From an uncultured Candidatus Saccharibacteria bacterium (GTDB lineage Bacteria > Patescibacteriota > Minisyncoccia > Phycocordibacterales > GWA1-40-21): a stretch of 64,000 nucleotides of DNA. The stretch lies in assembly GCA_964513515.1 (NCBI GenBank), contig CAZEMP010000001.1:11336-75335 (forward strand). The letters run 5' to 3'. Positions 1 through 64,000 of this stretch are shown one piece after another. The position numbers and the translations under genes are program-made. Under the pieces are notes generated by a model. That model was not told where the DNA came from and did no database searches. It worked only from the letters and a program-made list of their open reading frames with translations. Positions within the stretch are counted from its first letter, which is position 1, and the number at the start of each line of letters is the position of its first letter.

Positions 1-1
1 T

Positions 2-262
2 ATGGGTTTTGATGAAGAAAAAATAGAAAGAGAGTATGGTCATATGCTCAAGGCATTTGAAGCTGGAACACCACCGCACGGCGGTATTGCTTGGGGACTT
101 GATAGATTTGTCATGATACTTGAAAATGAACCAAACATCCGTGAGGTGATAGCCTTTGCAAAAACTGGTGAAGGTAAAGATCTTATGATGAATGCACCAG
201 GGGAAGTATCATCTGAGCAGTTAAGAGATCTTGGGCTTGAAATAAAGAAAAAAACAAAATAA
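2..262 (+). CDS. aspS: aspartyl-tRNA synthetase, C-terminal fragment (class II aaRS motif 3)
   Basis: Partial ORF; translation GTPPHGGIAWGLDRFVMIL...IREVIAFAKT matches the conserved AspRS C-terminus (PPHGG..GLDR..M, IRDVIAFPK). Confidence 0.65.
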   Translation: MGFDEEKIEREYGHMLKAFEAGTPPHGGIAWGLDRFVMILENEPNIREVIAFAKTGEGKDLMMNAPGEVSSEQLRDLGLEIKKKTK

Positions 263-727
263 ATGGAAAATTGTATTTTTTGTAAAATTGCGAAAGGTGA
301 AATACCCTGTGTAAAGATTTGGGAAGATGAAAAGCATTTAGCATTTTTAGATTTAAGTCCAAATACAGAGGGTATGACTCTAGTTATGACTAAAAGACAT
401 TTTGATAGTGATGCAACCGATATGCCAGAAAAAGAATATTCCGACCTGATGCTTGCAGCAAAAAAGGTTTCAAAAATTCTAGAAAAAGGTTTAGATGTTA
501 AAAGGGTCGCAATAGTTATGGAAGGTCATGGGGTTAATCATGTTCATATAAGGCTCTACCCAATATATGGATTAGAGAAAAAGTTTATTGAAACATGGGC
601 TAAAGACAGAGTTTATTTTGATAAATACCAAGGCTATATTTCCACACAACTAGGTCCAGAAAAATCAACAAAAGAAAGGCAGGATATTGCAGATAAAATT
701 TTTAAAAAAATAAACACAAGGATATAA
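263..727 (+). CDS. HIT-family hydrolase (histidine triad)
   Basis: 154-aa ORF with HGVNHVHIRLYP histidine-triad motif; immediately followed by a paralog. Confidence 0.7.
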   Translation: MENCIFCKIAKGEIPCVKIWEDEKHLAFLDLSPNTEGMTLVMTKRHFDSDATDMPEKEYSDLMLAAKKVSKILEKGLDVKRVAIVMEGHGVNHVHIRLYPIYGLEKKFIETWAKDRVYFDKYQGYISTQLGPEKSTKERQDIADKIFKKINTRI

Positions 728-731
728 AAAT

Positions 732-1175
732 ATGCGAATGATACAAATGACCATAAATAGTAAAAATCAAGAAATGAAAAATAAACAATTAGAAAATTGT
801 GTATTTTGTAAAATGGTTAAAGGAGAAATGTCTTGTGTTAAGATTTGGGAAGATGAAAAGCATTTTGCATTTTTAGATTCAAATCCTATTATGGCTGGGC
901 ATACACTTGTCATACCTAAAAAACACACGGATTATGTATTTGATCTAAGCGATGAAGAATATGCTGAACTAATGTTAAAGTCCAAGAAAGTTGGAGTAAA
1001 TATAGGAAAGAAATTAGGACCAAAAAGAGTTGGTATCGCAGTTGAGGGTTTTGGTGTGCCTCATGTTCATATACACTTAGTACCAATTAATAAAGGATAT
1101 GAACTCAATCCATTAAATGCAAAACCAGCTAAGGTTAAAGATCTAGAAAAGATAGCAGAAAAAATACTAAAATAG
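732..1175 (+). CDS. HIT-family hydrolase, tandem paralog
   Basis: 147 aa; VPHVHIHLVP triad; the N-terminal CVFCKMVKGE...VKIWEDEKHFAFLD is clearly homologous to the upstream gene. Confidence 0.75.
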   Translation: MRMIQMTINSKNQEMKNKQLENCVFCKMVKGEMSCVKIWEDEKHFAFLDSNPIMAGHTLVIPKKHTDYVFDLSDEEYAELMLKSKKVGVNIGKKLGPKRVGIAVEGFGVPHVHIHLVPINKGYELNPLNAKPAKVKDLEKIAEKILK

Positions 1176-1176
1176 T

Positions 1177-1719
1177 ATGAAAAAAGAAATAATATTAAAA
1201 GGAAAAGGATTTACCATTAGACCTTATAGAAAGGATGATTATATTTCTTTAGCTAAAAATGCAAATAATAAAAAAATTGCTAAAAATCTTCTTAATGGTT
1301 TTCCGTCACCGTACACAGAAAAAAATGCAAAGGAATGGATAAAAATGAATATAAATAAATATAAGGAAGGTTTTTATTATAACTTTGTTATAGATGTTGG
1401 CGGTCTTGCTGTTGGTACAATTGGCGCTGGTTTAGTTGAAGAGAAGCCATTTATTATGTCTTTTGGTTATTGGCTTGGAGAAAATTATTGGAACAAAGGA
1501 ATTGTTTCTGAAGCAGCAAGACTTTATTTAAAGTACGCTTTCAAGACTTTTAGGGGTGTTGAAAGGATACAGGCCATAACTTATCTTTGGAACAAAGGTT
1601 CTCAGAGGGTTCTACAAAAGAACGGTTTTAAAATGGAGGGGATTTTAAGAAAATCATATTTAAAAGACGGTAAAATAATAGACAAATATATTTTTAGTAA
1701 ACTAAGAAATGACAGATAA
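1177..1719 (+). CDS. GNAT-family N-acetyltransferase (RimJ/RimL-like)
   Basis: 180 aa; acetyl-CoA-binding-like core (..RGVERIQAITYLWNKGSQRVLQKNGF..). Confidence 0.55.
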   Translation: MKKEIILKGKGFTIRPYRKDDYISLAKNANNKKIAKNLLNGFPSPYTEKNAKEWIKMNINKYKEGFYYNFVIDVGGLAVGTIGAGLVEEKPFIMSFGYWLGENYWNKGIVSEAARLYLKYAFKTFRGVERIQAITYLWNKGSQRVLQKNGFKMEGILRKSYLKDGKIIDKYIFSKLRNDR

Positions 1720-2437
1720 TCAATTCAAAATCAAAACAGAAATTTTTGAGGGGCCGCTTGACCTTTTGCTTTCTCTTATAGAAAAAAGAAAACTTATGAT
1801 CAACGAAGTTTCTTTAGCAAAAGTTACCGATGATTTTATTTCTTATATACAGAGCAAAGAGGTGTACTCAATAAAGGATACATCTAGCTTTTTGGTCATA
1901 GCTTCAACACTTTTACTTATCAAATCTAGATCACTTTTGCCTTCACTTGCACTATCTGAAGAGGAGGCAACTGATATGATGGATTTGGAATTAAAATTAA
2001 AGATTTATAAAAAGATTAAGGAGCTTAGTGTTTATATAAAGAAGAATTTTGGTGAAAGTATTATATTCTTTCCAAACCCTAGAAAAGCAGAACCTGTTTT
2101 TTCTCCAAGTCCAGAGATGAATAAAGAAAATATTTCAAATGCTATTTTTGACGTTATTAAAAATCTACCAAAGTTTGAAGTAAAACCAAAAATAAGAGTC
2201 GCTAAAGTTGTCAGTTTGGAGGAAATGATAACAAATCTTACAAAAAGAGTTCAAACATCATTAAAAATGAGTTTTAAGGATTTTTCAGGTATTGGTAAGG
2301 CAGAAAAAGTGAATGTAATAATTAGTTTTCTCGCTATGCTTGAGCTAGTGAAACAGGGTATAATAGAGGTCAATCAGAAAGAAAAATTTGAAGATATTCA
2401 TATGGAAACAAAGAATGTCGGGATACCAATTTATTAG
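1709..2437 (+). CDS. scpA: segregation and condensation protein A
   Basis: FEGPLDLLLSLIEKRKL N-terminus typical of ScpA; followed by scpB. Confidence 0.7.
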   Translation: MTDNQFKIKTEIFEGPLDLLLSLIEKRKLMINEVSLAKVTDDFISYIQSKEVYSIKDTSSFLVIASTLLLIKSRSLLPSLALSEEEATDMMDLELKLKIYKKIKELSVYIKKNFGESIIFFPNPRKAEPVFSPSPEMNKENISNAIFDVIKNLPKFEVKPKIRVAKVVSLEEMITNLTKRVQTSLKMSFKDFSGIGKAEKVNVIISFLAMLELVKQGIIEVNQKEKFEDIHMETKNVGIPIY

Positions 2438-2472
2438 GCGATAGCTTATTAGCTTTTAGGAAATACTAAAAA

Positions 2473-3075
2473 ATGCAAGAAGAAACAAAAATACAAATAA
2501 ATAAAAATGTTTTAGAAAAACAAATAGAAGCAGTACTTTTTTGGTATGGTGAGCCGGTTTCTATCAAGAAACTTTCTAAAATATTAGAAAGAACCGAAGA
2601 AGAGATTACAGCTTCAATTAAGGCACTTGAAATTAGTTTATCTAATAGAGGCATAGTGATTGTGTCTAAGGATGATGAAGTTACACTTGGCACATCAAAG
2701 GAAGCTTCCTCACTTATTGAAAAATTAACGAAAGAAGAGCTTATAAGAGATCTAGGTAAGGCAGGACTTGAAACATTGTCTATTATTATTTATCAAGGAC
2801 CATTAACAAGAGCTGAAATAGACTATATAAGAGGTGTTCAATCAAACTTTATTTTGAGAAATCTTATGATAAGAGGTCTAGTTGAGAAAGTTCCAAATCC
2901 TAAAGATCAAAGGAGTTTCCTATATAAGCCAACATTTGAAATGTTGAGTTTTATGGGAGTAACTAATATAGAAGAAATGCCAAGTTACAAAGAAGCACGC
3001 GCTGAGATTGAGAGTTATAAAAATACACAAGTTCAAACAGAAACAGTAAAAACAGAAGTAGCTGGAATAGAGTAA
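2473..3075 (+). CDS. scpB: segregation and condensation protein B
   Basis: 200 aa with ScpB-like winged-helix repeats (EAVLFWYGEPVSIKKLSKIL...); synteny with scpA. Confidence 0.7.
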   Translation: MQEETKIQINKNVLEKQIEAVLFWYGEPVSIKKLSKILERTEEEITASIKALEISLSNRGIVIVSKDDEVTLGTSKEASSLIEKLTKEELIRDLGKAGLETLSIIIYQGPLTRAEIDYIRGVQSNFILRNLMIRGLVEKVPNPKDQRSFLYKPTFEMLSFMGVTNIEEMPSYKEARAEIESYKNTQVQTETVKTEVAGIE

Positions 3076-3110
3076 TAATTTATAGTTTTTGATTATATCT
3101 AAAAAATTAG

Positions 3111-4040
3111 ATGAATTTTAATATTTACTTAAAAGAGAATAAGGACACAATAGTATCAGTAATTTTTCTATTAATTATCTTGTCTTTATTTCTTTATCCA
3201 AGATCAGAAAAAGAAATAGTATCATTAAAAACAAATCAAATTATTGAGAAAAATAAGACAGATTATCAGTCTTTTTTAAATGAGGTGGAAGCAAAATCTT
3301 TTTATGTTTATGATATTTTGGAAAAAAAGCCTATTTTCTCTAAAGATGAGCATGCCAAATTGCCGCTTGCATCAATAACAAAGCTGGTTGCTGGGTTGGT
3401 TGTCCTAGATATAATGCCTGAAACCACAGTTGTTACTATAACTAAAGATGACTTAGCTATGGAAGGAGATAGCAGATTATTTGTTGGAGAAAAATGGAAA
3501 CTAAAAGATTTGCTGGACTTTAGCTTAGTAACATCATCCAATGATGGAATGCATGCAATAGCTTCTACCTTAAATTATTATCAAACAGTAAATAATACTG
3601 ATACGATTAAAATAATGAATGAAAAGATTAAATCTTGGAATTTAAAAGACACTATTTTTATTAATGAGACTGGACTTGATATAGACGATAGTATGGGGGG
3701 TGCCTACAGTTCAGCATATGATGTAGCGATGATTTTGGAAAAGATCATAAGAGATAATCCTAGTTTAATATCAAGCACAAATAAACAAAAGGAAAATTTT
3801 GTATCTCAAAGTAATATTATACACGCAGCATCAAATACAAATGTTTCATTAAATGATATACCAGGTTTGATAGCTTCAAAAACTGGTTTTACAAATCTTG
3901 CTGGTGGTAATCTTGCTATTGTTTTTGATGCAGGTTTTATGCACCCTATAGCTATTGTTGTTTTGGGATCAACTATAGACGGAAGGTTTTCCGATATATT
4001 GAAGTTACAAAGAGCAGCTTTAGAAAAACTTTCAGAGTAA
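3111..4040 (+). CDS. D-alanyl-D-alanine carboxypeptidase (S11 serine peptidase) with N-terminal TM anchor
   Basis: LPLASITKLVAG contains the SxxK active-site motif; SSND (SxN) follows; cell-wall gene neighbourhood. Confidence 0.6.
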   Translation: MNFNIYLKENKDTIVSVIFLLIILSLFLYPRSEKEIVSLKTNQIIEKNKTDYQSFLNEVEAKSFYVYDILEKKPIFSKDEHAKLPLASITKLVAGLVVLDIMPETTVVTITKDDLAMEGDSRLFVGEKWKLKDLLDFSLVTSSNDGMHAIASTLNYYQTVNNTDTIKIMNEKIKSWNLKDTIFINETGLDIDDSMGGAYSSAYDVAMILEKIIRDNPSLISSTNKQKENFVSQSNIIHAASNTNVSLNDIPGLIASKTGFTNLAGGNLAIVFDAGFMHPIAIVVLGSTIDGRFSDILKLQRAALEKLSE

Positions 4041-4056
4041 TTTTATATTTTAAATT

Positions 4057-5130
4057 ATGGAGATTAATCTAATAAAGGTAATTTTATCTTCTGTTTCTAC
4101 GTTTATTATAGGTATTATTATTACACCAATACTTACTAAGTACCTTTATGAATATAAAATGTGGAAAAAGAAGGTAAAGAGCGTTTCTTTAGATGGAGGC
4201 GGAACACCTATTTTTAGTAACTTACATGCAGATAGGGAAATCAGCACACCACGTATGGGCGGAATAATTATTTGGGCTTCAGTTTCAATTGTTACAATAG
4301 GTTTTTGGATATTAGCAATTATTTTTGACGGAACTTTTTCTAAATTAGATTTTTTGAGTAGAGATCAGACATGGATACCGTTATCAGTTCTCATCCTGGG
4401 TGCACTTGTTGGTCTTATTGATGATATTCTAGAAATAAAAGGTATTGGCGACAACTATGCTGGGGGGCTGTCTGCTAAAAAAAGACTAATTTTTATAGGT
4501 GTAATATCTTTTTTAATTTCACTTTGGTTTTATTTAAAATTAGATATAAATAATATAAATATTCCATTTATTTCAGAATTAAATTTGGGATTATATTTTA
4601 TTCCAATTTTTATATCAGTAGTTTTGTTTATTTATTCAGGAGGGATAATCGACGGTATAGATGGGCTTGCTGGTGGGGTTTTTTCATCCATTTTCGCATC
4701 TTACGCCGCTATCGCCTTTTTTCAAAATCAAATTAATTTAGCAGCTTTTTGTGCGGCGATTGTAGGCGGCACATTAGCTTTTCTTTGGTTTAATATTCCA
4801 CCCGCAAGATTCTACATGTCTGAAACGGGAAGCATGGCACTAACGATTACTTTGGCGACAGTTGCATTTATGACAGATTCTTTGGGCGAGGGAAGAGGAA
4901 TTTTAGTTTTGCCAATTATAGCTTTTCCTTTAATAATTACATCTTTATCTGTGATTGCACAGATTTTATCTAAGAAAATCAGAAATGGTAAAAAGATTTT
5001 TATTTTAGCTCCATTACACCACCATTTTGAAGCTATGGGTTGGCCAGCTTATAAAGTCACAATGAGGTATTGGGTAGTTAGTATTATCTGCGCAATTTTT
5101 GGCTTGATTATAGCTTTAGTAAAAATATAA
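4057..5130 (+). CDS. mraY: phospho-N-acetylmuramoyl-pentapeptide transferase
   Basis: 357-aa polytopic membrane protein; DDxxD-like LIDDILE and C-terminal HHHFE motif; mraY-ftsW-murG order. Confidence 0.8.
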   Translation: MEINLIKVILSSVSTFIIGIIITPILTKYLYEYKMWKKKVKSVSLDGGGTPIFSNLHADREISTPRMGGIIIWASVSIVTIGFWILAIIFDGTFSKLDFLSRDQTWIPLSVLILGALVGLIDDILEIKGIGDNYAGGLSAKKRLIFIGVISFLISLWFYLKLDINNINIPFISELNLGLYFIPIFISVVLFIYSGGIIDGIDGLAGGVFSSIFASYAAIAFFQNQINLAAFCAAIVGGTLAFLWFNIPPARFYMSETGSMALTITLATVAFMTDSLGEGRGILVLPIIAFPLIITSLSVIAQILSKKIRNGKKIFILAPLHHHFEAMGWPAYKVTMRYWVVSIICAIFGLIIALVKI

Positions 5131-5211
5131 AACAGATTTTATATAAAAGTCTTTTTGTACTATGTTATAATAAGCTTGTTTATCAAGTAATTTATCGTAT
5201 TTTTTCTCTAG

Positions 5212-6330
5212 ATGTCCAATTCAAAAATAAAGGAAATTGATAAAGTTTTTCTATGGACTGTAATCACTCTTGTTATTATAGGTTTTGTTTTTTTTATATC
5301 AGCGTCAATGGGAATGCTTGCAAAAGACAACCTTCAATTTAGTTCTGTTGTATCAAGACAGATTTTTTTTGGAATAATATTTGGCTCAATAGCTTGTTTT
5401 ATTTTTTCAAAAATAGATTATAGAATTTACAATAAATATTCATCATTAATTTTTATTTTATCTATTATAATAACTTCTCTTGTTTTTGTTCCTGGTCTCG
5501 GTACGGATTTAAATACTTTTGCTAAAAGATGGGTATCCATCTTCGGATTTACTTTTCAGCCGGTAGCCATATTAAATATTGGTTTTATAATATATTGGTC
5601 AGCTTGGCTTTCTTTTATTAAAGAAAGAGTTAGTACTTTTAAATACGGTTTTTTACCACTCTTAGTATTAATATCGATTGTTGGTGCACTTCTTTTAAAA
5701 CAACCAGATACTGATTCATTTTTGATTCTCTGTTTGACTGCAGCCGCTATGTTTATAGTTGCGGGTGGTAGAAAAAGATATATAGCAGCACTAGCTCTAA
5801 TCGGTTTTATTGCTTTGATTGTTCTTGCTTTTAATAGGCCATATATAATGTCTAGAATACAAACTTATATAAATCCAGGAGAAAATTCTCAAACATCAGG
5901 TTATCAGATTCAACAGTCACTAATAGCCGTAGGTTCTGGACAAGTTTTTGGTAGAGGTTTAGGCCAAAGTATTCAAAAATATAAATTTTTACCAGAATCA
6001 ATAAGTGACACAATTTTTGCTGTTCTTGCAGAAGAAGGTGGTTTCGTATGGAGTGTTATTGTGATAGGACTCTTTCTTTTTTTTGTATTCCGTGGATTAA
6101 AAATAGCTATAAAATCGCCAGATTTATTTGGTGGACTTTTGGTGGTAGGAATTGTTATACTAACTGTACTGCAATCTTTTATAAATATTGCTTCAGTATT
6201 GGGAATTATACCATTTTCAGGCTTGCCACTTGCTTTTTTTAGCCAAGGAGGAACAGCAATGCTTATGGTTCTGGTTCAGATAGGGATCGTTTTAAATGTA
6301 TCAAAGTTTTCTAAATCTTTAAGATTTTAA
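5212..6330 (+). CDS. ftsW: SEDS-family cell division/elongation protein (FtsW/RodA)
   Basis: 372-aa polytopic membrane protein; conserved SEDS segment ...PESISDTIFAVLAEEGGF... Confidence 0.75.
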   Translation: MSNSKIKEIDKVFLWTVITLVIIGFVFFISASMGMLAKDNLQFSSVVSRQIFFGIIFGSIACFIFSKIDYRIYNKYSSLIFILSIIITSLVFVPGLGTDLNTFAKRWVSIFGFTFQPVAILNIGFIIYWSAWLSFIKERVSTFKYGFLPLLVLISIVGALLLKQPDTDSFLILCLTAAAMFIVAGGRKRYIAALALIGFIALIVLAFNRPYIMSRIQTYINPGENSQTSGYQIQQSLIAVGSGQVFGRGLGQSIQKYKFLPESISDTIFAVLAEEGGFVWSVIVIGLFLFFVFRGLKIAIKSPDLFGGLLVVGIVILTVLQSFINIASVLGIIPFSGLPLAFFSQGGTAMLMVLVQIGIVLNVSKFSKSLRF

Positions 6331-6342
6331 TAAAATAATTGT

Positions 6343-7473
6343 ATGAAAATAATTTTAACAGGAGGAGGTACCGGTGGACATTTTTATCCGCTCATTGCAG
6401 TGGCAGAAGCAATAAATAAAACCGTAAAAGAAGATAGGCTCCTACCAGCAAAGATGTATTACTTATCTGACTCTCCGCATGATCCGGATATGCTTTTGGA
6501 AAACAGTATAGAATATATAAATATTTCTGCAGGTAAGGCTAGAAGATATTTTTCAATATTAAATTTTCTGGATTTTTTCAAAATTATATTAGGAACGATA
6601 GAGGCTACAATAAAAGTTTTTAATATATATCCAGATGTAATTTTTAGTAAAGGTGCAGGTTCTAGTTTTCCGGTTTTGATGGCAGCTAGATTACTTAAAA
6701 TTCCGGTTATTATTCATGAATCTGACAGTGCGCCCGGCAGAACCAATCTTTGGGCATCAAAATTTGCAAAAAGAATCGCTGTTTCTTATCCAGAAGCTAC
6801 GAAATATTTTGACTCCTCAAAAGTGGCGGTTACAGGTAATCCGGTAAGGAAAAATATACAAGTATTACCAAGCAGATCAGACTCTAGGAAGTTTTTAGGG
6901 TTTGAAGAAAATATACCGGCGGTACTTATTCTTGGCGGATCCTTGGGTGCAAGAATTATCAACGATCAAATATTAAGTATTTTACCAAAACTTGTTGAAA
7001 AATATTACGTGATACATCAGACAGGAAAAGCAAATATTCAAGATGTTTCAGGTACAGCAGATGTTGTATTACATGACAGTAATTTCAAGTATAGATATAA
7101 AAGTTTTGATTATTTAAACAATTTAAACATGAGTATGTCAGCTGGAGCATCAGATCTTATAGTATCAAGGGCAGGATCAGCAATATTTGAAATAGCTCAT
7201 TGGGGTATACCAAGTATTATTATTCCTATTACTGATACAAACGGAGATCATCAAAGACAAAATGCTTATAATTATGCAAGATCTGGCGGCGCTATTGTCA
7301 TTGAGGAATCAAACTTATCTCCAAATATTTTGCTCTCAGAAATCAACAGAATATTTGACGATAAGAATTTAATGAAAAAGATGGGTGATGGTGCAAAAAG
7401 TTTTATAAAAACGGATGCATCAGATCTTATTGCGCGTGAGATTGTTAGAATCGGTTTACAACATGAAAAATAA
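6343..7473 (+). CDS. murG: UDP-GlcNAc--undecaprenyl-PP-MurNAc-pentapeptide GlcNAc transferase
   Basis: N-terminal GGGTGGHFYP glycine-rich loop typical of MurG; synteny. Confidence 0.8.
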   Translation: MKIILTGGGTGGHFYPLIAVAEAINKTVKEDRLLPAKMYYLSDSPHDPDMLLENSIEYINISAGKARRYFSILNFLDFFKIILGTIEATIKVFNIYPDVIFSKGAGSSFPVLMAARLLKIPVIIHESDSAPGRTNLWASKFAKRIAVSYPEATKYFDSSKVAVTGNPVRKNIQVLPSRSDSRKFLGFEENIPAVLILGGSLGARIINDQILSILPKLVEKYYVIHQTGKANIQDVSGTADVVLHDSNFKYRYKSFDYLNNLNMSMSAGASDLIVSRAGSAIFEIAHWGIPSIIIPITDTNGDHQRQNAYNYARSGGAIVIEESNLSPNILLSEINRIFDDKNLMKKMGDGAKSFIKTDASDLIAREIVRIGLQHEK

Positions 7474-7478
7474 TTATT

Positions 7479-8819
7479 ATGGAATCTAATAGTAAAATAG
7501 TAACTAGATTTGCACCAAGCCCAACAGGGTTTCTTCATATAGGTGGAGCAAGAACAGCTCTATTTAATTATTTATTTGCTAAGAAAAATAATGGAAAAAT
7601 AATTTTGAGAATTGAAGATACAGATCTTGAAAGATCAAAAAAAGAATATACTGAAGGAATAATAAAGGCATTTAATTGGCTTGGATTTAAGTTTGATGAT
7701 GTCGTTTTGCAATCTGATAATTTTGATACACATAAGAAATATATAGAAAAACTTATAAAAGAAGGTAAAGCTTATGTTTCAAAGGAGGAAGTTAAAGTAG
7801 AAGGTCAAAGGGCAGAGGTTATTAGGTTCAAAAATTCAAATATAAAAGTTACATTCAATGATTTGATTAAAGGTGAGGTTAGTTTTGATACAACTGAACT
7901 TGGAGACTTTATAATTGCTAAAAGTTTGAATGAACCAATCTTTCATCTTTCAAATGTAGTAGACGACATAACAATGGGTATTACACATGTAATAAGAGCT
8001 GAAGAGCATCTTTCAAATACCCCAAGACAAATATTGATTTGGGAGGCAATTGGTGAGAGACCAAGACCGATCTATGCCCATATGCCACTCATATTATCTG
8101 AGTCTCGCGAGAAGCTTTCAAAGAGAAAGCACGGTGAGTTGGTATCTGTTGAATATTACGAAAAGATGGGTTATTTGCCAGAGGCAATGATCAACTTCAT
8201 TGCATTTTTGGGTTGGAACCCGGGAACAGAAGAAGAGTTTTTCTCCATGAATGAGCTTATAGAAAGATTTGATATTTCAAAAGTACAAAAGGCTGGTGCA
8301 ATATTCAACCAGGATAAATTGCTTTGGTATAACAAAGAATATATCAAAAAATTGCCAAAAGAAAGCATTATTCTCGAAATGAAAAAACGATTTCCTGAGG
8401 ATTGTCATGATATGAAAATTATTGAAAAAATCGAAAATACAATATCAGAAAGGATAAATATTTTCTCTGATATAGATAAAATGGTACAAGACGGTGATAT
8501 TCAGTATTTTTTTCACGAACCAAAACTTTCTAAGGAAATGATTGTTTGGAAAAAGGGCGGAACACTTGAACAAGCAAAGGAAAATTTGTCTTTAGTTTTG
8601 AATATTTTAAATGAGATATCTGAAGAAGATTTTAATGCCGATACATTAAAAGTGGAATTAATGAAGCTAGCAGAAGAAAAAGGGAAGGGGAACGTTCTTT
8701 GGCCACTTAGAGTTGCCTTATCTGGTAGAGAAAAATCCCCAGATCCGTTTAGTTTGTTATCAATTTTTGGTAAGGAAGAATCAATAAAGAGAGTTAAATC
8801 TGCGACAGATTTTATTTAA
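7479..8819 (+). CDS. gltX: glutamyl-tRNA synthetase
   Basis: FAPSPTGFLHIGGARTALFNYLFAK (HIGH region) and KLSKRK (KMSKS) motifs. Confidence 0.85.
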   Translation: MESNSKIVTRFAPSPTGFLHIGGARTALFNYLFAKKNNGKIILRIEDTDLERSKKEYTEGIIKAFNWLGFKFDDVVLQSDNFDTHKKYIEKLIKEGKAYVSKEEVKVEGQRAEVIRFKNSNIKVTFNDLIKGEVSFDTTELGDFIIAKSLNEPIFHLSNVVDDITMGITHVIRAEEHLSNTPRQILIWEAIGERPRPIYAHMPLILSESREKLSKRKHGELVSVEYYEKMGYLPEAMINFIAFLGWNPGTEEEFFSMNELIERFDISKVQKAGAIFNQDKLLWYNKEYIKKLPKESIILEMKKRFPEDCHDMKIIEKIENTISERINIFSDIDKMVQDGDIQYFFHEPKLSKEMIVWKKGGTLEQAKENLSLVLNILNEISEEDFNADTLKVELMKLAEEKGKGNVLWPLRVALSGREKSPDPFSLLSIFGKEESIKRVKSATDFI

Positions 8820-8826
8820 CTTTTAA

Positions 8827-10140
8827 ATGATTAATACTAAAGAAAATATAATCTATTTGTACAAAAGGGAATTAGTAACTACATTTTTTGTATTTCTATT
8901 TATATTATTTTTTAGTAATAATTTTGCTTTTTCAGCTACAGAGGAAGAATTAAGAAATCAGATACAAAAAGTTACAGAAACAAAAGTTCAATTAGAGCAA
9001 GAAATATCTAATTATGAAAAAGAATTGAAACAAATTGGGGATGAGACTGTCTCACTTAAAAATACAATAAAAGCTTTAGATGCTACTATTAATAAAAACT
9101 CATTAGATATTAAACTTACGCAAAATAATATAGATAAGGTTACTCTTGAAATTGAAGAATTATCTTTAAATATAGTTAAAGGTGCAAATACCATAAATAA
9201 GAACACAAGGGCTATAGCATCTCTTTTAAGAGAATCAAATACCTACACGGAATCTTCTCTTATAGAAAACTTATTAACATATAAGAATCTATCTGATTTT
9301 TGGAATGAGCAACAAAACATAGCTATTATTCAAAATGAAATAAGAGAAAAAACGGTTGAGATTAAAAATGAAAAAATTGTATTAGAAAATAACAAAACTA
9401 AGACTGAAAAAAAGAAGAGAGATTTATTGAATCTCAAATTTAGCTTGTTAGATAAAAAGAAAATTTTAGATTTAACAAAGAAAGAAAAAAATCAATTATT
9501 AATTGAGACAAAAAATTCTGAATCAAATTATAAAAAAATACTTGCAGATAAAAGAGCGTTGGTTGAAGCTTTTGATAAAGAACTTTTACAGTTTGAGTCA
9601 CAATTGAAATTTTCTATAGATAGAAACAGCTTTCCATCCACTGGAAAGGGAATATTATCTTGGCCATTAGATAATGTTAGAATTACTCAAAGGTTTGGTA
9701 TGACTGAATTTGCAAGAACTACGAATTATTACAATGGGAGAGGACATAACGGTGTGGATTTCGGTGCCTCTATGGGTACAGATGTTAAAGCGGCCTTAAG
9801 TGGAGTGATTAAAGGGGCTGGAGATACTGATATGACATGTCCGAATGCATCATTTGGTAAATGGGTTTTGATTGAACATGCAAATGGTCTTTCTACTATA
9901 TATGCACACCTTTCTTTGATAAGAGTTAGCGCTGGGCAAATAGTAACAACAGGGGATGTTATAGGGTATTCTGGTAATACAGGATATTCAACAGGTCCGC
10001 ACTTACACTTCGGAGTTTATGCGACTCAAGGTGTAAAAATAATGAGTAGAAAAAGTGTATCAGCTGCTTGTAGTGGTAGAACATATGTCATGCCTATCGC
10101 AGATTTGAGAGCTTATTTAGACCCTTTGCAGTACTTGTAA
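8827..10140 (+). CDS. M23-family peptidase with N-terminal TM segment and long coiled coil (EnvC-like)
   Basis: Coiled-coil rich N-terminal half; C-terminal HNGVDFGA...GNTGYSTGPHLHFGV M23/LytM motifs. Confidence 0.7.
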   Translation: MINTKENIIYLYKRELVTTFFVFLFILFFSNNFAFSATEEELRNQIQKVTETKVQLEQEISNYEKELKQIGDETVSLKNTIKALDATINKNSLDIKLTQNNIDKVTLEIEELSLNIVKGANTINKNTRAIASLLRESNTYTESSLIENLLTYKNLSDFWNEQQNIAIIQNEIREKTVEIKNEKIVLENNKTKTEKKKRDLLNLKFSLLDKKKILDLTKKEKNQLLIETKNSESNYKKILADKRALVEAFDKELLQFESQLKFSIDRNSFPSTGKGILSWPLDNVRITQRFGMTEFARTTNYYNGRGHNGVDFGASMGTDVKAALSGVIKGAGDTDMTCPNASFGKWVLIEHANGLSTIYAHLSLIRVSAGQIVTTGDVIGYSGNTGYSTGPHLHFGVYATQGVKIMSRKSVSAACSGRTYVMPIADLRAYLDPLQYL

Positions 10141-10215
10141 AATTATTGTAAAATAAGCGTTATAAGAAAATTGTACGAATTATTACGAATCGTTACGAAT
10201 AATTAATAAACTCAA

Positions 10216-10461
10216 ATGAATAAAGGATTAATAAAAACAATTATATTAATAGTTATTGCACTCATTGTACTTGGATATTTTGGTTTTGATGTTGCAGATA
10301 TTGTTAATAGTCCTACTGTTCAGGCAAACCTTACGAATACTTGGAACTTCGTATTAAAGATTTGGAATAATTATCTAGCAACCCCTGTAATGTATGTTTG
10401 GAATACTTTTGTAGTCGGAGTGCTTTGGAAGCTAATTCAAGCTGGTTCTGGTATCAACTAA
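10216..10461 (+). CDS. small hypothetical membrane protein
   Basis: 81 aa, two predicted TM helices; followed by hairpin terminator at 10504-10527. Confidence 0.4.
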   Translation: MNKGLIKTIILIVIALIVLGYFGFDVADIVNSPTVQANLTNTWNFVLKIWNNYLATPVMYVWNTFVVGVLWKLIQAGSGIN

Positions 10462-10503
10462 AAGGTTCTAAGGGGTCAATTGAATGATGTAAGTATCATG
10501 TAA

Positions 10504-10527
10504 AAGACCGCGCAAGCGGTTTTTAAC
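10504..10527 (+). terminator. intrinsic terminator (ACCGCGCAAGCGGT + T-run)
   Basis: GC hairpin followed by TTTTTAAC directly after the 10216-10461 ORF. Confidence 0.5.
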
Positions 10528-10795
10528 ATTTAATAAAGTTTTCTTAAATTGATTTAACAAATATATATTTTGAGGGAAGTCTAGATTAATTTTTACTAAT
10601 TTAATTTATTAATTATTTAATAAAGAAATAAAAGGGATTATAAATAAGCACAGAGCATCTTAACAGTTATTGTATAAGAGTGGTTTCTTCCTATACAACG
10701 TCGCAAAAGATATATTGTCCGACACTGCTATGGTAAGCGCGCCTATTCTTCCCCGTACCTTTTATACACTAGAATGTTTACGAAGATATAAAACA

Positions 10796-10832
10796 AAAAC
10801 TTCTGGAATATGTTCCAGAAGTTTTTGTTTTA
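10796..10832. terminator. bidirectional hairpin AAAAACTTCTGGAATATGTTCCAGAAGTTTTTG
   Basis: Perfect 13-bp inverted repeat flanked by A-run and T-run; sits at 3' end of minus-strand gene 10834-11325. Confidence 0.55.
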
Positions 10833-10833
10833 A

Positions 10834-11325
10834 TTATTTAGTTAATGCTAACTGATCACTCCCTACTTTATCTGCCATATTCTTTTTCCAGCATTTAGAA
10901 GATGAATTCCAAGGTTTTGATCCTTCGCGGTTATATAGGTACTTTGCGTAGGCCATATTACCTTCAAGGGATTTGAGATCAAGTCCAAGTTCCTCTGCCT
11001 TCTCTGCATGATAGTATTCGTTTATCTGCATGAGACCTAAGTCACCCTTATTTACCTCACCTCTTAAAATGTTACCGTTTTTGTCTAAATGTCTAAATCT
11101 AGATTCACATCTGGCAATTTCTACAAGTATTGGATCATCTTTGAAATAAGCTCTCGCCTTTTTCTCTAATTCATTTCTTGTTGGTACACTTGTAGTAGCT
11201 TTTTCTTCTACTCTTGCAGAAGCTCCAGGGGCTGTAGTTGTTGATACAACCGGCTCCATGGCATATGTGGTTCCTCCATATATTGAAGAAAACACAAATA
11301 ATGACGTTGTTATAATTTCTATCAT
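10834..11325 (-). CDS. lytic transglycosylase-like (SLT/lysozyme-like) secreted protein
   Basis: N-terminal signal/TM; CESRFRH...GDLGLMQINE...AYAKYLY resembles the E-S / GLMQ / AYN signature of SLT domains. Confidence 0.5.
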   Translation of the reverse strand: MIEIITTSLFVFSSIYGGTTYAMEPVVSTTTAPGASARVEEKATTSVPTRNELEKKARAYFKDDPILVEIARCESRFRHLDKNGNILRGEVNKGDLGLMQINEYYHAEKAEELGLDLKSLEGNMAYAKYLYNREGSKPWNSSSKCWKKNMADKVGSDQLALTK

Positions 11326-11501
11326 ATTTAAAAGCAGAGCTGTCTCTGCTTCAGATATATAGTATCATACCTGCTTTTACAAGTCAATAGGTAGACCATT
11401 ATTTTTATCATTGGTCAAATAGTAAAAAATGGCTTTGTTGAGCCATTTTTTACTTGATTTTGACATAAAATTATGGTCTGATTTTTAGCTACTTTTAAGC
11501 T

Positions 11502-12098
11502 CTATTTTTTGTTTAGCCATGGTATTTCAAACTCTTCAAACTCAGGTAAAAGCTTCTTGTCATAAAGGAGTCTTGAGATGGCTTCTCCAGCTATTTTTGC
11601 ACCATTCAAAGCATTATGTGGATGAGGTTCGGCCGGTATTCCAACATATTTCATAATTTTATCAGAATTTAAATCTGTTCTATGATTTGCAACAGGAGGT
11701 ATTATTCCCCTCTTTATCATGTGCATAAAACACAAAGAGTGTTGATCGATAGTTCTAAAAGCAAAAGGCCAAGGAAGATGGGCGCGGTTGGCGGTCATGT
11801 GTATAAAATCTCTATCAAAAGATGGGTTTTGTCCTGCAAAAGTGTGTTCTTGTACTGTTTCCGCCCACTTTATAAAACTTTTTACGAGCTCCGCATCAGA
11901 TTGTTTATTAGGATCAAGGGCTTGTTCTTTATTGAAACCATTTATAAGAAGTGCATCTTTGTTTATATGAGCACCATCCCAAACCCTACATTCTCCGTAG
12001 AATTGATTTTTAGGATTATCAAAATCAAAAGCTCCGATTGATAAGATAGAATTCTTATTTTTGTCTACACCACTTGCCTCTACATCTAATATGATCAT
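11502..12098 (-). CDS. DEDDh-type 3'-5' exonuclease (DnaQ/RNase T-like)
   Basis: MIILDVEASG (Exo I D-x-E), SFDRDF (Exo II), HNALNGA (Exo III H-x4-D-like) motifs. Confidence 0.55.
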   Translation of the reverse strand: MIILDVEASGVDKNKNSILSIGAFDFDNPKNQFYGECRVWDGAHINKDALLINGFNKEQALDPNKQSDAELVKSFIKWAETVQEHTFAGQNPSFDRDFIHMTANRAHLPWPFAFRTIDQHSLCFMHMIKRGIIPPVANHRTDLNSDKIMKYVGIPAEPHPHNALNGAKIAGEAISRLLYDKKLLPEFEEFEIPWLNKK

Positions 12099-12129
12099 GT
12101 TTTTAATTTTAACATAAAATTATTAATAT

Positions 12130-12555
12130 TTATTTTAATCCTGGGCAATTTGCGGAAGGACTAAGTCCAGCCAGTCTTGCTTCTTCAATACTTTTAAACC
12201 AAACTTTATTTTCTTCTTTTATTTTTGATACTCCTGTGCACCAAGGATAGTAATATTTTGTCCCTGATTTTGATGCTACCACTTCCGCTTTCTGATTCTG
12301 CGCCACATCAGAAGTAAGCACAGCAGATAGGACCTTTTCTTGTGTCCTTAAGATGGAAATAGGTACTTTGTTTTTTTCATAGGCGGATATTTTACCAAGG
12401 CCATATGATGCAGTACCAACTAGAATTATCATAAGTACAATATATAAATCATCCTTAATTTTTAGACCCTTTTCATGACTATAAAAGGCATCCCTCATAT
12501 TGGCAAAATGTAGCTTGATTTTTTCTAAAAAATCTTTTATACTCTTCATATACAA
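12130..12555 (-). CDS. hypothetical membrane-anchored protein with small Cys-containing C-terminal domain
   Basis: One TM helix; C-terminal YYYPWC...FKSIEEARLAGLSPSANC loosely resembles Ada-type metal-binding domain topology (only 2 Cys). Confidence 0.35.
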   Translation of the reverse strand: MYMKSIKDFLEKIKLHFANMRDAFYSHEKGLKIKDDLYIVLMIILVGTASYGLGKISAYEKNKVPISILRTQEKVLSAVLTSDVAQNQKAEVVASKSGTKYYYPWCTGVSKIKEENKVWFKSIEEARLAGLSPSANCPGLK

Positions 12556-12610
12556 GTTATTGTATCAGGTCCCTACGAAAAGGGACAATTAATTAAATCA
12601 AGATAATAAA

Positions 12611-12883
12611 ATGGCACATAAGAAGGCGGCTGGTTCGTCAAAAAACGGAAGAGATTCAGGTCCAAGATACCTTGGCGTGAAGATCAATGACGGCGAAATG
12701 GTCAAAGTAGGGCAAATAATTCTAAGACAAAAAGGCAGAGACACTCTTGCTGGTAAGAATATTGGTATTGGAAAGGATCATACACTTTTTGCGCTTAAGG
12801 ATGGAGTTGTAGAATTTGGTACAAAAAGAAAGAATAATTTTGATTCTACAATTACAAGAAGAAATATTATAAATATCAAATAA
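12611..12883 (+). CDS. rpmA: 50S ribosomal protein L27
   Basis: [16 protein letters not shown]...GKDHTLFA is the canonical L27 sequence. Confidence 0.9.
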
Positions 12884-12884
12884 A

Positions 12885-12917
12885 CAAAAAACTGCCAAAA
12901 GGCAGATTTTTGTTTAT
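12885..12917. terminator. bidirectional terminator AAAAACTGCCAAAAGGCAGATTTTTG between rpmA (+) and rplI (-)
   Basis: Hairpin flanked by A- and T-runs, convergent genes. Confidence 0.55.
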
Positions 12918-12936
12918 CAGAAATCCAGAATCTATT

Positions 12937-13380
12937 TTATTGAGGCTTAACGTTTATCTTTAGTTTGTATTCAGCCCCTTCAATTTTTAGATTAATAACA
13001 TGGTCACCTATTTCCTTAAGTGGCTTCTCCATTTCAAAATGTTCTGCGCAAAGTATCACGCCAGTTTCTTTTTTAAATTCCTCTATAATCTCTTCTGGAT
13101 GTATTCCTGCAAAAAGATGTCCTTTTTCATTTACCTTTCCACTTATATGAAGCTTACCGTCAGGTAGTTTGGTAACAGCATATTCGTATGCTTTTTTAAA
13201 CTCTTCTTTCATGAGCGCGCTCTGCTTTTTCTTTGCCTCTACCATTTTTAAATAGCTCGCTGTGGCTGGCACGGCTATATTGTTTGGTATAAGAGAGTTT
13301 AACGCATATCCATCAGCAACATCTTTTATCTCATATTTCTTACCAATTTTCTTTACATCTTTTAGAAGTATTATTTTCAT
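12937..13380 (-). CDS. rplI: 50S ribosomal protein L9
   Basis: MKIILLKDVKKIGKKYEIKDVADGYALNSLIP matches L9 N-domain. Confidence 0.85.
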   Translation of the reverse strand: MKIILLKDVKKIGKKYEIKDVADGYALNSLIPNNIAVPATASYLKMVEAKKKQSALMKEEFKKAYEYAVTKLPDGKLHISGKVNEKGHLFAGIHPEEIIEEFKKETGVILCAEHFEMEKPLKEIGDHVINLKIEGAEYKLKINVKPQ

Positions 13381-13437
13381 ATTTATATATTGTTACTGAT
13401 AATTTGTTATTAAAATTATACTAGCACTTACATCATT

Positions 13438-14658
13438 CTATTTCAATATTTCAATAGCCTTATCCATCTGCGGATCTCTACCATCTTTTAGGTCTTCTGC
13501 TGTCATTTTTACTTCATAATCTGGTGTAAGACCACCGTCTGATATAGATATTCCGTTTGGTGTAAGCCAACGAGCTATTGTTACTTTGAGTGATGTGTCA
13601 GGAGTAACTTTTATAAGTTCTTGAACAGATCCCTTACCAAATGTTTTTATTCCAACAATTTTTGCAATTTTATGTTCTTGTAGGGCTCCTGCTAATATTT
13701 CAGATGCTGAAGCAGAACCACTGTCTGCCAATATAACCATTTTTAACATATCAGTAAAAATATTATATCCTCTACTTCTATATACACGCTCTTCAGTATT
13801 TGGTCCAAAGTTTTCTCTAACAACAGGTTTGCCTAGTGGAAGGAACCAGCTTGCCATATCCACTGCAGATTCTAAAAATCCTCCAGGATTACCTCTTAAA
13901 TCTAGTACCAGCTTATATTTACCAGATTCTAGAAATTCTCTAAGTGCAAACCTAAATTTATCTGATGAAAGTGCGTAAAAATTATAAAGTTTTATAATAA
14001 AAACATCATCCTTGATTTCTGTTTCTGCTGTAGGTACGTCAATTATTCCTCTTATAATTTTTATTTCTACGGGGACAGTAGTACCTTCCCTTTCAAAAGT
14101 AATAGTAACTTCTGTTCCGGCCTTTCCTCTGATGAGTTTGACTGCCTCGTTTACAGACATATTTGTAGCGTCTTTCCCATCTATCTTAAGTAAGACATCA
14201 CCTTTCATAACACCAGCCTTATATGCCGGAGTTCCTTTCAGTGGGGCGACTACCACAAGTTTTTTATCTTTAATTCCCAATTCCATACCAACACCTTCAA
14301 AATTTCCACTTATGTCACTTTCAAAAGATTTACTATCTTCTGGTGGCATAAAAACTGTATACGGATCTCCATATGAGTTGGTCAAACCTTGTATTGCACC
14401 CCAAAGTTTGTCTTGAGAGCCTATTTTCTTTGCATCATCATGAGTGTAAACAAATTTTTGATCTAGTATTGCCCATGTCGCCCAAAAGGCTGCTAGGTCT
14501 ACAGTTGAAGAAGCTGACGATAATGAATTAAGAATTTCTGGTTTTTTATAACCAGTTCTTTGCTCAGATTTACCATAATATATACCCGATCCGAATGAAA
14601 CAGCTATTAAAAAAGCTGTAATTAAAACTATTTTATATTTCTTTAAATCATTTTCCAT
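13438..14658 (-). CDS. ctpA: carboxyl-terminal processing protease (S41) with PDZ domain
   Basis: PDZ segment (GVMKGDVLLKIDG) and S41 catalytic region (DLRGNPGG...ILADSGSASASE). Confidence 0.8.
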   Translation of the reverse strand: MENDLKKYKIVLITAFLIAVSFGSGIYYGKSEQRTGYKKPEILNSLSSASSTVDLAAFWATWAILDQKFVYTHDDAKKIGSQDKLWGAIQGLTNSYGDPYTVFMPPEDSKSFESDISGNFEGVGMELGIKDKKLVVVAPLKGTPAYKAGVMKGDVLLKIDGKDATNMSVNEAVKLIRGKAGTEVTITFEREGTTVPVEIKIIRGIIDVPTAETEIKDDVFIIKLYNFYALSSDKFRFALREFLESGKYKLVLDLRGNPGGFLESAVDMASWFLPLGKPVVRENFGPNTEERVYRSRGYNIFTDMLKMVILADSGSASASEILAGALQEHKIAKIVGIKTFGKGSVQELIKVTPDTSLKVTIARWLTPNGISISDGGLTPDYEVKMTAEDLKDGRDPQMDKAIEILK

Positions 14659-14776
14659 TAGTACTGCATTATCTCAAAATAAGTCATCATTGTCTACAAT
14701 AAATAGTTCTCTTTCTTTTACACTTTGGTCATGATAAAATCTACTTATATATTACCTTATTAATTAATAAAATATT

Positions 14777-15301
14777 ATGCAAAGAGAAGAACCATTATCA
14801 AGAAGTGAATTGAGAAAAACGAGACCGTCAATGAGACATCTTTATATATCTCAAAGAGAACAACTTACTGCCACTCAAAGATTTGCAACATGGATTACAG
14901 AGAGTATAGGTACAATGGGTTTTTTCTACATATTAGTTGTTTGGACAGCCCTTTGGATGGGTTGGAATTTCTTAGCTTCAGAAAATTTACGGTTTGATAC
15001 TGTACCAACCTTCTTTGTTTGGATTTTTATATCAAACATGATGCAGCTTTTCTTTTTACCAATCATTATGGTGGGACAAAATCTTCAAGGTTTTCATGCG
15101 GATGCTCGTGCCCAAGCAGATTTTGAGCTAAATCAGATCGCAGAAAGAGAGATAGATACAGTATTGATACATCTTGAGAATCAAAATGAGCATATATTAA
15201 ATGTGACCGAAAATACTGATAAGATTTTGAAACACCTTGAAAATCAGAATGATCTTATTATAAGTATATTGAAGGAGCTAAAAGGTGGTTCTAAAAAATA
15301 A
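14777..15301 (+). CDS. hypothetical membrane protein (DUF1003-like)
   Basis: Two TM helices followed by coiled-coil tail; family assignment from memory only. Confidence 0.4.
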   Translation: MQREEPLSRSELRKTRPSMRHLYISQREQLTATQRFATWITESIGTMGFFYILVVWTALWMGWNFLASENLRFDTVPTFFVWIFISNMMQLFFLPIIMVGQNLQGFHADARAQADFELNQIAEREIDTVLIHLENQNEHILNVTENTDKILKHLENQNDLIISILKELKGGSKK

Positions 15302-15309
15302 CTGATAAA

Positions 15310-16758
15310 ATGTTGAGCTTTTTTAGAAATATATTTAAAAATAATTATAAGGATATTTATCTTTATAATACTCTTACTAGAAAGAAGGATTTATTTAAGC
15401 CAATTAAATCTGGGAAGCTTTCTTTTTATCAATGTGGACCAACGGTATATTGGGTTCAACATATTGGTAATATGCGAGCGATGGTGATTGCAGATATTTT
15501 GGATAGAAGCTTTAAATATTTAGGCTATAGTGTCAAATTTGTACGCAATTATACTGACGTTGGTCATCTTACTTCAGATCAGGATTCGGGAGAGGATAAA
15601 ATGGAAAAGGCATCAAAAAGAGAAAACGCTTCAGTAAAAGAAATATCAGAAAAATATGTAAAGGTATTTGAAAATGATGTAAATGAGCTCAATACCCTAT
15701 CTCCAGATTACAAACCTAAAGCGACAGAATATGTTGATGAAATGATCAGTATGGTTTCTACTTTACTTCAAAAAGGTTTTGCTTATAGCACAGACCTCGC
15801 GGTATATTTTGATGTTTCCAAGGTACAAGATTATACAAAATTATCCAAACAGAATCTTGAAGAAAATATTTCAGGTGCCGGAACGGGTGATGTTGAGGAT
15901 CCACAAAAGAAACACCCAGCAGATTTTTCTCTTTGGTTCTTTAAGGCTGGTAAACATAAAAATGCATTACAGTATTGGAAATCTCCTTTTAATTCTGCTC
16001 TTGTTTCAAGTGGAGAAGGTTTTCCTGGATGGCACATTGAATGTTCGGCAATGATAAGAAAGCTTCTTGGAAAAACTATAGATATTCATATGGGAGGTAT
16101 AGAGCATGTTCCAGTCCACCACACCAATGAAATAGCTCAAAGTGAGTCAGTAAACGATGTTCCGTTAGCAAATTATTGGCTACATAATGAATGGTTGGTT
16201 ACAAACAATGCAAAGATGGCAAAATCAGAAGGCACAAGCATTACTTTGGCAGACATAAAAGAAAAAGGTTTCAATCCCCTATCTCTGCGATTTTTCTTTT
16301 TACAAGCACATTATAGATCAAGACAGAATTTTACATGGGAAGCATTGGAAGCAGCGCAAAATGGTTATAAAAATTTATTAAATCATATTGCATCTTTAGG
16401 CACACAAATTGGTAAAATAAATGAAAATTTTAAAACTTTATTTACAGAAAAGCTTACTGATGATCTTAACACCCCACAAGCCCTTGCTGTACTTTTTGAA
16501 GTTTTAAAATCGAATATTTCAAATGCAGACAAACTTGCTACGGTTCTAGATTTTGACAATGTTTTAGGACTTAGATTAAAAGGATCTATTTATAAAAAGG
16601 AAGAATTATCAATTGAGGTAAAAAATCTTATAGAATTGAGAAAAAACGCTAGAGATGCTAAAGATTGGAAGAAATCAGATGAATTAAGACATAAGATTGA
16701 GAGTATGGGTTATCAAATAAAAGATTCTTCTACTGGTTCTGATGTAAATAAGATATAA
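15310..16758 (+). CDS. cysS: cysteinyl-tRNA synthetase
   Basis: HIGNMRA (HIGH) and KMAKSEG (KMSKS) motifs; CysRS-like Zn ligand context (GWHIECS). Confidence 0.85.
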   Translation: MLSFFRNIFKNNYKDIYLYNTLTRKKDLFKPIKSGKLSFYQCGPTVYWVQHIGNMRAMVIADILDRSFKYLGYSVKFVRNYTDVGHLTSDQDSGEDKMEKASKRENASVKEISEKYVKVFENDVNELNTLSPDYKPKATEYVDEMISMVSTLLQKGFAYSTDLAVYFDVSKVQDYTKLSKQNLEENISGAGTGDVEDPQKKHPADFSLWFFKAGKHKNALQYWKSPFNSALVSSGEGFPGWHIECSAMIRKLLGKTIDIHMGGIEHVPVHHTNEIAQSESVNDVPLANYWLHNEWLVTNNAKMAKSEGTSITLADIKEKGFNPLSLRFFFLQAHYRSRQNFTWEALEAAQNGYKNLLNHIASLGTQIGKINENFKTLFTEKLTDDLNTPQALAVLFEVLKSNISNADKLATVLDFDNVLGLRLKGSIYKKEELSIEVKNLIELRKNARDAKDWKKSDELRHKIESMGYQIKDSSTGSDVNKI

Positions 16759-16860
16759 AAAGAGGTTTTTTCCTCCATAAAACCCTTTTTTTCTTTCCAC
16801 AGTTTAAACACATATTATTCTATATATATCTATTGTGGATCTTTTACTCACCATGATAAA

Positions 16861-18255
16861 ATGTTTCTCATGTCGGTTACTGAACACAGAAAAATAAATA
16901 TAAGAATTCCACCTCAAAATATAGAATCTGAGAAAGCACTTCTTGGTTCTATTATGCTTCGTCCAGAAGCACTTGTTGAGATCATGGATATTATTCGTCC
17001 AGAAGCTTTTTATGCTGATAAGCACAAAACTATTTTTGAAGCGATGGTTCATCTTTATGAAAAAAGAGAACCGATAGACCTTCTCACCCTGTCTTCAAAA
17101 CTAAAAGAATCTGTAGATTTAGACAGAATAGGTGGAATGAGCTATCTAACAGAAATAGTAAATGTTGTCCCCTCTTCCTCAAATGCAGAACACTATGCAA
17201 CTATTGTTTCTAAAAAGCACACAATGCGTAAGCTTATAGAAGCAGCAGAACATATTGCAAAAATAGGATATGACGAGGAGCATGAGATTGAAGAACTGTT
17301 AGATAGAGCTGAGAAAAAAATATACGAAGTTACTGCTAAAAATCTTTCTGGAAAATACGTAGAAATGAAAGATGTTTTAAGTGATGCTATGGAAAGACTT
17401 GATAGGCTCCATAAAACAAAAGGCGAACTTCGTGGTGTTCCTACAGGATTCAAAGATTTGGATAAGAAACTTTCTGGACTTCAAAATTCAGACCTTATAA
17501 TACTTGCAGCACGACCTTCTATGGGAAAAACTTCTCTGGCACTAGATATTGCAAGAAATGCTGCTATTCGTCACAATGTCCCTACTGCTATTTTCTCTCT
17601 AGAAATGAGTACGCAACAGCTAGTAGACAGAATGCTTTCAGCAGAGTCTAAAGTTGATGCTTGGAGACTAAGAACCGGCGCTCTAAATCTAGAAGAAGAG
17701 TTTGGAAGAATAACAGCTGCACTCGACCCTCTTTCAAAGGCTCCTTTATATATTGATGATCAAGCTGCAAATAATATTTTAAAAATACGTTCTGTTGTCA
17801 GGCGTCTTAAACATGAAAAGAAACTTGGTCTTGTGATTATAGATTACTTACAACTTATGACACCAGTTCATACAAAAGGTGGTGACAATATGGTGCAACA
17901 AATTACAGAGATTTCTCATTCTTTAAAACAATTAGCAAAAGAATTTGATATTCCAGTCATTGCTCTTTCACAGCTTTCTCGTGCTGTGGAGCAAAGAGGA
18001 GGAAAACCAAGACTTTCAGACTTGAGAGATTCTGGTTCTATTGAACAGGATGCCGATGTGGTCATGTTTATTCACCGTGACCAAAATGACGAAGGAGGTG
18101 GAAAGAAACAGAATGCAGAGATTCTTATCGAAAAACACAGAAATGGACCTACGGGTAAAATAGATCTATTCTTTGATGGAGATAAATCATCTTTTCTATC
18201 GATAGATCATTCAGCACAATTTGGGGACTTCAATAACAACCCAAGTGTCTTTTAG
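16861..18255 (+). CDS. dnaB: replicative DNA helicase
   Basis: N-terminal PPQNIESEKALLGSIML, Walker A ARPSMGKT, RecA-like C-domain. Confidence 0.85.
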   Translation: MFLMSVTEHRKINIRIPPQNIESEKALLGSIMLRPEALVEIMDIIRPEAFYADKHKTIFEAMVHLYEKREPIDLLTLSSKLKESVDLDRIGGMSYLTEIVNVVPSSSNAEHYATIVSKKHTMRKLIEAAEHIAKIGYDEEHEIEELLDRAEKKIYEVTAKNLSGKYVEMKDVLSDAMERLDRLHKTKGELRGVPTGFKDLDKKLSGLQNSDLIILAARPSMGKTSLALDIARNAAIRHNVPTAIFSLEMSTQQLVDRMLSAESKVDAWRLRTGALNLEEEFGRITAALDPLSKAPLYIDDQAANNILKIRSVVRRLKHEKKLGLVIIDYLQLMTPVHTKGGDNMVQQITEISHSLKQLAKEFDIPVIALSQLSRAVEQRGGKPRLSDLRDSGSIEQDADVVMFIHRDQNDEGGGKKQNAEILIEKHRNGPTGKIDLFFDGDKSSFLSIDHSAQFGDFNNNPSVF

Positions 18256-18260
18256 GTTGC

Positions 18261-18705
18261 GAATCAACAAATGTAACGAATAATACGAATGGCTACAAAT
18301 AAAATACAGGAAAAAGTATTATATCCAGAATTATCATATATATTAGTTGGTGTACTTTTTTCTACCCATAATGAAATTGGTCCATACGCAAGAGAAAAAC
18401 AGTATAATGATCTTATTGAAATAAAATTGAAAGAATCTAAAGTTCCATACAAACGTGAATTTAAAATAGCCGACTCTGGAAATATCCTAGATTTTTTAAT
18501 TGATAATAAGATCATATTGGAAACAAAAGCTACGAGAATTATTACAAAAGAACACTATAGACAAATACAAAATTATTTACAAGCCACTGGTATTAAACTC
18601 GGTATTCTGATAAATTTTAGTAATAGATATGTAAAGCCAATTAGAGTTTTAAAAATGGATCTATAATTATTTGTAGCCATTCGTATCATTAGTATAATTC
18701 GCATA
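18261..18705 (+). mobile_element. GxxExxY-gene element bounded by ~27-bp imperfect terminal inverted repeats (ATACGAATGGCTACAAATAA)
   Basis: The 5' repeat 18281-18305 contains the gene start codon; the reverse complement of the 3' end (18666-18705) matches the 5' end; solo and miniature copies of the repeat occur at 24308-24350 and 39555-39640. Confidence 0.4.
18289..18666 (+). CDS. GxxExxY-family protein
   Basis: 125 aa; N-terminal ...ELSYILVGVLFSTHNEIGPY... (GxxExxY-like), C-terminal GILINF typical of this family. Confidence 0.55.
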   Translation: MATNKIQEKVLYPELSYILVGVLFSTHNEIGPYAREKQYNDLIEIKLKESKVPYKREFKIADSGNILDFLIDNKIILETKATRIITKEHYRQIQNYLQATGIKLGILINFSNRYVKPIRVLKMDL

Positions 18706-18716
18706 TTTGCAAACAT

Positions 18717-19334
18717 ATGAATTCGATTGATAAACTTATTCAAATATTTTCAGAATTTCCTGGTATCGGCCCCAAGCAAGCGAGAAGATTTGTTTATTTT
18801 TTAATAAACAGAAACGAAGCTTATATTGAAGAATTAAAAAATCAAATCTCTGAACTTAGAAAGGGTGTTAGCTCTTGTTTTGATTGTAAAAGGTACTTTT
18901 TTTCAAAGTTCGACACCCAAACTTTATGTAGTATTTGTTCAGATAAAACTCGGGACACAAGTATACTTATGATAGTAAGTCGTGATATAGATTTGGAAAA
19001 TATTGAAAAAGGACACAGTTTTCTTGGTAAATATTTTGTACTTGGTGGACTTGTACCAATACTTGATAAAAATCCTGAGCAAAGGATTCGTTTGAAAGAA
19101 CTTTTAGCTCTTGTGAGTAGAATGTCAGACAAAGGTTTGAAAGAAATAATATTGGGTCTTGATGCAAACTCTGAGGCCGAATATACAGGTAATATTTTGA
19201 AAACTTCCCTCTCCCCCATCACAGAAAAATATTCTATAAAAATATCTGAGCTTGGTCGCGGACTTTCTACAGGAACAGAGCTTGAATATTCTGATCCAGA
19301 AACTATTAAGAATGCATTGAAGAATAGAAGTTGA
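18717..19334 (+). CDS. recR: recombination protein RecR
   Basis: FPGIGPKQARRFVYFL HhH motif, C4 zinc finger (CFDCK...CSICSD), Toprim domain. Confidence 0.85.
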   Translation: MNSIDKLIQIFSEFPGIGPKQARRFVYFLINRNEAYIEELKNQISELRKGVSSCFDCKRYFFSKFDTQTLCSICSDKTRDTSILMIVSRDIDLENIEKGHSFLGKYFVLGGLVPILDKNPEQRIRLKELLALVSRMSDKGLKEIILGLDANSEAEYTGNILKTSLSPITEKYSIKISELGRGLSTGTELEYSDPETIKNALKNRS

Positions 19335-19345
19335 AAGTAAAAGGA

Positions 19346-19381
19346 AAGGCGGCATGCAGTTTAGTAACCACACGCCGCCTT
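19346..19381. terminator. hairpin AAGGCGGC...GCCGCCTT between recR and convergent island gene
   Basis: 8-bp GC stem, convergent gene ends on both sides. Confidence 0.45.
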
Positions 19382-19395
19382 CAGTTGGAAACATT

Positions 19396-19845
19396 CTACA
19401 CACGGGACACCGTCCTTATGTAGAGATTTCCGGAAAATCTCCCGATGACATACTTTGTCATAACGAGAGAATTTTCTGACAGTGTGTTAAAGAACTTTTT
19501 TGAGACTGACACGCTGTCTTGCTTACCATCAAGCCTCACCCACACAGACCAGTTGGCTGGCTCGGTTACGAAGTGAGGCATGCTGGTTTTCGTGGCCGCA
19601 TTGGGTATTAGGATCATCTTAGTGTGTGATGGGGTGAACCTTTTTTTAACCACACGGCCCACTTTTCGACTCGGTTTCAGAAACCATGAGTCGAGTACTA
19701 AGAACAAACCTTCTAGGATGAGCCATATCGATATTAGGACGCTCACCAGTAGGATGATCATGACGATTGTGCCAAGAGGCCAATCGCAGATCCCCCATCT
19801 GATCATAGTCCACAGTTCGTTCAAGAAACTCATGATGTCCTCCAT
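19396..19845 (-). CDS. hypothetical membrane protein (G+C-richer island, gene 0)
   Basis: Annotated ORF extends to 19866 by a TTG start. The first ATG is at 19845, but a GGAGGA SD 4 nt upstream of a second ATG at 19833 favours the shorter start. Minus-strand promoter TTGACT-17-TACAAT at approx. 19885-19915; one TM helix. Confidence 0.4.
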   Translation of the reverse strand: MEDIMSFLNELWTMIRWGICDWPLGTIVMIILLVSVLISIWLILEGLFLVLDSWFLKPSRKVGRVVKKRFTPSHTKMILIPNAATKTSMPHFVTEPANWSVWVRLDGKQDSVSVSKKFFNTLSENSLVMTKYVIGRFSGNLYIRTVSRV

Positions 19846-19973
19846 AGGGTACGATTTACCACTCAATATTCACTCTATCAATTGTAACATACTAAATAAT
19901 AATAGTCAATATTTATGTATAATTAATAAATTTATTCTTTAAATTATAGTTTCATCGGTTTTTAAAAGTAGAA

Positions 19974-20001
19974 GAGCCCCTCCGTTGCCGGAGGGGCTCT
20001 C
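19974..20001 (-). terminator. hairpin AGAGCCCCTCCGTTGCCGGAGGGGCTCT (copy 1 of 2)
   Basis: 11-bp GC stem immediately downstream of minus gene 20023-20511; identical hairpin at 20608-20633. Confidence 0.6.
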
Positions 20002-20022
20002 TTGAATCCTAGAGCTGAAAGC

Positions 20023-20511
20023 TCAGGGATTTTTTTGTTCTTCTTCTTCGATGGCGACACCGGCGTACCACATGGTGTCTTCCCAGCCCACGTCGTTGCG
20101 AACGACGCAGACGAACCGTTCACCTTCCTTGGCATCACCCTTTGGCTTCTCCACGTAGAAGGTAGCGGAGCACCAGTTGCCGTTCTCATCCTGCCAGTGG
20201 GTAGTGTTCGGCCTGGTGTCGATCAGATGCGGATCTTCCTCATTCTTGGCAGCGAGCGAGTACGGATCGGCAGGCACGAGCCCCCGCTTCGCATACTCCA
20301 CATCCGCCGTTTCGTGTGTGAGGAATTTGCCTGGACAGAAAAGGTGGATTTTGACTTTATCCCCCTTTCCTCTCGGCATCTTCGCGACAACCTCGTCGGT
20401 CGTGAGTTTCCTCAGACCAGTCGCATCGAGTGCCTCATGTGGCGATCTCGAACGAATGACCGGGACTTCGTAGACTTCTTCCATCATCGTATTGATCTGG
20501 CCTCCCATCAT
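20023..20511 (-). CDS. hypothetical protein (G+C-richer island, gene 1)
   Basis: 162 aa; minus-strand promoter TTGATA-17-TATAGT and SD TAGGAGAGGTGA 7 nt upstream of ATG; no recognisable family. Confidence 0.45.
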   Translation of the reverse strand: MMGGQINTMMEEVYEVPVIRSRSPHEALDATGLRKLTTDEVVAKMPRGKGDKVKIHLFCPGKFLTHETADVEYAKRGLVPADPYSLAAKNEEDPHLIDTRPNTTHWQDENGNWCSATFYVEKPKGDAKEGERFVCVVRNDVGWEDTMWYAGVAIEEEEQKNP

Positions 20512-20607
20512 GCGTCGTCACCTCTCCTAGAATAAAAAATTACTGCAGAGAACATTTCTGGAAAACTATACACTTTATATTTGTATATATCAAGAGATTA
20601 AAAGAAT

Positions 20608-20633
20608 GAGCCCCTCCGTTGCCGGAGGGGCTC
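20608..20633 (-). terminator. hairpin GAGCCCCTCCGTTGCCGGAGGGGCTC (copy 2)
   Basis: Identical to 19974-20001; downstream of minus gene 20647-21093. Confidence 0.6.
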
Positions 20634-20646
20634 TCTGAACTCTTAG

Positions 20647-21093
20647 CTACTTTTTTACACCAATATAGCGATAAAGATCGCTCCAGTAGCTTGAGACAAA
20701 TACGTCTAGACAGAGAGCACGTTTCTCTGCACTACCAGTTAGATAGGCAGCGGAGCACTCTTTGCTGTATCCGAGAGAAACAATCGGGAATTTCTTTTGT
20801 AGATTTGGCTTTTGGGTAGCCAGACTCAAAAGATCCCAGAATGAACCAGGCATGTACGCTACCTTATCCATTTGAGCCCGAACCTCATCTCGAAACATAT
20901 TTTTATCGAAGTGGAAAAGTGCGATTTCTTTCTTCACCACCTTCGCATTACTTGATCGGGGAAAGTTTTGTTGATCAATTTTGCTATCTATCCAATCAAA
21001 CCTCCCCAATCGCACAGCATCTTCCACTTCTATCGTCTCATCGACCAAAAGAGTGAAAGTTTCCATCGTATAGCCGATCACCCTGTCGGTCAT
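20647..21093 (-). CDS. hypothetical protein (G+C-richer island, gene 2)
   Basis: 148 aa; SD AACGAGGTGAAG upstream; candidate promoter TTGTGA-17-TATTAT; no recognisable family. Confidence 0.45.
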   Translation of the reverse strand: MTDRVIGYTMETFTLLVDETIEVEDAVRLGRFDWIDSKIDQQNFPRSSNAKVVKKEIALFHFDKNMFRDEVRAQMDKVAYMPGSFWDLLSLATQKPNLQKKFPIVSLGYSKECSAAYLTGSAEKRALCLDVFVSSYWSDLYRYIGVKK

Positions 21094-21181
21094 TTTAACT
21101 TCACCTCGTTACCAGAAATAACATTCGAAAAGAACAAGTCATGTGAATAATACACATTTTAAATGTACATCACAATACAAA

Positions 21182-21258
21182 ACGAATTTTCACTTCGTGA
21201 AAATTCGTCTTTTGTTTTTATATTTACTAAAACCTAGTACCTGCCTGCGCAGGCAGGC
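21182..21258. terminator. pyrG 3' terminator region: 12-bp perfect inverted repeat ACGAATTTTCAC/GTGAAAATTCGT plus palindrome CCTGCCTGCGCAGGCAGG
   Basis: Two strong hairpins between pyrG stop (21266) and island promoter. Confidence 0.5.
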
Positions 21259-21265
21259 CTAGAAG

Positions 21266-22918
21266 CTATAACCTATTTTTAATTGCTGCCTTTATGAATT
21301 CAGTAAATAGTGGATGAGGTGAAAGTGGTCTCGCTAAAAATTCTGGATGGAATTGTGTACCTAAGAAAAACGGATGTACTTTTCTAGGTAGCTCTGCTAT
21401 TTCCATAAGGATACCGCTGGGAGATTTGCCAGAAAACACTAACCCTGCATCTGTAAGCTGTTCTATGTATTCGGGATTTACTTCATATCTATGCCTATGT
21501 CTTTCTTGCACTATGTTTTTTCCATAAGCTTCTTCTGCGATCGTTCCTTTTTCTAAATGAGCGTCATATGCTCCAAGTCTCATACTTCCTCCATAATTAT
21601 GTTCTTCAAGCTTCTTTTTCTGATCTGGCATTATATCTATAACAAGATTTTTTGAATTAGGATTTATTTCTGCAGTTGTAGCATCTTTCAAACCTAAAAC
21701 ATTTCTTGCGTATTCAATGACCATAAGTTGCATACCATAGCAAAGCCCGAAATAAGGAATTTTATTTTTTCTCGCATACTCTATTACAGAAAGCTTCCCT
21801 TCTATACCTGTTTCTCCAAAACCTCCAGGAACGATGATGCCATCAAATTTGTTTAAAGCTTTGAAATCTGCCTTTTTGTCTCCTTCATAATCACGAGAGT
21901 TCACTATGTGTATGACAGCCTTTTTACCCATTTTATATGCAGAATATTTTATTGCTTCAAGTACAGAGATATATGCGTCAGTGAGAACAAAATCTCCGGT
22001 ATTAAAATATTTCCCTACAATAGCTATATCCAATGTATCTTTTACACTTTTTACTTTATTTGCAAAATCAATCCATTCTTGTATTCCAGTTTCATTTTTC
22101 TTTTTACGTAAATGCAGAAGCTTCATCAGAATGTGAGTGATATTATCTTTTTCAAAATTTAAAGGTACATCAAAAACACTTTCAATATCTGGTGCAGAGA
22201 TAACTTGTTCTACCGGCAAGCTACATGAAATAGCAATTTTCTCTTTTCTCCTATGATCCATTGGCACTTCGCTTCTTGCGATGATGATATCTGGATTGAT
22301 ACCGTAAGAGTTCAATTGTCTGATCGCATTTTGTGTTGGCTTAGATTTCATCTCGCCAAGTTTTGATGGTATAGGTAGATAGCTCACAATGACAAAAGCA
22401 ACATCATGAGGATGCATAACTTTCATAACACGAGCTGCCTCCATGAACATTATGTTTTGATAGTCGCCAACAGTTCCTCCTATTTCTACAACTGTAATGT
22501 CGGATTTGTTTACCTTTCCAGATTTGGTGAATCTATGCACTATTTCATCTCTAATCTGTGGTATTGCCTCTACACACTTTCCACCGTATTTAAGGGCTCT
22601 TTCAGCCTCTATAACGTGTTTATAGACCATTCCTGAAGTAATATAGTCATCTGCCGTGAGGCTTTTATTGAGGAATCTTTCATAGTTTCCCATATCCTGA
22701 TCTGTCTCAAGTCCAGAATCAAGAACAAAAACCTCGCCATGTTCTACAGGGTTCATTGTTCCAGCGTCTACATTTAAATACGGATCAACCTTAAGAAGAT
22801 TTACCTTAAAACCTTTTGATTGAAGAAGGGCTCCAATAGATGAAGTCGCTATACCTTTACCAACTCCAGACATAACACCTCCGATAACAAAAATATATTT
22901 ATGCGACTTACTTTTCAT
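21266..22918 (-). CDS. pyrG: CTP synthase
   Basis: 550 aa; N-terminal GGVMSGVGKGI, C-terminal glutamine amidotransferase (GLCYGMQ, HPEF). Confidence 0.9.
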   Translation of the reverse strand: MKSKSHKYIFVIGGVMSGVGKGIATSSIGALLQSKGFKVNLLKVDPYLNVDAGTMNPVEHGEVFVLDSGLETDQDMGNYERFLNKSLTADDYITSGMVYKHVIEAERALKYGGKCVEAIPQIRDEIVHRFTKSGKVNKSDITVVEIGGTVGDYQNIMFMEAARVMKVMHPHDVAFVIVSYLPIPSKLGEMKSKPTQNAIRQLNSYGINPDIIIARSEVPMDHRRKEKIAISCSLPVEQVISAPDIESVFDVPLNFEKDNITHILMKLLHLRKKKNETGIQEWIDFANKVKSVKDTLDIAIVGKYFNTGDFVLTDAYISVLEAIKYSAYKMGKKAVIHIVNSRDYEGDKKADFKALNKFDGIIVPGGFGETGIEGKLSVIEYARKNKIPYFGLCYGMQLMVIEYARNVLGLKDATTAEINPNSKNLVIDIMPDQKKKLEEHNYGGSMRLGAYDAHLEKGTIAEEAYGKNIVQERHRHRYEVNPEYIEQLTDAGLVFSGKSPSGILMEIAELPRKVHPFFLGTQFHPEFLARPLSPHPLFTEFIKAAIKNRL

Positions 22919-22947
22919 GTTTTGATTTTATCAAAAATTTTTTGCAT

Positions 22948-23016
22948 TGTCATTCCCGCGCATGCGGGAATCTAGGATTTAATTGAATCTGGATTCTCGC
23001 ATGCGCGGGAATGACG
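22948..23016. repeat. composite GC-rich palindromic element (two inverted TGTCATTCCCGCGCATGCGGGAATC hairpin units around an AT spacer)
   Basis: Each unit is itself a palindrome ATTCCC-N8-GGGAAT; second copy of the family at 24393-24466. Confidence 0.6.
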
Positions 23017-23033
23017 AGCGCGAAATAAAATTA

Positions 23034-23061
23034 AGAGTCGCGCCTAGGTGGCGCGACTTTT
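23034..23061 (-). terminator. rplU intrinsic terminator (GAGTCGCGCCTAGGTGGCGCGACTC)
   Basis: GC hairpin with T-run on minus strand immediately after rplU stop. Confidence 0.6.
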
Positions 23062-23064
23062 AAT

Positions 23065-23382
23065 TTACTTTATTGAATTTATTTTGACTTTAAAGAATGG
23101 CTGTCTGTGTCCGTTTTTCTTGAAGTATCTGCTTTTTTGTTTGTAATGTATCACAGTAACTGTTGGAAGCTTTCCTATTTCTTCTACTGTAGCTTCTACT
23201 TTTGCTCCTTTAATGAAAGGTGTACCAATAGTGGTATCTGTACCGTTATCCACCAAAAGAACCTCTTCAAAGGCTACTTTATCACCAATTTTGGCTGTAT
23301 CTGAAAGCTTTTCTATCTTTATAGAATCACCTTTTGAAACCTTGTATTGCTTACCACCTGTTTTGATTACTGCAAATTCCAT
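23065..23382 (-). CDS. rplU: 50S ribosomal protein L21
   Basis: MEFAVIKTGGKQYKVSKGD... canonical L21. Confidence 0.9.
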   Translation of the reverse strand: MEFAVIKTGGKQYKVSKGDSIKIEKLSDTAKIGDKVAFEEVLLVDNGTDTTIGTPFIKGAKVEATVEEIGKLPTVTVIHYKQKSRYFKKNGHRQPFFKVKINSIK

Positions 23383-23514
23383 AGGTCAATATACTACATG
23401 AAAATTAAAACTTTTGCAATACATAAAAAACAGCTAAATTTTTGTTTATTTAAACTAATCTGATATAATCAGAGAACTTTATTAATTAAAATCGTCTTAT
23501 AAAATTAAAAGATT

Positions 23515-24297
23515 ATGCAAGAAAAAAAGAACAATTTATCAATTCCTGTTGCCATTATAATCGCAGGTTTTTTGATAGCAGGAGGTATATATTTATCAAA
23601 CAAATCAGACACTCCAAGATCACAAGATAATCAGGCTGTCACAAACACTACAGACATAAACATTAAGCCAATTTCAAAAGACAATCACATTTTGGGTAAT
23701 CCGGATGCTCCTGTAGCACTTGTAGAATTTTCTGATACCGAATGTCCATTCTGTAAGATGTTCCACACTACAATGCAATCTCTTATGAATACTTATGGAA
23801 AGGATGGAAAAGTAGCTTGGGTATACAGACACTTCCCCCTAGACTCTATTCATCCAAAAGCAAGAAATGAAGCAGAAGCAACAGAATGTGTAAATGATCT
23901 TGGAGGTAACACAGCTTTCTGGAAAATGCTTGATACAATTTACGCAAATACCCCATCAAACAACGGACTTGATGCTGCCAAACTTCCAGAATTTGCAAAA
24001 TTAGCTGGTGTTGATGTTGCAAAATTTAACTCATGTTTGGAAAGTGGAAAGTTTGCATCTAAAGTAAATTCTGATTTTCAAGATGGAGTAGCGGCCGGTG
24101 CTCAAGGTACTCCATATAGTGTTCTTGTTTTAAAAAATACATTGTCATCTGGTGCAGAAAGCACATTACAAGAATATATACTAAAGAATGGATTGGCTCA
24201 GAACGTAATAATTTCATCATCTAAAAAGGAAGTTGTTTTGAGCGGAGCTTTGCCGGTGGATATGATAAAGACAATTCTAGATTCAATATTAAATTAA
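23515..24297 (+). CDS. DsbA-like thiol:disulfide oxidoreductase, membrane-anchored
   Basis: N-terminal TM helix; thioredoxin-fold CPFC active site (FSDTECPFCKMFH). Confidence 0.65.
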   Translation: MQEKKNNLSIPVAIIIAGFLIAGGIYLSNKSDTPRSQDNQAVTNTTDINIKPISKDNHILGNPDAPVALVEFSDTECPFCKMFHTTMQSLMNTYGKDGKVAWVYRHFPLDSIHPKARNEAEATECVNDLGGNTAFWKMLDTIYANTPSNNGLDAAKLPEFAKLAGVDVAKFNSCLESGKFASKVNSDFQDGVAAGAQGTPYSVLVLKNTLSSGAESTLQEYILKNGLAQNVIISSSKKEVVLSGALPVDMIKTILDSILN

Positions 24298-24307
24298 ATA
24301 TACCAAT

Positions 24308-24350
24308 ATACGAATGTAGCGAATGATACGAATGGCTACAAATAATTAAT
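24308..24350 (+). repeat. solo copy of GxxExxY-element terminal repeat (..GATACGAATGGCTACAAATAATTAAT)
   Basis: Near-exact match to reverse complement of 18666-18705 and to 18281-18305, without an adjacent gene. Confidence 0.55.
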
Positions 24351-24351
24351 A

Positions 24352-24388
24352 ACAAAGCAGTAGCAACCGAAGGTTGCTACTGCTTTGT
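24352..24388. terminator. hairpin ACAAAGCAGTAGCAACC-GAAG-GGTTGCTACTGCTTTGT
   Basis: 16-bp perfect stem between convergent genes. Confidence 0.55.
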
Positions 24389-24392
24389 AAAT

Positions 24393-24466
24393 TGTCATTC
24401 CCGCGCAGGCGGGAATCCAGAATTAATTTGATCAAACCTAGATTCCCGCCTACGCGGGAATGACAT
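24393..24466. repeat. composite GC-rich palindromic element, copy 2 (TTGTCATTCCCGCGCAGGCGGGAATCCAG ... GATTCCCGCCTACGCGGGAATGACA)
   Basis: Same architecture as 22948-23016; abuts stop codon of 24467-26038. Confidence 0.6.
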
Positions 24467-26038
24467 TCAATTTTTTTCTACAAGTTCTGTAAAGAATCTC
24501 CATATCTCATACATGACTTCGGTATCGTAACCACAATATTCAAGCATTTGTTTTTCCTTTTTCTTAGCGTCTTCGCCCTTAAGCTCACCACTTGTTATTT
24601 GTCTATATGCTTCTATGGCATCTGTTCCGTTTTGTACGCCAAGTTTTTTATATGAGAAATTTGGAGCAATGACGGGCTGTACTTTCTTGATAGATGAGCT
24701 TCCCTTAAATCCATGATGAACATAATATTGATTATTAACAATATCCATAAGGTCATATGTGCGGTCTATAACACTATTTAGGAAGTTAGCATATTGTGGT
24801 AATAAGCTTGCTAGCTCTTTGTTTCGAGAGTTTTCAAAGCTTTTATACCAAGAAATAATAGTCCCAGTATCTCCTATGTCTTTTCTTAATCCTTCCACTA
24901 TTCTTTCTGATGGATCTCCATCAAGTATCAAACACTCTTTATGTTCCACTTTTGCATCTTTACTTTTTAATATGTGTAGAGAGTATTGAAATACAATATG
25001 TTGGTATGGATGATAGCCATTAAAAGGAGGTATCGCTGTTGGGAATGTCTCGTAGTCTAGAAAATATAAAGGATATTTTAGAGAATCAAGCTCTGCTTTA
25101 ATAGCAGGAATATCAACTATTGGGATTTTAGTTTTATGCACTCGTATCTGATTGAGCTTCTTAGGCTTCCCCATTTCCCCACTTTTTGTTTTTTTAGGCT
25201 TTAGTCTATCGTCTTCGGGAACTTTGTCTATTTCAAGTATTCCTTCATTAAGTAATTCTCCTAAATATTTCTTGCTATTTCCTATTCTGTTTAAATCATG
25301 CACGCTATATGCAGGCACTTCAGGATTGCTAAGGCTAAAAGTAGTACAGTGTGAAGAACGTCCTTTAAAATAACAGACGCAATTCCCTGCAGGCTCTTCT
25401 GCCCTCGATAAATATTCATAGCTTCCGCCCATCTCGGTCAAAGTGACAGATGAGAATACTCCATCTACTATTTCTGTCTTATCTTCAATATCAAATAATT
25501 TTTTATAATCCAATTCACCTTGTCTGACATATTTATTATTGAGACGAACAAGATATTTTTTATTAAAATTTACACCACATAGTTTCGCCACATTGGTCTG
25601 GAATGATAAGTCGTATTCATATTGAAGCTCCTTCTTTTTGTCCACCTTACCTTCTTCTTCATTGCCGCCTTCTCCTTCCGTGGAAGACATTTTAATTTCA
25701 TAAAGATCATATGCTTTTGCTTCTTTATTCCAATGGATAACGTCTGTCGCCGCTAAATATTTGTCTGTACTAAAAACAGCCTGATAAATGACAGGAGTAT
25801 GCTCATCCATAAGCTTTTTGGTCAATTCCTGCGCCCCAGCACTTCTTTTTTCCACTAAATAGCCATTTGGCCAAAGTCCTCGAGCGAGTTCCTCAACTTC
25901 GTTTCCCATTACCCCAAGTGCCTTTTCAAATTCAGAAACTGGGAATTTCTTGTATTCTTCAGGCTTATGCCACTTTATCCAAACATTTTTTGCACATTCC
26001 TTATATAGGATAAAATCTGTTTTTGTGAGTAGTTTCAT
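24467..26038 (-). CDS. DUF2779-like protein (PD-(D/E)XK-type N-domain plus RNase H-like/exonuclease-like C-domain)
   Basis: N-terminal MKLLTKTDFILYKEC... start typical of DUF2779; C-terminal YFLDYETF...YCGYDTEVMYEI resembles DEDD-like fold. Confidence 0.45.
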   Translation of the reverse strand: MKLLTKTDFILYKECAKNVWIKWHKPEEYKKFPVSEFEKALGVMGNEVEELARGLWPNGYLVEKRSAGAQELTKKLMDEHTPVIYQAVFSTDKYLAATDVIHWNKEAKAYDLYEIKMSSTEGEGGNEEEGKVDKKKELQYEYDLSFQTNVAKLCGVNFNKKYLVRLNNKYVRQGELDYKKLFDIEDKTEIVDGVFSSVTLTEMGGSYEYLSRAEEPAGNCVCYFKGRSSHCTTFSLSNPEVPAYSVHDLNRIGNSKKYLGELLNEGILEIDKVPEDDRLKPKKTKSGEMGKPKKLNQIRVHKTKIPIVDIPAIKAELDSLKYPLYFLDYETFPTAIPPFNGYHPYQHIVFQYSLHILKSKDAKVEHKECLILDGDPSERIVEGLRKDIGDTGTIISWYKSFENSRNKELASLLPQYANFLNSVIDRTYDLMDIVNNQYYVHHGFKGSSSIKKVQPVIAPNFSYKKLGVQNGTDAIEAYRQITSGELKGEDAKKKEKQMLEYCGYDTEVMYEIWRFFTELVEKN

Positions 26039-26093
26039 ATAAATATATTAACACAATAAAAGCCAGTTTTTTAGTAAAACTGGCTTTTATTGT

Positions 26094-27293
26094 TTAGTAT
26101 GAATGTAATCTATTTATCTTCTCATGTTGTCTTATCTTTTCATGAGCTTTAGCTTCAATTTGTCTTATACGTTCTCTTGTAACGCCGAATTCAAGCCCTA
26201 CTTCTTCAAGGGTGTGAGTAATACCATCATTCAAGCCATGTCTCATTTCAAGAATTTTCTTTTCCTTGAGAGATAGATCGTTTAATATTTCTTTTACTTG
26301 GTCTGAAAGAATTCTTCTTGAGGATTCAAGATCCGGAGAAAGTATTTTGTCATCAGCCACGAAATCTCCAAGAGTAGACTTTCCATCATCTTCTTCTCCA
26401 ACCGGAGCTTCAAGAGAGATAGTATCTTGGTCTATCTTTTCTATCATATACACTTTCTCTACCTCAAGTCCCATTTCTGTTGCTATTTCTTCTGAAAGAG
26501 GTTCTCTTCCCAAATCTTGAGAAAGTCTTCTATAAACTTGCTTATACTTTGCGATTGTTTCCACCATGTGTACTGGGACACGAATAGTTCTAGACTGGTC
26601 TGCAAGAGCTCTTGTGATAGCTTGTCTTATCCACCACGTTGCGTATGTTGAGAACTTAAATCCTTTTGTCCAATCAAACTTATCTACAGCTTTAAACAAA
26701 CCAAGGTTTCCTTCTTGAATAAGGTCTAGAAGTGTAAGGTCTGCAGAGCGTCCTACATATTTCTTTGCGATAGAGACCACAAGCCTCAAGTTGGCCTTCG
26801 CAAGAAGGTTCTTTGCTTCCATATCACCTTGCTGAATCTTTCTTGCAAGATCTTTTTCCATTGAAGCGCTTATAAGTGGATATTGTCCTATTTCTTTCAA
26901 ATATATCTGAATTGAGTCGTATCCTGCGTCAGCACTTCTAGTGCCATAAGTAGCATATTTCTTTATTTGCTCCTCATCTACTTCAAGCATTCCACCTCCT
27001 TCAAGTACATCAATACCAGCTACAACGAGCTTATTGTAAAGTTCATCAAGGAAAATAATATCCCCCTCTATCTTTGGAAATTCTTTCAAAATCTCATCAT
27101 AAGTGATAAAGCCCCTTTCTCTTCCTTTGGAGATAAGTTTATCAGCTCTTGAATTTAAATCACCTTGTTTTTTGGTAACCTTTTTCTCCTTAATTACTTT
27201 TACCTTTGGAGCTGGCTTTGCCTTAACTTTTGATTTTTTGACAATTTTCTTGCTTTTAATTTTCTTTTTTGAATTCTTTTTTGTTTTTGACAT
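26094..27293 (-). CDS. rpoD: RNA polymerase sigma factor RpoD (sigma-70)
   Basis: Regions 2-4 conserved ([32 protein letters not shown], helix-turn-helix near C-terminus). ORF track extends to 27422 but that N-terminus would translate a repeat element; ATG at 27293 (MSKTKK...) preferred. Confidence 0.8.
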
Positions 27294-27330
27294 GTTGTAT
27301 AAACTTTTTAAGTTATTAATATTTATTTTA

Positions 27331-27407
27331 CTGTCTTTGCGAGCGAAGCGTGGCAATCCAGACAATGTTTTGTAAACCTGGTTTGCTTCGCTTTGCTCGC
27401 AAAGACG
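27331..27407. repeat. inverted pair of ~32-bp repeat (CTGTCTTTGCGAGCGAAGCGTGGCAATCCAGACA / CCTGGTTTGCTTCGCTTTGCTCGCAAAGACG)
   Basis: Third repeat family; single-arm copy at 40060-40094. Confidence 0.5.
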
Positions 27408-27445
27408 AATCGATCTTCTCACACGTATATTAATTCCCTATGCTT

Positions 27446-29191
27446 TTATTGTGGTTTCTTGTAAAAATGATTTTTCTCGTTTTTAATCTCACTCAGTTTC
27501 TGCATTATTTCTTTCAGTCTTATTGATATAGAATTTATCAGTTCAGTAGTTTTTTCTTTTTCCGCCAATTTCAGATTTGTTAATAGCTTTCCGAGTTCAT
27601 TTTTATAATACTCCTCACGCAGATTTAGTATCAGATATTCCGTTTCTTTTTCTAGCTTCTCACCAACTATTTTTTCATAATATTCTTCTGCTTCAAAAGC
27701 AAGTTCGTTTATATTGTCTTTATATTCTTTCTCAAACTTCACATATCTTTCTTCGCCGATTATATCTTTTATTTTATCTTTAGTTTTTGTAGTATCTACT
27801 TTTTCCTTTTCACACTTCGCCAATATTGTAGCTAAACTCCTTTCTATAGATCCTCGCTTTAATTCTTCCTTACTAATCCCCCTCTCAATCGTCTCATTAT
27901 CTTCTTTTATATTTTTCGGCTGAAACTCTTCATCCAACTTCACCTTCTTAAGATCGTCCCAGATAAAGTCCTCTTTTATGTCTATTAGTTCTGATATTTT
28001 TTTTACATAACGACTTCTCTCCGTATTTCCATCAAGTAAGTATACATATGGAAGTACCCTAGTCTTTATTGCTTGCCAGAGTTTTTTCTTATCTTTTATT
28101 TCCATTTCAGCCCTGTTAAGCAGGAAATCTATAAGAAATGTTGAATTTTTAATCACATCTTTAAACTTGTCTTTATCAGAAAGTATGAGATCTGCAGGAT
28201 CAAGTCCTTTTGGTATTTCAGCTATTTTTACATCCATACCATTTGAAAGTGCGAGTGCCCATGCTCTTTCAGCTGCTTTCACCCCAGCAGTATCAGAATC
28301 AAAAGACATTATTATTTTATTGGAAATTCTTTTTAGTAATCCCAAATGCTCTGGAGTCAAAGCTGTTCCAGAAGATGCCACAGCATTTGTAAAACCAGCC
28401 TGATGTGCCATAAGAAGATCCATTTGACCTTCGACAAGTATTGAAAAATCAAACTTTCTTATAGACTGTTTTGCACGATCAAATCCATAAAGAACTTTTG
28501 ATTTATCAAATAGCTCTGTTTGAGGTGAGTTGAGATATTTTGCAGATTTCCCGTCATCGTGAAGTATTCTTCCAGAAAAAGCTATAACGCGCCCTGCTGG
28601 ATCAAAAATTGGAAACATAATTCTCCCTCTGAACCTGTCATAGGTATTTTTTCCCTCTGTTTTTGAAATACCAGCCCTTTCTATCTCCTCATCCGTATAA
28701 CCTTTTGATTTTAAATGATCTGATATGGTCCTCCATTCATCTCGTACATATCCTATTCTCCAATTTTTAATTGTTTCATTATTGAGCCCTCTCTTTTTTA
28801 GATAACTTAGTGGGATTTCTTCAGATTGTAAATTTCTTTCTAGGAAAAGTACTGTTGTCTCCATGAGTTGATACAATCTTTCTTTTTTATCACTAGTATT
28901 TTTTGTGAATTTTTCGAGTGTGATACCAGCTCTGTCAGCAAGAATTTTTAATGCACCCAAAAAATCTATCCCTTCAAATTCTTGTACAAATGTGAAAATA
29001 TCGCCTTTTGCACCACATCCAAAGCAGTAGTAGCCACCTCTATCTGGAGATATAAAGAAAGACGGCGTTTTTTCATTGTGAAAAGGACACCTTGCTTTCA
29101 AGTTATTACCAGCTTTTTCTAGCTTAATGTAAGAGCCGATAACATCCTGTATATTTAATCTTTCTTTTATTTGTTCTACAGAAGATGCCAT
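27446..29191 (-). CDS. dnaG: DNA primase
   Basis: Zn-ribbon CPFHNEKTPSF...CFGCG, Toprim core (EGQMDLL). Confidence 0.85.
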   Translation of the reverse strand: MASSVEQIKERLNIQDVIGSYIKLEKAGNNLKARCPFHNEKTPSFFISPDRGGYYCFGCGAKGDIFTFVQEFEGIDFLGALKILADRAGITLEKFTKNTSDKKERLYQLMETTVLFLERNLQSEEIPLSYLKKRGLNNETIKNWRIGYVRDEWRTISDHLKSKGYTDEEIERAGISKTEGKNTYDRFRGRIMFPIFDPAGRVIAFSGRILHDDGKSAKYLNSPQTELFDKSKVLYGFDRAKQSIRKFDFSILVEGQMDLLMAHQAGFTNAVASSGTALTPEHLGLLKRISNKIIMSFDSDTAGVKAAERAWALALSNGMDVKIAEIPKGLDPADLILSDKDKFKDVIKNSTFLIDFLLNRAEMEIKDKKKLWQAIKTRVLPYVYLLDGNTERSRYVKKISELIDIKEDFIWDDLKKVKLDEEFQPKNIKEDNETIERGISKEELKRGSIERSLATILAKCEKEKVDTTKTKDKIKDIIGEERYVKFEKEYKDNINELAFEAEEYYEKIVGEKLEKETEYLILNLREEYYKNELGKLLTNLKLAEKEKTTELINSISIRLKEIMQKLSEIKNEKNHFYKKPQ

Positions 29192-29417
29192 AAATTAATG
29201 AATGAAATGAATATAATTTATGAGCACCCAGTGACTTTTTTCATTTTGTCTAGCAGTGTTCATAAAAAAATTTTATTAACAATAATTTCAATACTAAACT
29301 TTATCTATTCTTCTAAAAATGTCGGGGGCGACATTTACTATGCGTAATTCCAAGGACTCACCTTTTCCCGTCGCTAAGCTCCTCCTCAAGGAGAGACCTT
29401 TGAATTACTGAAATAAT

Positions 29418-32400
29418 TTAGTATTCTGACTCACTCTCGAGTTTCTGTTGTACCTCATCTATCATTTCGAATTTCTTACTGCCAGGAAAACCTGTACCTG
29501 CAGGAATAATTCTACCGATAATAACGTTTTCTTTTAGACCAGCTAAGTGATCCTCTGTTCCCTTTATGGCAGCATTAATAAGAATTCTTGTTGTGTGTTG
29601 GAATGAAGCGGCTGAAACGAAGCTTCTGCTTGATAGAGATGATTCTGTGATACCCATAACTAATAGTTTTGTTTGAATAGGTTCACCCTTATTTTCTTTT
29701 ATCTTCTCATTCTCTAATTTCAAATCTAGCTCATCTATAATATCTCCAATGCTAAAATCTGAAGATCCTGAATCTACCACAGATTTCATAGAGAACATTT
29801 GCTTCACTATGATCTCAATGTGTTTTCTAGCAACGGCAGCACCTTGAAGCTCGTAAGGCTTGCTAACTTCAGTAATAATGTATTCCAAAGCTTTCTGCTT
29901 TCCTGCTAATTCAAAATATTCATCTATATCTACAGATCCATCAGTAAGGATTTGTCCTTTTGTGATCTTTTCATGTTGTTTTACAAACACAATTCTTTTT
30001 GGATTGAATACATATTCAATTTCACCTGATTTCTTTGATTTACCTTTATCTTCCAAATCTGGAATAACAGTTATGATTTTCTCCTTTCCAAAATCTTTTA
30101 CAGAAGAGACTGTTCCGTTTACTGTGGCCACGATTGCTGGTGTCTTCGGCTTTCTCTTTTCGAATATTTCTTCAACACGAGGCAAACCTTGAGTAATATC
30201 TCCACCTGCTGATGCGGCTCCTCCAGAGTGGAAGGTTCTCATTGTAAGCTGAGTTCCTGGTTCTCCGATAGCTTGTGCAGCGATGGTTCCTACAGCTTCT
30301 CCCAAGTCGATTAATTCTCCACGTCCAAGATCCATTCCGTAACAGTTTGAACAAATACCATGAAGTGTTTTACATACAAGTGGTGATCTGACAGCGACAT
30401 TTTCTACTTCCAATTTATCTATATTTTGTGCATCAATTTTTGTAAGAAGTACGCCTTTTTTATAAACCACCTTTCCATCTTTTCCAACAACATCTTCGGC
30501 AAGTATTCTACCTCTAATGTTTTTAGCAACAGAAGATCCTGTATCTTTTCCTACATTTCTGCTGATCACGATACTTTCTTTTGTACCACAATCATGTTCC
30601 TTGATAACTATATCTTGTGCAACAGAGAAAAGTTTTCTTGTAAGATAACCTGCTTTTGCGGTGTTAAGGGCAGTATCTGTAAGACCTTTTCTTGAACCGT
30701 GAGTGGTAATGAAGTATTCAATCGGTGTAAGACCTTCTTTTGATGAATTAATAACTGGGAATTCAATAGTATCTCCAATGGTGTTTTGAATCATACCTTT
30801 CATACCAGCCATCTGAGCAAGTGATCCTAGAGATCCTCTAGCTCCAGATTTCCACATATCATTTACAGAACCATTTTTATCTAGCGAAGTTGGAATAAGT
30901 TTCTCTAATTGACCTTTTGCATCTTGCCAGATCTCAATATTCTTTCTTATTCTCTCTTCTTCTATAAGAAGACCTTCATTAAATTGTTCCATCACCTGTA
31001 CAGATTCACTTCTAGCTTTCTTGATAATTCCATCCTTTTCTTGTGGAACTTGTATATCATCTATTCCCCAGGTTACTCCAGAAATTGTAGCGTATTTGAA
31101 TCCAAAATTTTTGATCTTGTCCATAATAGGAGCAACTTTGTGTGGTCCGTGTTGAACGATAAGATCGTCTATAATCTTCTTTAGCTCTTTGTTATCAATT
31201 TCTTTGTTTACGTAAGGATAATCTTCTGGAAGAACACCGTTAAACAAAAGTCTTCCAACCGTTGTTTCAAAAAGTTTACCTCCAAATTGCTTATATTTAA
31301 TTTTCTCTGATGGCAAGACTTTTATTTTTGTTCTAAATCCTACTATACCAAAGTCTCTTGCTGTAATAGCAGCATTTTTTGATTGGAAATATTTTCCTTC
31401 ACCATTTTCTCCCTCAATGATTTTTGTCATCCAGTAACATCCAAGTACGATGTCCAAAAGTTTTGAAGAAATTGTTGGATCTCCATCTCCTGGTTTTAGA
31501 ATGTTTTTATCAGAAGCCATTATTTCTTTTGCCTCCATTTGTGCTTCTTCGCCTAGCGGTACGTGAACTGCCATCTGGTCTCCGTCGAAGTCTGCGTTGA
31601 ATGCAGTACATACTAGAGGGTGCACTTGAATAGCATTTCCTTCAATAAGAATAGGGCGGAATGCTTGAATACCAAGTCTGTGAAGAGTAGGCGCTCTGTT
31701 TAAGAGAACATATTTATCTTTAATTATTTCTTCAAGTATTGCCCAAACTTCTTGTGCGCCATCATCTATAAGTCTTCCTGCACCACGAATATTATAAGCA
31801 AGCTCTTTTTTCAAAAGTTGTGAAATAACGAATGGGCGGAAAAGCTCAAGTGCCATACGTTTCGGAAGTCCACATTGATCCATATCTAATTCTGGACCAA
31901 CGACGATAACAGATCTACCAGAGTAGTCTACGCGCTTACCCAAAAGGTTTTGTCTAAACAAACCCCTCTTTCCTTTCAAGTTGTCAGCCAAAGATTTCAA
32001 AGGTCTCTTATTTGAAGCAGAACCCATAGCAGAAAATAGTGCATTACCATGTCTGATCGAGTTGTCTATAAGTGCATCTACAGCTTCTTGAAGAATTCTT
32101 TTTTCATTTCTCAAAATTACGTCTGGAGCGTTTATTTCTTTAAGCTTTAGAAGTCTGTTGTTTCTATTTATAACTCTTCTGTAAAGATCGTTTACATCTG
32201 AAGTTGCAAATCTTCCTCCATCAAGCGGAACCATAGGTCTCAAAGCCGGTGGAATGACTGGAATCTTTGTAAGGAACATCCATTCTGGTCTAGATTTTGA
32301 AGCGATCATTGATCTTATCAAACTCAATCTCTTGTTGAGCTTCTCTGTATCTGCGGAGTTAGATTTTTCAAGTGCAGTTAATATTTTCTTTTCTAAATCT

Positions 32401-33092
32401 TCTAGATTTATTTTCTTCAATATTTCATATATCACTTCTCCTCCAATACCTGCTTCAAATACAGATCCGTATTTTATAGAAAACTTATGATATGTGGTCT
32501 CATCGAGAACTTTTCCTTCTGATATTCCCTCAACTTCTTTCTTTGCATTGAGAGCCATTTCTTTTAGGGCCTCTTTTGTTTTCTCATCTGTAACGGTTTT
32601 TACTTTATTCTTGAATTCATTTTCTATTTCTTTAAGTACCCTGTCTTTTTCTGCTTGGAAAGTCTTTACAATAATATATCCTGCAAAGTAAATAACCTTT
32701 TCAAGATCTGATACAGACATACCCATAACAGCACCTAGTCTTGATGGAATTCCTCTCAAAAACCAAATGTGAGATACAGGTGAAGATAGGTCTATGTGGC
32801 CCATTCTTTCTCTTCTTACTATGGATCTTGTTATTTCAACTCCACACTTTTCACAAATAATTCCTTTATATCTTATACCTTTGTATTTTCCGCAGTAACA
32901 CTCGTAGTCCTTATCTGGTCCGAATATTTTTTCATCGAAAAGTCCGCCCCTTTCAGATCTTTGGGTTCTGTAGTTGATTGTTTCTGGCTTTGTAACTTCA
33001 CCGTGTGACCATTTTGCTACCACTTCTGGTGATGCGACATGGATAGATATTACATTGAAGTTTTGATCTTGTGATTGTTTCGTTTTAATCAT
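29418..33092 (-). CDS. rpoC: DNA-directed RNA polymerase subunit beta'
   Basis: 1224 aa; NADFDGD catalytic motif, Zn-binding CYCGKYK..CEKCG. Confidence 0.95.
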   Translation of the reverse strand: MIKTKQSQDQNFNVISIHVASPEVVAKWSHGEVTKPETINYRTQRSERGGLFDEKIFGPDKDYECYCGKYKGIRYKGIICEKCGVEITRSIVRRERMGHIDLSSPVSHIWFLRGIPSRLGAVMGMSVSDLEKVIYFAGYIIVKTFQAEKDRVLKEIENEFKNKVKTVTDEKTKEALKEMALNAKKEVEGISEGKVLDETTYHKFSIKYGSVFEAGIGGEVIYEILKKINLEDLEKKILTALEKSNSADTEKLNKRLSLIRSMIASKSRPEWMFLTKIPVIPPALRPMVPLDGGRFATSDVNDLYRRVINRNNRLLKLKEINAPDVILRNEKRILQEAVDALIDNSIRHGNALFSAMGSASNKRPLKSLADNLKGKRGLFRQNLLGKRVDYSGRSVIVVGPELDMDQCGLPKRMALELFRPFVISQLLKKELAYNIRGAGRLIDDGAQEVWAILEEIIKDKYVLLNRAPTLHRLGIQAFRPILIEGNAIQVHPLVCTAFNADFDGDQMAVHVPLGEEAQMEAKEIMASDKNILKPGDGDPTISSKLLDIVLGCYWMTKIIEGENGEGKYFQSKNAAITARDFGIVGFRTKIKVLPSEKIKYKQFGGKLFETTVGRLLFNGVLPEDYPYVNKEIDNKELKKIIDDLIVQHGPHKVAPIMDKIKNFGFKYATISGVTWGIDDIQVPQEKDGIIKKARSESVQVMEQFNEGLLIEEERIRKNIEIWQDAKGQLEKLIPTSLDKNGSVNDMWKSGARGSLGSLAQMAGMKGMIQNTIGDTIEFPVINSSKEGLTPIEYFITTHGSRKGLTDTALNTAKAGYLTRKLFSVAQDIVIKEHDCGTKESIVISRNVGKDTGSSVAKNIRGRILAEDVVGKDGKVVYKKGVLLTKIDAQNIDKLEVENVAVRSPLVCKTLHGICSNCYGMDLGRGELIDLGEAVGTIAAQAIGEPGTQLTMRTFHSGGAASAGGDITQGLPRVEEIFEKRKPKTPAIVATVNGTVSSVKDFGKEKIITVIPDLEDKGKSKKSGEIEYVFNPKRIVFVKQHEKITKGQILTDGSVDIDEYFELAGKQKALEYIITEVSKPYELQGAAVARKHIEIIVKQMFSMKSVVDSGSSDFSIGDIIDELDLKLENEKIKENKGEPIQTKLLVMGITESSLSSRSFVSAASFQHTTRILINAAIKGTEDHLAGLKENVIIGRIIPAGTGFPGSKKFEMIDEVQQKLESESEY

Positions 33093-33124
33093 ATTTTTGT
33101 GTTTTAAATTAATGTAATGTTTAT

Positions 33125-36100
33125 TTATTTCTCATCACTTAATTTTTCATTCTTGAGTTCGACATTGAGTCCTAGACCTCTCAAGCTGTTAAGTAATACG
33201 TTAAACGAAGCGGGTAGATTTGGTTGTTTTATTCTTTCTCCTTTTACTATTGAGTCGAACGCAGCGGATCTTCCAATAATATCGTCAGACTTAATCGTGA
33301 GCATTTCTCTTAGTGTATATGAAGCTCCATATCCAAGCAGTGCCCACACCTCCATTTCTCCGAATCTCTGTCCTCCTCCTTGTGCTCTTCCTCCCAAAGG
33401 TTGCTGTGTGATCATTGAGTAAGGTCCGATAGATCTCATGTGTATCTTGTCTTCTACCTCGTGGTGAAGTTTCAATATATACATGTAACCAACAGAAATC
33501 TTTTGCTCATAAGGAAGACCATTTCTTCCATCAAAGAGTTTCATTTTTCCATCAGATTCATATCCTGCTTTTACTAATTCTTCTTTAATTTCTTTATCTG
33601 TTGCTCCCATAAATGGCGGAACAATAGCTTGATAATCTAGTGAGTTTGCAGCAAGTCCTAAGTGAACTTCAAGAATCTGTCCGAGGTTCATACGGCTAGG
33701 AACGCCAAGTGGTGTAAGAATAATATCTACAGGTGTTCCATCTTCCATATATGGCATATCTTCTACTGGCAATATTCTAGAGATAACACCTTTGTTTCCG
33801 TGTCTTCCTGCGAGTTTGTCTCCAACAGAAATATTTCTTAGTTGAGCAATCTCAATGTGAATTCTTTTTATGATTCCTGATTCTAACTTATCTCCATTTT
33901 CTCTTGAAAAGATTTTTACAGAAATAATCCTTCCTCTCTTTCCACTCTCAAGTCTCTTTGATGTATCTTTTACATCACGAGCTTTTTCTCCGAATATAGA
34001 TCTCAAAAGTCTTTCTTCTGGAGTAAGTTGCGTTTCTCCTTTTGGTGTAATCTTACCCACCAAAATATCTCCTGCAGTTACTTCTGCTCCAATTCTCACT
34101 ATTCCATCATCATCCAAGTTCTTTAGTTTTACTTCTCCAACGTTTGGAATGTCGCGGGTTGTAACTTCCGGTCCGAGTTTGGTATCGCGAACATTTACTT
34201 GAATTTCTTCAATGTGAATAGATGAGAATTTGCTATTTTTTACCAATCTTTCAGAAAGAATAATAGCGTCTTCGTAGTTTGATCCGCTCCATGTCATGAA
34301 AGCCACAAGAGCGTTTTGACCGATAGCCATTTCTCCATTCACAGAAGATGATGTATCCGCCAATAATTCACCTTTCTTTACTTTTTGTCCCAAATTAACA
34401 GATGGTCTTTGGTGGAATGGTGTAAATCCGTTTGTTCTAGAAAAGCTTACTAGTTTGTATTCTTTTTCTTTTCCTGTTTTTGCTGATTTAACTTTTATAC
34501 TTCTTGCGTCTACAGCTGTAACGGTTCCTTCTTCTTCAGAATAAATAACTCTACCTGTGTAGCGTGCAGCTTCCGCTTCAATGCCTGTTGCAACGAGTGG
34601 AGCTTCAGGAATAACACAAGGAACAGCTTGTTTTTGCATGTTTGTTCCCATCAGCGCTCTTGTTGCATCGTCGTGGTTTAAGAAAGGCATAAGAGATGTA
34701 GCAATAGAGAATGCTTGGTTTGCAGCAACGTCTATAAGGTCCACTTCTTCTCTCTTAACCATTTTTGGTTCTCCGTTTACACGAACTTCAACTTCATCTT
34801 CTGTTATTCTTCCGCTTTTATCGTACGCTGTTCCTCCGTGTGCAATCTTGTGGTTTTCTTCTTCAACAGCATTAAAATATTTTATTTCTTTTGTGATGAC
34901 TCCATTTTTTACTTTCGCATACGGTGTTTCTATCATTCCAAAATCATTGATCTTTGCATATGTAGAAAGGTGCAAGATAAGACCAATGTTTTGACCTTCT
35001 GGTGTGTGAATAGGACATACTCTTCCGTAGTGTGTTGGGTGAACGTCACGAACTTCAAAGCCCGCTCTTTCACGAGTCAAACCTCCAGGACCAAGAGCAG
35101 AAAGAGTTCTCAAGTGTTCGATCTCTTCAAGAATGTTCACCTGTTGCATAAACTGTGACATTTGGCTTGTGGTAAAGAATTCTTTTATTCTTGCTTGAAG
35201 TGGTCTTGTAGAAACAAATTGTACTGGCATTTTTATGTCAGGATCTACAGTAGACATTCTATCTTGAATGTTTCTTTTCATTTGAGCCATACCCACACGA
35301 ACTTTTTGTTGAAGAAGTTCTCCCACGAAACGAACTCTTCTTGAACCCAAATGATCTATATCATCTTCTTTTGCTTCAGGATCATTGTTAAGTTCTACAA
35401 TCTTTTTAATTATTATTATAAAATCTTCAAGAGAAATATCTTTTTTCTCCAAAGTTTTGTCATCTGTAGGTAGATCGAATCTCTTGTTAAATTTTGATCT
35501 TCCTACTTTTGAAATATCGTATCTTTCTGCAGAGAAGATAGATTGAACATGTTGTTTTGCGTTTTCAAGTGCTGCAAGATCTCCGTCTCTCAATCTCTTA
35601 TAAACTTCAAGATAAGAATCGTCTTGATTTTTTGCATGATCTTTAAGAATAGTTGTTTCTATTACTTTCAATGCTTCGGCATCATCTTTGAAAAGTGTTG
35701 TTATATCTTTATCTGTTTTGGCACCAAAAATTCTAAGAAGTGAGGAAATCGCAAACTTTCTCTTCTTGTCTATTTTTACATATATAGCTCCATCAGATTC
35801 TGATTCTATCTCTATCCATGAACCTCTTGCTGGAATGATCTTTGCTCCAAATAAATTTTTACCTTTTAAATCGTTTAAGGTAAAAAATATTCCGTATGAT
35901 CTTGCAAGTTGAGGAATAACAACTCTTTCAATACCGTTTATAATAAAGGTCCCATGGTTTGTCATGAGAGGAACATCTGAGAAGAATATTTCTTGTTCAT
36001 TTTCTGTACCCAGCGCCTTGTTTTTTAGTTTTACTTTTGCTTTTAATTGTCCTTCGTAAGAAATTTTCTTTTCTTTAGACTGGAATTCATCGTACTTTGC

Positions 36101-36340
36101 TTCGCCTACTTCAAAACCAGTAAAAGACAATTCAAACTTTTTGTTTGCATAATCTTTGATAGGGGAAAATTCTTTAAATACTTCTGCGATACCTTCTTTC
36201 AAAAGCCATTGGTATGACTTCATCTGGTGGTCTACCAAGTTGGGTGTATCTATAAGAGGCTCTTTGTATTTACTAAAATATTTCTTTTTTAGCTCTCCTC
36301 CAGTGACACCATCTGTCAAAATATTTGCGGGTTTATTCAT
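33125..36340 (-). CDS. rpoB: DNA-directed RNA polymerase subunit beta
   Basis: 1071 aa; conserved RpoB blocks (GEMEVWAL, NGIERVV). Confidence 0.95.
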   Translation of the reverse strand: MNKPANILTDGVTGGELKKKYFSKYKEPLIDTPNLVDHQMKSYQWLLKEGIAEVFKEFSPIKDYANKKFELSFTGFEVGEAKYDEFQSKEKKISYEGQLKAKVKLKNKALGTENEQEIFFSDVPLMTNHGTFIINGIERVVIPQLARSYGIFFTLNDLKGKNLFGAKIIPARGSWIEIESESDGAIYVKIDKKRKFAISSLLRIFGAKTDKDITTLFKDDAEALKVIETTILKDHAKNQDDSYLEVYKRLRDGDLAALENAKQHVQSIFSAERYDISKVGRSKFNKRFDLPTDDKTLEKKDISLEDFIIIIKKIVELNNDPEAKEDDIDHLGSRRVRFVGELLQQKVRVGMAQMKRNIQDRMSTVDPDIKMPVQFVSTRPLQARIKEFFTTSQMSQFMQQVNILEEIEHLRTLSALGPGGLTRERAGFEVRDVHPTHYGRVCPIHTPEGQNIGLILHLSTYAKINDFGMIETPYAKVKNGVITKEIKYFNAVEEENHKIAHGGTAYDKSGRITEDEVEVRVNGEPKMVKREEVDLIDVAANQAFSIATSLMPFLNHDDATRALMGTNMQKQAVPCVIPEAPLVATGIEAEAARYTGRVIYSEEEGTVTAVDARSIKVKSAKTGKEKEYKLVSFSRTNGFTPFHQRPSVNLGQKVKKGELLADTSSSVNGEMAIGQNALVAFMTWSGSNYEDAIILSERLVKNSKFSSIHIEEIQVNVRDTKLGPEVTTRDIPNVGEVKLKNLDDDGIVRIGAEVTAGDILVGKITPKGETQLTPEERLLRSIFGEKARDVKDTSKRLESGKRGRIISVKIFSRENGDKLESGIIKRIHIEIAQLRNISVGDKLAGRHGNKGVISRILPVEDMPYMEDGTPVDIILTPLGVPSRMNLGQILEVHLGLAANSLDYQAIVPPFMGATDKEIKEELVKAGYESDGKMKLFDGRNGLPYEQKISVGYMYILKLHHEVEDKIHMRSIGPYSMITQQPLGGRAQGGGQRFGEMEVWALLGYGASYTLREMLTIKSDDIIGRSAAFDSIVKGERIKQPNLPASFNVLLNSLRGLGLNVELKNEKLSDEK

Positions 36341-36439
36341 TCTGTTTTTTTAATAAAAATTTATAAATATACAGCCAGTAAAATTTCTATATCTCACACA
36401 AAAAAATAAATACGATTTGTTGATTTTTGTCACAAGCAA

Positions 36440-36500
36440 AAATCAAAATTTAAAAAACAAAAAAAGAATCCCCTTCCCCAAAAGGATTATTTATTTTTTA
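36440..36500 (-). promoter_or_regulatory. terminator-like hairpin (AATCCTTTTGGGGAAGGGGATT + U-run) inside the rpoB 5' leader: candidate attenuator
   Basis: Lies between candidate rpoB promoter (minus strand TTGACA-17-TATATT, plus coords 36601-36629) and the rpoB start at 36340. Confidence 0.4.
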
Positions 36501-36704
36501 TTAAATTTTTAACTTATTTTTCTAAGCAAGATATTCGCAACTTAATCTAGCCTACTATTGGCACTTCCGCCCAGAACTCATTCGTTGTAAAGTTATTAAT
36601 AATATAGACTAAGTAGCCGATTATGTCAACTATATTACGTATTGACTTTGCTTATTACTCGTGTCAATCTTTTATTGGAGTCAAATCACCCTCTGGGGGC
36701 AAAA

Positions 36705-37133
36705 ATGAACTTAGTAAGAGTCATTCTTCTTGCCCTGTCTAAACACCAGGGTAAGCCGGTCGTAATACCGGTGATTGTTTTGAAGGTCAGATATTCCCTC
36801 GAGATGATGGGCTATATCAGACAAAATCCTGAGATTCAGAAGTTGAGGGAGATAGGTTGGTCTGAAGAGCGTATCGAGAGAAGGATCGATCGGGACCTGC
36901 CACAAAAGGTTAGGATGGTTTTGCCGAAGCTCGCAATGAGCGGTCGGGCAAAACCCTTCTATCTTTCAAAACTTCGAAAGATCGCCAGTGGGTCGGAGAA
37001 GAAGTTCAGAGAGTTGGTTACGAGATCTGGTGTTGTTTTCACCGATTCAAGCCAACTCGATAGTTCGCAGACTGCCTATCAGATCACAAGCAAAGGTCTG
37101 AGATGGTGGCTGAAACACAAAAATCTTCCCTAA
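36705..37133 (+). CDS. hypothetical protein, paralog P1 (G+C-richer)
   Basis: ORF track starts at 36642 (TTG); ATG at 36705 preceded by CTGGGGGCAAAA, same context as paralog P2. Followed by hairpin terminator 37159-37196. Confidence 0.45.
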   Translation: MNLVRVILLALSKHQGKPVVIPVIVLKVRYSLEMMGYIRQNPEIQKLREIGWSEERIERRIDRDLPQKVRMVLPKLAMSGRAKPFYLSKLRKIASGSEKKFRELVTRSGVVFTDSSQLDSSQTAYQITSKGLRWWLKHKNLP

Positions 37134-37158
37134 AAAGAAGATGTGGCCGTATAGGCCA

Positions 37159-37196
37159 GAAGCCCGCAGGAAGGTAACACTTCCCTGCGGGCTTTC
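37159..37196 (+). terminator. terminator GAAGCCCGCAGGAAGGTAACACTTCCCTGCGGGCTTTC (copy 1)
   Basis: 14-bp stem + T-rich tail; near-identical copy at 37699-37735. Confidence 0.6.
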
Positions 37197-37275
37197 TGCT
37201 TTTAAAAAACTAGACTTTATTTTTATAAAGTATATAGTTGTCTCGAATTTGTACACAAACAACTTGGGGGTAAAA

Positions 37276-37692
37276 ATGGATGCGGAAGAAACAGTTCTCG
37301 TCTTATTGAATAGGCATGGTAGCAAACCGATGCCCTGTTCAAATCTGCTGGTGCAGGCAGCTTGTCTTTCTGATGAGATCAACTGTGAGGCACGGAGGAA
37401 AAAAGATCAGTTGAGAAGCCTGGGGTATTCAGAAAAACTGATTCAGGAGATCGTAGATTTGCATAGTCACAGGACTGTGCAAACTACTCTCGATCTTTTA
37501 GAGAAGAAAGGGCTCATCGTGGGGAGACAGAACGAGCAGAAACTTCTTCGCGACATTGAACATTTAAACCTGAAGATTCTTCCGAGTGTCATGGAGCAAC
37601 TCAGGATCAATCTTCTCTCCTACAAGCTTACCAAGAACGGTTTACAAAAGCTGTGGGAGAAAGCCGCAAGAACACAGGGTTCAGATCATTGA
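37276..37692 (+). CDS. hypothetical protein, paralog P2 (G+C-richer)
   Basis: Homologous to P1 along full length (..LLNRHGSKPMP.. vs ..LLALSKHQGKPVV..; ..YKLTKNGLQKLWEK vs ..YQITSKGLRWWLKH); SD-like TTGGGGGTAAAA before ATG. Confidence 0.45.
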   Translation: MDAEETVLVLLNRHGSKPMPCSNLLVQAACLSDEINCEARRKKDQLRSLGYSEKLIQEIVDLHSHRTVQTTLDLLEKKGLIVGRQNEQKLLRDIEHLNLKILPSVMEQLRINLLSYKLTKNGLQKLWEKAARTQGSDH

Positions 37693-37698
37693 ACCAAA

Positions 37699-37735
37699 GA
37701 GCCCGCAGGAAGGTAACACCTCCCTGCGGGCTTTC
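37699..37735 (+). terminator. terminator GAGCCCGCAGGAAGGTAACACCTCCCTGCGGGCTTTC (copy 2)
   Basis: Duplicate of 37159-37196 with one loop substitution. Confidence 0.6.
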
Positions 37736-37758
37736 TGCTTATAAATAAAATTGCAAAC

Positions 37759-37783
37759 AAAAAACCGCTTTCGCGGTTTTTTG
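37759..37783. terminator. bidirectional terminator AAAAAACCGCTTTCGCGGTTTTTTG
   Basis: Convergent to RRM gene on minus strand. Confidence 0.5.
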
Positions 37784-37803
37784 TTTTTAGAGTTGTTTTG
37801 AGA

Positions 37804-38070
37804 TTAGTATCTGCTTGGTCTCTCTTCTCTTGGTCTTGCTTCGTTGACGGTCAATTTTCTTCCATCAAGCTCCTTACCATTCCACATTTCTATAGCTGCT
37901 TTTGCACCTTCTTCGGTTGCCATTTCGACGAATCCGAATCCTTTTGATCTACCTGTCATTTTGTCCATGATGATAGCTACTGATGCAACTTCTCCTGCTT
38001 TAGAAAAAGCTTCTGATAATGCGTTCTCTGTAGTGCTATAAGAAACACCACCTACATATAATTTCTTCAT
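37804..38070 (-). CDS. RRM-domain RNA-binding protein (RNP-1/RNP-2)
   Basis: LYVGGVSY (RNP-2) and KGFGFVEM (RNP-1) motifs. Confidence 0.75.
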   Translation of the reverse strand: MKKLYVGGVSYSTTENALSEAFSKAGEVASVAIIMDKMTGRSKGFGFVEMATEEGAKAAIEMWNGKELDGRKLTVNEARPREERPSRY

Positions 38071-38221
38071 TCTTTATATATTACTCAAACCTAATAAACT
38101 TTAAGACCTAACTTGAAACGAAAGACGACTAATCCTTACAAAATCAACTTACTTCTTAATTACTACGATTATAGTTTAAATCTCTATTAATGTCAATGTA
38201 AGTAAAATATAAATAGGAAGG

Positions 38222-38250
38222 GCCTGTTACGCTTCGCGTAACAGGCCCTC
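38222..38250 (-). terminator. hairpin GGGCCTGTTACGCTTCGCGTAACAGGCCC
   Basis: 12-bp stem immediately downstream of minus gene 38257-38559. Confidence 0.55.
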
Positions 38251-38256
38251 ACTCAC

Positions 38257-38559
38257 CTAACCAAAGAACTTGATCATCTCCTTTCCGCCACAACCCGTGC
38301 TGTTCCTCCTGTCGCTCTTATAGGAAAGGGTTATTTCAACCTTTCCTTTTAAAACGACGAACCCTTTTTTCACATCGAGATGTAAGCCGAAACCCGTGAA
38401 GGTTCTGCAGACATTTCTGAGATGCTCGTCTCTTTTAAGACGGTCAAGAAGTAGGAACCCCTCCTTTTTTCGGTCCTTGTCTAGCCAGCAAATGCCGTAC
38501 TCCGAAAGTTCATCCTTGAGTCTAAGTACGATCACCTTTTCAGCTTCCCTTCCTAGCAT
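38257..38559 (-). CDS. hypothetical protein (G+C-richer single-gene cassette)
   Basis: 100 aa; minus-strand promoter TTGCAG-17-TATAAA and SD GGGGTGA; no family recognised. Confidence 0.35.
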   Translation of the reverse strand: MLGREAEKVIVLRLKDELSEYGICWLDKDRKKEGFLLLDRLKRDEHLRNVCRTFTGFGLHLDVKKGFVVLKGKVEITLSYKSDRRNSTGCGGKEMIKFFG

Positions 38560-38687
38560 TCCATCACCCCACTATTGTTTTTGAAGAATTGTGCTTGCGA
38601 TTTATAACAAAATTATTCCTAATCTGCAATGGATTGTTATATAATAGTCTAGTAAACATGCTAGAAGCAAAACCAACAAAAATATCC

Positions 38688-39548
38688 ATGAGAAAAAATA
38701 AAAAATATTTATTTTGTCTATTTTTTATGTTTCTTTTTTTAATAAATCAAAAAGCAAATGCGAGTGAATACATTTCTATTTTTCCAAACGAAGTTGTTCA
38801 GGGAGAACCGGTTTTGATACAAATATCTGGAGTAAAAATTTCTGAAATCAAAAAACTTACCTTTGATAATAAAAAATTATATGTTTTTAACTATCAAAAC
38901 AAAGTTTCGGCTTTAGCTGGCGTGGATCTTAGAGGAAGAATTGGTGATTATAAAATATATTTAGAGTTAAAAAATGGTAGTTCGAGTGAGGAAACTTTAA
39001 TTGTGAGAGAAAGGACAAAACACGAGGAGGAAATGACTGTTCCAGAATCTCTCGGTGGTAATTCAGCAGAGAATCAAACAAAGGTTGTAAATACTTTAGC
39101 AAAAGAAAATGCAATATTGGCTGTAATAAAAACCTTTAGAAAAAATCTTTGGATAAATAAGTTTATTTATCCAGTTTTAAATCCTATCATTACAGATGAG
39201 TATGGATATTCTAGAAAAACTGGTGAATACAACTTGGCTCATAAGGGTGTAGATTTTAAGGCAAAAGTTGGTACAAAAGTATTATCTGTGAATAGGGGTA
39301 TTGTACGCGTCGCAAGAACATTTCAGGTGTATGGTAAGACGGTAGTTGTGGATCACGGTTTTGGTCTTATGTCTTTTTATTTACATCTATCAAAAATAAA
39401 AGTAAATGAAGGTGAGCTTGTACAACAAGGTCAACTTTTAGGGCTTTCTGGAGATACTGGATATGTTTTTGGACCACACTTACATTTTTCTGTGAGAATA
39501 AATAATATTTCTATTGATCCTATTAAATTTCTAGAGCTATTCAAGTAA
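38688..39548 (+). CDS. M23-family peptidase (LytM-like) with signal peptide
   Basis: Start taken at ATG 38688 (MRKNKKYLFCLFFMFLFL signal); HKGVDF...GDTGYVFGPHLHFSV M23 motifs. Track start 38589 would overlap divergent promoter. Confidence 0.75.
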   Translation: MRKNKKYLFCLFFMFLFLINQKANASEYISIFPNEVVQGEPVLIQISGVKISEIKKLTFDNKKLYVFNYQNKVSALAGVDLRGRIGDYKIYLELKNGSSSEETLIVRERTKHEEEMTVPESLGGNSAENQTKVVNTLAKENAILAVIKTFRKNLWINKFIYPVLNPIITDEYGYSRKTGEYNLAHKGVDFKAKVGTKVLSVNRGIVRVARTFQVYGKTVVVDHGFGLMSFYLHLSKIKVNEGELVQQGQLLGLSGDTGYVFGPHLHFSVRINNISIDPIKFLELFK

Positions 39549-39554
39549 TATACA

Positions 39555-39640
39555 AATCAACGAATGAACGAATAATACAAATGGCTACAAATAATTAATT
39601 CGTTGTCATTCGTATTATTAGTATAATTTGTTAATTCGTA
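39555..39640. repeat. miniature element: 5' and 3' terminal repeats of the GxxExxY element abutting with no cargo (MITE-like)
   Basis: GAATAATACAAATGGCTACAAATAATTAAT followed directly by TTCGTTGTCATTCGTATTATTAGTATAATT, matching both ends of 18261-18705. Confidence 0.5.
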
Positions 39641-40044
39641 AAGATGTATGGTACAAAAATAATGAGACCTACTATTACAGCTAGAATTGCTGAAAGTAAT
39701 ACTGCTCCAGCAGCCACATCTTTAGTATCTTTTGCGTAAGGATGATATGTGGGCGAAGTAAGATTCATATCTATTTCTATCGCAGTATTGAAAGCCTCAG
39801 AAATAAAAACTATTCCAGAAACGATAAGTATCATTATCCATTCAATTTTTGTAATTTGAAAAAATATTCCTGCAGCTATAACAAAAACAAACATAGTGAA
39901 GTGTATCCATGCGCTATGTGTAGATTTCATAAAAATCCAAAGTCCCCTTCCAGCATGAGTAAGGCTCTCTGCTCTTTTTATAAAAGAAAACTTTTTTGAG
40001 ATACTTGCCACGTGTGAATTTTCACTTAATTTAGGTTTTGACAT
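39631..40044 (-). CDS. dgkA: diacylglycerol/undecaprenol kinase (DgkA family)
   Basis: Three TM helices; conserved SEAFNTAIE and GAVLLSAI segments. Confidence 0.65.
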   Translation of the reverse strand: MSKPKLSENSHVASISKKFSFIKRAESLTHAGRGLWIFMKSTHSAWIHFTMFVFVIAAGIFFQITKIEWIMILIVSGIVFISEAFNTAIEIDMNLTSPTYHPYAKDTKDVAAGAVLLSAILAVIVGLIIFVPYIFTN

Positions 40045-40059
40045 AGTTTTTATTTATTA

Positions 40060-40094
40060 AACCTGGATTGCTTCATTTCATTCGCAAAGACACA
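40060..40094. repeat. single-arm copy of repeat family 3 (AACCTGGATTGCTTCATTTCATTCGCAAAGACACA)
   Basis: Matches both arms of 27331-27407. Confidence 0.5.
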
Positions 40095-40198
40095 ATTCTT
40101 ATAAAATTCTTTACATGGTCGGTTTATTCATTAATAATCATTATATATTTAAAAAATAAATATATAGTAATTATATTAACTCAGCAAAAATATTAATT

Positions 40199-41560
40199 CT
40201 ACAGTGCCTTACGCTTAGATGGATCTGCATCAGGTTTGTACTCTACAAATTTAACTAACCCATCAAGTTTTTTTCTATCCTCAGCACTTTCAAGTTTGTT
40301 TATATAATAATATCTTAAAGCTCTTTGAAAGGTCTCAGTAATATTTCCAGCATAAAAATTTAGTACGAAATCATGGATACGTCGTGGTTCCATACGGTCA
40401 TCGTATGTAAATAATTGAGGTTGGTCCTCAGCGACTTGTCTATTTTTTACAAGCTCTTTTGCAGCTTTATGAAATTCAATATATTTTTTCAATATTTCAT
40501 TAATACCAGGAATTTCTCTTATTTGCTCTGGCCTTAAAACTTCTTTACGAGATTTAAGGAACATATCAGATGTAGCACCTTGTGATTCATATTTCCCATT
40601 AAATAAAGCATCAGTTGAAAGAGTAAATGTGGACTCTGGCAATTCAGTTGGTAATTTTTTATAAATCCATCTACGTAGCTGAGCTGGGTCAAGTGGTTCA
40701 CGTCCAAAAAAACCCTTACCTGGTGGATTCATAAGTGCGACTACCTTAGTTTTGCCTCTATTCACAGGTAGTACCTCTGAGGCGTCTTCAGAAAGAACTA
40801 TATCACCTCCACGCTCAAGAGCATCTAAAACTTCATGCAAACGAATAAGTATATTAGGCGCGGCTGCATTAAATTCATCTAAAATAATAATTTTAGTTTT
40901 TCCATCTTCTTGTCTAAGACCGCTCGTTACCTTACCATCTGCAAAAAAATACTCTGGATCATTTGGCTTATTTTTATTAGGATTCGGGACATATCTACCC
41001 ATCAAATCTTCAATGTCAGTACTTCCATTCAAATTTATATAATGCACTTCCCAACCAAGCTCAGCTGCCATTTTTCTAACAGCTGTCGTTTTACCAAGAG
41101 ACGTTCCACCCTCAACAATTATTGGTGATCCACTTAAAAAAGCAACTGCAATATCACGTTGAAGAGGTAAAGATAACCCCGTATCATTTATAAAATCTCT
41201 ATAATGCTCTCTTTTTGGTACAAACTTAGTATTATTTATTTTAGCTTTTTCTAAAACCACTCCTAAATAAGAAATATCTTTATCACTTTCATGAATCCCT
41301 TCTACTGGGACAATCTCAACAATAAACTTACCGCTTGCTGGATCAGCTGGATTTGTATCTTCCAATATCTTTACTCTATATGAATGTCCCGGCTCTGGTT
41401 TAAGAGAATTTTTTGAAAGAAAAATTATTTTTCTACCAGGTGCACTGCTCTTATATTCCTTTTCGCCGTCAGGCCTTATTTGTAGCACAAACATAACATC
41501 ATCAAGAAGTTTTTCTCCTGTTTCAGGGCCGAGTTCATGGCTAAGTTGATTTTCTGTCAT
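40199..41560 (-). CDS. MoxR-like AAA+ ATPase (AAA_5 type) with ~150-aa N-terminal extension
   Basis: Walker A GGTSLGKTT, Walker B IIILDEFN; sensor/arginine region conserved. Confidence 0.7.
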   Translation of the reverse strand: MTENQLSHELGPETGEKLLDDVMFVLQIRPDGEKEYKSSAPGRKIIFLSKNSLKPEPGHSYRVKILEDTNPADPASGKFIVEIVPVEGIHESDKDISYLGVVLEKAKINNTKFVPKREHYRDFINDTGLSLPLQRDIAVAFLSGSPIIVEGGTSLGKTTAVRKMAAELGWEVHYINLNGSTDIEDLMGRYVPNPNKNKPNDPEYFFADGKVTSGLRQEDGKTKIIILDEFNAAAPNILIRLHEVLDALERGGDIVLSEDASEVLPVNRGKTKVVALMNPPGKGFFGREPLDPAQLRRWIYKKLPTELPESTFTLSTDALFNGKYESQGATSDMFLKSRKEVLRPEQIREIPGINEILKKYIEFHKAAKELVKNRQVAEDQPQLFTYDDRMEPRRIHDFVLNFYAGNITETFQRALRYYYINKLESAEDRKKLDGLVKFVEYKPDADPSKRKAL

Positions 41561-41656
41561 GGCGAAATTATATATTATCTTCCATATTCTGTCTAGATAA
41601 AATTACATAGTTTAAAGAGCATGAAAACGTATATTTACTTGATTTTAATTTACTAT

Positions 41657-41978
41657 TGACAAATTTAACTATATTTGCTACTATGTTCCCAGATGGAAGT
41701 GGTGATAATCAGGATATCTACTTGGTTATTGGAGTACAGGAAACACACGAGAATGAGCGTAGTAGCTTGTTTGAGTGTTGAAGTACCCAGGTTACATACC
41801 TGACCTGGGTGGGGGTTTGGTTAGCCATACCAAACTAGTCGTGTCTCAAACTTGCCACGGGTTTGAGAACGATTTCCTCAATGTCTTCACGAATTAAGAA
41901 GACATTGAAAGGAAGGCCTCATAACTCTGGTTGTTATCAGAGATTGAGGTAGGGGGCACATAGTATGTGTCCTTTTTT
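41657..41978 (+). ncRNA. candidate structured RNA unit U1 (promoter TTGACA-16-TACTAT to terminator GGGCACA-TAGTA-TGTGTCC + T6)
   Basis: No ORF >=60 aa; multiple internal hairpins incl. GGTTTGG-TTAGCCATA-CCAAACT; transcript approx. 41691-41978. Confidence 0.4.
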
Positions 41979-42035
41979 CGTATATAAAATCTGAAATATA
42001 AATTTTAAGGCGACTATACTTTCTAGATAATAATA

Positions 42036-42209
42036 TTGACATTTCTTACATCTCTGCTATAATATGGAGGCTGTCTTGATTGGCTAGCCATGCCAGTCAT
42101 TGATTTCAAACCTAGCCAAGGTTTGAAATGACTGAAAACAGTAAATAAGTGTCGGGAAAGAGAAAGGGGCTACACACATGACTCGTTATGTGTGTAGCCC
42201 TCTTTAATT
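42036..42209 (+). ncRNA. candidate small RNA unit U2 (promoter TTGACA-16-TATAAT to 13-bp terminator GGGCTACACACAT...ATGTGTGTAGCCC)
   Basis: Transcript approx. 42070-42209 (~140 nt); contains TTGGCTAGCCATGCCAG hairpin motif. Confidence 0.45.
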
Positions 42210-42289
42210 ATCCGACTACTGAATGCTTAATAATTTTGGCTATAATCATATTTAGTCAGTTTCTCTCACTACAGTTAAGTACGTACTTA

Positions 42290-42499
42290 TTGACATTATC
42301 TTTTATGCTTGCTATAATAGTTTTAGAAGTCAAAGATATGGAGATAGTTGGCTAGCCATGCCAATTATATCTATTCAGTTAAAGTTAAGTAAATCGTTCT
42401 TATGGATATTGGTTAGCCATACCAATTTCCATCGAATATATGTTAAAAACATATATTCAAGGGGGCTATATAACAATGTTATGTAGCCCCTCTTTATTT
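42290..42499 (+). ncRNA. candidate small RNA unit U3 (promoter TTGACA-17-TATAAT to terminator GGGGCTATATAACA..GTTATGTAGCCCC + T-run)
   Basis: Transcript approx. 42325-42499; two copies of TTGG(C/T)TAGCCAT(G/A)CCAA hairpin. Confidence 0.45.
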
Positions 42500-42526
42500 A
42501 ATAAAATTTTGCAAATTTCTGGACAA

Positions 42527-42934
42527 CTACTCCTGATAAACTAAACCAGCATTAGATAATACATCCAAGTCATTTTTTTGTAATATGTTTATATTATCTT
42601 TTAAAACAAGATAAATTATGCAGCTATTATCATAATCTGGAGAGAGGGTCTTGGATGTCATTGTTTCTTTGTCAAAAATCTCAACTTGGCCGGTAGGATA
42701 TTGAACCATAAAATCATAAGCATCTTTAGACATATTTGTGTCAACAGAAAAATATATTTTTAAGGTATTGAATGCATTACTAATATTCTCTACTTTTTTA
42801 AATCCCTCGCCACTTAGTATGGATGAGTAATTTTCTAATTCTTCAAGATTTTTAGCTATAACTAAACTAACCTCTTTTTGCCCTATAGCAGTTTTTAGGA
42901 AATCAATAAATTCCTTTTCATTTGTCATATTCAT
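42527..42934 (-). CDS. hypothetical protein (possibly STAS-like/DUF4325-like)
   Basis: 135 aa acidic protein between VWA gene and noncoding region; family guess weak. Confidence 0.35.
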   Translation of the reverse strand: MNMTNEKEFIDFLKTAIGQKEVSLVIAKNLEELENYSSILSGEGFKKVENISNAFNTLKIYFSVDTNMSKDAYDFMVQYPTGQVEIFDKETMTSKTLSPDYDNSCIIYLVLKDNINILQKNDLDVLSNAGLVYQE

Positions 42935-42952
42935 ATAATTTAATATATTGTA

Positions 42953-45094
42953 CTAAAATGTATCGAAATCGGCAATGGCTGCCTTTATTATGCCTGCCAA
43001 TTTCTCTGCCATTTCCTCTACTTTTATGTCACCTATGCTATTTGGAAAATATGAAGTGACCTCGGCTGTTCCAGCTCCTATTCCTAAACCTACTAATTTT
43101 ATATCAGTTTTTTTCAGAATATTTTCTATAGACATCACCAATTCCTCTCCTGAATTAGGCTCTCCATCTGTTAAAACAATCAAAAACTTCTGATCTACTT
43201 TTTGTTTAATCAGATTTTTACTAGCATGACTAATTGCCCAACCGGTTTCAGTCGTCCCAGCGACATTACTTATCATCGTACCGATTTTCTCTCTTACTTG
43301 CTTCGACATCTGCACTCCGAAGGTTTGATATTCATATATTGGTTTACCACGATCATTAAAACCTAAAACCTCAAACTTTATAGATAAACGATTCAAAACT
43401 TCTGATAAAACAACCACAGCTTTAAAGGTCTCAATTATTTTTTCTCCTTGCATGGAACTAGATAAATCTACAAGTAGTGAAATAGCATAATCTTTTTCCT
43501 TAGGCATTTCTCTTTTTTGCCACGCCTTACTTTCCATAGGTGAAATAGATTTGGCCTTTTCTTGTATTCTTTTTCCTATATCAATCCTCTTACCTATTCT
43601 AAATCCTCCTTTCCACCCGCTCATTTTGCGATCAACAAAAATTTCTCTCAACTCACTTTCTAATCTATCAATAATAGGAAGAACTTCTCTACGCACCTTT
43701 TCATATATATTTCTATCATAATTCAGCTCATGCGCTATTTTTTCTTTCATTTTTTTCAACATCTCATCATTTTTGTCCGGCAAAATCCTTTCTACTCTTC
43801 TGGTCGGTTCTTTTGTATCTTTAATCGAGTCAATTTCAACCTCTTTTCCTGATCTTTTTTCAGGACTCTCAGATAATTTACCTTGCAATTCATCTGAAAG
43901 ATCTTTTTCAAATTTCTTTATAGTGGCTTTAGCTTTTTCTCCAATTTCTTTTTTCTTCTCATCTGGCAATAAATCAACATATTCTTTTATTTTTCGCTTA
44001 AGACCTTCAGAAAAATTGCTCATATCAATCGGCTTAGCAGGGTTTTCTTGCTCTGCCTTATCATTACTTTCCTCATCTGTTTTTTTATCACCATCTTTTG
44101 ACTTTAACTTTTCAGCTCTCTCTTTTTTGAGATCATCGATAGCCTTATCTAGTGCGTCTTCGAGCTCTTTTTGTTCATCAGGAGTTAATTGTTCTTTAAA
44201 TTCATCGGGTATTTTACCTCGATTCCTGCCGTCATTTTTATTTTCGCTCTCACCCTCACCTTTTTGCATATCTTTTAGAGCCTCTTGTTTTTTTTGATCC
44301 TCAATATCTTCCTCGATAAGTTTTTTAAATTCCGGCCACACTCTATCACGATTGATCTCGTAAGATGCCTTAGCATATTTTTTAATCAAAATTTCTCCAG
44401 AATCTGCATCTTCCATAGATGGATATGTCCACCAAGAATCTCTGGCAAACTCAAGGGTCGATTTTACTACAGCTTTCACATCATCAGGTAAGTCTGCTGA
44501 AAGCTCAGTGTCTTTTCCTTGCACTTCTCTAAACCACTGATTGATATATTCAAATCCAGCTTGCATAAAACGTGGATTTTGACCAAGTTCTGCGTTAGCC
44601 TTTAATACTGACTCAGCTTTCAATTTTTGCATTAAGGAGTAAGAAAAATGCATCTCCTCTTTAATTTTTGGGTAATTCTCAGCCAAAAAATTATTCATCC
44701 TTGGATCTTCTATCGCATTCATCATAAAAGAGAAGCCGGGCTGTGACCACTCTTTTAAAGAAATAAAATCTGTCCTACTGATTCTTCTATGACCTCCCTC
44801 ATGCGATATAACAAAATAAAGATACTCTATCGGTTTTTCTAGAAGATCTTTAGGATCAATTCTTATTATGTTATTCTTAAAATCCCAATGCCACCCATCC
44901 CCAGGTTTATTTAACTCAATAGGAATTTGAAAATCTTTACCTACAAAATAAACAAGTGGTGATAGTATTTGTTTTTTTTGCAATATTTCTTTCTGTTGCT
45001 CAGGTGTAAAAGTTGCTAAAATTTCACTTTCTGTTTTTGAACCAATAGCATGATACACATCCTCACCCTCTTGATTAAGCTGATGTTTTTCCAT
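42953..45094 (-). CDS. VWA-domain protein with N-terminal HExxH metallopeptidase-like domain and central charged coiled coil (DUF2201-like architecture)
   Basis: ISHEGGHRRI (HExxH) near N-terminus; C-terminal MIDAS DLSSSM...TETG...LTDGEP; partner AAA+ ATPase nearby. Confidence 0.6.
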   Translation of the reverse strand: MEKHQLNQEGEDVYHAIGSKTESEILATFTPEQQKEILQKKQILSPLVYFVGKDFQIPIELNKPGDGWHWDFKNNIIRIDPKDLLEKPIEYLYFVISHEGGHRRISRTDFISLKEWSQPGFSFMMNAIEDPRMNNFLAENYPKIKEEMHFSYSLMQKLKAESVLKANAELGQNPRFMQAGFEYINQWFREVQGKDTELSADLPDDVKAVVKSTLEFARDSWWTYPSMEDADSGEILIKKYAKASYEINRDRVWPEFKKLIEEDIEDQKKQEALKDMQKGEGESENKNDGRNRGKIPDEFKEQLTPDEQKELEDALDKAIDDLKKERAEKLKSKDGDKKTDEESNDKAEQENPAKPIDMSNFSEGLKRKIKEYVDLLPDEKKKEIGEKAKATIKKFEKDLSDELQGKLSESPEKRSGKEVEIDSIKDTKEPTRRVERILPDKNDEMLKKMKEKIAHELNYDRNIYEKVRREVLPIIDRLESELREIFVDRKMSGWKGGFRIGKRIDIGKRIQEKAKSISPMESKAWQKREMPKEKDYAISLLVDLSSSMQGEKIIETFKAVVVLSEVLNRLSIKFEVLGFNDRGKPIYEYQTFGVQMSKQVREKIGTMISNVAGTTETGWAISHASKNLIKQKVDQKFLIVLTDGEPNSGEELVMSIENILKKTDIKLVGLGIGAGTAEVTSYFPNSIGDIKVEEMAEKLAGIIKAAIADFDTF

Positions 45095-45206
45095 GTTCTC
45101 ATATTATCACCGTAATTATTGTATGTAAATGTTATATAATTTTTTATTGAGCGCTCTTTCTTTTTTAATTAAAATTTAAAATCCACCCTACTAATTTTTT
45201 AAAGAT

Positions 45207-45659
45207 TTATTTAAGAGTCAATGGAAAAGTAAATGTTCCCGGGCCAGGTCTTACAGGAATATTGAGTTCTGTAAACACTACTTTGAGAGGTGTTCCAGAT
45301 TTTAAACCTAAAGCATTTGTATAGAGATTGAAAGATACTGAAAAAGCTAATGTTGTGGTTGCTGCCTTTGCAATAGATTTTGTCATGATAGGCACTGCAG
45401 TACCAGCAGATTTCCAACCTTCTCCATTTCTATTGTAAAAGATTTCAGCTTCACCTGCGCGAGAAAGTCTTTCTTCCCATAAACAACCCTTGCTCGTATC
45501 TGCCTTATCTAAAATTCCGTTTATGACAAGTGGCATACTTACGTTTGAGTACATGACCGGAGATGTAATTTTAAAATTACACTTACTTGATGAGATAGTA
45601 TTTTTACCTGCTGTACCTGAGTCGGTTGTACTATTCTCAGCCTCATCTTTATAAGTCAT
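45207..45659 (-). CDS. hypothetical protein; upstream in-frame segment (45684-45800) encodes a signal-anchor peptide separated by one TAA
   Basis: MNKLNINSVKDFFKNLSKMDYYKIAFVVILILLVGSYVS-TAA-NGNKVSEMTYKDEAEN... is one continuous frame except for the stop at 45681-45683. Confidence 0.35.
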   Translation of the reverse strand: MTYKDEAENSTTDSGTAGKNTISSSKCNFKITSPVMYSNVSMPLVINGILDKADTSKGCLWEERLSRAGEAEIFYNRNGEGWKSAGTAVPIMTKSIAKAATTTLAFSVSFNLYTNALGLKSGTPLKVVFTELNIPVRPGPGTFTFPLTLK

Positions 45660-45911
45660 TTCCGAAACTTTATTTCCATTTTAAGAAACATAAGACCCGA
45701 CAAGTAATATGAGTATTACTACGAAAGCGATCTTGTAATAATCCATCTTACTAAGATTTTTAAAAAAATCCTTCACACTATTTATATTTAGTTTATTCAT
45801 AGTAACAAGTATATCCCCTATTATGAAAATAAACGAGACATTATTTCAATTTTATATAAATGAAACTTGAGTTTATTCGATTTTTCTAGTATTCTTTCAT
45901 TCGTTACACAT

Positions 45912-45982
45912 TGGGGGATCGTCTAATGGTAGGACGCGTGCCTTTGGCGCATGCAATCGGGGTTCGAGTCCCTGTCCCCCAG
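45912..45982 (+). tRNA. tRNA-Gln (anticodon TTG)
   Basis: Cloverleaf by eye: acceptor TGGGGGA/TCCCCCA, anticodon arm CGTGC-CTTTGGC-GCATG, T-arm CGGGG-TTCGAGT-CCCTG; 71 nt, no encoded CCA. Confidence 0.8.
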
Positions 45983-46047
45983 CAAGTCAAGTTTTGAATG
46001 TGTTTTTACATTCAAAACTTTACTAGATGGGGAGCATTTGGGACTCG

Positions 46048-46112
46048 AAAGACGGAGTGCGACGGCACGAGTCGGGGTCGCAAGATTTTTCAGCAGAAAA
46101 ATACTTGTGACC
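46048..46112 (+). ncRNA. conserved 65-nt structured element, copy 1 (AAAGACGGAG-GTGCGACGGCAC-GAGTCGG-GGTCGCAAGATTTTTCAGCAGAAAAATACTTGTGACC)
   Basis: 90% identical copy at 57790-57853; differences are compensatory within predicted stems (GTGC..GCAC vs GCAC..GTGC). Confidence 0.45.
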
Positions 46113-46132
46113 GAGTCCCTGTCCCCCAGCAA
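46112..46132 (+). repeat. direct repeat of tRNA-Gln 3' end (CGAGTCCCTGTCCCCCAGCAA)
   Basis: Identical to 45965-45985 inside the tRNA; 147 bp apart; att-site-like footprint. Confidence 0.55.
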
Positions 46133-46139
46133 TAAAAAT

Positions 46140-46436
46140 ATGAAAAAACCATTTTTACATGCATTAGGTGCTGCTCTATACATTTTTACTTTAGTTTCTG
46201 TTGGAAGCTTTTTTACTTCTGCATTAAAAGGTCAAAAAGAAACTATAATCATTCCAATGACAATGTTGAGTCTATTTGTTTTATCTGCAGCAGTTATGGG
46301 ATTTTTATTTTTATCTGAACCATTACAATTACTTATAGAAAATAAAAAACAAGAGTCTGTAGCTTTTTTTGCTAAGACTACTGGATTCTTTGCGGGTTTT
46401 GCTGCTCTTTACGCAATACTATTGTTTCTTATTTAA
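46140..46436 (+). CDS. small hypothetical membrane protein
   Basis: 98 aa starting MKKPFLHALGAALYIF..., three predicted TM helices; ORF track's longer start (45951) would read through tRNA. Confidence 0.4.
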   Translation: MKKPFLHALGAALYIFTLVSVGSFFTSALKGQKETIIIPMTMLSLFVLSAAVMGFLFLSEPLQLLIENKKQESVAFFAKTTGFFAGFAALYAILLFLI

Positions 46437-46640
46437 TTTATTATAATTTAGCGACTTATTGCGCTTATTAATAATAATTTTTCATGCACAGTACGTTAAG
46501 TACTGCTTGTTTATATATGTTGGACATCTACAATTCCTTAAAATATCAGCTAGTTATTACTATAGTAATTGCATTATTACTATATTGGTAATAAAGTAGT
46601 AATATGATTTATTTTCTACAAACCTATTAGAATATTATCC

Positions 46641-46844
46641 ATGTTAGTTGATCTCGATCATTTACTTGCGAGCCCTATATTTGATCCTACAAGATGTGGT
46701 ATTGGATTCCATCCGCTTCACACTGTTTCAGCTATCGTTTTTTATATAATACTTGTATTCATCCCAAATAAATATTCAAAGATTATTGGAATCGGTTTAC
46801 TATTTCATATACTTACTGATTGGTTTGATTGCTTTCTAATGTAA
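46641..46844 (+). CDS. small hypothetical membrane protein
   Basis: 67 aa, two hydrophobic helices; weak support. Confidence 0.3.
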   Translation: MLVDLDHLLASPIFDPTRCGIGFHPLHTVSAIVFYIILVFIPNKYSKIIGIGLLFHILTDWFDCFLM

Positions 46845-46948
46845 AATAAAAAATTAGATATTGTTATAAACTACCAGCCCTAGCTGTGGGGTCTTGCCAG
46901 CCTCATTTCTACTAGTCATTTTTTAGATTCCTCTGCTATAATTTACAA

Positions 46949-48187
46949 GTGATTACACCAAAAATAAAAACTATTTTACATATGGATGGCGATGCATTTT
47001 TTGTTGGAGTAGAAATGGCAAAAAATCCTAAACTTAAGAATAAGCCTGTTGTTACTGGTGAAGAAAGAGGGATAGTTTCTGCACTATCATACGAAGCAAA
47101 AGCTTTAGGAATTGTTCGTGGAATGCCAATATTTAAAGTTAAGAAAGATTTTCCCCAAGTTATAGTTGTACCAGGAGATTATAAATCTTACGCTCGTTAT
47201 TCTAGTTTGATGTTTGATATTGTTCGAAGATATGCAGATGATGTGGAAGAATACAGTATTGATGAATGTTTTGCGGATCTTACAGGACTAGATAAGCCAC
47301 TAAAGATGTCTTATAAAGAAATTGCTGAGCGTATTAAAAAAGAAATTAATGAAGAGCTAGATTTGTCTGTTTCTATTGGTATTGCTCCAACAAAAGTATT
47401 AGCAAAAGTAGCTTCAAAGTGGGTGAAGCCCAACGGACTAACTATTATTGAAAAACATAAAACAAAAGATTTTTTGATTAACACTTCGATTGATAAAATT
47501 TGGGGCATCGGTCCAAAAACCTCTGAATTATTAAAAAAGAAAGGTATAAAAAATGTGCAAAATTTTATAGAAAAAAATATTAGTTGGATAAAGGAAAATT
47601 TATCAAAACCTTACGAAGTTATTTGGAATGAATTAAGGGGCGAATATATTATGAAGATCAATCCTGAGCTAAAAACTGTTTATTCTTCAATACAAAAAAC
47701 ACAATCCTTTCACCCTGCCACAAATAACAAATTATTTTTACTTTCTCAATTATCAAAAAATATAGAAGGTGCTTGTGCAAAGGCTAGACACTATAAATTA
47801 GTTCCCAAAAAGATTTCTTTCTTTTTGAAAACCAGGAATTTTCAATATCAAAATTTTTCTTTCACTCTTCCCTCACCTACCCATTCTCCAGAGATCATAA
47901 ATTCTATAGTCAACTCTAAATTTAATTCTGTTTATAAAAAGGGAGTTTTATATAGAACTACAGGAGTAACTTTATCTGAACTAATCCCAGAGTCAGCGTC
48001 ACAAACAGATTTATTTGGTAATGGTAATGTGGCAAACAAGTTTGAAATGATACATAGACAAATAGATAAGTTGGAAAATAAATTAGGCAAACATGTTGTC
48101 TACTTAGCGTCATCAAGTAATGCCATAAAAAATAAAAGAAATGGTACAGAATCTGAAGATCTCAATAGAGATTTATTATTTTTGTAG
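46949..48187 (+). CDS. dinB: DNA polymerase IV (Y-family, DinB-like)
   Basis: ILHMDGDAFFVGVE (Y-family motif I), SIDECFADLTG (motif II). Confidence 0.8.
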   Translation: MITPKIKTILHMDGDAFFVGVEMAKNPKLKNKPVVTGEERGIVSALSYEAKALGIVRGMPIFKVKKDFPQVIVVPGDYKSYARYSSLMFDIVRRYADDVEEYSIDECFADLTGLDKPLKMSYKEIAERIKKEINEELDLSVSIGIAPTKVLAKVASKWVKPNGLTIIEKHKTKDFLINTSIDKIWGIGPKTSELLKKKGIKNVQNFIEKNISWIKENLSKPYEVIWNELRGEYIMKINPELKTVYSSIQKTQSFHPATNNKLFLLSQLSKNIEGACAKARHYKLVPKKISFFLKTRNFQYQNFSFTLPSPTHSPEIINSIVNSKFNSVYKKGVLYRTTGVTLSELIPESASQTDLFGNGNVANKFEMIHRQIDKLENKLGKHVVYLASSSNAIKNKRNGTESEDLNRDLLFL

Positions 48188-48192
48188 ATATA

Positions 48193-64000: not shown

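Follow-up and report, generated by a model that had tools for sequence, protein, structure and literature searches.

REP-associated tyrosine transposases, the RAYT half of the REPIN/RAYT pair, are reportedly flanked by REP sequences, and the intervening sequences of 23S rRNA are said to carry a small open reading frame (ORF) between inverted repeats. Free-standing homing endonuclease genes, such as seg and mob of the T-even phages, are known for 'intronless homing', and I-Ssp6803I is a homing endonuclease of the PD-(D/E)XK type. The insertion sequences from which classical MITEs arise encode a DDE transposase, and clear duplications of the target accompany these MITEs. The Correia element of Neisseria is a bacterial MITE with no known coding parent (PMC10969869).

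Here we describe a GxxExxY nuclease gene that lies between dnaB and recR in a 64,000-nt stretch of DNA from an uncultured Candidatus Saccharibacteria bacterium (hereafter the window). We favor, with a probability of roughly 0.55, the view that this locus represents the 'autonomous', gene-bearing version of a palindromic intergenic element with a wide distribution in Patescibacteria, i.e. a selfish nuclease-plus-palindrome with MITE-like derivatives. The gene-plus-repeat unit is apparently an undescribed MITE-like mobile element subject to gain and loss: the literature that we searched describes no such elements in Patescibacteria, and it mentions the family name while containing nothing on the function of GxxExxY/PF13366 proteins.

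The unit in the window consists of the following features, with E values from a profile HMM trained solely on 40 arms from other genomes.

18257 to 18302, plus strand: left arm of the gene-bearing element, with five [AG]CNAAT sites at a spacing of 8, 9, 9 and 10 nt (HMM E = 7.8e-10)
18289 to 18666, plus strand: GxxExxY / PDDEXK_3 nuclease gene, 125 aa, with conserved E29, D68, E78-x-K80 and Q92xxxY96 (AlphaFold pLDDT 91.5)
18667 to 18712, minus strand: right arm, inverted, from the base after the stop codon (HMM E = 1.1e-11)

The ORF has dnaB (16861-18255, plus strand) upstream and recR (18717-19334, plus strand) downstream. As proposed in an initial annotation of the sequence, the gene lies inside terminal inverted repeats: the two inverted 46-nt arms enclose the ORF at a distance of 364 nt from each other, are 78% complementary and include a perfect 20-nt core. 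The left arm contains the ATG (18289), which that annotation had already placed inside the 5' repeat, together with the next four codons of the nuclease gene (M-A-T-N-K), whereas the stop codon abuts the right arm, which itself ends 4 nt before the recR ATG. That the reverse complement of the 3' end reproduces the 5' repeat also holds, given that the core ATACGAATGGCTACAAATAA occurs exactly at 18283-18302 (plus strand) and at 18667-18686 (minus strand).

The encoded protein matches TIGR04256 'GxxExxY protein' (E 1.3e-20, 74 bits for a cut-off of 35) and Pfam PF13366 PDDEXK_3 (E 3.4e-22, 79.5 bits for a cut-off of 22), with no other Pfam match above threshold. The PF13366/TIGR04256 family is large, and a single genome often encodes many paralogues; databases give no function for it. 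Residues D68, E78 and K80 are invariant in 33 homologues, as are E29 and the QxxxY motif (Q92..Y96); the catalytic D..ExK is intact, and the nuclease is under purifying selection. The AlphaFold model (pLDDT 91.5) shows a PD-(D/E)XK core with the expected order of strands and helices. The nearest solved folds are weak matches (E >= 1.6e-3) and comprise Cas4 (4ic1), a lambda-exonuclease-like protein (LHK-exonuclease), tRNA-splicing endonucleases and Hjc. By its invariant motif and its predicted core, the window protein is a member of the PD-(D/E)XK nuclease superfamily, the fold that had been suspected from the DNA. No solved structure was found for the nuclease by sequence, and a search of defense-system and phage families with it returned nothing informative.

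Further copies of the arm occur in the window.

24302 to 24345, plus strand: solo arm, after a DsbA-like gene (23515-24297) (HMM E = 1.2e-14)
39552 to 39592, plus strand: left arm of a gene-less hairpin at the junction of an M23 peptidase gene (plus strand) and a diacylglycerol kinase gene (minus strand), detected by core match, array and HMM
39598 to 39639, minus strand: right arm of this gene-less hairpin, detected by array and HMM
10175 to 10200, plus strand: short variant array after an M23 peptidase gene, with three ACGAAT sites at a 10-nt spacing and the inner end AATAATTAA as in full arms (HMM E = 2e-4)

The arms of the gene-less hairpin are 5 nt apart, and its predicted folding energy is -22 kcal/mol (z = -3.2). 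These copies agree with what had been read from the letters as a cargo-less version at 39555-39640, a single end at 24308-24350 and a related ACGAAT-rich stretch at 10173-10215. All window copies are intergenic and a few bases from gene ends, again as first described, and the neighbors of the gene-less copies are two M23 peptidase genes, the DsbA-like gene and the diacylglycerol kinase gene. A weak arm-like remnant, ATGCGAATGATACAAATGACC, lies at 732-752 (HMM E = 0.004), at the junction of ORFs 263-727 and 732-1175, where it would add a spurious N-terminal extension, MRMIQMTINSKNQE, to a HIT-family ORF.

With a genome of 32% G+C and a motif that is both A+T-rich and internally repetitive, one might ask whether such copies are low-complexity sequence that is similar by chance. 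However, ATACGAATGGCTACAAATAA has four matches in the window, where 0.01 would be expected by chance: besides the two in the gene-bearing unit, it is exact at 24326-24345 (plus strand) and has one mismatch at 39575-39594 (plus strand). Moreover, the HMM built from other genomes picks exactly the window copies, i.e. the five arms (E between 1e-14 and 5e-8) and the 10169-10202 copy (E = 2e-4). Finally, a survey of 1.28 Mb recovered 163 arrays, compared to none in shuffled sequence. A chance origin of the arm copies is excluded, and with it the objection, foreseen in the initial annotation, that the copies might not be significantly similar when scored.

The arm is an ordered row of five [A/G]C-N-AAT hexamers (TAC-N-AAT sites) with start-to-start spacings of 8, 9, 9 and 10 nt, in which the third base of the hexamer is free (G > T > A > C). 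Among the 116 arrays with at least five sites in the window and 160 fetched loci, the spacing is (8,9,9,10) in 44, (8,9,8,10) in 23 and (8,10,9,10) in 13, and the consensus is ..ATAAA.ATAC.AAT-ATACgAAT-taTACGAAT-GATACGAAT-gaCTACGAAT-Aa. The fixed spacing and the consensus indicate that the arm is a defined 47-nt sequence family and not a loose tandem repeat.

Homologues of the window nuclease number in the hundreds within Patescibacteria. We fetched 80 genome loci from many lineages of this phylum, holding 84 genes that are 52-90% identical, and found arrays on at least one side in 77 of the 84 (both sides in 59, one side in 18); where both sides carry an array, the orientation is always inverted. 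The same ends are therefore found on other GxxExxY genes, a point that the initial annotation had proposed to check within the genome. Between genomes with 60-70% identical proteins, arm identity reaches 87-94% over 45-50 nt. The conserved N-terminus M-(A/T)-T-N-(N)-K derives from the inner two sites of the left arm; with residues 1-6 disordered in the model (pLDDT below 50), it is conserved as DNA and not as protein. In many relatives, the C-terminus (..RIIRIHS*) and the stop codon likewise lie within the right arm. In three plasmid records with GxxExxY genes from outside Patescibacteria, no hexamer array was found, which suggests that the array is specific to this clade; in only one of the three, from Treponema, is the gene flanked by an inverted repeat at all, and this is short (16 nt, 88%).

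Arms of the ACGAAA type are confined to one clade of the protein tree, in which they occur in at least five gene contexts, and this clade occurs together with ACGAAT-type elements in the same MAG (L070/L077, L054/L063). The repeat flavor thus tracks the protein clade, not the host, and this is our chief indirect reason to think that the nuclease reads the arms of its own element. Elements of the ACGAAA-type clade have their left arm 50-480 nt upstream of the nuclease gene, with a gap that can hold extra cargo. Cargo seen within arms includes a membrane ORF (L077, 1649-2436), a NUDIX-like ORF (L069, 6752-7696) and a reversed XRE-like gene (L053, 7520-8521), while in L125 (2488-3001) the right arm is present with a different ORF of 100 aa. 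Two left arms stand in tandem in L050 (6830-6917). In L006 (1-530), the inverted repeat extends about 45 nt outward as the unrelated G+C-rich sequence CTGAGCGATTACACTCGCAGTCAGGCGTACCCGCACAGGCAGG, perfect on both sides, and this gene-bearing unit looks set inside another palindrome.

The nuclease gene is almost always co-oriented with both of its neighbors, so that host read-through would transcribe the unit. Its recurrent contexts are dnaB > X > recR (11 loci), where X is the GxxExxY gene, ABC-2 permease > X > ABC ATPase, FtsX-type permease > X > ABC ATPase, ruvA > X > fpg, and a conjugation-like cluster. In most units the 125-aa nuclease is the only gene, and the genes adjoining the 84 copies are housekeeping genes, with no recombinase or transposase gene among them. 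Outside the gene-bearing units, the surveyed loci contain 11 gene-less hairpins (two arms 0-62 nt apart, with predicted folding at -15 to -50 kcal/mol) and 27 solo arms. These gene-less units mostly lie between co-directional genes, 2-15 nt from stop or start codons. When the central gene of each locus is left aside, gene-less units exceed further gene-bearing units by about 10 to 1.

The dnaB-recR junction offers the clearest view of gain and loss. Adjacency of the two genes is conserved in 80 RecR-centered metagenome loci, and the junction is tight (3-60 nt) in most of them, including relatives with 84-89% identical RecR (L085, 'TAAACAGGATG'; L087, 'TAAAATG'; L089). The GxxExxY unit occupies this junction in the window, L005, L092 and L126/L024, a patchy distribution over several clades, each of which also contains close relatives with a tight junction, and gene-less hairpins of the same arm family are present at this position in L110 and L117. 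An intergenic nuclease gene is therefore present or absent between conserved genes in close relatives, as is typical of free-standing homing endonuclease genes. Nevertheless, the dnaB-recR copy is shared by 11 or more species whose DnaB proteins are only about 60% identical, which also fits a long vertical residence (domestication) and counts against reading the unit as a selfish element. The same junction also holds a MazG-like ORF (L086, 112-446) and a NUDIX-like ORF (L091, 283-694), both without a flanking repeat, and is thus a general hot spot for small inserted genes.

Copies within single genomes show how the units multiply and shrink. Locus L078 contains three units at successive junctions within 2 kb, and one gene-less unit (9127-9278) shares two segments with the gene-bearing unit (9932-10415), 59 nt at 98% and 77 nt at 100%. 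These segments include the first ~20 and the last ~40 nt of the coding sequence, and the gene-less unit is thus an exact internal-deletion derivative. Similarly, a hairpin in L038 matches over 50 nt at 100%, start codon included, and in L033 both arms are 92% identical. The paralogues L058 and L075 of one MAG are 86.7% identical and lie in different contexts. Turnover of solo arms is visible between the window and the collinear locus L005, which share a nucleotide identity of ~75-80% (71-85% per segment) and have solo arms at non-orthologous sites; the window solo arm 24302-24345 is missing at the orthologous L005 site. We conclude that individual junctions gain and lose the unit, that copies of it reach further junctions of the same genome, and that it yields gene-less hairpins by internal deletion as well as solo arms. 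The initial annotation had suggested that GxxExxY genes here are carried by, or are targets of, a small mobile or MITE-like element, and this suggestion gains support from the generality of the association (77/84), the presence or absence of the unit at junctions, the intragenomic copies and the turnover of solo arms.

Because a comparison of host and element protein identity is not decisive alone, we used a synonymous-site test to compare the age of the gene with that of its flanks. Between the window and L005, 22 of 30 4-fold sites in the gene are identical, compared to 96 of 230 in the flanks (p = 0.001); between L045 and L050, the counts are 36 of 39 and 168 of 280 (p = 2e-5). The excess was not significant for L028 and L074 (p = 0.11) or for L014 and L023, where identity in the gene is if anything slightly lower, and deeper pairs are saturated at these sites. 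The arms are 85-89% identical where neutral sites are ~42% identical. Of the four closest pairs, two thus have a nuclease gene that is younger than the genes around it, although part of the excess could be due to constraint on the nucleotide sequence.

The units start with TAC.AAT and finish with ATT.GTA, come immediately after the stop codon of the preceding gene, and in many cases touch or even provide the ATG of the next one. Regarding the target-site duplication that the initial annotation had brought up, occupied and empty junctions reveal no duplication of 3 nt or more; a duplicated TA is compatible with every case but inseparable from the TA of the terminal TAC unit. In other respects the gene-less copies resemble MITEs, since they are short non-coding units with terminal inverted repeats that occur in several copies (39552-39639 and 12 further hairpins in other loci), and some (L078, L038) are internally deleted versions of a longer coding element whose ends they share. 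However, a parent transposase (DDE or similar) was found neither in the units nor beside the 84 copies.

This resemblance raises the question of whether the nuclease gene is only a passenger. The hairpins would then be ordinary MITEs moved in trans by an unlinked transposase, e.g. one of the TA-targeting IS630/Tc1 type, and the GxxExxY gene would be a frequent passenger that has landed in the centre of the palindrome. The element ends are indeed TA...TA and abut A/T-rich junctions, and removing the element with one TA leaves a plausible tight junction in L117 ('TAATATG'), L092 and L110. Unrelated hairpins follow exactly at the inner end of the window solo arm, and the other cargo in some arms (L125, L077, L069, L053) suggests that the palindrome centre may be a mere permissive landing site. 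Against this, the gene and the arms are associated throughout the sampled phylum, the ATG and the first codons are built into the arm, and the arm flavor follows the protein clade even inside one genome. In addition, none of the 84 genes has a transposase gene beside it, and a gene-less excess of about 10 to 1 falls well short of the bursts that are typical of MITEs. We consider the passenger explanation unlikely.

We also weighed the possibility that the arms serve the host. They could be operon-punctuation signals, i.e. binding sites of a host factor or mRNA hairpins for processing, stability or translational coupling, and GxxExxY would be either a vertically inherited host gene that they regulate or a REPIN/RAYT-like domesticated enzyme that maintains them. 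This would account for the placement of copies almost only between co-directional or convergent genes (1 of the 38 gene-less units lies in a divergent region), for the conservation of position at the dnaB-recR, ruvA-fpg and ABC-transporter junctions over deep divergence, and for a protein tree that largely follows context. Stable hairpins (-22 to -50 kcal/mol) are predicted as well, and so is a pairing of the two arms that encloses the ORF and sequesters the ATG in the stem.

The sequence of the arms does not bear out a role as an RNA stem. Arms that belong to one element resemble each other only slightly more than arms taken from unrelated elements do (47% and 32%, respectively, for the variable site position; 56% and 52% for the spacers), which is the pattern expected of protein recognition sites conserved to a consensus. 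Sense-strand mismatches between the arms are of the G.U type in 13 cases and of the A.C type in 27, and this lack of a G.U excess gives no sign of RNA-stem selection. Solo arms are unable to form a hairpin. The alternative named in the initial annotation, a conserved regulatory site such as a terminator that happens to overlap the gene start, fails in that the search returned 0 terminator-like sites, and the units have neither a G+C-rich stem nor a T run. A regulatory signal of the host also fits poorly with the absence of the element from close relatives with a tight junction, with near-identical copies at different junctions of one genome, and with an element younger than its flanks in two pairs. 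Taken together, a host regulatory or domesticated system appears improbable to us. Pairing of the arms in the operon mRNA, burying the ATG, is a plausible brake on expression rather than the primary function of the arms.

Several known types of sequence were considered for the arms and rejected. Promoter-like sites numbered 4 compared to 4.5 expected, and TTGTAG-N16-TATAAT, noticed by eye, fails the scan threshold. At the gathering score, Rfam returned tRNAs only, and the hairpin gives only sub-threshold chance matches. Guide arrays of the TIGR-Tas type, suggested by the periodic short repeats in the same phylum, are ruled out since spacers could not fit into the 2-4 nt between sites. We also dismissed repeats of type III toxin-antitoxin systems and attC sites of integrons, with gene-less copies that are dispersed and no integrase or ToxN-like protein.

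We therefore return to the selfish nuclease-plus-palindrome and compare it with the systems described above. It shares with the REPIN/RAYT pair a small enzyme gene flanked by inverted copies of a dispersed repeat, the presence of this repeat as gene-less doublets (hairpins) and singlets near gene ends, a gene copy that can persist for long at one position, and a repeat type that goes with the enzyme lineage. Nevertheless, the enzyme here is a PD-(D/E)XK protein (PF13366) and not a Y1 HUH transposase of the IS200/IS605 type, the arm is made of five direct TAC-N-AAT sites whereas REP is a short palindrome, and the genomes contain several gene copies and tens of gene-less copies at most. Like a free-standing homing endonuclease gene, the nuclease gene is small, wedged between conserved genes with which it is co-oriented, present or absent among close relatives, and, in some pairs, part of an element younger than its flanks. 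Genes of the seg/mob type differ in that inverted repeats do not flank them and gene-less copies of a repeat are not scattered through the genome, and they reside in phage genomes or introns, whereas the loci described here are cellular operons.

The gene-less hairpins resemble MITEs of the Correia type in being ~100-bp hairpins with terminal inverted repeats, located at gene ends, co-transcribed with their neighbors, derived by deletion from a longer element, and possibly targeted to TA. They differ in that the parent encodes a nuclease only and the ends are five-site arrays. The 23S rRNA intervening sequences also have a small ORF within inverted repeats able to pair in the host transcript, but they occur in rRNA helices and not at mRNA operon junctions, their ORF belongs to a four-helix-bundle family, and they show no gene-less spread. 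In its mode of action, the element would come closest to the REPIN/RAYT pair or to homing endonuclease genes of the free-standing kind, and it looks like a bacterial MITE family with a coding parent. It is a member of none of these classes, given that it has no Y1 transposase, that its arms are site arrays instead of short palindromes, that there is no clear target duplication or transposase, and that homing genes leave no dispersed gene-less repeats.

The mechanism that we propose starts from the structure of the unit, i.e. two inverted ~47-bp arms with five TAC-N-AAT sites each around a gene for a 125-aa GxxExxY PD-(D/E)XK nuclease, sitting at operon junctions from the upstream stop codon to, or onto, the downstream ATG. 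We infer that the nuclease would be the mobilizing enzyme, recognizing the site arrays of its own arms and making DNA breaks that lead to copying, either through break repair (homing-like) or through a cut at the terminal TA. As the only enzyme of the element, it would also move the gene-less hairpins in trans. A likely side effect is that the paired arms in the operon mRNA bury the start codon of the nuclease, which would keep its expression low. Two properties of the protein count against this proposal. A PD-(D/E)XK nuclease can cut, but we know of none that joins strands, which speaks against nuclease-driven movement, and a protein of 125 aa has little room for a separate DNA-binding domain.

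Other palindromic repeats of these genomes also contain small nuclease genes. At the dnaB-recR junction of L088 (579-965), a GIY-YIG nuclease gene of ~95 aa lies between inverted copies of GTCATTCCCGCG..GGGAATCC, with the same architecture as the GxxExxY element. This second palindromic repeat class, GTCATTCCCGCGCAGGCGGGAATCCAG ... inverted copy with an ATTCCC-N8-GGGAAT core, is gene-less at 22949-23015 and 24393-24465 in the window. A third class, the CCCGTTGGAGAT / CCCGTTAGAAGC inverted repeats, occurs at dnaB-recR with a GIY-YIG gene in L111 (2719-3001) and gene-less in L134, L143 and L144; here the recR ATG lies inside the repeat. The units in L088 and L111 suggest that these genomes may commonly have small nuclease genes set within palindromic repeats between genes.

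More tentatively, we put forward a broader hypothesis, to which we attach less than even odds, in which GxxExxY (PF13366) is the sole catalytic component of an unrecognized class of minimal mobile elements. A nuclease of ~125 aa would read the five-site arrays of its own inverted arms and spread itself and the gene-less hairpins between operon junctions, and the same strategy would have arisen convergently a second time in the GIY-YIG genes that lie within other palindromic repeats (L088, L111).

Further repeat-associated stretches were seen in the window. Directly downstream of recR, a 1.9-kb stretch (19335-21290) has a G+C content of 42%, compared to 33%, and contains three minus-strand ORFs without a Pfam match; it is missing from L005, where the next shared gene directly follows recR. 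Within it, duplicate palindromes (19973-19999 and 20608-20634) flank ORF 20023-20511. Self-complementary hairpins of ~50 nt also flank small ORFs in G+C-richer stretches, at 50632-50684 / 51347-51399 and at 37150-37201 / 37692-37743, and such pairs may be a further kind of repeat-bounded cassette. Another palindromic repeat family, GTCTTTGCGAGCG...CGCTCGCAAAGAC, is found at different sites in the window (27333-27406) and in L005 (3889-3967 and 8479-8562).

For the PF13366/TIGR04256 family, the element would offer a concrete and testable role, that of the gene of a nuclease-only mobile palindromic element, with the 47-bp five-site arm as the candidate DNA partner of GxxExxY proteins. A new class of enzyme would thereby join the few proteins so far connected with dispersed repeats in bacteria. 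The element also explains the recurrent odd N-terminal extensions and the intergenic hairpins in the annotation of Patescibacteria, and it would show that selfish DNA is active inside essential operons of these small, streamlined genomes.

Follow-up and report, generated by a model that had tools for sequence, protein, structure and literature searches.

The 1.9-kb spacer between recR and pyrG of a Parcubacteria (Patescibacteria/CPR) genome is probably a variable accessory spot holding three autonomous units, of which two encode reduced paralogues (P2 and P3) from a variable-protein family of diversity-generating retroelements (DGRs), with no retroelement in the 64 kb analysed, while the third codes for an unrelated, membrane-anchored protein (P1). 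We propose that these are moron-like transcription units, each consisting of a promoter, a Shine-Dalgarno sequence, a single gene and an intrinsic terminator, and that P3 and P2 are ancient paralogues stemming from a Patescibacterial DGR variable (target) protein family. The full-length relatives (~205 aa) have an N-terminal helical segment ahead of a C-type-lectin-like domain whose final ~33 residues are rewritten from an adjacent template repeat (TR) by an Avd/reverse transcriptase (RT) pair, while P2 and P3 would have been cut down to the lectin-like domain and uncoupled from the retroelement. As such, they may represent fixed-specificity, apparently cytoplasmic ligand binders, with the former variable region as the putative binding face. 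The spacer was analysed as part of a 64-kb window, which here denotes the whole stretch of DNA under study (64,000 nucleotides).

Three minus-strand genes are present, as a previous sequence-only reading of this DNA had described, and each is preceded by a promoter-like element of its own, in the form of a match to the sigma70 consensus. The features of the cassette are given below, with the promoter-like sites predicted by a sigma70 consensus scan and the listed Shine-Dalgarno sequences read from the DNA.

21147 to 21175, minus strand: predicted P3 promoter-like site (TTGTGA-17-TATTAT)
~21102-21108, minus strand: P3 Shine-Dalgarno sequence (GAGGTGA)
20647 to 21093, minus strand: P3 gene (148 aa)
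20608 to 20633, minus strand: predicted P3 intrinsic terminator (11-bp GC stem, GCAA loop, U-rich tail)
20565 to 20593, minus strand: predicted P2 promoter-like site (TTGATA-17-TATAGT)
Upstream of ATG 20511, minus strand: P2 Shine-Dalgarno sequence (GGAGAGGTGA)
20023 to 20511, minus strand: P2 gene (162 aa; start ATG 20511)
20012-20024: small hairpin overlapping the P2 stop codon
19972 to 20001, minus strand: predicted P2 intrinsic terminator (13-bp stem, GCAA loop, U-rich tail)
19881 to 19909, minus strand: predicted P1 promoter-like site (TTGACT-17-TACAAT, with an upstream TG)
19396 to 19833, minus strand: P1 gene (145 aa; true start ATG 19833 within the ORF 19396-19845/19866)
19345 to 19382, minus strand: predicted P1 terminator hairpin (17-bp stem, U-rich tail)
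19974 to 20012 and 20608-20646, no strand assigned: copies 1 and 2 of a 39-nt direct repeat (90% identical)

The start of P1 at ATG 19833 was set by alignment with its homologues and by a GGAGGA Shine-Dalgarno sequence. An ORF on the opposite strand (20002-20535, plus), reported by the sequence-only reading, does exist and lies opposite the homology-supported P2 gene. The same reading had described an identical 26-bp hairpin occurring twice, and the 26-nt palindrome GAGCCCCTCCGTTGCCGGAGGGGCTC is indeed found in two exact copies (19974-19999 and 20608-20633), the first of which had been extended to 20001 by two flanking bases. The copies follow P2 and P3; the hairpin behind P1, with its 17-bp stem, is a different one (19345-19382; -28.3 kcal/mol; z = -6.2) and sits between the convergent P1 and recR genes. 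The P3 terminator, beginning 13 nt past its stop codon, has the same sequence as the 26-nt core (19974-19999) of the P2 terminator, which lies 22 nt past the P2 stop. Read on the minus strand, both copies are predicted to fold into hairpins with 11-13-bp stems, GCAA loops and U-rich tails behind them, at folding energies of -38.7 and -30.8 kcal/mol (z = -5.9 and -5.0, respectively). Such a palindrome pair is not expected by chance (0/100 shuffles), no further copy with up to three mismatches occurs in the 64 kb, and the 39-nt repeat copies flank the 634-bp P2 unit comprising promoter, gene and terminator. Neither Rfam, at its gathering thresholds, nor a scan for tRNAs yielded a match within or beside the cassette. 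Genes of the P2 family usually end in ordinary terminators, made of a GC hairpin and a T-run, with an assortment of tetraloops (GCAA, GAAA, TTCG or CTTG). The P2 orthologue of one related locus (L097) is followed by a related terminator stem (AGCCCCTCC...GGAGGGGCT), while the terminator of a P3-like gene in another (L098) differs. The duplicated hairpins are probably Rho-independent terminators and not the recognition sites of a two-component module. In all likelihood the P3 terminator arose from that of P2 by duplication or was homogenised with it, presumably through gene conversion.

P2 and P3 had been described as unlike each other, but homology between them is detected both by BLASTP (E = 0.008) and by hhalign (probability of 96.6%, E = 5.8e-10). 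An exhaustive HMMER scan placed them in a family whose representatives, typically ~205 aa long, number 3345 at E <= 1e-3 and 371 at E <= 1e-30, overturning the ORFan status suggested by a word-indexed search in which one to six relatives per protein were found. The e-values of P2 against the P2-like HMM (2.6e-61) and of P3 against the P3-like HMM (6.4e-90) are circular, given that the alignment of the former includes P2 and the latter was made from P3 and a single relative, P0002. Non-circular support for P2 is provided by a tblastn search with the family member P0016, which recovers the P2 gene in the window (E = 3e-33). The closest homologue of P3 is P0002 (39% identity), the gene for which has a VR at its C-terminal end, a TR with differences at adenines and an adjacent bAvd gene. 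P3 is a short form from the P3-like branch of the Patescibacterial family, consisting of the lectin-like domain alone, and P2 is a short form from its P2-like branch. Both proteins begin just ahead of the first strand of this domain and are devoid of the N-terminal helical segment (~45-60 residues) of their full-length relatives. No signal peptide or transmembrane segment was found in either, suggesting an apparently cytoplasmic localization. Core family residues are retained and the AF2 model of P2 is confident. The family fold is of the C-type-lectin type, its variable segment being C-terminal, and the lectin-like domain of P3 is putative. By sequence, P2 and P3 belong to the Patescibacterial DGR variable-protein family, and ligand binding would be the most likely role of both.

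The three proteins had been said to match no recognizable family, which holds for Pfam, PHROGs, PADLOC and NCBIfam, where scans of P1, P2 and P3 returned noise only, but P2 and P3 fall in the unnamed family of 3345 representatives and P1 in a small conserved one. A Foldseek comparison of P2 against the PDB was not significant, and profile searches of PDB sequences with the P2 and P1 families were empty or gave noise. Known variable proteins and related lectin-like folds, namely Mtd of a Bordetella phage (1yu0), TvpA of Treponema (2y3c) and the FGE-type and Bdellovibrio fibre-tip CLec domains (1y4j, 8oks), show no detectable sequence similarity and no significant Foldseek match, and in comparison the P2/P3 domain is far smaller and stands alone, without trimerisation or anchoring domains.

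The assignment to a DGR family rests on the loci of the relatives. Species-representative Patescibacteria genomes provided 66 testable full-length members, each followed by 2 kb or more of sequence. Of these, 38 carry a variable region (VR) of ~100 nt at the 3' end of the gene, with a TR 420-540 nt (about 450) downstream of it and mismatches almost exclusively at TR adenines (17/17 in one example), while an RT was found in 41 and Avd in 37 of the 66. The RT of one such locus matches RVT_1 (E = 1.5e-19) and its accessory gene matches bAvd (E = 4.9e-12). The presence of VR/TR pairs with adenine-biased mismatches beside bAvd and RT identifies the P2/P3 family as a DGR variable-protein family. The RT and Avd of the same locus, used as tblastn queries, recover RT in 43 and Avd in 45 family loci, while neither was found in the 64-kb window (best E: 0.49). 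Likewise, blastn searches for a TR in the window (word size 7; last 180 nt of P2 plus 80 nt) returned the terminator repeat only, and apart from this repeat the 3' ends of P2 and P3 have no counterpart anywhere in the 64 kb. The nested inverted repeat of ~48 nt that is situated behind the stop codon at family loci is missing here. Short-form members were found at only two of 80 genome loci, both of which are without TR, RT and Avd. Based on these sequence comparisons, P2 and P3 look like orphan, frozen copies of the DGR family.

The known proteins nearest to P2 and P3 are the DGR targets of CPR bacteria, placed in DGR clade 2 (Roux et al. 2021, PMC8144416) and in the unassigned VR classes termed 'UVR' (Wu et al. 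2018, PMC5758913). P2 and P3 fall in their sequence family (HMMER, hhalign), and the C-terminal segment corresponds by homology to the VR. As has been described for CPR targets, they are without signal peptide, transmembrane segment or Pfam domain, and their genes are likewise predicted to be monocistronic and terminator-ended and are high in GC3. Unlike these targets, they have neither TR, Avd and RT within 64 kb nor the post-stop element, lack the N-terminal residues, include in P2 an insertion and an acidic tail, and occur as tandem divergent paralogues where a single target is usual.

A reading in which P2 and P3 are decaying remnants of a former DGR locus that has shed its RT, Avd and TR, i.e. 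truncated relics on the way to becoming pseudogenes, would account for the loss of N-terminal segment, post-VR element and retroelement alike, for the GC3 of P3 (0.45) drifting toward host values and for indels in the VR-equivalent region of P2, where an 11-residue insertion relative to the family is found. It is nevertheless unlikely, as both ORFs are intact and have promoter matches, their Shine-Dalgarno sequences are good and their terminators strong, core family residues are conserved and the model is confident. Furthermore, an intact short-form P2 orthologue occupies the same site in a related organism (RecR identity: 91%), and short forms recur in the family, with about ten of the 150 best representatives measuring 143-165 aa.

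The gene order dnaB-recR-pyrG is kept in relatives in which pyrG lies on the same contig (RecR identity: 58-92%), while the recR-pyrG spacer varies. It measures 5-54 bp in seven related loci and carries unrelated cargo of 611-2077 bp in twelve others, a range of lengths and contents that marks the site as a variable hotspot, with conserved flanks around an empty or otherwise filled spacer. L097 holds the P2 orthologue without P3 or P1, and in L098 the P3-like gene directly adjoins recR. The synteny comparison called for by the sequence-only reading therefore upholds the cassette as an insertion. An integron gene-cassette array was considered and rejected, as the hairpins have perfect GC stems of 11-13 bp and run into T-tails, unlike the imperfect palindromes of the attC type, P1, P2 and P3 have predicted promoters of their own, and the neighbours (recR, a PDDEXK_3 gene, dnaB and pyrG) include no integrase-like ORF.

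P1 had been recognized as a membrane protein, and it does contain a transmembrane helix, located between an N-terminal amphipathic helix and a small β-barrel with a DUF2500/YhhM-like fold. The extra amphipathic helix distinguishes it from DUF2500/YhhM proteins (PF10694; 3q6c, 3rd4). No match to PF10694 is listed at E <= 1 in Pfam and the PDB-sequence profile search was empty, so that P1 has the DUF2500-type fold, a small β-barrel behind an N-terminal membrane helix, in common with these proteins, while membership of their sequence family is not supported. Its homologues are solitary in four other genomic contexts (five loci), and an HMM search of these loci found no P2/P3-family member nearby. 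P1 is unrelated to P2 and P3 and tied to them by adjacency only.

The cassette also differs in composition from its flanks, as had been observed previously, with a GC of 0.46, 0.55 and 0.43 and a GC3 of 0.59, 0.66 and 0.45 for P1, P2 and P3, respectively, against a GC3 of 0.22-0.26 for the host genes recR, dnaB, cysS and pyrG. This could be taken as the foreign mark of one three-gene block recently transferred from a G+C-richer donor, and the GC step coincides with the cassette bounds, the site is empty in several relatives, and P1 homologues hold a GC of 0.46-0.53 in hosts of 0.34-0.54. We regard such a transfer as improbable. The three genes differ from one another in GC3 and have independent distributions, the intergenic promoters are host-like (32-40% GC), and GC1, GC2 and amino acid make-up are host-like as well, which confines the deviation to third positions and makes the excess almost purely synonymous. 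High GC3 is moreover constant in the P2 family across hosts of 33-60% GC and is not observed in the adjacent RT (GC3: 0.67 in DGR target genes vs 0.45 in their own RT); over 32 DGR loci the target gene has a mean GC of 0.57, its own RT 0.415 and the flanks 0.468, indicating that high GC is a property of the gene family and no mark of a transferred block. As an almost purely synonymous family trait, it is no proof of recent transfer. Of the horizontally acquired module postulated from sequence alone, the accessory insertion therefore stands, while the argument from G+C content is weakened.

Three tandem paralogue pairs occur in the window, with flanks (terminators or 5' UTRs) that are 85-100% identical beside proteins sharing 22-31% identity. 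It is possible, and is put forward tentatively, that the cassette is one case of an undescribed CPR class of autonomous promoter-gene-terminator units, often tandem pairs of divergent paralogues, in which a GC3 of 0.45-1.00 (genome: 0.25) accompanies host-like GC1, GC2 and amino acid composition, and which would be maintained by a gene-restricted process and not by ordinary horizontal transfer. Candidate processes are strong synonymous selection, GC-biased conversion tied to frequent recombination or retrohoming, and cassette exchange between conserved flanks.

Phage morons, in the Hendrix/Juhala concept, are autonomous promoter-gene-terminator units of deviant composition located between conserved genes. 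The cassette resembles them in its units, each of which has a single gene between a predicted sigma70-type promoter and a predicted factor-independent terminator, in its composition unlike that of its neighbours and in its presence or absence between conserved genes among relatives. It differs in residing in a cellular CPR chromosome and not in a prophage, and in a composition shift that is almost purely synonymous; furthermore, no viral relatives were found for the P1 and P2 families in IMG/VR, or by tblastn in INPHARED, where P1 and the gene of another islet of the window (51452-51877) were searched.

Should P2 and P3 still be active DGR targets, they would have to be diversified in trans by a retroelement elsewhere, with the GC hairpins guiding cDNA homing. 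Their membership in a DGR target family is in keeping with this, and ~20 full-length family members are likewise without TR or RT within 6 kb, suggesting that remote targeting or orphaning is common; non-adjacent targets have also been documented for other DGRs (PMC5758913). In known DGR targets the hairpin has a GC stem of 7-10 bp and a 4-nt loop of consensus GRNA and lies 4-34 bp past the VR (Guo et al. 2011, PMC3240598); the hairpins of the cassette lie 13 and 22 nt past the P3 and P2 stops and have 4-nt loops. The loops are, however, GCAA and not GRNA, and U-tracts follow. A DGR cruciform was set aside as the main reading of the hairpins, as family genes ordinarily end in GC hairpins and T-runs while the post-VR element proper to the family, the ~48-nt nested inverted repeat, is missing here. 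Diversification in trans is further made quite improbable by the failure to find TR, RT or Avd within 64 kb and by the dissimilar coding 3' ends of P2 and P3, the likeness between which starts only past the stop codons, such that a single TR could not serve both. The VR-equivalent segment of P2 contains, in addition to its insertion and acidic C-terminal tail, non-NNC codons (GAA, ATG, AAG), and CPR DGRs usually have one adjacent target (PMC5758913). In 90% clusters spanning NCBI, ENA and Logan, P2 and P3 are each the only sequence of their cluster. The four available assemblies of the region are mutually 100% identical and so speak neither for nor against variation in the VR-equivalent segments.

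Scarcely credible is the toxin/antitoxin- or defence-like pair proposed by the sequence-only reading, i.e. a horizontally acquired toxin-antitoxin or anti-phage two-gene module, since, although small adjacent genes of atypical composition in an accessory region recall type II toxin-antitoxin systems and many defence islands look alike, P2 and P3 are paralogues that share a binding-domain fold, each is predicted to be monocistronic, with a separate promoter and a strong terminator dividing the genes as is not seen in toxin-antitoxin operons, no toxin or antitoxin domain is present, no protein of the three is matched by PADLOC-DB 2.0 at E <= 1 and no meaningful Pfam, NCBIfam or PHROG match was obtained at this threshold, relatives of the three are not co-inherited (L097, L098; P1 alone elsewhere), and family members in other genomes are found in DGR cassettes and not beside toxins.

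In place of the toxin-antitoxin or defence reading, the cassette can thus be given a concrete identity, with P2 and P3 as retroelement-less, domain-minimal members of a DGR-hypermutated CPR family. Profile, fold and VR position together provide a usable definition of this large family, for which there is no Pfam model, and the frozen copies may serve as natural controls in asking which ligands are recognised by the lectin-like proteins that these episymbionts diversify (PMC8144416, PMC5758913). A compositional island, furthermore, need not be recent foreign DNA, as the P2/P3 family and other islets of the window (with genes at 36705-37692, 38257-38559, 48272-49450, 50731-52429 and 59992-60264) have a G+C excess at synonymous sites that is restricted to single genes. 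If this pattern is general in CPR genomes, it would call for a mechanistic explanation, and composition-based detection of transfer in these organisms would be biased.

The local gene order runs from a plus-strand block into the minus-strand cassette as follows:

cysS, dnaB, a PDDEXK_3 gene (18289-18666) and recR, plus strand
19396-19833, minus strand, P1 (membrane protein)
20023-20511, minus strand, P2
20647-21093, minus strand, P3
pyrG, minus strand

Each of the three genes is preceded by a sigma70-like hexamer pair, a predicted promoter, and by a purine-rich Shine-Dalgarno sequence. The likeliest start of the first is ATG 19833 (MSFL...), which is common to all P1 homologues and has GGAGGA six bases 5′. 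A 26-nt palindrome, for which the chance expectation is none, occurs in two exact copies (19974-19999 and 20608-20633), with no third copy found in the window at up to three mismatches; at 90% identity the repeat spans 39 nt. In the coding (minus-strand) orientation each copy can fold into a GC stem of 11-13 bp that is closed by a GCAA loop and trailed by U-rich sequence (-38.7 and -30.8 kcal/mol; z = -5.9 and -5.0), and is predicted to be a terminator, while the P1 gene has a different, 17-bp hairpin (19345-19382). The occurrence of promoter, Shine-Dalgarno sequence and hairpin with every gene points to three monocistronic units. The G+C content, 34.7% in the window, climbs from ~0.30-0.36 to 0.43-0.55 across 19200-21000, and GC3 reaches 0.59, 0.66 and 0.45 in the P1, P2 and P3 genes versus 0.22-0.26 in their neighbours. 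The sequence-only reading is thus borne out on its three ORFs, its G+C step and its hairpins, and the promoter-like element and Shine-Dalgarno sequence it assigned to each gene, together with the compositional difference from flanking genes, were likewise recovered. REP-like palindromes (TTGTCATTCCCGCGCAKGCGGGAATC and CCTGCCTGCGCAGGCAGG) are also found in intergenic positions around pyrG, rplU and the DUF2779 gene (22939-23015, 24384-24464, 21239-21258).

The proteins had been described as unlike each other, which is incorrect for P2 and P3: these are paralogues, aligning over 112 residues by BLASTP (E = 0.008), with profile-profile comparison of the P2-like and P3-like branches giving 96.6% probability (E = 5.8e-10). 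They had further been said to match no family. Curated family libraries indeed hold no model, and a word-indexed search returned just 1-6 relatives; an exhaustive HMMER scan with a joint P2/P3 alignment, however, places both in a large unnamed family of 3345 cluster representatives at E <= 1e-3 (371 at E <= 1e-30), mostly ~205 residues in length. P2 and P3 each form a single-sequence 90% cluster in public collections, and the three further assemblies that cover this region agree with it at 100% identity. A 24-nt stretch of homologous codons (...WCSATF... at 20160-20183; ...ECSAAY... at 20745-20768) is 79% identical in DNA, despite an overall protein identity of only ~22%.

The family was compared at 80 loci of species-representative genomes, which with few exceptions bear the labels Patescibacteria, Paceibacterota, Saccharibacteria or Parcubacteria. 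The final ~100 nt of the family gene recur 420-540 nt downstream, with mismatches almost exclusively where the downstream copy has an adenine (usually 14-18 out of 14-18). Such adenine restriction is the defining template repeat/variable repeat (TR/VR) signature of diversity-generating retroelements (DGRs), and by this signature the family is identified as one of DGR variable proteins. Of the full-length members, 66 are followed by 2 kb or more of sequence; a TR occurs in 38 of these, a reverse transcriptase (RT) in 41 and the accessory gene Avd in 37. In one such locus (L019) the target gene adjoins matches to RVT_1 (E = 1.5e-19) and bAvd (E = 4.9e-12), and the TR reading frame contains the expected Asn codons, while the nearest homologue of P3 (P0002) has the same VR/TR pair and adjoins bAvd. 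This agrees with the literature, in which a cellular DGR clade with targets devoid of recognisable domains is enriched in CPR genomes (PMC8144416) and VR classes of CPR DGR targets were left without fold assignment (PMC5758913). Directly 3′ of family stop codons (e.g. L021 932-980, L044, L012, L037) lies a nested inverted repeat of ~48 nt (...GGACT..GATC....GATC..AGTCC...), which probably serves this DGR clade for target recognition, and the ordinary terminator, a GC hairpin with T-run, begins ~+48 to +56 after the stop. On the Saccharibacteria-labelled contig L029 two full-length members stand in tandem (110-685 and 1099-1716) and have in common a 197-nt 3′ repeat whose mismatches show no adenine bias. 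In a few cases (L016, L020, L031, L048, L062) the MAG bears the label Methylocystis, Bdellovibrionales, Gammaproteobacteria or Methanosarcinales; misbinned CPR contigs may be the reason, or genuine spread beyond Patescibacteria.

The setting of the cassette was compared among 80 metagenomic loci of RecR relatives. The dnaB-recR-pyrG order is kept wherever pyrG is on the same contig (RecR identity 58-92%), and the spacer is empty-like in seven loci (5-54 bp), 90-255 bp in several others, and otherwise 611-2077 bp and filled with unrelated genes, the window spacer being 1931 bp. The spacer of L097 (RecR 91% identical) contains three genes, each with its own predicted promoter and terminator: one for a short P2 orthologue that is just 57% identical, one for a membrane protein other than P1, and an AT-rich one of 275 residues. 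In L098 (RecR 87% identical), a P3-like gene directly adjoins recR. The variable spacer content and these two loci mark the spot as a variable accessory site at which P1, P2 and P3 come and go independently. Transfer of the cassette as a single block is improbable. The PDDEXK_3 gene, which separates dnaB from recR, has ACGAAT-rich repeats on both sides (18262-18302, 18669-18716), and these return at three further sites of the window (10162-10202, 24305-24345, 39554-39645). Among the RecR relatives the gene was detected in L111 alone, and since this copy is closer to the window (89%) than the RecR (73%) and DnaB (82%) of that locus, it suggests a small mobile or exchanged unit.

The window copies of the family appear, within the 64 kb, to be uncoupled from any retroelement. 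No match to a family RT and Avd was found by tblastn against the whole window (best E = 0.49), and a sensitive blastn search of the window with the P2 3′ end, for a TR, matched the terminator repeat alone. The ~48-nt inverted repeat is absent after both stop codons, with stop-to-hairpin gaps of just 13 and 22 nt. P2 and P3 start shortly before the first strand of the predicted lectin-like domain, in contrast to DGR-linked relatives, which have a helical N-terminus of ~45-60 residues. Such short forms make up ~10 of the best 150 family representatives and only two of the 80 loci (L066, L085), both DGR-less. The VR-equivalent segment of P2 contains an 11-residue insertion and several non-NNC codons, and an acidic tail stands where the family ends ...FAGVRK. 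That such copies are decaying relics seems to us improbable. Active diversification in trans is slightly less probable still; the P2 and P3 coding sequences are unlike at their 3′ ends, so that a single TR could not serve both.

Family genes as a rule end in GC hairpins with a T-tail and assorted stable tetraloops (GCAA 5x, GAAA 4x, TTCG 4x, CTTG 3x). DGR target hairpins, as described by Guo et al. (PMC3240598), lie 4-34 bp past the VR and combine a GC stem of 7-10 bp with a GRNA loop. The window hairpins resemble these in form but have a GCAA loop and U-tracts; a residual homing role may persist but need not be invoked. As the P2-like and P3-like branches each have DGR-linked members in other lineages, their split must be old, and the identical terminators are thus probably the result of later conversion or duplication. 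In support, the L097 P2 orthologue has a related terminator stem (AGCCCCTCC...GGAGGGGCT) and the L098 P3-like gene an unrelated terminator.

P1 is unrelated to P2 and P3. Its five homologues (45-61% identity, 41 invariant positions) are solitary on other contigs, beside uvrB/uvrA, recG or other genes, and no lectin-like family member was found near them. The Pfam DUF2500 model does not match P1, and the link to DUF2500 is therefore one of fold resemblance only.

High G+C characterises the family and is not a clock for transfer. Across 74 loci, target genes have a GC of 0.39-0.68 (mostly 0.55-0.62) irrespective of that of the flanks (0.33-0.60), with a mean excess of 0.12 (r = 0.44), and in AT-rich hosts the spike does not reach beyond the 600-bp target gene. 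For 32 complete cassettes the mean GC is 0.57 for the target (GC3 0.67), 0.415 for its own RT (GC3 0.45) and 0.468 for the flanks (target versus flank, p = 1.5e-8), the RT lying at or below host GC (33-60%); base frequencies at target third positions are A 0.13, C 0.41, G 0.26 and T 0.20. A limited survey of the DGR literature yielded no mention of this pattern. GC3 in the window is bimodal, with 54 host ORFs at 0.13-0.30 and 12 small genes, P1, P2 and P3 included, at 0.45-1.00. In these small genes GC1 (0.50 vs 0.46), GC2 (0.36 vs 0.33) and amino-acid composition resemble those of the host, so that the excess lies almost wholly at synonymous sites. Synonymous-site selection, GC-biased conversion or exchange between conserved flanks are possible causes. 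Ordinary expression-linked codon bias does not account for the excess, since the ribosomal and RNA-polymerase genes of the window are not GC3-rich.

The nine further small genes (85-185 aa; GC3 0.46-1.00 versus a genome median of 0.25) form islets outside the recR-pyrG spacer:

36705-37748, with divergent tandem paralogues 36705/37141 (28% identity)
38257-38559
48193-49502, with divergent tandem paralogues 48272/48959 (29%)
50554-52490, with divergent tandem paralogues 50731/51452/51995 (23-31%)
59992-60264

Most have a near-consensus predicted sigma70 promoter (11/12 matches at 48193, 50554, 51267 and 51961) as well as a predicted terminator, a GC hairpin, and their GC1, GC2 and amino-acid make-up are host-like; in 51452-51877 every third position is G or C. 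None has a Pfam match, and phage relatives of 51452-51877 were not found by tblastn against INPHARED. The terminators of 36705-37133 and ~37276-37692 (hairpins 37161-37209 and 37700-37748) are 94% identical over 49 nt, the proteins just 28%, the same pattern as with P2 and P3; the start called for ORF 37141-37692 is probably too far 5′, as its frame crosses the first terminator. The 5′ leaders of 50731-51135 and 51452-51877 contain a 61-nt segment (50623-50683, 51339-51399; 85% identical, proteins just 31%) that folds as a 17+6-bp hairpin with one compensatory pair. The window's two tRNA genes each have a copy of a 65-nt repeat (89% identity) close by, that of tRNA-Gln (45912-45983) 65 nt downstream (46048-46112) and that of tRNA-Asn (58070-58142) ~215 nt upstream (57790-57854). 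Neither segment has an Rfam match at gathering score. A 149-nt direct repeat (77%; 251-399 and 777-925) lies inside the adjacent ORFs 263-727 and 732-1175, which look like another tandem paralogue pair, of host-like composition.

The insertion proposed by the sequence-only reading is supported by the variable spacer in relatives, where the spot is empty-like or differently filled. The toxin/antitoxin-like or defence-like module that it considered compatible with the cassette finds no support and is very improbable. We consider it likely that the cassette comprises three autonomous hotspot units, namely two orphan, domain-minimal DGR-target paralogues and a membrane protein with a DUF2500-like barrel. 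Given the fold, and given the targets of DGR diversification, the chances are roughly even that P2 and P3 serve as binding proteins of fixed specificity, in which the former VR surface would provide the binding face.

What the first reader, a model, noticed from the sequence alone, without database searches (positions are those of the whole stretch)
36642..37745. Tandem paralog pair P1/P2 with identical terminators in the rpoB upstream region
P1 (36705-37133) and P2 (37276-37692) are about 140-aa paralogs that can be aligned end to end. Both have the same SD/start context (TGGGGG(C/T)AAAAATG), and both are followed by the same 14-bp-stem terminator GCCCGCAGGAAGGTAACAC(T/C)TCCCTGCGGGC (37159-37196, 37699-37735). 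The N-terminal pattern (LLALSKHQGKPV / LLNRHGSKPMP) suggests a winged-helix-like domain. The pair sits divergently from the rpoB promoter, an odd place for a duplicated accessory gene.
Basis: seen in the sequence. Interest (0 to 1): 0.6.

Follow-up and report, generated by a model that had tools for sequence, protein, structure and literature searches.

The report
Paired orphan winged-helix-like genes beside rpoB
Two neighbouring small genes next to the RNA polymerase genes of an uncultured Patescibacteria bacterium are real, anciently diverged copies of a very rare family of basic, winged-helix-like proteins. Each is a self-contained promoter-gene-terminator unit sitting in a variable insertion slot, which makes the pair a modest curiosity rather than a new kind of system.

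Summary
P1 (36705-37133) and P2 (37276-37692) are true paralogs: 24-26% identity, shuffle z about 7, and similarity only in the shared reading frame. Each has a GGGGG ribosome-binding site and is followed by a 49-nt module that is 94% identical and contains a strong terminator hairpin.

They belong to a tiny unnamed family. A full HMMER search of 1.84 billion protein representatives found only 7 other members, and I found one more on locus L083. Where DNA is available, all come from a narrow Paceibacteria clade and lie convergent with an RRM-protein gene. Relatives carry one copy, a P1-type plus P2-type pair (L083), unrelated genes, or nothing (L068) between the rpoB promoter and the RRM terminator. 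The duplication is therefore old and the slot is variable.

AlphaFold gives a confident model (pLDDT 94): a winged-helix-like core with two helical insertions. It has no significant structural or profile match. All members are basic.

The two terminators share paired insertions in both stem arms that four orthologous hairpins lack, so they were homogenised within this genome, most simply by gene conversion.

GC3 is 0.50-0.54 against 0.23 for normal genes. Other orphan small genes in the window share this trait. The function, probably nucleic-acid binding and regulation, is inferred and not shown.

The parts
36601..36629 (-). rpoB promoter-like site (TTGACA-17-TATATT). It marks the left edge of the variable slot.
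   Evidence: scores it 11 of 12. The -35 position is conserved in relatives and in the empty site of L068.
36642..36647 (+). Possible -35 box (TTGACT) for P1. There is no convincing -10, so the P1 promoter is not securely located.
   Evidence: Read directly from the sequence. The promoter scan did not list it. L083 has TTGACA at the equivalent place.
36695..36699 (+). Shine-Dalgarno GGGGG of P1, 5 nt before the ATG.
   Evidence: Homologues have GGAGG or GGGGG at the same spacing.
36705..37133 (+). P1, 142 aa, pI 10.6. It is the P1-type member of the family.
   Evidence: AlphaFold model with pLDDT 94.3. GC3 0.54, z 8.4.
37144..37158 (+). Short hairpin A (TGGCCGTATAGGCCA) directly after the P1 stop codon.
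   Evidence: Similar hairpins follow P0006 (L083), P0009 (L086) and the 77-aa ORF of L012.
37159..37209 (+). Hairpin B copy 1 plus T-rich tail. This is the intrinsic terminator of P1 and one copy of the 49-nt repeat.
37211..37238 (+). P2 promoter-like site (TAGACT-16-TATAGT).
   Evidence: scores it 9 of 12. It is conserved upstream of the P2-type genes of L081 and L083.
37266..37270 (+). Shine-Dalgarno GGGGG of P2.
37276..37692 (+). P2, 138 aa, pI 8.8. It is the P2-type member. The public 183-aa call from ATG 37141 is probably over-extended, because it would run through the P1 terminator.
   Evidence: The N-termini of P0005 and L083 P2b start at the same MD... position. GC3 0.51 over the 138 codons without the stop, z 7.5.
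37695..37748 (+). Hairpin B copy 2 plus T-rich tail. This is the intrinsic terminator of P2.
37755..37786 (.). Perfect 14-bp hairpin that terminates the convergent RRM gene. It marks the right edge of the variable slot.
   Evidence: The equivalent hairpin lies about 35 nt from the rpoB -35 box in the empty site of L068.
37804..38070 (-). RRM_1 RNA-binding protein gene. It is the constant convergent neighbour of family members. It is context only, with native composition.
   Evidence: Pfam E 2.3e-22. The same arrangement occurs in L081, L082, L084/L085 and L086.
38257..38559 (-). ORF3, 100 aa. It belongs to a second high-GC3 orphan family that co-occurs with P-family genes. It is a possible partner, but this is unproven.
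   Evidence: GC3 0.54. An HMM built from L082 and L086 homologues hits ORF3 at E 1e-3, L086 o121 at 3e-7 and L001 at 2e-33. Terminator hairpin at 38218-38250.

Best explanation
P1 and P2 are two real, separately transcribed genes. Each has an SD sequence and its own intrinsic terminator. P2 also has a promoter conserved in other genomes, whereas P1 has only a possible -35 box.

They encode anciently diverged paralogs of a very small, clade-restricted family of basic 130-166 aa proteins. The predicted fold is a winged-helix core interrupted by two helical insertions: one before the long recognition-type helix and one inside the wing.

The most likely function is sequence- or structure-specific nucleic-acid binding. 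I favour small transcription regulators, with P1-type and P2-type either acting on different sites or acting as a pair.

The units sit in a variable slot between the rpoBC promoter and the terminator of a convergent RRM gene. In anatomy they resemble phage 'morons', which are autonomous promoter-ORF-terminator units of deviant base composition added between genes that are adjacent in relatives.

The terminator hairpin came with the gene family. The two copies in this genome were later homogenised, most simply by short-tract gene conversion.

Shown:
- the ORFs code for protein
- paralogy
- family size and distribution
- synteny
- the age of the pair
- a confident fold model
- basic charge
- shared derived changes in the two hairpins
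- deviant GC3

Inferred:
- the winged-helix assignment
- nucleic-acid binding
- a regulatory role
- gene conversion as the homogenising mechanism
For: Coding and paralogy:
- establish the similarity and its frame specificity.
- Between orthologues pN (0.27-0.46) is well below pS (0.73-0.89).

Family:
- A profile search of 1.84e9 representatives returns 9 proteins in total, matched end to end.
- A tenth member lies on L083.
- The alignment has invariant L8, L11, P18, S31, L76, Y125 and T128.

Old pair:
- P2 is 61% identical to L083 P2b and 39% to P0005, against 25% to P1. P1 is 40% identical to P0006.
- L083 carries a P1-type gene and then a P2-type gene next to the rpoB leader.

Variable slot:
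- One copy in L084/L085 and L086.
- No copy in 80 GTDB relatives or in 10 metagenome loci anchored on the RRM gene.
- Other genes occupy the gap in L003-L015.
- The site is empty in L068.

Fold:
- pLDDT 94.3, pTM 0.86.
- The top Foldseek lists are winged-helix proteins.
- Weak profile hints: LexA_DNA_bind, HTH_11, HTH_45, WH_III-A.
- hhalign lines up the helix and wing strands with a canonical 77-aa winged-helix-like ORF that occupies the same slot in L012, skipping the wing insert.
- pI is 8.7-10.6 in all members.

Terminators:
-.
- Both window copies share a 2-nt and a 3-nt insertion, one in each stem arm, that L081, L082, L084 and L086 lack.

Composition:
- GC3 0.54 and 0.51 against 0.226 +/- 0.038 in 47 normal ORFs.
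- GC3 is also high in homologues: 0.35-0.54, against 0.20-0.29 for their neighbours.

The definition of a moron is taken from PMC3594210.
Against: - No structural match reaches significance: best Foldseek E is 0.65 in the PDB and 0.28 in BFVD, with TM at most 0.48.
- No profile match reaches any curated cut-off.
- The insertion between the second helix and the long helix would disrupt a canonical helix-turn-helix, so DNA binding in the classical mode is not assured.
- No conserved operator was found. The inverted repeat in the P2-type promoter spacer is AT-rich and could be chance.
- The P1 promoter is not well defined.
- No expression data exist.
- Gene conversion is inferred from six sequences only, and selection for one optimal hairpin cannot be excluded.
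- The moron analogy is anatomical only. No phage genes, integrase or viral relatives were found.
Confidence: 0.55

Rival explanations
1. The pair is cargo of a mobile or phage-derived element, for example repressor-like or Rep-like winged-helix proteins of a decayed prophage or integrative element. It was acquired horizontally from a donor with higher GC and has no role in host physiology.
For: - GC3 z of 7.5-8.4.
- The genes are orphans.
- The slot is variable among close relatives.
- A GIY-YIG gene sits between the two paralogs in L083.
- There are weak PHROG hits to phage replication initiators.
- The units have moron-like anatomy.
Against: - There is no integrase, transposase or flanking repeat.
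- No relatives occur in IMG/VR, INPHARED phages, PHROGs or PADLOC.
- Family members keep the same position and neighbour in genomes whose rpoB and M23 genes differ by dS above 1. Their own synonymous sites are saturated, so they have resided there for a long time and yet kept high GC3.
- GC1 and GC2 are like those of native genes.
Confidence: 0.15
2. P1 and P2 are RNA-binding proteins that recognise stem-loops, in particular the conserved hairpin at the 3' end of their own mRNAs. That would give autoregulation of mRNA stability or termination. They might act together with the neighbouring RRM protein.
For: - The hairpin B sequence, including the loop GGTAAYAC or GGTGATAC, is kept in four genomes and is only partly recognisable in a fifth, L084. 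The proteins meanwhile diverged to 25-40% identity and genomic dS exceeds 1.
- ROQ domains, which are extended winged helices that bind RNA stem-loops, appear among the Foldseek hits (ranks 12, 13, 23, 33).
- The genes always lie convergent with an RRM gene.
- The proteins have a basic pI.
Against: - The ROQ matches are non-significant: E 2.4-3.9, TM about 0.3.
- The hairpin plus T-tail is a perfectly ordinary intrinsic terminator.
- P0006 in L083 has only hairpin A and no hairpin B.
- The whole RRM-proximal region is unusually conserved, with RRM dS 0.09-0.13. Hairpin conservation may therefore reflect regional low divergence.
Confidence: 0.15
3. The ORFs are not genes. The GC-rich segment is a structured non-coding RNA or chance open frames in GC-richer DNA.
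For: - The segment is GC-rich in an AT-rich genome.
- There is no annotated family.
- A 111-aa antisense ORF (37047-37382) shows that long chance ORFs can occur here.
Against: - Similarity exists only in the shared frame.
- The profile finds full-length homologues in other genomes.
- pN is below pS.
- Synonymous third-position changes are visible in the conserved motif.
- AlphaFold gives pLDDT 94 from only 9 sequences.
- Rfam gives no match.
Confidence: 0.02
4. The pair is a toxin-antitoxin or anti-phage defence module, possibly together with ORF3.
For: - The genes are small, fast-evolving and patchily distributed in a variable slot.
- They co-occur with a second orphan family.
Against: - The two genes are homologous to each other and separately transcribed, unlike TA pairs.
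- There is no PADLOC or Pfam toxin or antitoxin match.
- Single-copy loci without ORF3 exist (L084).
Confidence: 0.05

Closest known systems
Small winged-helix transcription regulators (PadR, MarR, ArsR types)
   Same: - The size is about 100-150 aa and the charge is basic.
- The N-terminal pattern is a helix, then G-K-P, then a helix.
- The pattern (K/R)V...L..L.K.GL is followed by wing strands ending in Y.(I/L)T..G.
- These proteins dominate the Foldseek lists.
- A regulator gene divergent from another promoter is a common arrangement (established knowledge).
   Different: - No significant profile or fold match.
- About 25 residues (two short helices) are inserted before the long helix, and about 35 residues (three helices) are inserted in the wing.
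- No ligand or dimerisation features were identified.
- The targets are unknown.
Phage 'morons': autonomous promoter-ORF-terminator units of deviant GC content inserted between genes that are adjacent in relatives (PMC3594210)
   Same: - P2 has its own conserved promoter, and each gene has its own SD sequence and strong terminator. P1 has only a possible -35 box.
- GC3 deviates strongly.
- rpoB and the RRM gene are adjacent in L068, and other relatives carry other inserts.
   Different: - The units are located in a core chromosomal region, not a prophage.
- There are no viral relatives.
- They have been resident long enough for synonymous saturation between orthologues.
Roquin ROQ domain (extended winged helix that binds RNA stem-loops)
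   Same: - It is a winged helix with extra helical elements.
- It appears in the Foldseek list.
- A conserved stem-loop sits at the 3' end of the P-family mRNAs.
   Different: - ROQ is a eukaryotic family (my own knowledge).
- The match is non-significant (E above 2, TM about 0.3).
- There is no evidence of RNA binding.
Concerted evolution of short non-coding segments between tandem paralogs by gene conversion
   Same: The 49-nt 3' modules are 94% identical and share derived indels, while the coding regions are 24-26% identical at the protein level and group with orthologues in other genomes.
   Different: The tract would be very short and limited to the terminator. No population data are available to show conversion events.

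Membership tests
Winged helix-turn-helix superfamily | Three-helix core followed by a beta-hairpin wing (H1-S1-H2-T-H3-S2-W-S3), recognisable by fold comparison. | tested here: inconclusive
Winged helix-turn-helix superfamily | A significant match to a curated winged-helix or HTH profile. | tested here: not met
   The best matches are LexA_DNA_bind E 0.019 (15.2 bits, cut-off 23.7), HTH_11 E 0.053, HTH_45 E 0.27 and PADLOC WH_III-A E 0.0028, each for a single member only. The PDB profile search found nothing significant.
Winged helix-turn-helix superfamily | Binds DNA (or RNA) through the recognition helix and wing. | not testable with these tools
   The only indirect evidence is pI 8.7-10.6 in all members.
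MarR or PadR family regulators | A Pfam MarR or PadR domain match and the family's dimerisation helices. | tested here: not met
   None of the 9 members scanned matches the Pfam MarR or PadR domains at E up to 1. Structural alignments to 5dym, 6pcp and 7kfq have TM 0.39-0.43 and E above 1.
Rho-independent (intrinsic) terminator | A GC-rich stem-loop immediately followed by a T-rich tract, just downstream of a stop codon. | tested here: met
   The stems have about 15 pairs and fold at -35.5 and -28.7 kcal/mol, z -4.7 and -5.4. The tails are TTTCTGCTTTT and TTTCTGCTTAT. The hairpins start 26 and 3 nt after the stop codons. Orthologous hairpins carry T-tails in L081, L082, L084 and L086. Termination activity itself is not testable here.
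Dispersed repeat (REP or MITE-like element) | Many copies scattered through the genome, independent of a particular gene family. | tested here: not met
   There are only two copies in 64 kb at up to 3 mismatches, both directly after P-family genes. The same hairpin follows orthologues in other genomes. The rest of the genome was not available.
Integron gene cassettes with attC sites | An intI integrase nearby, promoterless cassettes, and attC sites with the conserved R and L core sites (GTTRRRY). | tested here: not met
   No integrase-like ORF was noticed when inspecting the ORFs of 33-42 kb; only some of these were scanned against Pfam. P2 has a conserved promoter of its own. By inspection the hairpin flanks contain no GTTRRRY core. 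No dedicated attC model was run.
Phage moron | An autonomous promoter-ORF-terminator unit with deviant composition, absent from the same position in related genomes, and located in a phage genome. | tested here: not met
   The first three features are met. The last is not, because the context is chromosomal (rpoBC, RRM, M23 peptidase) and there are no viral relatives. This is an analogy, not membership.
P-family (the unnamed family defined here) | 130-166 aa, an end-to-end match to the profile, and invariant L8, L11, P18, S31, L76, Y125 and T128. | tested here: met
   P1 and P2 match at 8e-72 and 1e-65 by construction. The independent members match at 1.7e-16 to 1.8e-5.

The most novel reading that the evidence does not exclude
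P1, P2 and ORF3 may be one instance of a genome-wide class of fast-evolving orphan small genes in this Patescibacteria lineage.

The members are often tandem paralogs. Each is an insulated unit with a long GC-rich terminator. Their synonymous sites are driven towards G/C: GC3 is 0.45-1.00 in a genome where normal genes have 0.23, while GC2 stays native-like.

That pattern would point to a special selective or mutational regime on these genes rather than simple import from a high-GC donor. Candidate regimes are protection of the mRNAs from an A/U-specific endoribonuclease, rare-codon control of translation, or GC-biased conversion in paralog arrays.

On this reading the winged-helix-like P proteins could be the regulators of such a class.
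Probability: 0.15. Interest if true: 0.7.

Novelty: new variant of a known kind. Interest (0 to 1): 0.35.

Why it matters
Patescibacteria (CPR) genomes are small and full of unannotated small proteins. This case defines one such family precisely:
- its members
- a confident fold model
- its conserved neighbourhood
- its two subtypes

It also shows a concrete insertion slot next to the rpoBC promoter where accessory units come and go.

If the proteins are regulators, they would be among the few lineage-specific transcription or RNA-binding factors proposed for this clade. Their position back to back with the rpoBC promoter would make them candidates for tuning polymerase expression.

The discordance between diverged coding regions and homogenised terminators is a clean small example of concerted evolution of a non-coding element.

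The persistent high GC3, shared with other orphan genes of the same genome, is unexplained. It may be the more valuable lead.

Tried and rejected
- **Family libraries.** Pfam, PHROGs, NCBIfam and PADLOC scans of P1, P2 and all family members found no family.
- **Word-seeded searches.** Searches of 5.8 billion proteins returned only the queries themselves. Repeating with the 9-sequence profile recovered only 4 known members.
- **Viral and phage searches.** Scans of viral contigs with P1 and with P2, and tblastn against INPHARED phages, found nothing.
- **Hairpin pattern scan.** A degenerate hairpin pattern in viral contigs gave 89 hits. None lies next to a family member, so the pattern is too loose.
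- **RRM-anchored scan.** A scan of JGI metagenomes anchored on the RRM gene gave 10 related loci, none with the family.
- **Non-coding RNA reading.** Rejected.
- **REP-like repeat and integron attC readings.** Rejected.
- **ORF3 as a third paralog.** Rejected: it has no similarity to P1 or P2. It belongs to a different co-occurring family.
- **Cassette replacement.** I considered the idea that family members in different genomes are swapped alleles between identical flanks. The surrounding genomes are themselves diverged (rpoB dS 1.1, M23 dS 1.5), so fast ordinary divergence is sufficient.
- **GC3 = 1.00 neighbour gene.** tblastn against phages and plasmids found no match.
- **Literature.** Searches for high-GC3 genes in Patescibacteria found nothing relevant.
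Full report
**1. What is in the sequence**

The window is AT-rich (GC 0.347). It carries rpoC (29418-33092) and rpoB (33125-36340) on the minus strand. Two ORFs lie to the right of rpoB on the plus strand.

- P1 runs from 36705 to 37133 (142 aa). P2 runs from 37276 to 37692 (138 aa).
- Each is preceded by TGGGGG(C/T)AAAAATG.
- Each is followed by a copy of a 49-nt repeat, at 37161-37209 and 37700-37748, that is 94% identical.
- The 31-nt hairpin core occurs only at these two places in 64 kb, even when 3 mismatches are allowed, and never in 100 shuffles.
- As RNA the two regions fold into stems of about 15 pairs, at -35.5 and -28.7 kcal/mol (z -4.7 and -5.4). T-rich tails follow, which is the anatomy of intrinsic terminators.
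- A short extra hairpin (37144-37158) sits between the P1 stop codon and its main hairpin.
- A promoter-like site, TAGACT-16-TATAGT, lies at 37211-37238 in front of P2.
- A strong promoter-like site for rpoB lies at 36629-36601 on the minus strand. It is back to back with a possible TTGACT -35 box for P1 at 36642.
- Downstream of P2 a convergent RRM_1 gene (37804-38070, Pfam E 2.3e-22) ends in its own perfect 14-bp hairpin at 37755-37786.

**2. Are P1 and P2 real paralogous genes?**

Yes.

- BLASTP gives 26% identity over 81 residues, E 1e-4.
- MAFFT aligns them end to end at 24% identity, with a shared C-terminal Y.(I/L)T..GL..W.K motif.
- The global alignment score is 58, against 13.1 +/- 6.1 for 2000 shuffles, and no shuffle reaches it. 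The 17 other frame combinations score at most 34, against 63, and are full of stop codons.
- At the DNA level the coding regions are nearly saturated, while several conserved residues differ only at third codon positions.
- Between orthologues in other genomes, non-synonymous differences (pN 0.27-0.46) are well below synonymous ones (pS 0.73-0.89).
- Rfam finds nothing here at gathering thresholds. At E up to 1 it gives only seven sub-threshold chance matches around the P2 and RRM terminator hairpins.

The non-coding reading is therefore rejected.

The public 183-aa call for P2 starts at ATG 37141 and would run through the P1 terminator. Homologues start at the MD... position of the 138-aa form.

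**3. The family**

Word-seeded searches of 5.8 billion proteins found only the queries themselves. A full HMMER search with the P1/P2 profile against 1.84 billion representatives found seven further proteins. They are 130-166 aa, score E 1.7e-16 to 1.8e-5, and are matched end to end. A tenth member, cut by a contig end, lies on L083.

The alignment has invariant L8, L11, P18, S31, L76, Y125 and T128. All members are basic, with pI 8.7-10.6. No Pfam, NCBIfam, PHROG or PADLOC family matches above its cut-off.

Three subtypes are visible:
- P2-type: P2, L083 P2b at 61% identity, and P0005 at 39%.
- P1-type: P1, with P0006 and P0007 each at 40%.
- A single-copy type: P0008, P0009 and P0010.

**4. 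Host and neighbourhood**

The N-terminus of rpoB finds relatives only among Patescibacteria (Paceibacteria, Parcubacteria, Taylorbacteria-like MAGs), at up to 92% identity.

Family members for which DNA is held lie in the same place.
- L084/L085: rpoB, P0008, RRM, M23 peptidase.
- L086 and L082: an ORF3-like gene, the P gene, then RRM.
- L081: P0005, then RRM.
- L083: the rpoB leader, P0006 (P1-type), a GIY-YIG gene on the other strand, then a P2-type gene.

The P1-type plus P2-type pair therefore predates the split of these genomes. It is not a recent local duplication.

None of 80 GTDB relatives and none of 10 RRM-anchored metagenome loci has a family member. In the close relatives the rpoB-RRM gap measures 320-2440 nt. 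It holds a Cys-rich secreted protein, an aminopeptidase-like gene, a canonical 77-aa winged-helix-like ORF (L012), or nothing. In L068 the RRM terminator lies about 35 nt from the rpoB -35 box.

The segment between the rpoB promoter and the RRM terminator is thus a variable insertion slot.

**5. Fold**

With only two sequences AlphaFold was unconvincing (pLDDT 65). With the nine-sequence alignment it gave pLDDT 94.3 and pTM 0.86.

The order of elements is:
- helix 3-12
- a short strand
- helix 21-29
- two short helices (32-40, 42-49)
- a long helix 54-78
- strand 82-86
- three helices (87-93, 98-108, 116-120)
- strand 123-127
- a C-terminal helix

I read this as a winged-helix core with one insertion before the long helix and a helical insertion in the wing.

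Foldseek against the PDB and BFVD gives no significant hit (best E 0.65 and 0.28, TM at most 0.48). The lists are nevertheless dominated by PadR, MarR, ArsR, ORC, forkhead, MukE and ROQ winged helices.

The PDB profile search gives only hints. Residues 1-43 resemble a short winged-helix-like chain, and residues 64-126 resemble RosR. hhalign lines up the (K/R)V...L..L.K.GL helix and the Y.IT..G strands with the L012 mini-protein, skipping the wing insert.

**6. The 'identical terminators'**

Hairpin B is not private to this genome. Orthologous genes in L081, L082 and L086, and less clearly in L084, end with the same element: CCCGCGGAGGT(A/G)A(C/T)ACTCCGCGGG plus a T-tail.

Both window copies share a 2-nt insertion in the 5' arm and a 3-nt insertion in the 3' arm that lengthen the stem. 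All four orthologous hairpins lack these insertions.

The coding regions tell the opposite story, since P2 groups with P2-type genes of other genomes and not with P1. The simplest account is that the two 49-nt modules were homogenised within this lineage by short-tract gene conversion. Selection for one optimal hairpin cannot be excluded. The SD similarity is ordinary, because homologues have GGAGG or GGGGG at the same spacing.

**7. Composition**

Forty-seven ordinary ORFs of the window have GC3 of 0.226 +/- 0.038. P1, P2 and ORF3 have 0.54, 0.51 and 0.54 (z 7.5-8.4), while their GC1 and GC2 are like those of native genes.

Homologues in other genomes are also high (0.35-0.54), next to neighbours at 0.20-0.29. 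Between the window and L084, dS is 1.1 for rpoB and 1.5 for M23, and the P genes are saturated at synonymous sites. The high GC3 has therefore persisted over a long time. This fits poorly with a recent import that has not yet been ameliorated.

The same anomaly marks other orphan small genes of the window (section 10). I have no tested explanation for it.

**8. How it most likely works**

Each gene is an autonomous unit with an SD sequence, an ORF and a strong terminator. P2 also has a promoter that is conserved in other genomes, whereas the P1 promoter is not securely located.

The products are small basic proteins with a winged-helix-like core. I think nucleic-acid binding is the most likely activity and transcription regulation the most likely role. 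P1-type and P2-type genes are retained together in the two genomes where this can be assessed (the window and L083).

The back-to-back position with the rpoBC promoter invites the idea of control over rpoBC. However, relatives without the family have the same promoter and leader. Any such control would be an accessory layer.

The rivals are:
- RNA-hairpin binding and autoregulation
- mobile or phage cargo
- a defence or toxin-antitoxin module
- a non-coding element

They are weighed in the Rival explanations section. None has positive evidence beyond resemblance.

**9. Comparison with known systems**

[quoted passage not shown] They are chromosomal, though, and have no viral relatives.

In fold they resemble small winged-helix regulators but fail every profile test.

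They are best described as a new, very small family that is a variant of the winged-helix kind. Its function is unknown experimentally.

**10. Other things seen**

- Several other islands of orphan small genes with high GC3, mostly tandem paralogs with long GC-rich terminators, lie at 19396-21093, 48272-49450, 50731-52429 and 59992-60261. One gene (51452-51877) ends every codon in G or C. It has no phage or plasmid relatives.
- ORF3 (38257-38559) belongs to a second orphan family that co-occurs with P genes in L082, L086 and L001.
- The roughly 250-nt rpoB leader is strongly conserved in 16 distinct relatives. It contains a hairpin plus U-tract that looks like an attenuator, and it has no Rfam match.
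- The RRM gene has a dS about ten times lower than that of its neighbours.

**11. Verdict**

- The finding is a well-defined but functionally open case: a new variant of a known kind.
- Interest is moderate to low (0.35).
- The composition anomaly shared with other orphan genes is the lead most worth following.

Noticed in passing
window 50731-51135, 51452-51877, 51995-52429 (+): These are three tandem paralogous orphan genes (shared motifs ERF, QQEIEA, HW(Y/F)N) with extreme GC3. In the middle gene every one of 141 codons ends in G or C, in a genome with GC3 of about 0.23, while GC2 stays at 0.35. Each gene has a long GC-rich terminator hairpin. There is no Pfam family and no phage or plasmid relative. 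The long antisense ORFs here are by-products of the codon pattern.
   Followed up: partly
window 50630-50730 and 51340-51450 (+): A conserved leader of about 100 nt containing the hairpin GAGACGAGCTC...GAGCTCGTCTTAA lies upstream of the first two of those high-GC3 paralogs. It may be a cis-regulatory RNA. I did not analyse it.
   Followed up: no
window 19396-19866, 20023-20511, 20647-21093 (-); 48272-48778 and 48959-49450 (+); 59992-60261 (+): These are further small orphan ORFs with GC3 of 0.45-0.80 and no Pfam family. The pair at 48272 and 48959 are paralogs with signal peptides. About a fifth of the ORFs in this window show the anomaly, against about 3% in 20-kb loci of relatives.
   Followed up: partly
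window 38257-38559 (-), terminator hairpin 38218-38250: ORF3 (100 aa, GC3 0.54) belongs to a second orphan family with the motifs EYG(I/V).W and L.RL(K/R).(N/D)E.LRN.C. The family is found next to P-family genes in L082 and L086 and next to rpoB in L001. It may be a functional partner of the P family.
   Followed up: partly
window 36341-36600 (-), hairpin about 36465-36490: The rpoB 5' leader of about 250 nt is strongly conserved in 16 distinct relatives. It has a conserved 5' domain (…GGGCGUAAAGUGCC…UAGGCUAGAUUAAGUUGC…CUUGCUUAGAAAAAUAAG…) followed by a hairpin plus U-tract that varies in sequence among relatives and looks like a transcription attenuator. It has no Rfam match. rplJ and rplL are not upstream of rpoB here.
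   Followed up: partly
window 37804-38070 (-): The RRM_1 gene is 95-96% identical at the nucleotide level to relatives, with dS 0.09-0.13. In the same genome pair rpoB has dS 1.1 and the M23 peptidase 1.5. This indicates either unusual synonymous constraint or recent recombination of the RRM gene.
   Followed up: partly
window 37141-37692 (+): The public gene call for P2 is 183 aa, starting at ATG 37141. It reads through the P1 terminator and is probably over-extended. The SD sequence and the homologues support the 138-aa form starting at 37276. P1 is likewise called as 163 aa (TTG 36642) in one source.
   Followed up: yes
L083 1108-1353 (-): A small GIY-YIG gene (81 aa, native GC3 0.20) is inserted between the P1-type and P2-type genes of this related genome. 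There the P1-type gene has only the short hairpin-A type terminator.
   Followed up: no
L012, rpoB-RRM gap positions 417-647 (window orientation): A 77-aa ORF with a canonical winged-helix pattern (GC3 0.39) occupies the same slot in the same orientation. It has a similar SD context and a hairpin-A-like terminator. It is a possible minimal relative of the P family (hhalign E 9e-4, probability 23%).
   Followed up: partly
L003-L008 rpoB-RRM gaps: In other close relatives the slot holds a Cys-rich secreted protein of about 150 aa (motif GGDRD.HGC.GSAGYSWC). In some it also holds a 404-aa aminopeptidase-like gene. Both are on the rpoB strand.
   Followed up: no

What the first reader, a model, noticed from the sequence alone, without database searches (positions are those of the whole stretch)
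41561..42526. 1-kb ORF-free region inside an AAA+ ATPase / VWA operon carrying three tandem promoter-to-terminator RNA units and four TAGCCAT-loop hairpins
In a genome with very little intergenic space, 966 bp between the 135-aa gene (42527-42934) and the MoxR-like ATPase (40199-41560) contain no ORF of 60 aa or more. On the strand opposite to the flanking genes it carries three units with near-perfect sigma70 promoters and GC-rich intrinsic terminators:
- U1: TTGACA-16-TACTAT at 41657-41684, terminator ending at 41978.
- U2: TTGACA-16-TATAAT at 42036-42063, 13-bp terminator stem at 42166-42209.
- U3: TTGACA-17-TATAAT at 42290-42318, terminator at 42461-42499.
The predicted transcripts (about 290, 140 and 175 nt) are full of hairpins. 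They share a recurring stem-loop, TTGG(C/T)-TAGCCAT-(G/A)CCAA, at approx. 41817, 42079, 42347 and 42410. That hairpin could be an RNA protein-binding loop or a DNA operator (TTGGC-N7-GCCAA). The units are antisense to the surrounding operon, so they may also act as antisense regulators or as an insulator. No known RNA family was recognisable by eye.
Basis: seen in the sequence. Interest (0 to 1): 0.8.

Follow-up and report, generated by a model that had tools for sequence, protein, structure and literature searches.

The report
New hairpin-RNA genes beside midasin-like ATPase
The gene-free kilobase holds three copies of an undescribed small structured RNA gene that, in nine related ultra-small (CPR) bacterial lineages, sits head-to-head with a midasin/MoxR-like ATPase gene whose protein carries an extra RNA-binding-type domain, which points to an RNA partner for a class of protein-remodelling machines I know no example of using one.

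Summary
Window 41561-42526 has no ORF of 60 aa or more. It carries three + strand units, each a near-consensus extended -10 promoter, several hairpins and an intrinsic terminator, plus four TTGGYTAGCCATRCCA hairpins (0.08 expected by chance). The predicted RNAs fold far better than shuffles (z = -7.7 to -9.1). Rfam 15 has no match.

Comparison shows a conserved RNA family. In 8 other Patescibacteria lineages, 1-2 such units lie antisense between the 135-aa gene and the AAA_5 ATPase gene of the same VWA / 135-aa / AAA_5 operon. The hallmark is two hairpins with covarying stems and invariant 7-nt loops UAGCCAY. Three operons without the RNA have the two genes 3-4 nt apart.

Every RNA-bearing locus (9 of 9, against 0 of 3) encodes an AAA_5 protein with an extra ~65-aa N-terminal S1/TRAM-like OB-fold domain. 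The ATPase is most similar to midasin among solved structures.

My best reading is that these RNAs are ligands of that OB domain and scaffold or regulate the AAA+/VWA machine. This is inferred, and the RNA-bearing loci may form a single clade. The main rival is cis-antisense or promoter-interference control of AAA_5. The DNA-operator idea is refuted.

The parts
41656..41684 (+). U1 promoter: TTGACA, 17-nt spacer, TG-extended TACTAT
   Evidence: 10/12, TG present
41691..41982 (+). U1 predicted RNA, about 290 nt: three 5' hairpins, H1, H2, two further hairpins, terminator
   Evidence: MFE -119.2 kcal/mol, z = -9.1; CM R1 hit at 41810-41872, 54.3 bits
41814..41836 (+). U1 H1 hairpin: 8-bp stem, loop UAGCCAU
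41844..41868 (+). U1 H2 hairpin: stem CUCAAAC/GUUUGAG, loop UUGCCAC(GG)
   Evidence: repeat family D4 with the U2 H2
41951..41982 (+). U1 intrinsic terminator
42036..42063 (+). U2 promoter: TTGACA, 16-nt spacer, TG-extended TATAAT (12/12)
42070..42210 (+). U2 predicted RNA, about 140 nt: H1, H2, terminator
   Evidence: z = -7.7; CM R1 hit at 42073-42133, 57.5 bits
42077..42099 (+). U2 H1 hairpin: 8-bp stem, loop UAGCCAU
42103..42129 (+). U2 H2 hairpin: 10-bp stem, ACC-UAGCCAA-GGU
   Evidence: (I4)
42163..42209 (+). U2 intrinsic terminator. It also scores on the - strand.
42290..42318 (+). U3 promoter: TTGACA, 17-nt spacer, TG-extended TATAAT (12/12)
42325..42500 (+). U3 predicted RNA, about 175 nt: two H1-type hairpins, one AT-rich hairpin, terminator
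   Evidence: z = -8.2; CM R1 hits at 42341-42383 and 42402-42460
42344..42368 (+). U3 H1a hairpin: 9-bp stem, loop UAGCCAU
42408..42426 (+). U3 H1b hairpin: 6-bp stem (longer if a bulge is allowed), loop UAGCCAU
42461..42499 (+). U3 intrinsic terminator, paralogous to the U2 terminator
   Evidence: (D6, I5)
41567..41595 (-). Predicted own promoter of the AAA_5 gene: TAGACA, 17-nt spacer, TATAAT. The -10 ends 6 nt before the ATG, so the mRNA would be leaderless or nearly so.
   Evidence: 11/12; sequence
40199..41560 (-). AAA_5 (MoxR/midasin-like) ATPase, 453 aa. It lacks the ~300-aa C-terminal extension seen in most relatives.
   Evidence: (Midasin E = 6.9e-38)
41306..41509 (-). Coding region for the N-terminal S1/TRAM-like OB-fold domain of the ATPase (about residues 18-85). 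This domain is present only in RNA-associated homologues.
42527..42934 (-). 135-aa middle gene of the operon. The predicted fold is a P-loop/AAA-like alpha/beta domain without Walker motifs.
42953..45094 (-). 713-aa protein with an N-terminal HExxH (HEGGH) region, an acidic linker and a C-terminal VWA/MIDAS domain (CobT_C-like)

Best explanation
The 966 bp carry three diverged tandem paralogues of a previously undescribed small structured RNA gene family, which I call 'UAGCCAY-loop RNA' here.

What each unit is:
- Each unit is transcribed on its own from a near-consensus TG-extended sigma70 promoter, on the strand opposite to the VWA / 135-aa / AAA_5 operon.
- Each ends at an intrinsic terminator.
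- The family is defined by two hairpins: H1, (G/A)GY-UAGCCAY-RCY, and H2, RCC-UAGCCAY-GGY. Their stems covary and their 7-nt loops are invariant. Optional extra hairpins vary between copies.
- In related CPR bacteria the gene is always placed head-to-head with the start of the AAA_5 gene.

Proposed mechanism:
- The invariant loops are protein-binding sites.
- The most likely partner is the S1/TRAM-like OB-fold domain found at the N-terminus of exactly those AAA_5 ATPases that have the RNA gene next door.
- A hexameric AAA+ ring would display six such domains. Each RNA offers two or more identical loops, so it could act as a multivalent ligand. It could be a scaffold, an adaptor or an on/off regulator of the midasin/MoxR-like ATPase and its VWA(MIDAS) partner protein.
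- A secondary, built-in effect is that the strong divergent RNA promoter abuts or overlaps the AAA_5 start codon. RNA-gene transcription and AAA_5 transcription are therefore likely to be coupled or to compete.

Shown: the units, their conservation, the covariation, the synteny, the domain co-occurrence and the OB-like fold.
Inferred: that the units are expressed, that the RNA binds the OB domain, and what effect it has on the machine.
For: The units and their structure:
1. Promoters, terminators and motif enrichment are real and non-random. RNA folds have z = -7.7 to -9.1.
2. Homologous units lie at the same position and in the same orientation in 8 other lineages: L207, L208 (x2), L209 (x2-3), L214, L216, L219, L220 and L221 (x2).
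3. Every proximal unit has TTGACA, a 16-17-nt spacer and a TG-extended -10. Its -35 lies within -6 to +9 nt of the AAA_5 start codon.
4. A covariance model built from 11 sequences finds the units of L219, L220 and L221, which were not used to build it, at 19.8-27.7 bits (E = 1e-2 to 1e-4). It finds nothing in the RNA-less loci or elsewhere in the window.

Covariation:
5. In the H1+H2 alignment, 80% of cells are paired against 31-44% when partners are slid. 16 of 19 pairs show double changes, and 0 of 500 shuffles reach this.
6. In the 23 hairpins, 82% of cells are paired against 24-45% when slid. 72 cells are compensatory against 28.5 +/- 4.2 expected. The loop TAGCC is invariant.
7. RNAalifold independently predicts H1, with 8 of 8 pairs compensatory.
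8. TAGCCA occurs at 7.5 per kb on the RNA-sense strand of the spacers, against 0.16 per kb in the rest of the same loci.

The link to the ATPase:
9. Loci whose AAA_5 gene follows the 136-aa gene after 3-4 nt have no such hairpin (L001-L006).
10. All 9 RNA-bearing loci, and none of the 3 RNA-less lineages, encode the ~65-aa N-terminal domain.
12. Units multiply in tandem or around the operon (3 here, 2 in L208 and L221, 3 or more in L209). That fits a trans-acting product whose dose matters.
Against: - There are no expression data.
- There is no direct evidence of RNA-protein contact.
- The RNA and N-domain co-occurrence may come from one clade and a single ancestral insertion that brought both. 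If so, 9 of 9 against 0 of 3 is not nine independent observations.
- The domain exists in 131 other protein clusters whose neighbourhoods I could not inspect.
- RNA-less operons evidently work without the RNA.
- Strand evidence from G-U against A-C pairs is only moderate (14 against 8), and 3 of 11 units fold as well or better as antisense.
- MoxR-type AAA+ proteins are known as protein remodellers, not RNA remodellers.
Confidence: 0.45

Rival explanations
1. Cis-acting antisense or promoter-interference device. The RNA genes exist mainly to control AAA_5 expression. Their strong divergent promoter overlaps the AAA_5 start or promoter, and their transcripts are perfectly complementary to any read-through operon mRNA. 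This uncouples AAA_5 from VWA / 135-aa through RNAP competition, transcriptional collision or RNase III cleavage of the duplex.
For: - The orientation is always antisense.
- The proximal -35 lies within -6 to +9 nt of the AAA_5 ATG in 8 of 8 other loci.
- In several loci the sequence TTGACATTATA creates a TATAAT on the opposite strand 9-13 nt before the ATG.
- The RNA terminators have no U-tract in the operon direction, so read-through across the unit is plausible.
- RNA-less operons have the two genes fused into one transcription unit.
Against: - A cis-antisense RNA is complementary to its target whatever its sequence. This model therefore does not explain invariant UAGCCAY loops on covarying stems across lineages whose other sequence and GC content (27-69%) have fully diverged.
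- It does not explain units placed downstream of AAA_5 or upstream of VWA in L209.
- It does not explain three tandem copies here, of which only one is near the ATG.
- In the window AAA_5 has its own predicted, nearly leaderless promoter (41595-41567) that does not overlap U1.
Confidence: 0.25
2. Trans-acting RNAs unrelated to the operon's proteins. They would either be base-pairing sRNAs that use the UAGCCAY loops as seeds against RUGGCUA sites (for example AUG-GCU start regions), or CsrB-like sponges for some other RNA-binding protein encoded elsewhere. The operon spacer would merely be a permissive landing site.
For: - Multiple identical loops per RNA, strong promoters and tandem amplification resemble sponge or multi-seed sRNAs.
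- The loop complement contains AUG.
Against: - The position next to AAA_5 is conserved in 9 lineages and the RNA is absent from RNA-less operons, which argues for a functional link.
- RTGGCTA sites are not enriched in the window. There are 15 outside the hairpins against about 11 expected, and only one lies at a start codon.
- The motif occurs nowhere else in the 64 kb.
Confidence: 0.15
3. tRNA-Gly(GCC) anticodon-arm mimic. The hairpins imitate the anticodon stem-loop of tRNA-Gly(GCC). They would act as decoy, sensor or substrate for a tRNA-directed factor such as an anticodon nuclease or a modification enzyme, with the TRAM-like domain as the reader. This is a special case of the best explanation.
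For: - H2 in L208 and L216 is CGACC-UAGCCAC-GGUYG and U1 H2 has loop UUGCCAC.
- The verified E. coli tRNA-Gly(GCC) anticodon arm is CGACC-UUGCCAA-GGUCG. That is 14-15 of 17 identical positions, with a 5-bp stem and a 7-nt loop carrying GCC at positions 3-5.
Against: - Loop position 2 is A (or C) instead of the universal U33.
- H1 stems are unrelated to the tRNA-Gly stem.
- The L209, L220 and L221 variants have 8-10-nt loops (CCGCCAUA).
- No tRNA-like hit comes from ARAGORN or Rfam.
- The resemblance was noticed post hoc and no CPR tRNA-Gly could be compared.
Confidence: 0.1
4. DNA-level element (operator palindromes, insulator or bidirectional terminator block, REP/MITE-like repeats) or a decayed coding remnant, with no RNA product of its own.
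For: - The hairpins are inverted repeats in DNA too.
- Gene callers placed a 73-aa and a 172-aa ORF over the homologous spacers in L205 and L208.
- The U2 terminator scores on both strands.
Against: - Arms vary and centres are fixed, which is the opposite of an operator.
- The called ORFs are not conserved. There is none in the window, L207, L209, L214, L216, L219, L220 or L221.
- Complete promoter plus terminator pairs in one orientation are conserved in every lineage.
- The motif is not dispersed in the window.
- G-U pairs favour the RNA-sense strand.
Confidence: 0.05

Closest known systems
Ro60 (TROVE + vWA) with Y RNA, including the bacterial Rsr / Y RNA / PNPase 'RYPER' complex
   Same: - A small, highly structured non-coding RNA is encoded right next to a gene for a vWA-domain protein.
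- From my own knowledge, in RYPER the Y RNA tethers the vWA-containing Ro protein to the KH/S1 domains of PNPase. Here a vWA protein, an S1-like domain and a dedicated RNA are also encoded together.
- Vault (vWA-containing PARP4, TROVE-containing TEP1 and vault RNA) is another vWA-associated ribonucleoprotein. This comes from my own knowledge; two papers on vault and PARP4 appeared in the listing but I did not read them.
   Different: - No TROVE domain is detected in the VWA protein.
- There is no Y_RNA or YrlA match in Rfam.
- There is no long terminal stem with a Ro-binding bulge.
- The S1-like domain sits on a MoxR/midasin-type AAA+ ATPase, not on an exoribonuclease.
- The RNA gene is antisense and has its own promoter and terminator.
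Midasin (Rea1/Mdn1) and the MoxR-vWA chaperone pairs (CobS/CobT, NorQ/NorD, CbbQ/CbbO, RavA/ViaA)
   Same: - The AAA_5 ATPase's best solved relative is midasin (E = 6.9e-38; CobS and NorQ only about 1e-3).
- The partner's VWA domain matches the midasin MIDAS domain and CobT.
- Midasin works on a ribonucleoprotein, the pre-60S ribosome (PMC7159879, section 8).
   Different: - Here there is a single AAA module per polypeptide, not six.
- As far as I know and as far as the papers searched show, none of the known MoxR-vWA pairs has a dedicated RNA or an OB-fold RNA-binding domain.
- The VWA protein carries an HExxH region.
- A degenerate AAA-like 135-aa third subunit is present.
Rho transcription terminator (ring ATPase with an N-terminal OB-fold RNA-binding domain)
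   Same: - The architecture is alike: a ring-forming ATPase with an N-terminal OB domain that would place six RNA-binding sites on one face.
- From my own knowledge, the Rho OB domain reads C-rich YC dinucleotides. The conserved loop core here is GCCA.
   Different: - Rho is a RecA-type ATPase, not an AAA+ one.
- Rho has no dedicated RNA gene and no VWA partner.
- There is no evidence that the CPR ATPase translocates RNA.
Multi-hairpin protein-binding RNAs: CsrB/RsmZ sponges, and the thrS operator that mimics the tRNA-Thr anticodon arm (from my own knowledge)
   Same: Several hairpins present the same short loop motif to a multimeric protein. The loop is fixed and the stems covary.
   Different: - The motif is UAGCCAY, not GGA.
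- There are only 2-3 loops per RNA.
- There is no Rfam match.
- This is a stand-alone gene, not an mRNA leader.
Cis-encoded antisense RNAs inside operons (GadY/gadXW type; from my own knowledge)
   Same: The RNA is encoded on the opposite strand, inside an operon spacer, with its own promoter and terminator.
   Different: - Its structure and loop sequence are conserved far beyond what antisense pairing needs.
- Copies are amplified in tandem.
- Copies also occur outside the spacer, in L209.

Membership tests
Any Rfam 15 RNA family (incl. Y_RNA, tRNA, tmRNA, 6S, SRP, RNase P, CsrB/RsmZ, type III antitoxins) | Covariance-model score at or above the family's gathering threshold | tested here: not met
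   No match in 41561-42526 at gathering thresholds. With E up to 10, the best hits are 12-23 bits against thresholds of 36-298 bits and mostly align to the terminators.
tRNA or tRNA-like gene | Cloverleaf detectable by ARAGORN or by Rfam RF00005 | tested here: not met
   The only tRNAs found are tRNA-Gln at 45912 and tRNA-Asn at 58070.
tRNA-Gly(GCC) anticodon-arm mimic | A 5-bp stem plus a 7-nt loop with U33, anticodon GCC at loop positions 3-5 and a purine at position 6 | tested here: inconclusive
   GCC and A are invariant at loop positions 3-6. The H2 stem CGACC/GGUYG equals that of E. coli tRNA-Gly. Position 2 is A in 22 of 23 hairpins rather than U, some loops are 8-10 nt long, and no CPR tRNA-Gly was available for comparison.
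Bacterial Y RNA / Ro60 (Rsr) system | An adjacent protein with a TROVE domain, and an RNA whose 5' and 3' ends form a long stem with the Ro-binding bulged helix | tested here: not met
   Pfam finds VWA and CobT_C but no TROVE domain. A PDB profile search finds CobT, Midasin and NorD only. The predicted folds are chains of local hairpins without a terminal stem.
Independent sigma70-transcribed sRNA gene | A promoter and a Rho-independent terminator in the same orientation that bracket a non-coding stretch, conserved in relatives | tested here: met
   for the window. The same architecture is found in 8 other lineages. Expression itself cannot be tested here.
Conserved structured RNA (generic criterion) | Compensatory base changes that maintain helices across homologues | tested here: met
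   16 of 19 and 9 of 9 pairs show double changes, 0 of 500 shuffles reach the observed score, and slid controls give 24-45% paired against 80-82% observed. Caveats: the sample is small (11 and 23 sequences) and hairpins were chosen for having 3 or more closing pairs.
Cis-antisense RNA | The transcript overlaps a transcript from the opposite strand | tested here: inconclusive
   The units overlap the operon's intercistronic spacer, so overlap exists only if the operon mRNA reads through. AAA_5 has a candidate promoter of its own at 41595-41567. Transcript ends are not testable with these tools.
Type III toxin-antitoxin RNA (ToxI-like) | Tandem direct repeats of about 34-36 nt upstream of the toxin gene and in the same orientation as it | tested here: not met
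   The repeats are whole promoter-terminator units with a 255-270-bp period, antisense to the neighbouring genes.
DNA operator or REP-like palindrome | Conserved palindrome arms, or dispersed copies in the genome | tested here: not met
   The arms vary and the centre is invariant. All 4 copies in the 64 kb lie in this spacer. Matches in other genomes are isolated chance hits with no flanking similarity.
MoxR/midasin-type AAA+ with VWA partner (the protein context) | An AAA_5 domain plus an adjacent VWA/MIDAS-domain protein | tested here: met
   AAA_5 has E = 2.5e-13 and VWA has E = 4e-14 in Pfam. Midasin has E = 6.9e-38. The MIDAS, CobT and NorD VWA domains match.
S1/OB or TRAM RNA-binding domain (N-terminus of AAA_5) | A five-stranded beta-barrel of the OB or TRAM type, detectable by sequence profile or by structure | tested here: inconclusive
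   [not shown]

The most novel reading that the evidence does not exclude
A MoxR/midasin-class AAA+/VWA machine that works as a ribonucleoprotein. The UAGCCAY-loop RNAs would be dedicated subunits or adaptors bound by the OB domains of the ATPase ring. This would be the first RNA cofactor for this very widespread chaperone class. It would also be a bacterial counterpart to the link between eukaryotic midasin and RNP (ribosome) remodelling. The loops might act as anticodon-arm (tRNA-Gly GCC) mimics.
Probability: 0.3. Interest if true: 0.85.

Novelty: new variant of a known kind. Interest (0 to 1): 0.7.

Why it matters
MoxR-type AAA+ ATPases with VWA partners are among the most widespread and least understood chaperone systems. 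All characterised examples act on proteins or metal centres.

A conserved, dedicated structured RNA, encoded with an ATPase that has gained an RNA-binding-type domain, would add an RNA component to this class. It would also give CPR bacteria a lineage-specific ribonucleoprotein. These organisms are uncultivated and have tiny genomes that rarely keep a kilobase of non-coding DNA without a reason.

The hypothesis is directly testable. The RNA is short, its critical nucleotides are obvious (UAGCCAY), and the candidate binding domain is a 65-residue module.

Whatever its function turns out to be, this is a new RNA family that Rfam lacks. It has clear covariation and strict synteny.

Tried and rejected
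- Rfam at gathering thresholds and at E up to 10 found nothing relevant.
- The 16-nt motif scan of GTDB genomes and IMG/VR gave only isolated chance hits in unrelated taxa, with no flanking similarity. 
- The stricter H1+H2 pattern in metagenome contigs re-found only the L207 organism, plus one chance hit. It found nothing in viral contigs.
- The N-domain profile has no relatives in viral contigs.
- I considered that the region is a decayed N-terminal coding part of AAA_5. I rejected this because relatives' extra length is C-terminal, and the window protein aligns from residue 89 to relatives' residue 34.
- I considered that the RNA belongs to the DGR (bAvd + RT) seen next to the operon in relatives. 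I rejected this because the window, L208, L209 and L219 show no DGR genes within the stretches examined but keep the RNA, and because the RNA lies at the 5' end of AAA_5, not at a VR/TR.
- I tested whether the loops base-pair with RUGGCUA targets. There is no enrichment. The UAGCCAU inside the AAA_5 mRNA of the window is not conserved in other loci.
- PADLOC shows no known defence system.
- Literature searches for an RNA linked to MoxR/vWA or to CPR found nothing.
- The structure of the 135-aa protein was examined for a UBL or RNA-binding fold. It is a degenerate P-loop/AAA-like domain instead.
Full report
**1.

Window 41561-42526 (966 bp) lies between a 135-aa gene (42527-42934) and an AAA_5 ATPase gene (40199-41560). 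Both are on the - strand, downstream of a 713-aa VWA/CobT_C protein gene (42953-45094).

- No ORF reaches 60 aa.
- Three promoter-like sites lie on the + strand at 41656-41684 (10/12), 42036-42063 (12/12) and 42290-42318 (12/12). All have a TG-extended -10.
- Only five 12/12 sites exist in the whole 64 kb.
- Each promoter is followed by a G+C-rich hairpin with a T-run, at 41951-41975, 42166-42201 and 42461-42491.
- TTGGYTAGCCATRCCA occurs four times, only here, against 0.08 expected.
- Two more hairpins have related loops: ACC-TAGCCAA-GGT at 42103-42129 and the TTGCCAC loop at 41844-41868.
- The three predicted RNAs fold with z-scores of -9.1, -7.7 and -8.2.
- Rfam 15 gives nothing at gathering thresholds. 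At E up to 10 it gives only noise.

**2. The context is a CPR operon, and the spacer is an insertion**

The VWA protein has hundreds of homologues at 50-61% identity. Those that carry a source name are mostly labelled Patescibacteria, Magasanikbacteria or unclassified 'bacterium'. The only closer hit is the window's own genome.

In three lineages the 136-138-aa gene is followed after 3-4 nt by an AAA_5 gene of 686-754 aa (L001/2, L003-5, L006). The window protein aligns to residues 34-397 of these at 70-72% identity. It lacks their ~300-aa C-terminal extension and has about 55 extra residues at the N-terminus.

**3. The same RNA units occur in relatives**

I searched with the ATPase and picked homologues that cover its N-terminus. 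This gave eight further lineages in which a spacer of 159-593 bp separates the two genes.

Every spacer carries the following on the strand opposite to the operon:
- TTGACA, a 16-17-nt spacer and a TG-extended -10.
- A hairpin H1 with loop UAGCCAY.
- A second hairpin H2, usually RCC-UAGCCAY-GGY, sometimes with an 8-10-nt loop containing CCGCCAUA.
- Optional extra hairpins.
- An intrinsic terminator.

Copy number varies. L208 and L221 have two tandem units. In L221 the duplication dragged along a copy of the AAA_5 5' end. L209 has further units downstream of AAA_5 and upstream of VWA.

Gene callers had placed a 73-aa and a 172-aa ORF over two of these spacers. These ORFs are not conserved.

**4. 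Conserved structure**

- On an 11-sequence H1+H2 alignment, 80% of cells pair, against 31-44% when the partners are slid. 16 of 19 pairs show changes on both sides, and no shuffle out of 500 reaches the observed covariation.
- On 23 individual hairpins from 9 lineages, 82% of cells pair, against 24-45% when slid. 72 cells are compensatory, against 28.5 +/- 4.2 expected. TAGCC is invariant.
- RNAalifold independently predicts H1, with 8 of 8 pairs compensatory.
- A covariance model (R1) recovers units it was not trained on in L219, L220 and L221 (19.8-27.7 bits). It finds nothing in the RNA-less loci or elsewhere in the window.
- TAGCCA is about 45-fold enriched on the RNA-sense strand of the spacers.
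- G-U pairs outnumber A-C mismatches 14 to 8, and 8 of 11 units fold better in the proposed sense. This is moderate support for the strand that the promoters and terminators indicate.
- The arms vary while the centre is fixed, so the DNA-operator reading (TTGGC-N7-GCCAA) is refuted.

**5. Link to the ATPase**

All nine RNA-bearing lineages encode an AAA_5 protein with a conserved ~65-aa N-terminal domain. Its signature is KEYxSSxPxRKI...PGxPYxVxxxEDTxPxDPxSGKxxVEIIP. The three RNA-less lineages lack it.

- The AlphaFold2 model is a six-stranded beta structure with core pLDDT of 85-90.
- A profile of the domain finds 131 clusters at 50% identity. In most the domain is at the N-terminus of proteins of 75-4,500 aa. 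Five of ten I checked contain AAA_5.
- One AAA_5 homologue (P0132) has the domain after the AAA module.
- The proximal RNA promoter's -35 lies within -6 to +9 nt of the AAA_5 start codon in all eight other lineages. In the window it lies 96 nt away, leaving room for a predicted, nearly leaderless AAA_5 promoter at 41595-41567.

**6. The proteins**

- The ATPase's closest solved relative is midasin/Rea1 (E = 6.9e-38). CobS and NorQ score only about 1e-3.
- The VWA domain matches the midasin MIDAS domain, CobT and NorD.
- The N-terminal region of the VWA protein has an invariant HEGGH motif.
- PADLOC does not recognise the system.
- In relatives the operon sits next to Fic, restriction-modification and DGR (bAvd + RT) genes. 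This recalls the DGR-linked vWA-MoxR conflict systems described in PMC7159879. The window locus has none of these.

**7. Interpretation**

The facts that best discriminate between explanations are these:
- The loops are invariant while everything else in the RNA, including GC content (27-69%), has diverged.
- There are two or more identical loops per RNA, and whole units are amplified.
- The RNA is strictly syntenic with AAA_5.
- It co-occurs with an OB-type domain on that ATPase.

Together they favour a protein-binding RNA whose partner is the ATPase's own N-terminal domain. The RNA would be a multivalent ligand, acting as scaffold, adaptor or regulator of a midasin/MoxR-like AAA+/VWA machine.

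This is inference. There are no expression or binding data. The co-occurrence may reflect one ancestral insertion that delivered both the domain-coding segment and the RNA gene.

The main rival is a cis-acting antisense or promoter-competition device for AAA_5. The head-to-head geometry supports it. It does not explain the conserved loops or the distal and tandem copies. Both could be true at once.

An attractive but weak lead is that H2 (CGACC-UAGCCAC-GGUYG) matches the anticodon arm of tRNA-Gly(GCC), CGACC-UUGCCAA-GGUCG. I verified the E. coli sequence. The hairpins have A where tRNAs have U33.

**8. Novelty**

I found no Rfam family and no paper that describes this RNA, or any RNA partner of a MoxR/VWA system.

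The nearest analogues are functional, not homologous: Ro60 (TROVE + vWA) with Y RNA, where in RYPER the RNA bridges to the KH/S1 domains of PNPase, and Rho, with its N-terminal OB domains on a ring ATPase.

I class it as a new RNA family, that is, a new variant of the kind 'dedicated small structured RNA partnered with a neighbouring protein'. If the ribonucleoprotein reading is right, it would be the first RNA component for the MoxR/midasin class.

Noticed in passing
window 53550-54410, - strand: Three more ORF-free promoter-to-terminator units lie between a dnaX-like gene (52500-53531) and dus (54394-55434). The promoters are at 54408-54381, 54093-54066 and 53752-53725 (11-12/12). The terminators are at about 54150-54100, 53805-53767 and 53619-53589. 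Rfam finds nothing even at E up to 1. They may be divergent housekeeping RNAs or new sRNAs.
   Followed up: partly
window 50550-52470, + strand: Three tandem paralogous units have a 716-742-bp period. Each has a near-consensus promoter (50554, 51267, 51961). The first two units share a conserved 5' hairpin (50623-50683, 51339-51399). Each carries a 134-144-aa ORF with no Pfam match. Terminators were found at 51153-51185 and 51893-51924. GC is 0.41-0.44, against about 0.33 for the window. ORFs overlap on both strands there.
   Followed up: partly
[not shown]
   Followed up: yes
window 42953-45094 (-), about residues 95-105: The VWA/CobT-like protein has an invariant HEGGH (HExxH) motif in its conserved N-terminal region. 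This suggests a metallopeptidase-like module fused to the VWA domain through an acidic linker.
   Followed up: partly
L001, L003-L006, L205-L207, L214, L220 (relatives): In many relatives a diversity-generating retroelement (bAvd + RVT_1) lies just downstream of AAA_5. The ~300-aa C-terminal extension of AAA_5, which the window protein lacks, may be its target. Fic, RadC and restriction-modification genes flank the operon in several loci. I did not search for VR/TR repeats.
   Followed up: no
L221 3640-3740 (- strand): The second RNA unit in L221 is preceded by a degenerate copy of the first ~45 nt of the AAA_5 coding sequence. This shows that units multiply by tandem duplication of the AAA_5 5' end together with the RNA gene. 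A similar relic is seen in the window, where 42015-42035 resembles 41585-41605 (81% identity).
   Followed up: partly
L149, L159, L165, L190 (IMG/VR contigs); L060 (Pseudomonas sp.): Among the chance motif hits, four viral contigs share the same 8-bp-stem hairpin, gtattggcTAGCCATgccagtac. One Pseudomonas locus has an 11-bp stem around TAGCCAT. There is no further similarity to the window, so these are probably unrelated.
   Followed up: no

Follow-up and report, generated by a model that had tools for sequence, protein, structure and literature searches.

An ORF-less RNA element bounded by copies of the tRNA 3' end recurs behind tRNA and tmRNA genes in Patescibacteria

Integrative elements are said, in work by Williams from 2002, to use tRNA and tmRNA genes as attB, with the crossover in the T loop and with att sites of the tyrosine-integrase kind. 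The locus described here has much in common with such integrase islands, namely a repeat beginning in the T loop, a tRNA that stays intact through a 3' end supplied with the insert, tmRNA genes among its targets, empty sites and tandem copies. It comes from the CPR/Patescibacteria, which make up a large and poorly understood share of bacterial diversity and have minimal genomes. In the window, that is, the whole 64-kb stretch of DNA that was analysed, the sequence CGAGTCCCTGTCCCCCAGCAA occurs exactly twice on the + strand, at 45965–45985 and 46112–46132, with no third match in the 64-kb window even at three mismatches and no match in any of 100 shuffled windows. The two copies are 147 nt apart from start to start and the segment between them measures 126 nt, in agreement with the first-pass annotation, which had reported a 21-nt repeat of the tRNA-Gln 3' end enclosing ~125 bp; the layout of the locus recurs in more than 100 independent loci. 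The repeat in the window is the sign of one copy of an ORF-less unit of ~130–150 bp, which occurs in multiple copies 3' of tRNA/tmRNA genes in Patescibacteria (CPR; the window has a Parcubacteria-like appearance), and the order of the integrated unit is a tRNA gene ending in repeat copy A, a hairpin, a strand A' antisense to A, a core, and a second repeat copy, A''.

The upstream gene is an intact tRNA-Gln with the anticodon UUG at 45912–45983 on the + strand, as called by ARAGORN and by Rfam (RF00005 at 45912–45982, 57 bits). CCA is not encoded, and the discriminator G is followed by CAA. Copy A (45965–45985, + strand) is the 3' end of the tRNA-Gln gene itself and spans the T-loop residue C56, the 3' strand of the T stem, the 3' strand of the acceptor stem, the discriminator and the three trailer nucleotides CAA. 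Between the tRNA-Gln gene and the element lies an AT-rich hairpin, formed by the inverted repeat AGTTTTGAATGT / ACATTCAAAACT at 45990–46019 (+ strand), which is without a U-tract and at which no terminator was called. The antisense strand A', TGGGGAGCATTTGGGACTCG at 46028–46047 (+ strand), is the 5' strand of a helix, P1; it is laid out as TGGGG-AGCATTT-GGGACTCG, which complements the tRNA-Gln 3' end in reverse except that an internal loop of 7 nt stands where the acceptor/T-stem junction would be, and it is able to pair with either of the repeat copies. It is followed by the conserved core, a three-way junction of 64 nt at 46048–46111 (+ strand) that was delimited by alignment, pair counts and the covariance model R1, and then by the tail A'' (46112–46132, + strand), an exact copy of the tRNA-Gln 3' end that provides the 3' strand of P1. 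Seven nucleotides after A'' comes the ATG of the next gene (46140–46436, + strand), which encodes a small membrane protein of 98 aa conserved in Parcubacteria/Paceibacterota and which is used here as context only and as the anchor of the empty-site comparison. The neighboring genes of the element encode VWA, AAA_5, a 150-aa protein, the 98-aa membrane protein and DinB. The segment between the repeat copies has a GC-rich stretch, and the rest of the locus has 21–37% GC. Spurious ORFs are created by repeats of this type, for example at 45951–46436, and since the repeats mimic att sites they would be liable to miscalling as island boundaries or tRNA pseudogenes.

In P1, TGGGGAG..GGGACTCG (46028–46047) pairs with CGAGTCCC..CCCCA (46112–46128). 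The helix resembles the acceptor/T-stem stack of a tRNA in which the core has taken the position of the T loop. The element, taken at lengths of 104–110 nt, has a calculated fold of -52 to -53 kcal/mol (z -6.0 to -6.6) that none of 200 shuffles matched in stability. The tRNA-like minihelix pairing that had been suggested for the sequence upstream of the second repeat is real. Within the core, the joining strand J1/2 is AAA and J2/3 is GGG. P2 comprises residues 46051–46073 (GAC-GGA-GUGC-GACG-GCAC-GA-GUC, with the internal loop GGA/GA), and P3 comprises residues 46077–46111 (GUCGC, an AGCA loop and GUGAC, with one invariant G.U pair). The common core of the family can be written as GGAnUCG-AAAG-nC-GGAG-[hairpin]-CGAG-nC-GGGGUCG-[variable hairpin, loop AGCA/AGUA]-GUGAC-CGAnUCC. 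The core copy in the element 46028–46132 scores 100.1 bits with R1 (E 5e-29).

Pairing and covariation were evaluated on an alignment of 55 diverse copies, with 500 shuffles and slid partners as controls. Over P1, P2 and P3, standard pairs occupy 93.1% of the cells in the 55 copies versus 73.1% in the shuffles, and 17 pairs are altered on both sides. The covariation score is 0.528 versus 0.150 in shuffled alignments; it was reached by none of the 500 shuffles, and slid partners gave 0.14 or less. P1 covaries with T-loop position 59, the pair 5–84 being AU in 20 copies, UA in 18, CG in 8 and GC in 5. The ratio of G.U to A.C is 86:5 in P2 and P3, with one G.U pair kept in 54 of the 55 copies, and it is 11:14 in P1, which shows no strand asymmetry. 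The large excess of G.U over A.C in P2 and P3 shows that selection maintains the core fold on the tRNA-sense strand, and hence that it acts as RNA. Covariation for a defined fold on one strand, the generic mark of a structured RNA, is therefore present in the core, and its extreme conservation and invariant base pairs suggest a cellular or catalytic role over a purely selfish one.

The window contains a second copy of the core in another scaffold, located at 57753–57877 on the + strand with the core at 57782–57861 (R1 68.8 bits, E 3.7e-19). The closing stem of this scaffold is acceptor-like and copied from tRNA-Asn (UCCGGAG / CUCCGGG); the scaffold carries two extra hairpins and has a calculated fold of -58.2 kcal/mol (z -6.8). 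The two core copies of the window share 89% identity, which exceeds the 95th percentile of the identities between contigs. Partial 5' copies of tRNA-Asn are found at 57753–58021, and the tRNA-Asn gene itself (58070–58142) is followed by a sister element at 58185–58322 (+ strand) that has a different core, termed type 2. Behind the tRNA-Asn gene a terminator is followed by the antisense strand TGCTCCGGAGA, a hairpin, a T-stem-like strand, the type 2 core and the tail, which at 58306–58322 is an exact 17-nt copy of 58127–58143, the 3' end of tRNA-Asn. Two matches to this repeat were reached in none of 100 shuffles, and the fold of the sister element has a z of -6.9.

Related elements were sought in two ways. 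The first search used a pattern keyed on both helix ends in one genome per species and gave a single match, L004, where a near-identical tRNA-Gln gene is followed by another terminator hairpin and by this element, all of whose internal stems show compensatory changes, and where the gene downstream of the element is not that of the window. The second search used internal motifs of the core only and was directed at metagenome contigs, in which it found at least 120 loci, mostly from groundwater and sediment, the Hainich groundwater included; the same core pattern had no match in 2.9 million viral contigs. Among the matches listed, 100 of the 124 core copies have a tRNA or tmRNA gene on the same strand that ends 22–250 nt upstream, typically 45–70 nt. 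These 100 upstream genes are those for Trp (19), Arg (15), Leu (13), Glu (12), Ser (12), Val (7), Tyr (5), tmRNA (4) and Lys (3), together with Gln, Asn, Gly, Met and Thr (2 each), and at least 14 tRNA types in addition to tmRNA are reported. The core copies with no called upstream tRNA are mostly cut by contig ends or preceded by uncalled tRNA-like or tmRNA 3' ends, and most of the extra copies found with model R1 only lie directly behind tRNAs when the match table is read against the tRNA calls. A core is located within 300 nt downstream of 95 of the 198 tRNA/tmRNA genes in the collected loci, an occupancy of about half that applies to genes with enough downstream sequence on contigs selected for carrying at least one element each.

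The boundaries of the element follow the tRNA gene throughout the family. C56 is where the repeat begins, and its other limit coincides with the tRNA end or lies a few bases from it. Of the loci that have a tRNA upstream, about half carry a tail in which 12 nt or more of the 3' end of that locus's own tRNA are reproduced exactly. The tail and the 5' strand of P1 are reverse complements across the family, and each antisense strand matches its own tRNA, T-loop nucleotides 56–60 included. That A' derives from the 5' strands of the acceptor and T stems of the tRNA is ruled out, since A' complements these T-loop nucleotides. Copies with a perfect antisense strand of 17–19 nt exist, and in some copies the antisense strand is perfect and the tail truncated. 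In every copy, then, the closing helix carries the sequence of the neighboring tRNA, and the core is constant across copies. The site between the tRNA and A' is occupied in other loci by a true terminator-like hairpin or by a conserved longer domain (in L004 and L063, a hairpin plus a T-run), and many copies are then followed by intrinsic-terminator-like hairpins. CCA stands right after the tail discriminator in 19 of 57 copies. A CCA in the distal copy combined with a CAA-type trailer in the tRNA gene is found in 8 of 45 loci, which fits the distal copy being the original chromosomal end. A signature of reverse transcription was also considered from the CCA of the tail; it is ambiguous, given that CCA-encoding tRNA genes are about as frequent (12 of 57) and that the crossover model fits as well.

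For the empty-site comparison, loci of relatives with an orthologous 98-aa gene were collected and screened by R1. The tRNA-Gln gene ends 36 nt before the 98-aa gene in L131/L132, and the order is tRNA-Gln, a NUDIX gene and the 98-aa gene in L129/L130 and also in L136, with no R1 match in any of these loci; the test of orthologous tRNA-Gln loci that had been proposed for this repeat is thus positive, tRNA-Gln being found beside the same 98-aa gene with and without the element. The closest homologues of the 98-aa protein (P0002, P0003, P0004 and P0007) have no tRNA upstream and do not bear on this comparison. Duplication is also apparent. L046 contains two exact tandem units of 135 bp whose boundaries fit A + trailer + A' + core, L012 contains three different cores in tandem behind a single tRNA-Tyr, and in L030 two tRNA-Ser loci 930 nt apart have cores that are 100% identical and 26 nt of flank in common. 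Other pairs of cores that share a contig are only 48–63% identical. The similarity between copies could be explained by gene conversion alone. Nine repeat-bounded intervals lack a core of the screening pattern; three of these resemble a divergent type-1 core and the rest are other cores. In L089, L119 and L123 the flanks are swapped, which could be due to an inversion switch or to an assembly chimera at the inverted repeat. L030 also contains a full tRNA-Ser(UGA) body whose T loop carries a core and which has no intact copy next to it. An interrupted full-length tRNA was considered as the general form of the element and was rejected, since a tRNA was regained through in-silico splicing for just 1 of the 129 cores, that of L030, and an intact tRNA precedes the insert in the other 128 of 129.

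The explanation that we tentatively favor, with a confidence somewhat short of even, is that the element is a non-autonomous insertion unit, putatively mobile and functional, that encodes an RNA mimicking the tRNA end. It starts from observations, namely the anatomy of the element, the RNA-level constraint on its core, its specificity for tRNA/tmRNA genes, its copying of tRNA 3' ends, its presence and absence at comparable loci, and its tandem and identical copies. A unit consisting of A, hairpin, A' and core would recombine into a tRNA gene within the segment of identity from the T loop to the 3' end. The incoming unit would supply a replacement 3' end (A, trailer and hairpin), so that the essential tRNA would be kept intact, and the original tRNA end would be displaced to become A''. 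Before insertion, the unit's own A and A' would pair and close the same junction. Copies would then spread or be homogenized via duplication and gene conversion. The RNA would probably be expressed by read-through from the tRNA promoter and would be a mimic of the top half of a tRNA, presumably trimmed by tRNA-processing enzymes. The geometry of the repeat, the tmRNA targets, the unit boundaries in L046 and the eight loci with CCA in the distal copy only all fit this model. Several points count against it. In the window and in the loci inspected, neither a recombinase nor a transposase or reverse transcriptase was found in or near the unit, whose 126-bp interior is too short for an ORF, no autonomous relative was found, and the viral contigs gave no core match. 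Some copies combine a perfect antisense strand with a truncated tail, the extreme conservation of the core speaks for a cellular or catalytic role, and gene conversion alone could account for the similarity of copies. The first-pass annotation had proposed site-specific integration into a tRNA gene. The repeat geometry, from T loop to 3' end, and the targeting of tmRNA genes speak for that proposal, and the antisense strand goes beyond a simple att duplication. A plain att-site model cannot account for retargeting to 14 tRNA types and tmRNA without breaking the recipient tRNA, a further weakness of the insertion reading. The suggestion of an extremely reduced integrative remnant has to be abandoned, the unit being complete at ~126 bp, with no integrase and with a core conserved at more than 100 loci through compensatory changes; its companion, a different kind of tRNA-linked insertion, describes the element better.

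The properties of P1 and the core leave room for other readings. The element might be a host cis-regulatory switch on tRNA maturation, in which A' pairs either with A, so that the tRNA misfolds or re-closes, or with the decoy A'' in P1, and in which the core would be a ligand- or protein-binding junction that stabilizes P1 and sets the yield of functional tRNA or tmRNA from read-through transcripts. Such a switch would explain the match to the element's own tRNA, the cis position on the same strand and the presence of antisense and sense copies together, and it would be in keeping with the invariant junction and variable stems, as in aptamers, and with the perfect antisense copies of 17–19 nt. 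For the transcript of tRNA-Gln plus element, the alternative fold, with A bound to A' and the tRNA body closed by the distal copy, is calculated at -108.6 kcal/mol versus -101.3 kcal/mol for the tRNA and a separate element, so that the transcript is predicted to be bistable on paper; any layout of A, A' and A'' would be bistable regardless of function, however. Many transcripts may moreover end earlier, at the hairpin, often with a T-run, that lies between the tRNA and A', only some tRNAs per genome are occupied and orthologous tRNA-Gln genes are without the element, and the tandem duplicates and arrays with unrelated cores are better fitted by cassette-like insertions, so that we consider a switch unlikely. 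An equally guarded view is taken of a tRNA-scaffolded small RNA or ribozyme, with the core as a trans-acting RNP component or as a small self-cleaving or self-ligating ribozyme and the tRNA-derived helix serving only for processing and stability (RNase P, RNase Z and the CCA-adding enzyme), as in the tRNA-like domain of tmRNA; a cleaving variant could free a 3' fragment from C56 to CCA. One core is indeed carried by several scaffolds, comprising the T-arm-like helix of 46028–46132, the acceptor-closed scaffold of several hairpins at 57753–57877 and multi-module arrays that a single acceptor-like stem closes, and its size, invariant junction nucleotides and multi-copy distribution are like those of small ribozymes. 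The tail that stops at the discriminator, with CCA next in 19 of 57 copies, and the tRNA-Ser(UGA) body, whose T loop carries a core and which has no intact copy next to it, point the same way. In many copies, however, P1 either is fully paired up to and including the discriminator or is imperfect, in neither case resembling a free NCCA end, no ribozyme or other match was obtained in Rfam at E up to 10, an RNA acting in trans would have no need to lie next to a tRNA or to match it, and many divergent copies per genome would be unusual for a housekeeping RNA. It is thus improbable that the element is a scaffolded RNA of this kind.

The remaining readings treat the repeat as the trace of something else. 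In a decayed integrase-borne island or prophage, attL and attR would survive around an interior deleted to ~126 bp, as might be thought from a direct repeat of the tRNA 3' end that starts in the T loop, from the targeting of tmRNA genes and from phage-like genes upstream of the element in L021 and L100. The interior is, however, a conserved covarying structure of nearly constant size in more than 100 loci, no integrase is nearby, no match was obtained in viral contigs, and L100 has a tRNA-like 3' end just upstream, all of which makes this origin very improbable. A prophage attP was set aside for the same viral-contig result (0 core matches) and in view of that tRNA-like end in L100, the phage-like neighbors in L021 and L100 notwithstanding. 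Practically no weight is given to a chance repeat or an ordinary tRNA pseudogene left by tandem tRNA duplication. Fragments of tRNAs do accumulate near tRNA genes, as the partial 5' copies of tRNA-Asn at 57753–58021 illustrate, yet the repeat arose in none of 100 shuffles, and the segment between its strands is not tRNA-like and is a member of a conserved family, by which this reading is refuted.

Comparison with described RNAs was made for every module of the element against Rfam 15, in which nothing beyond the tRNA passes the gathering threshold, the other hits being far below it and consisting of miRNA/snoRNA noise on the hairpin. No Rfam match at E up to 10 was obtained to the hammerhead, twister, pistol, hatchet or HDV ribozymes, riboswitches, HEARO or IS605-orfB, and SRP RNA, 6S RNA, RNase P, 5S rRNA and any known riboswitch or ribozyme were rejected on the same ground. 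A tmRNA or split tmRNA was considered for the tmRNA-like 5' end GGGGAGCAUUUGGGACUCGA and discarded, ARAGORN and Rfam being negative and both the T loop and G3:U70 being absent (the third pair of the element is G-C, and its length is 105 nt). A tRNA or tRNA pseudogene at 46028–46132 was discarded likewise, as no cloverleaf was called there by ARAGORN or Rfam, which called only 45912–45983. Full-text literature searches returned no description of such an element. Because it is absent from Rfam 15 and from the searchable literature, we regard it as a new kind of element, with a constant RNA core and a closing helix copied from the upstream tRNA, for which mobility and function are presumed; we know of no precedent for a closing helix that copies the 3' end of whichever tRNA lies upstream. 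That about half of the tRNA/tmRNA genes in element-bearing contigs carry a structured RNA points to a process outside the textbooks, be it a new miniature mobile element, a new form of tRNA control or repair, or a new ribozyme or RNP. It is possible, if doubtful, that the core represents a new RNA, either catalytic or a sensor, with the attached tRNA as its target, in one of two forms. It may be a mobile T-loop intervening sequence or ribozyme that inserts at C56 of tRNAs and tmRNA, at the level of RNA or ssDNA, and brings a spare 3' end, in which case the products would be a normal tRNA, a tRNA closed by the distal copy, or a released C56-to-CCA "spare part". Alternatively, it may be the first riboswitch-like device that has the tRNA's own acceptor and T stems as its expression platform. 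If the core were catalytic or a sensor, a previously unknown layer of tRNA biology would exist in the ultra-small CPR bacteria.

Set against known systems, the element shares features with several of them, although its likeness to MITE-like repeats, tmRNA-type scaffolding and riboswitch junctions is limited to single respects. Like the non-canonical archaeal tRNA introns, which lie in D and T loops, and split tRNA genes such as the Nanoarchaeum half genes, it has a structured insert at a tRNA loop position (L030), and as with these introns its read-through transcript is predicted to be able to fold as a tRNA with a 147-nt insert in the T loop. Unlike them, it occurs in bacterial hosts and in 128 of 129 cases the insert is preceded by an intact tRNA, and the bulge-helix-bulge motif and splicing endonuclease of the archaeal introns are not shown for it. 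The invariant joining nucleotides, the variable stems and a P1 strand with an alternative partner are features of three-way-junction riboswitch aptamers, but the element lies downstream of a tRNA and not upstream of a regulated ORF, and it involves no ligand or known family. Its downstream genes are unrelated (that for the 98-aa protein here, another in L004), and the constant neighbor is the upstream tRNA. With MITEs, REP/BIME, Correia/NEMIS, the Rickettsia palindromic elements and CIMEs (the last derived from integrative elements) it shares the lack of an ORF, the presence in multiple copies, strong self-complementarity and variable presence among relatives. In contrast to these repeats, its inverted repeat A'/A'' is copied from the target and not intrinsic, it is confined to the 3' flanks of tRNA/tmRNA genes in one orientation, and it displays covariation of the RNA type and invariant junction nucleotides; the CGA on both sides of the core and of an optional mini-hairpin might be a 3-nt duplication or simply part of P1. 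In tmRNA, the viral TLS and mascRNA, as here, an acceptor/T-stem helix closes a foreign structured domain, and processing by tRNA enzymes is plausible, but the element has no T loop, D-loop analogue, G3:U70 or ORF, is negative with ARAGORN and Rfam, and has an acceptor sequence that varies with the neighboring tRNA. Its closest counterpart is the att-flanked insertion in a tRNA gene, from which it differs in having no integrase, the mark that defines such insertions. It departs from integrase islands in its size of 130–150 bp with no integrase or ORF, in the antisense copy of the att segment, in an interior that is a conserved RNA fold selected on the sense strand, and in the association of one core family with 14 or more tRNA types, the match being to the copy's own tRNA in each case.

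A second copy of the conserved core, the three-way-junction RNA fold, is found in the window at 57782-57861, where it scores 68.8 bits with R1, the covariance model of this core. It lies on the upstream side of tRNA-Asn, about 200 nt from the gene, within a scaffold (57753-57877) whose closing stem copies the acceptor stem of tRNA-Asn and which features two additional hairpins. The 3' side of tRNA-Asn carries a type 2 element (58185-58322), in which a terminator is followed by the antisense strand, a hairpin, a T-stem-like strand and an exact 17-nt copy of the tRNA 3' end. This is the architecture of the conserved-core elements, built around an unrelated structured core (type 2), and cores similar to it are present in the collected metagenome loci L012, L031, L070, L079 and L109.

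The window also contains a partial 5' copy of tRNA-Asn (57896-58021) that comprises the acceptor 5' strand and the D arm, an insert of about 80 nt and, 3' of the insert, an anticodon-arm-like hairpin, with no T arm. Type-2-like motifs are found inside the insert (ACCUU...AAGGU-GUAC-hairpin, loop UGUAA). At L004 a partial 5' copy of tRNA-Gln (5330-5500, minus strand) lies upstream of the homologous tRNA-Gln, with structured inserts at the positions of the D loop and the anticodon loop.

Among 129 cores, only that of L030 resides inside a complete tRNA body that can be restored by removal of the insert. Here the core occupies the T loop of a tRNA-Ser(UGA) (3340-3500, minus strand), and the tRNA was again called by ARAGORN once the insert had been cut out in silico. 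No intact copy of this tRNA adjoins it.

An array of cores lies 3' of tRNA-Tyr at L012 (1250-1770, minus strand), where a terminator, an anti-acceptor strand and a hairpin precede three different cores in tandem. The T-stem sequence closes each of the three, a mini-hairpin (GUG-UACU-CAC) comes after each of them, and the array ends with a single terminator.

One core occurs with three flank combinations, at L089, L119 and L123. L089 and L119 are 99.7% identical as far as the tail and diverge at the T-stem/acceptor junction, and in L123 the left flank corresponds, in reverse complement, to the L089 tail with about 45 nt more. These combinations may have arisen through rearrangement at the inverted repeat, or they may stem from a chimeric assembly.

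In the window, the mechanical ORFs that span tRNA-Gln and its element, one of 161 aa (45951-46436, plus strand) and one of 86 aa (45923-46183, minus strand), are almost certainly spurious. The real start of the gene for the 98-aa membrane protein is the ATG at 46140; some of its homologues have database lengths of 119-171 aa. Upstream of the tRNA-Gln locus, the minus strand at 40199-45094 encodes a 453-aa AAA_5 (MoxR-like) ATPase and a VWA-domain protein of 713 aa.

Many copies, including those at L057, L099, L106, L075, L019 and L035, have a conserved 5' domain, (A)TGATCCGCGAG-hairpin-CGAGTGGAGCATCA(T/G)TGCG, directly 3' of the tRNA and before the antisense strand; it is replaced by a GCAAG...CTTGC hairpin in another subgroup. 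Across the collected loci, CA(A/G/C/T) directly follows the discriminator in most tRNA genes without an encoded CCA, the trailer starting with CA in 33 of 45.
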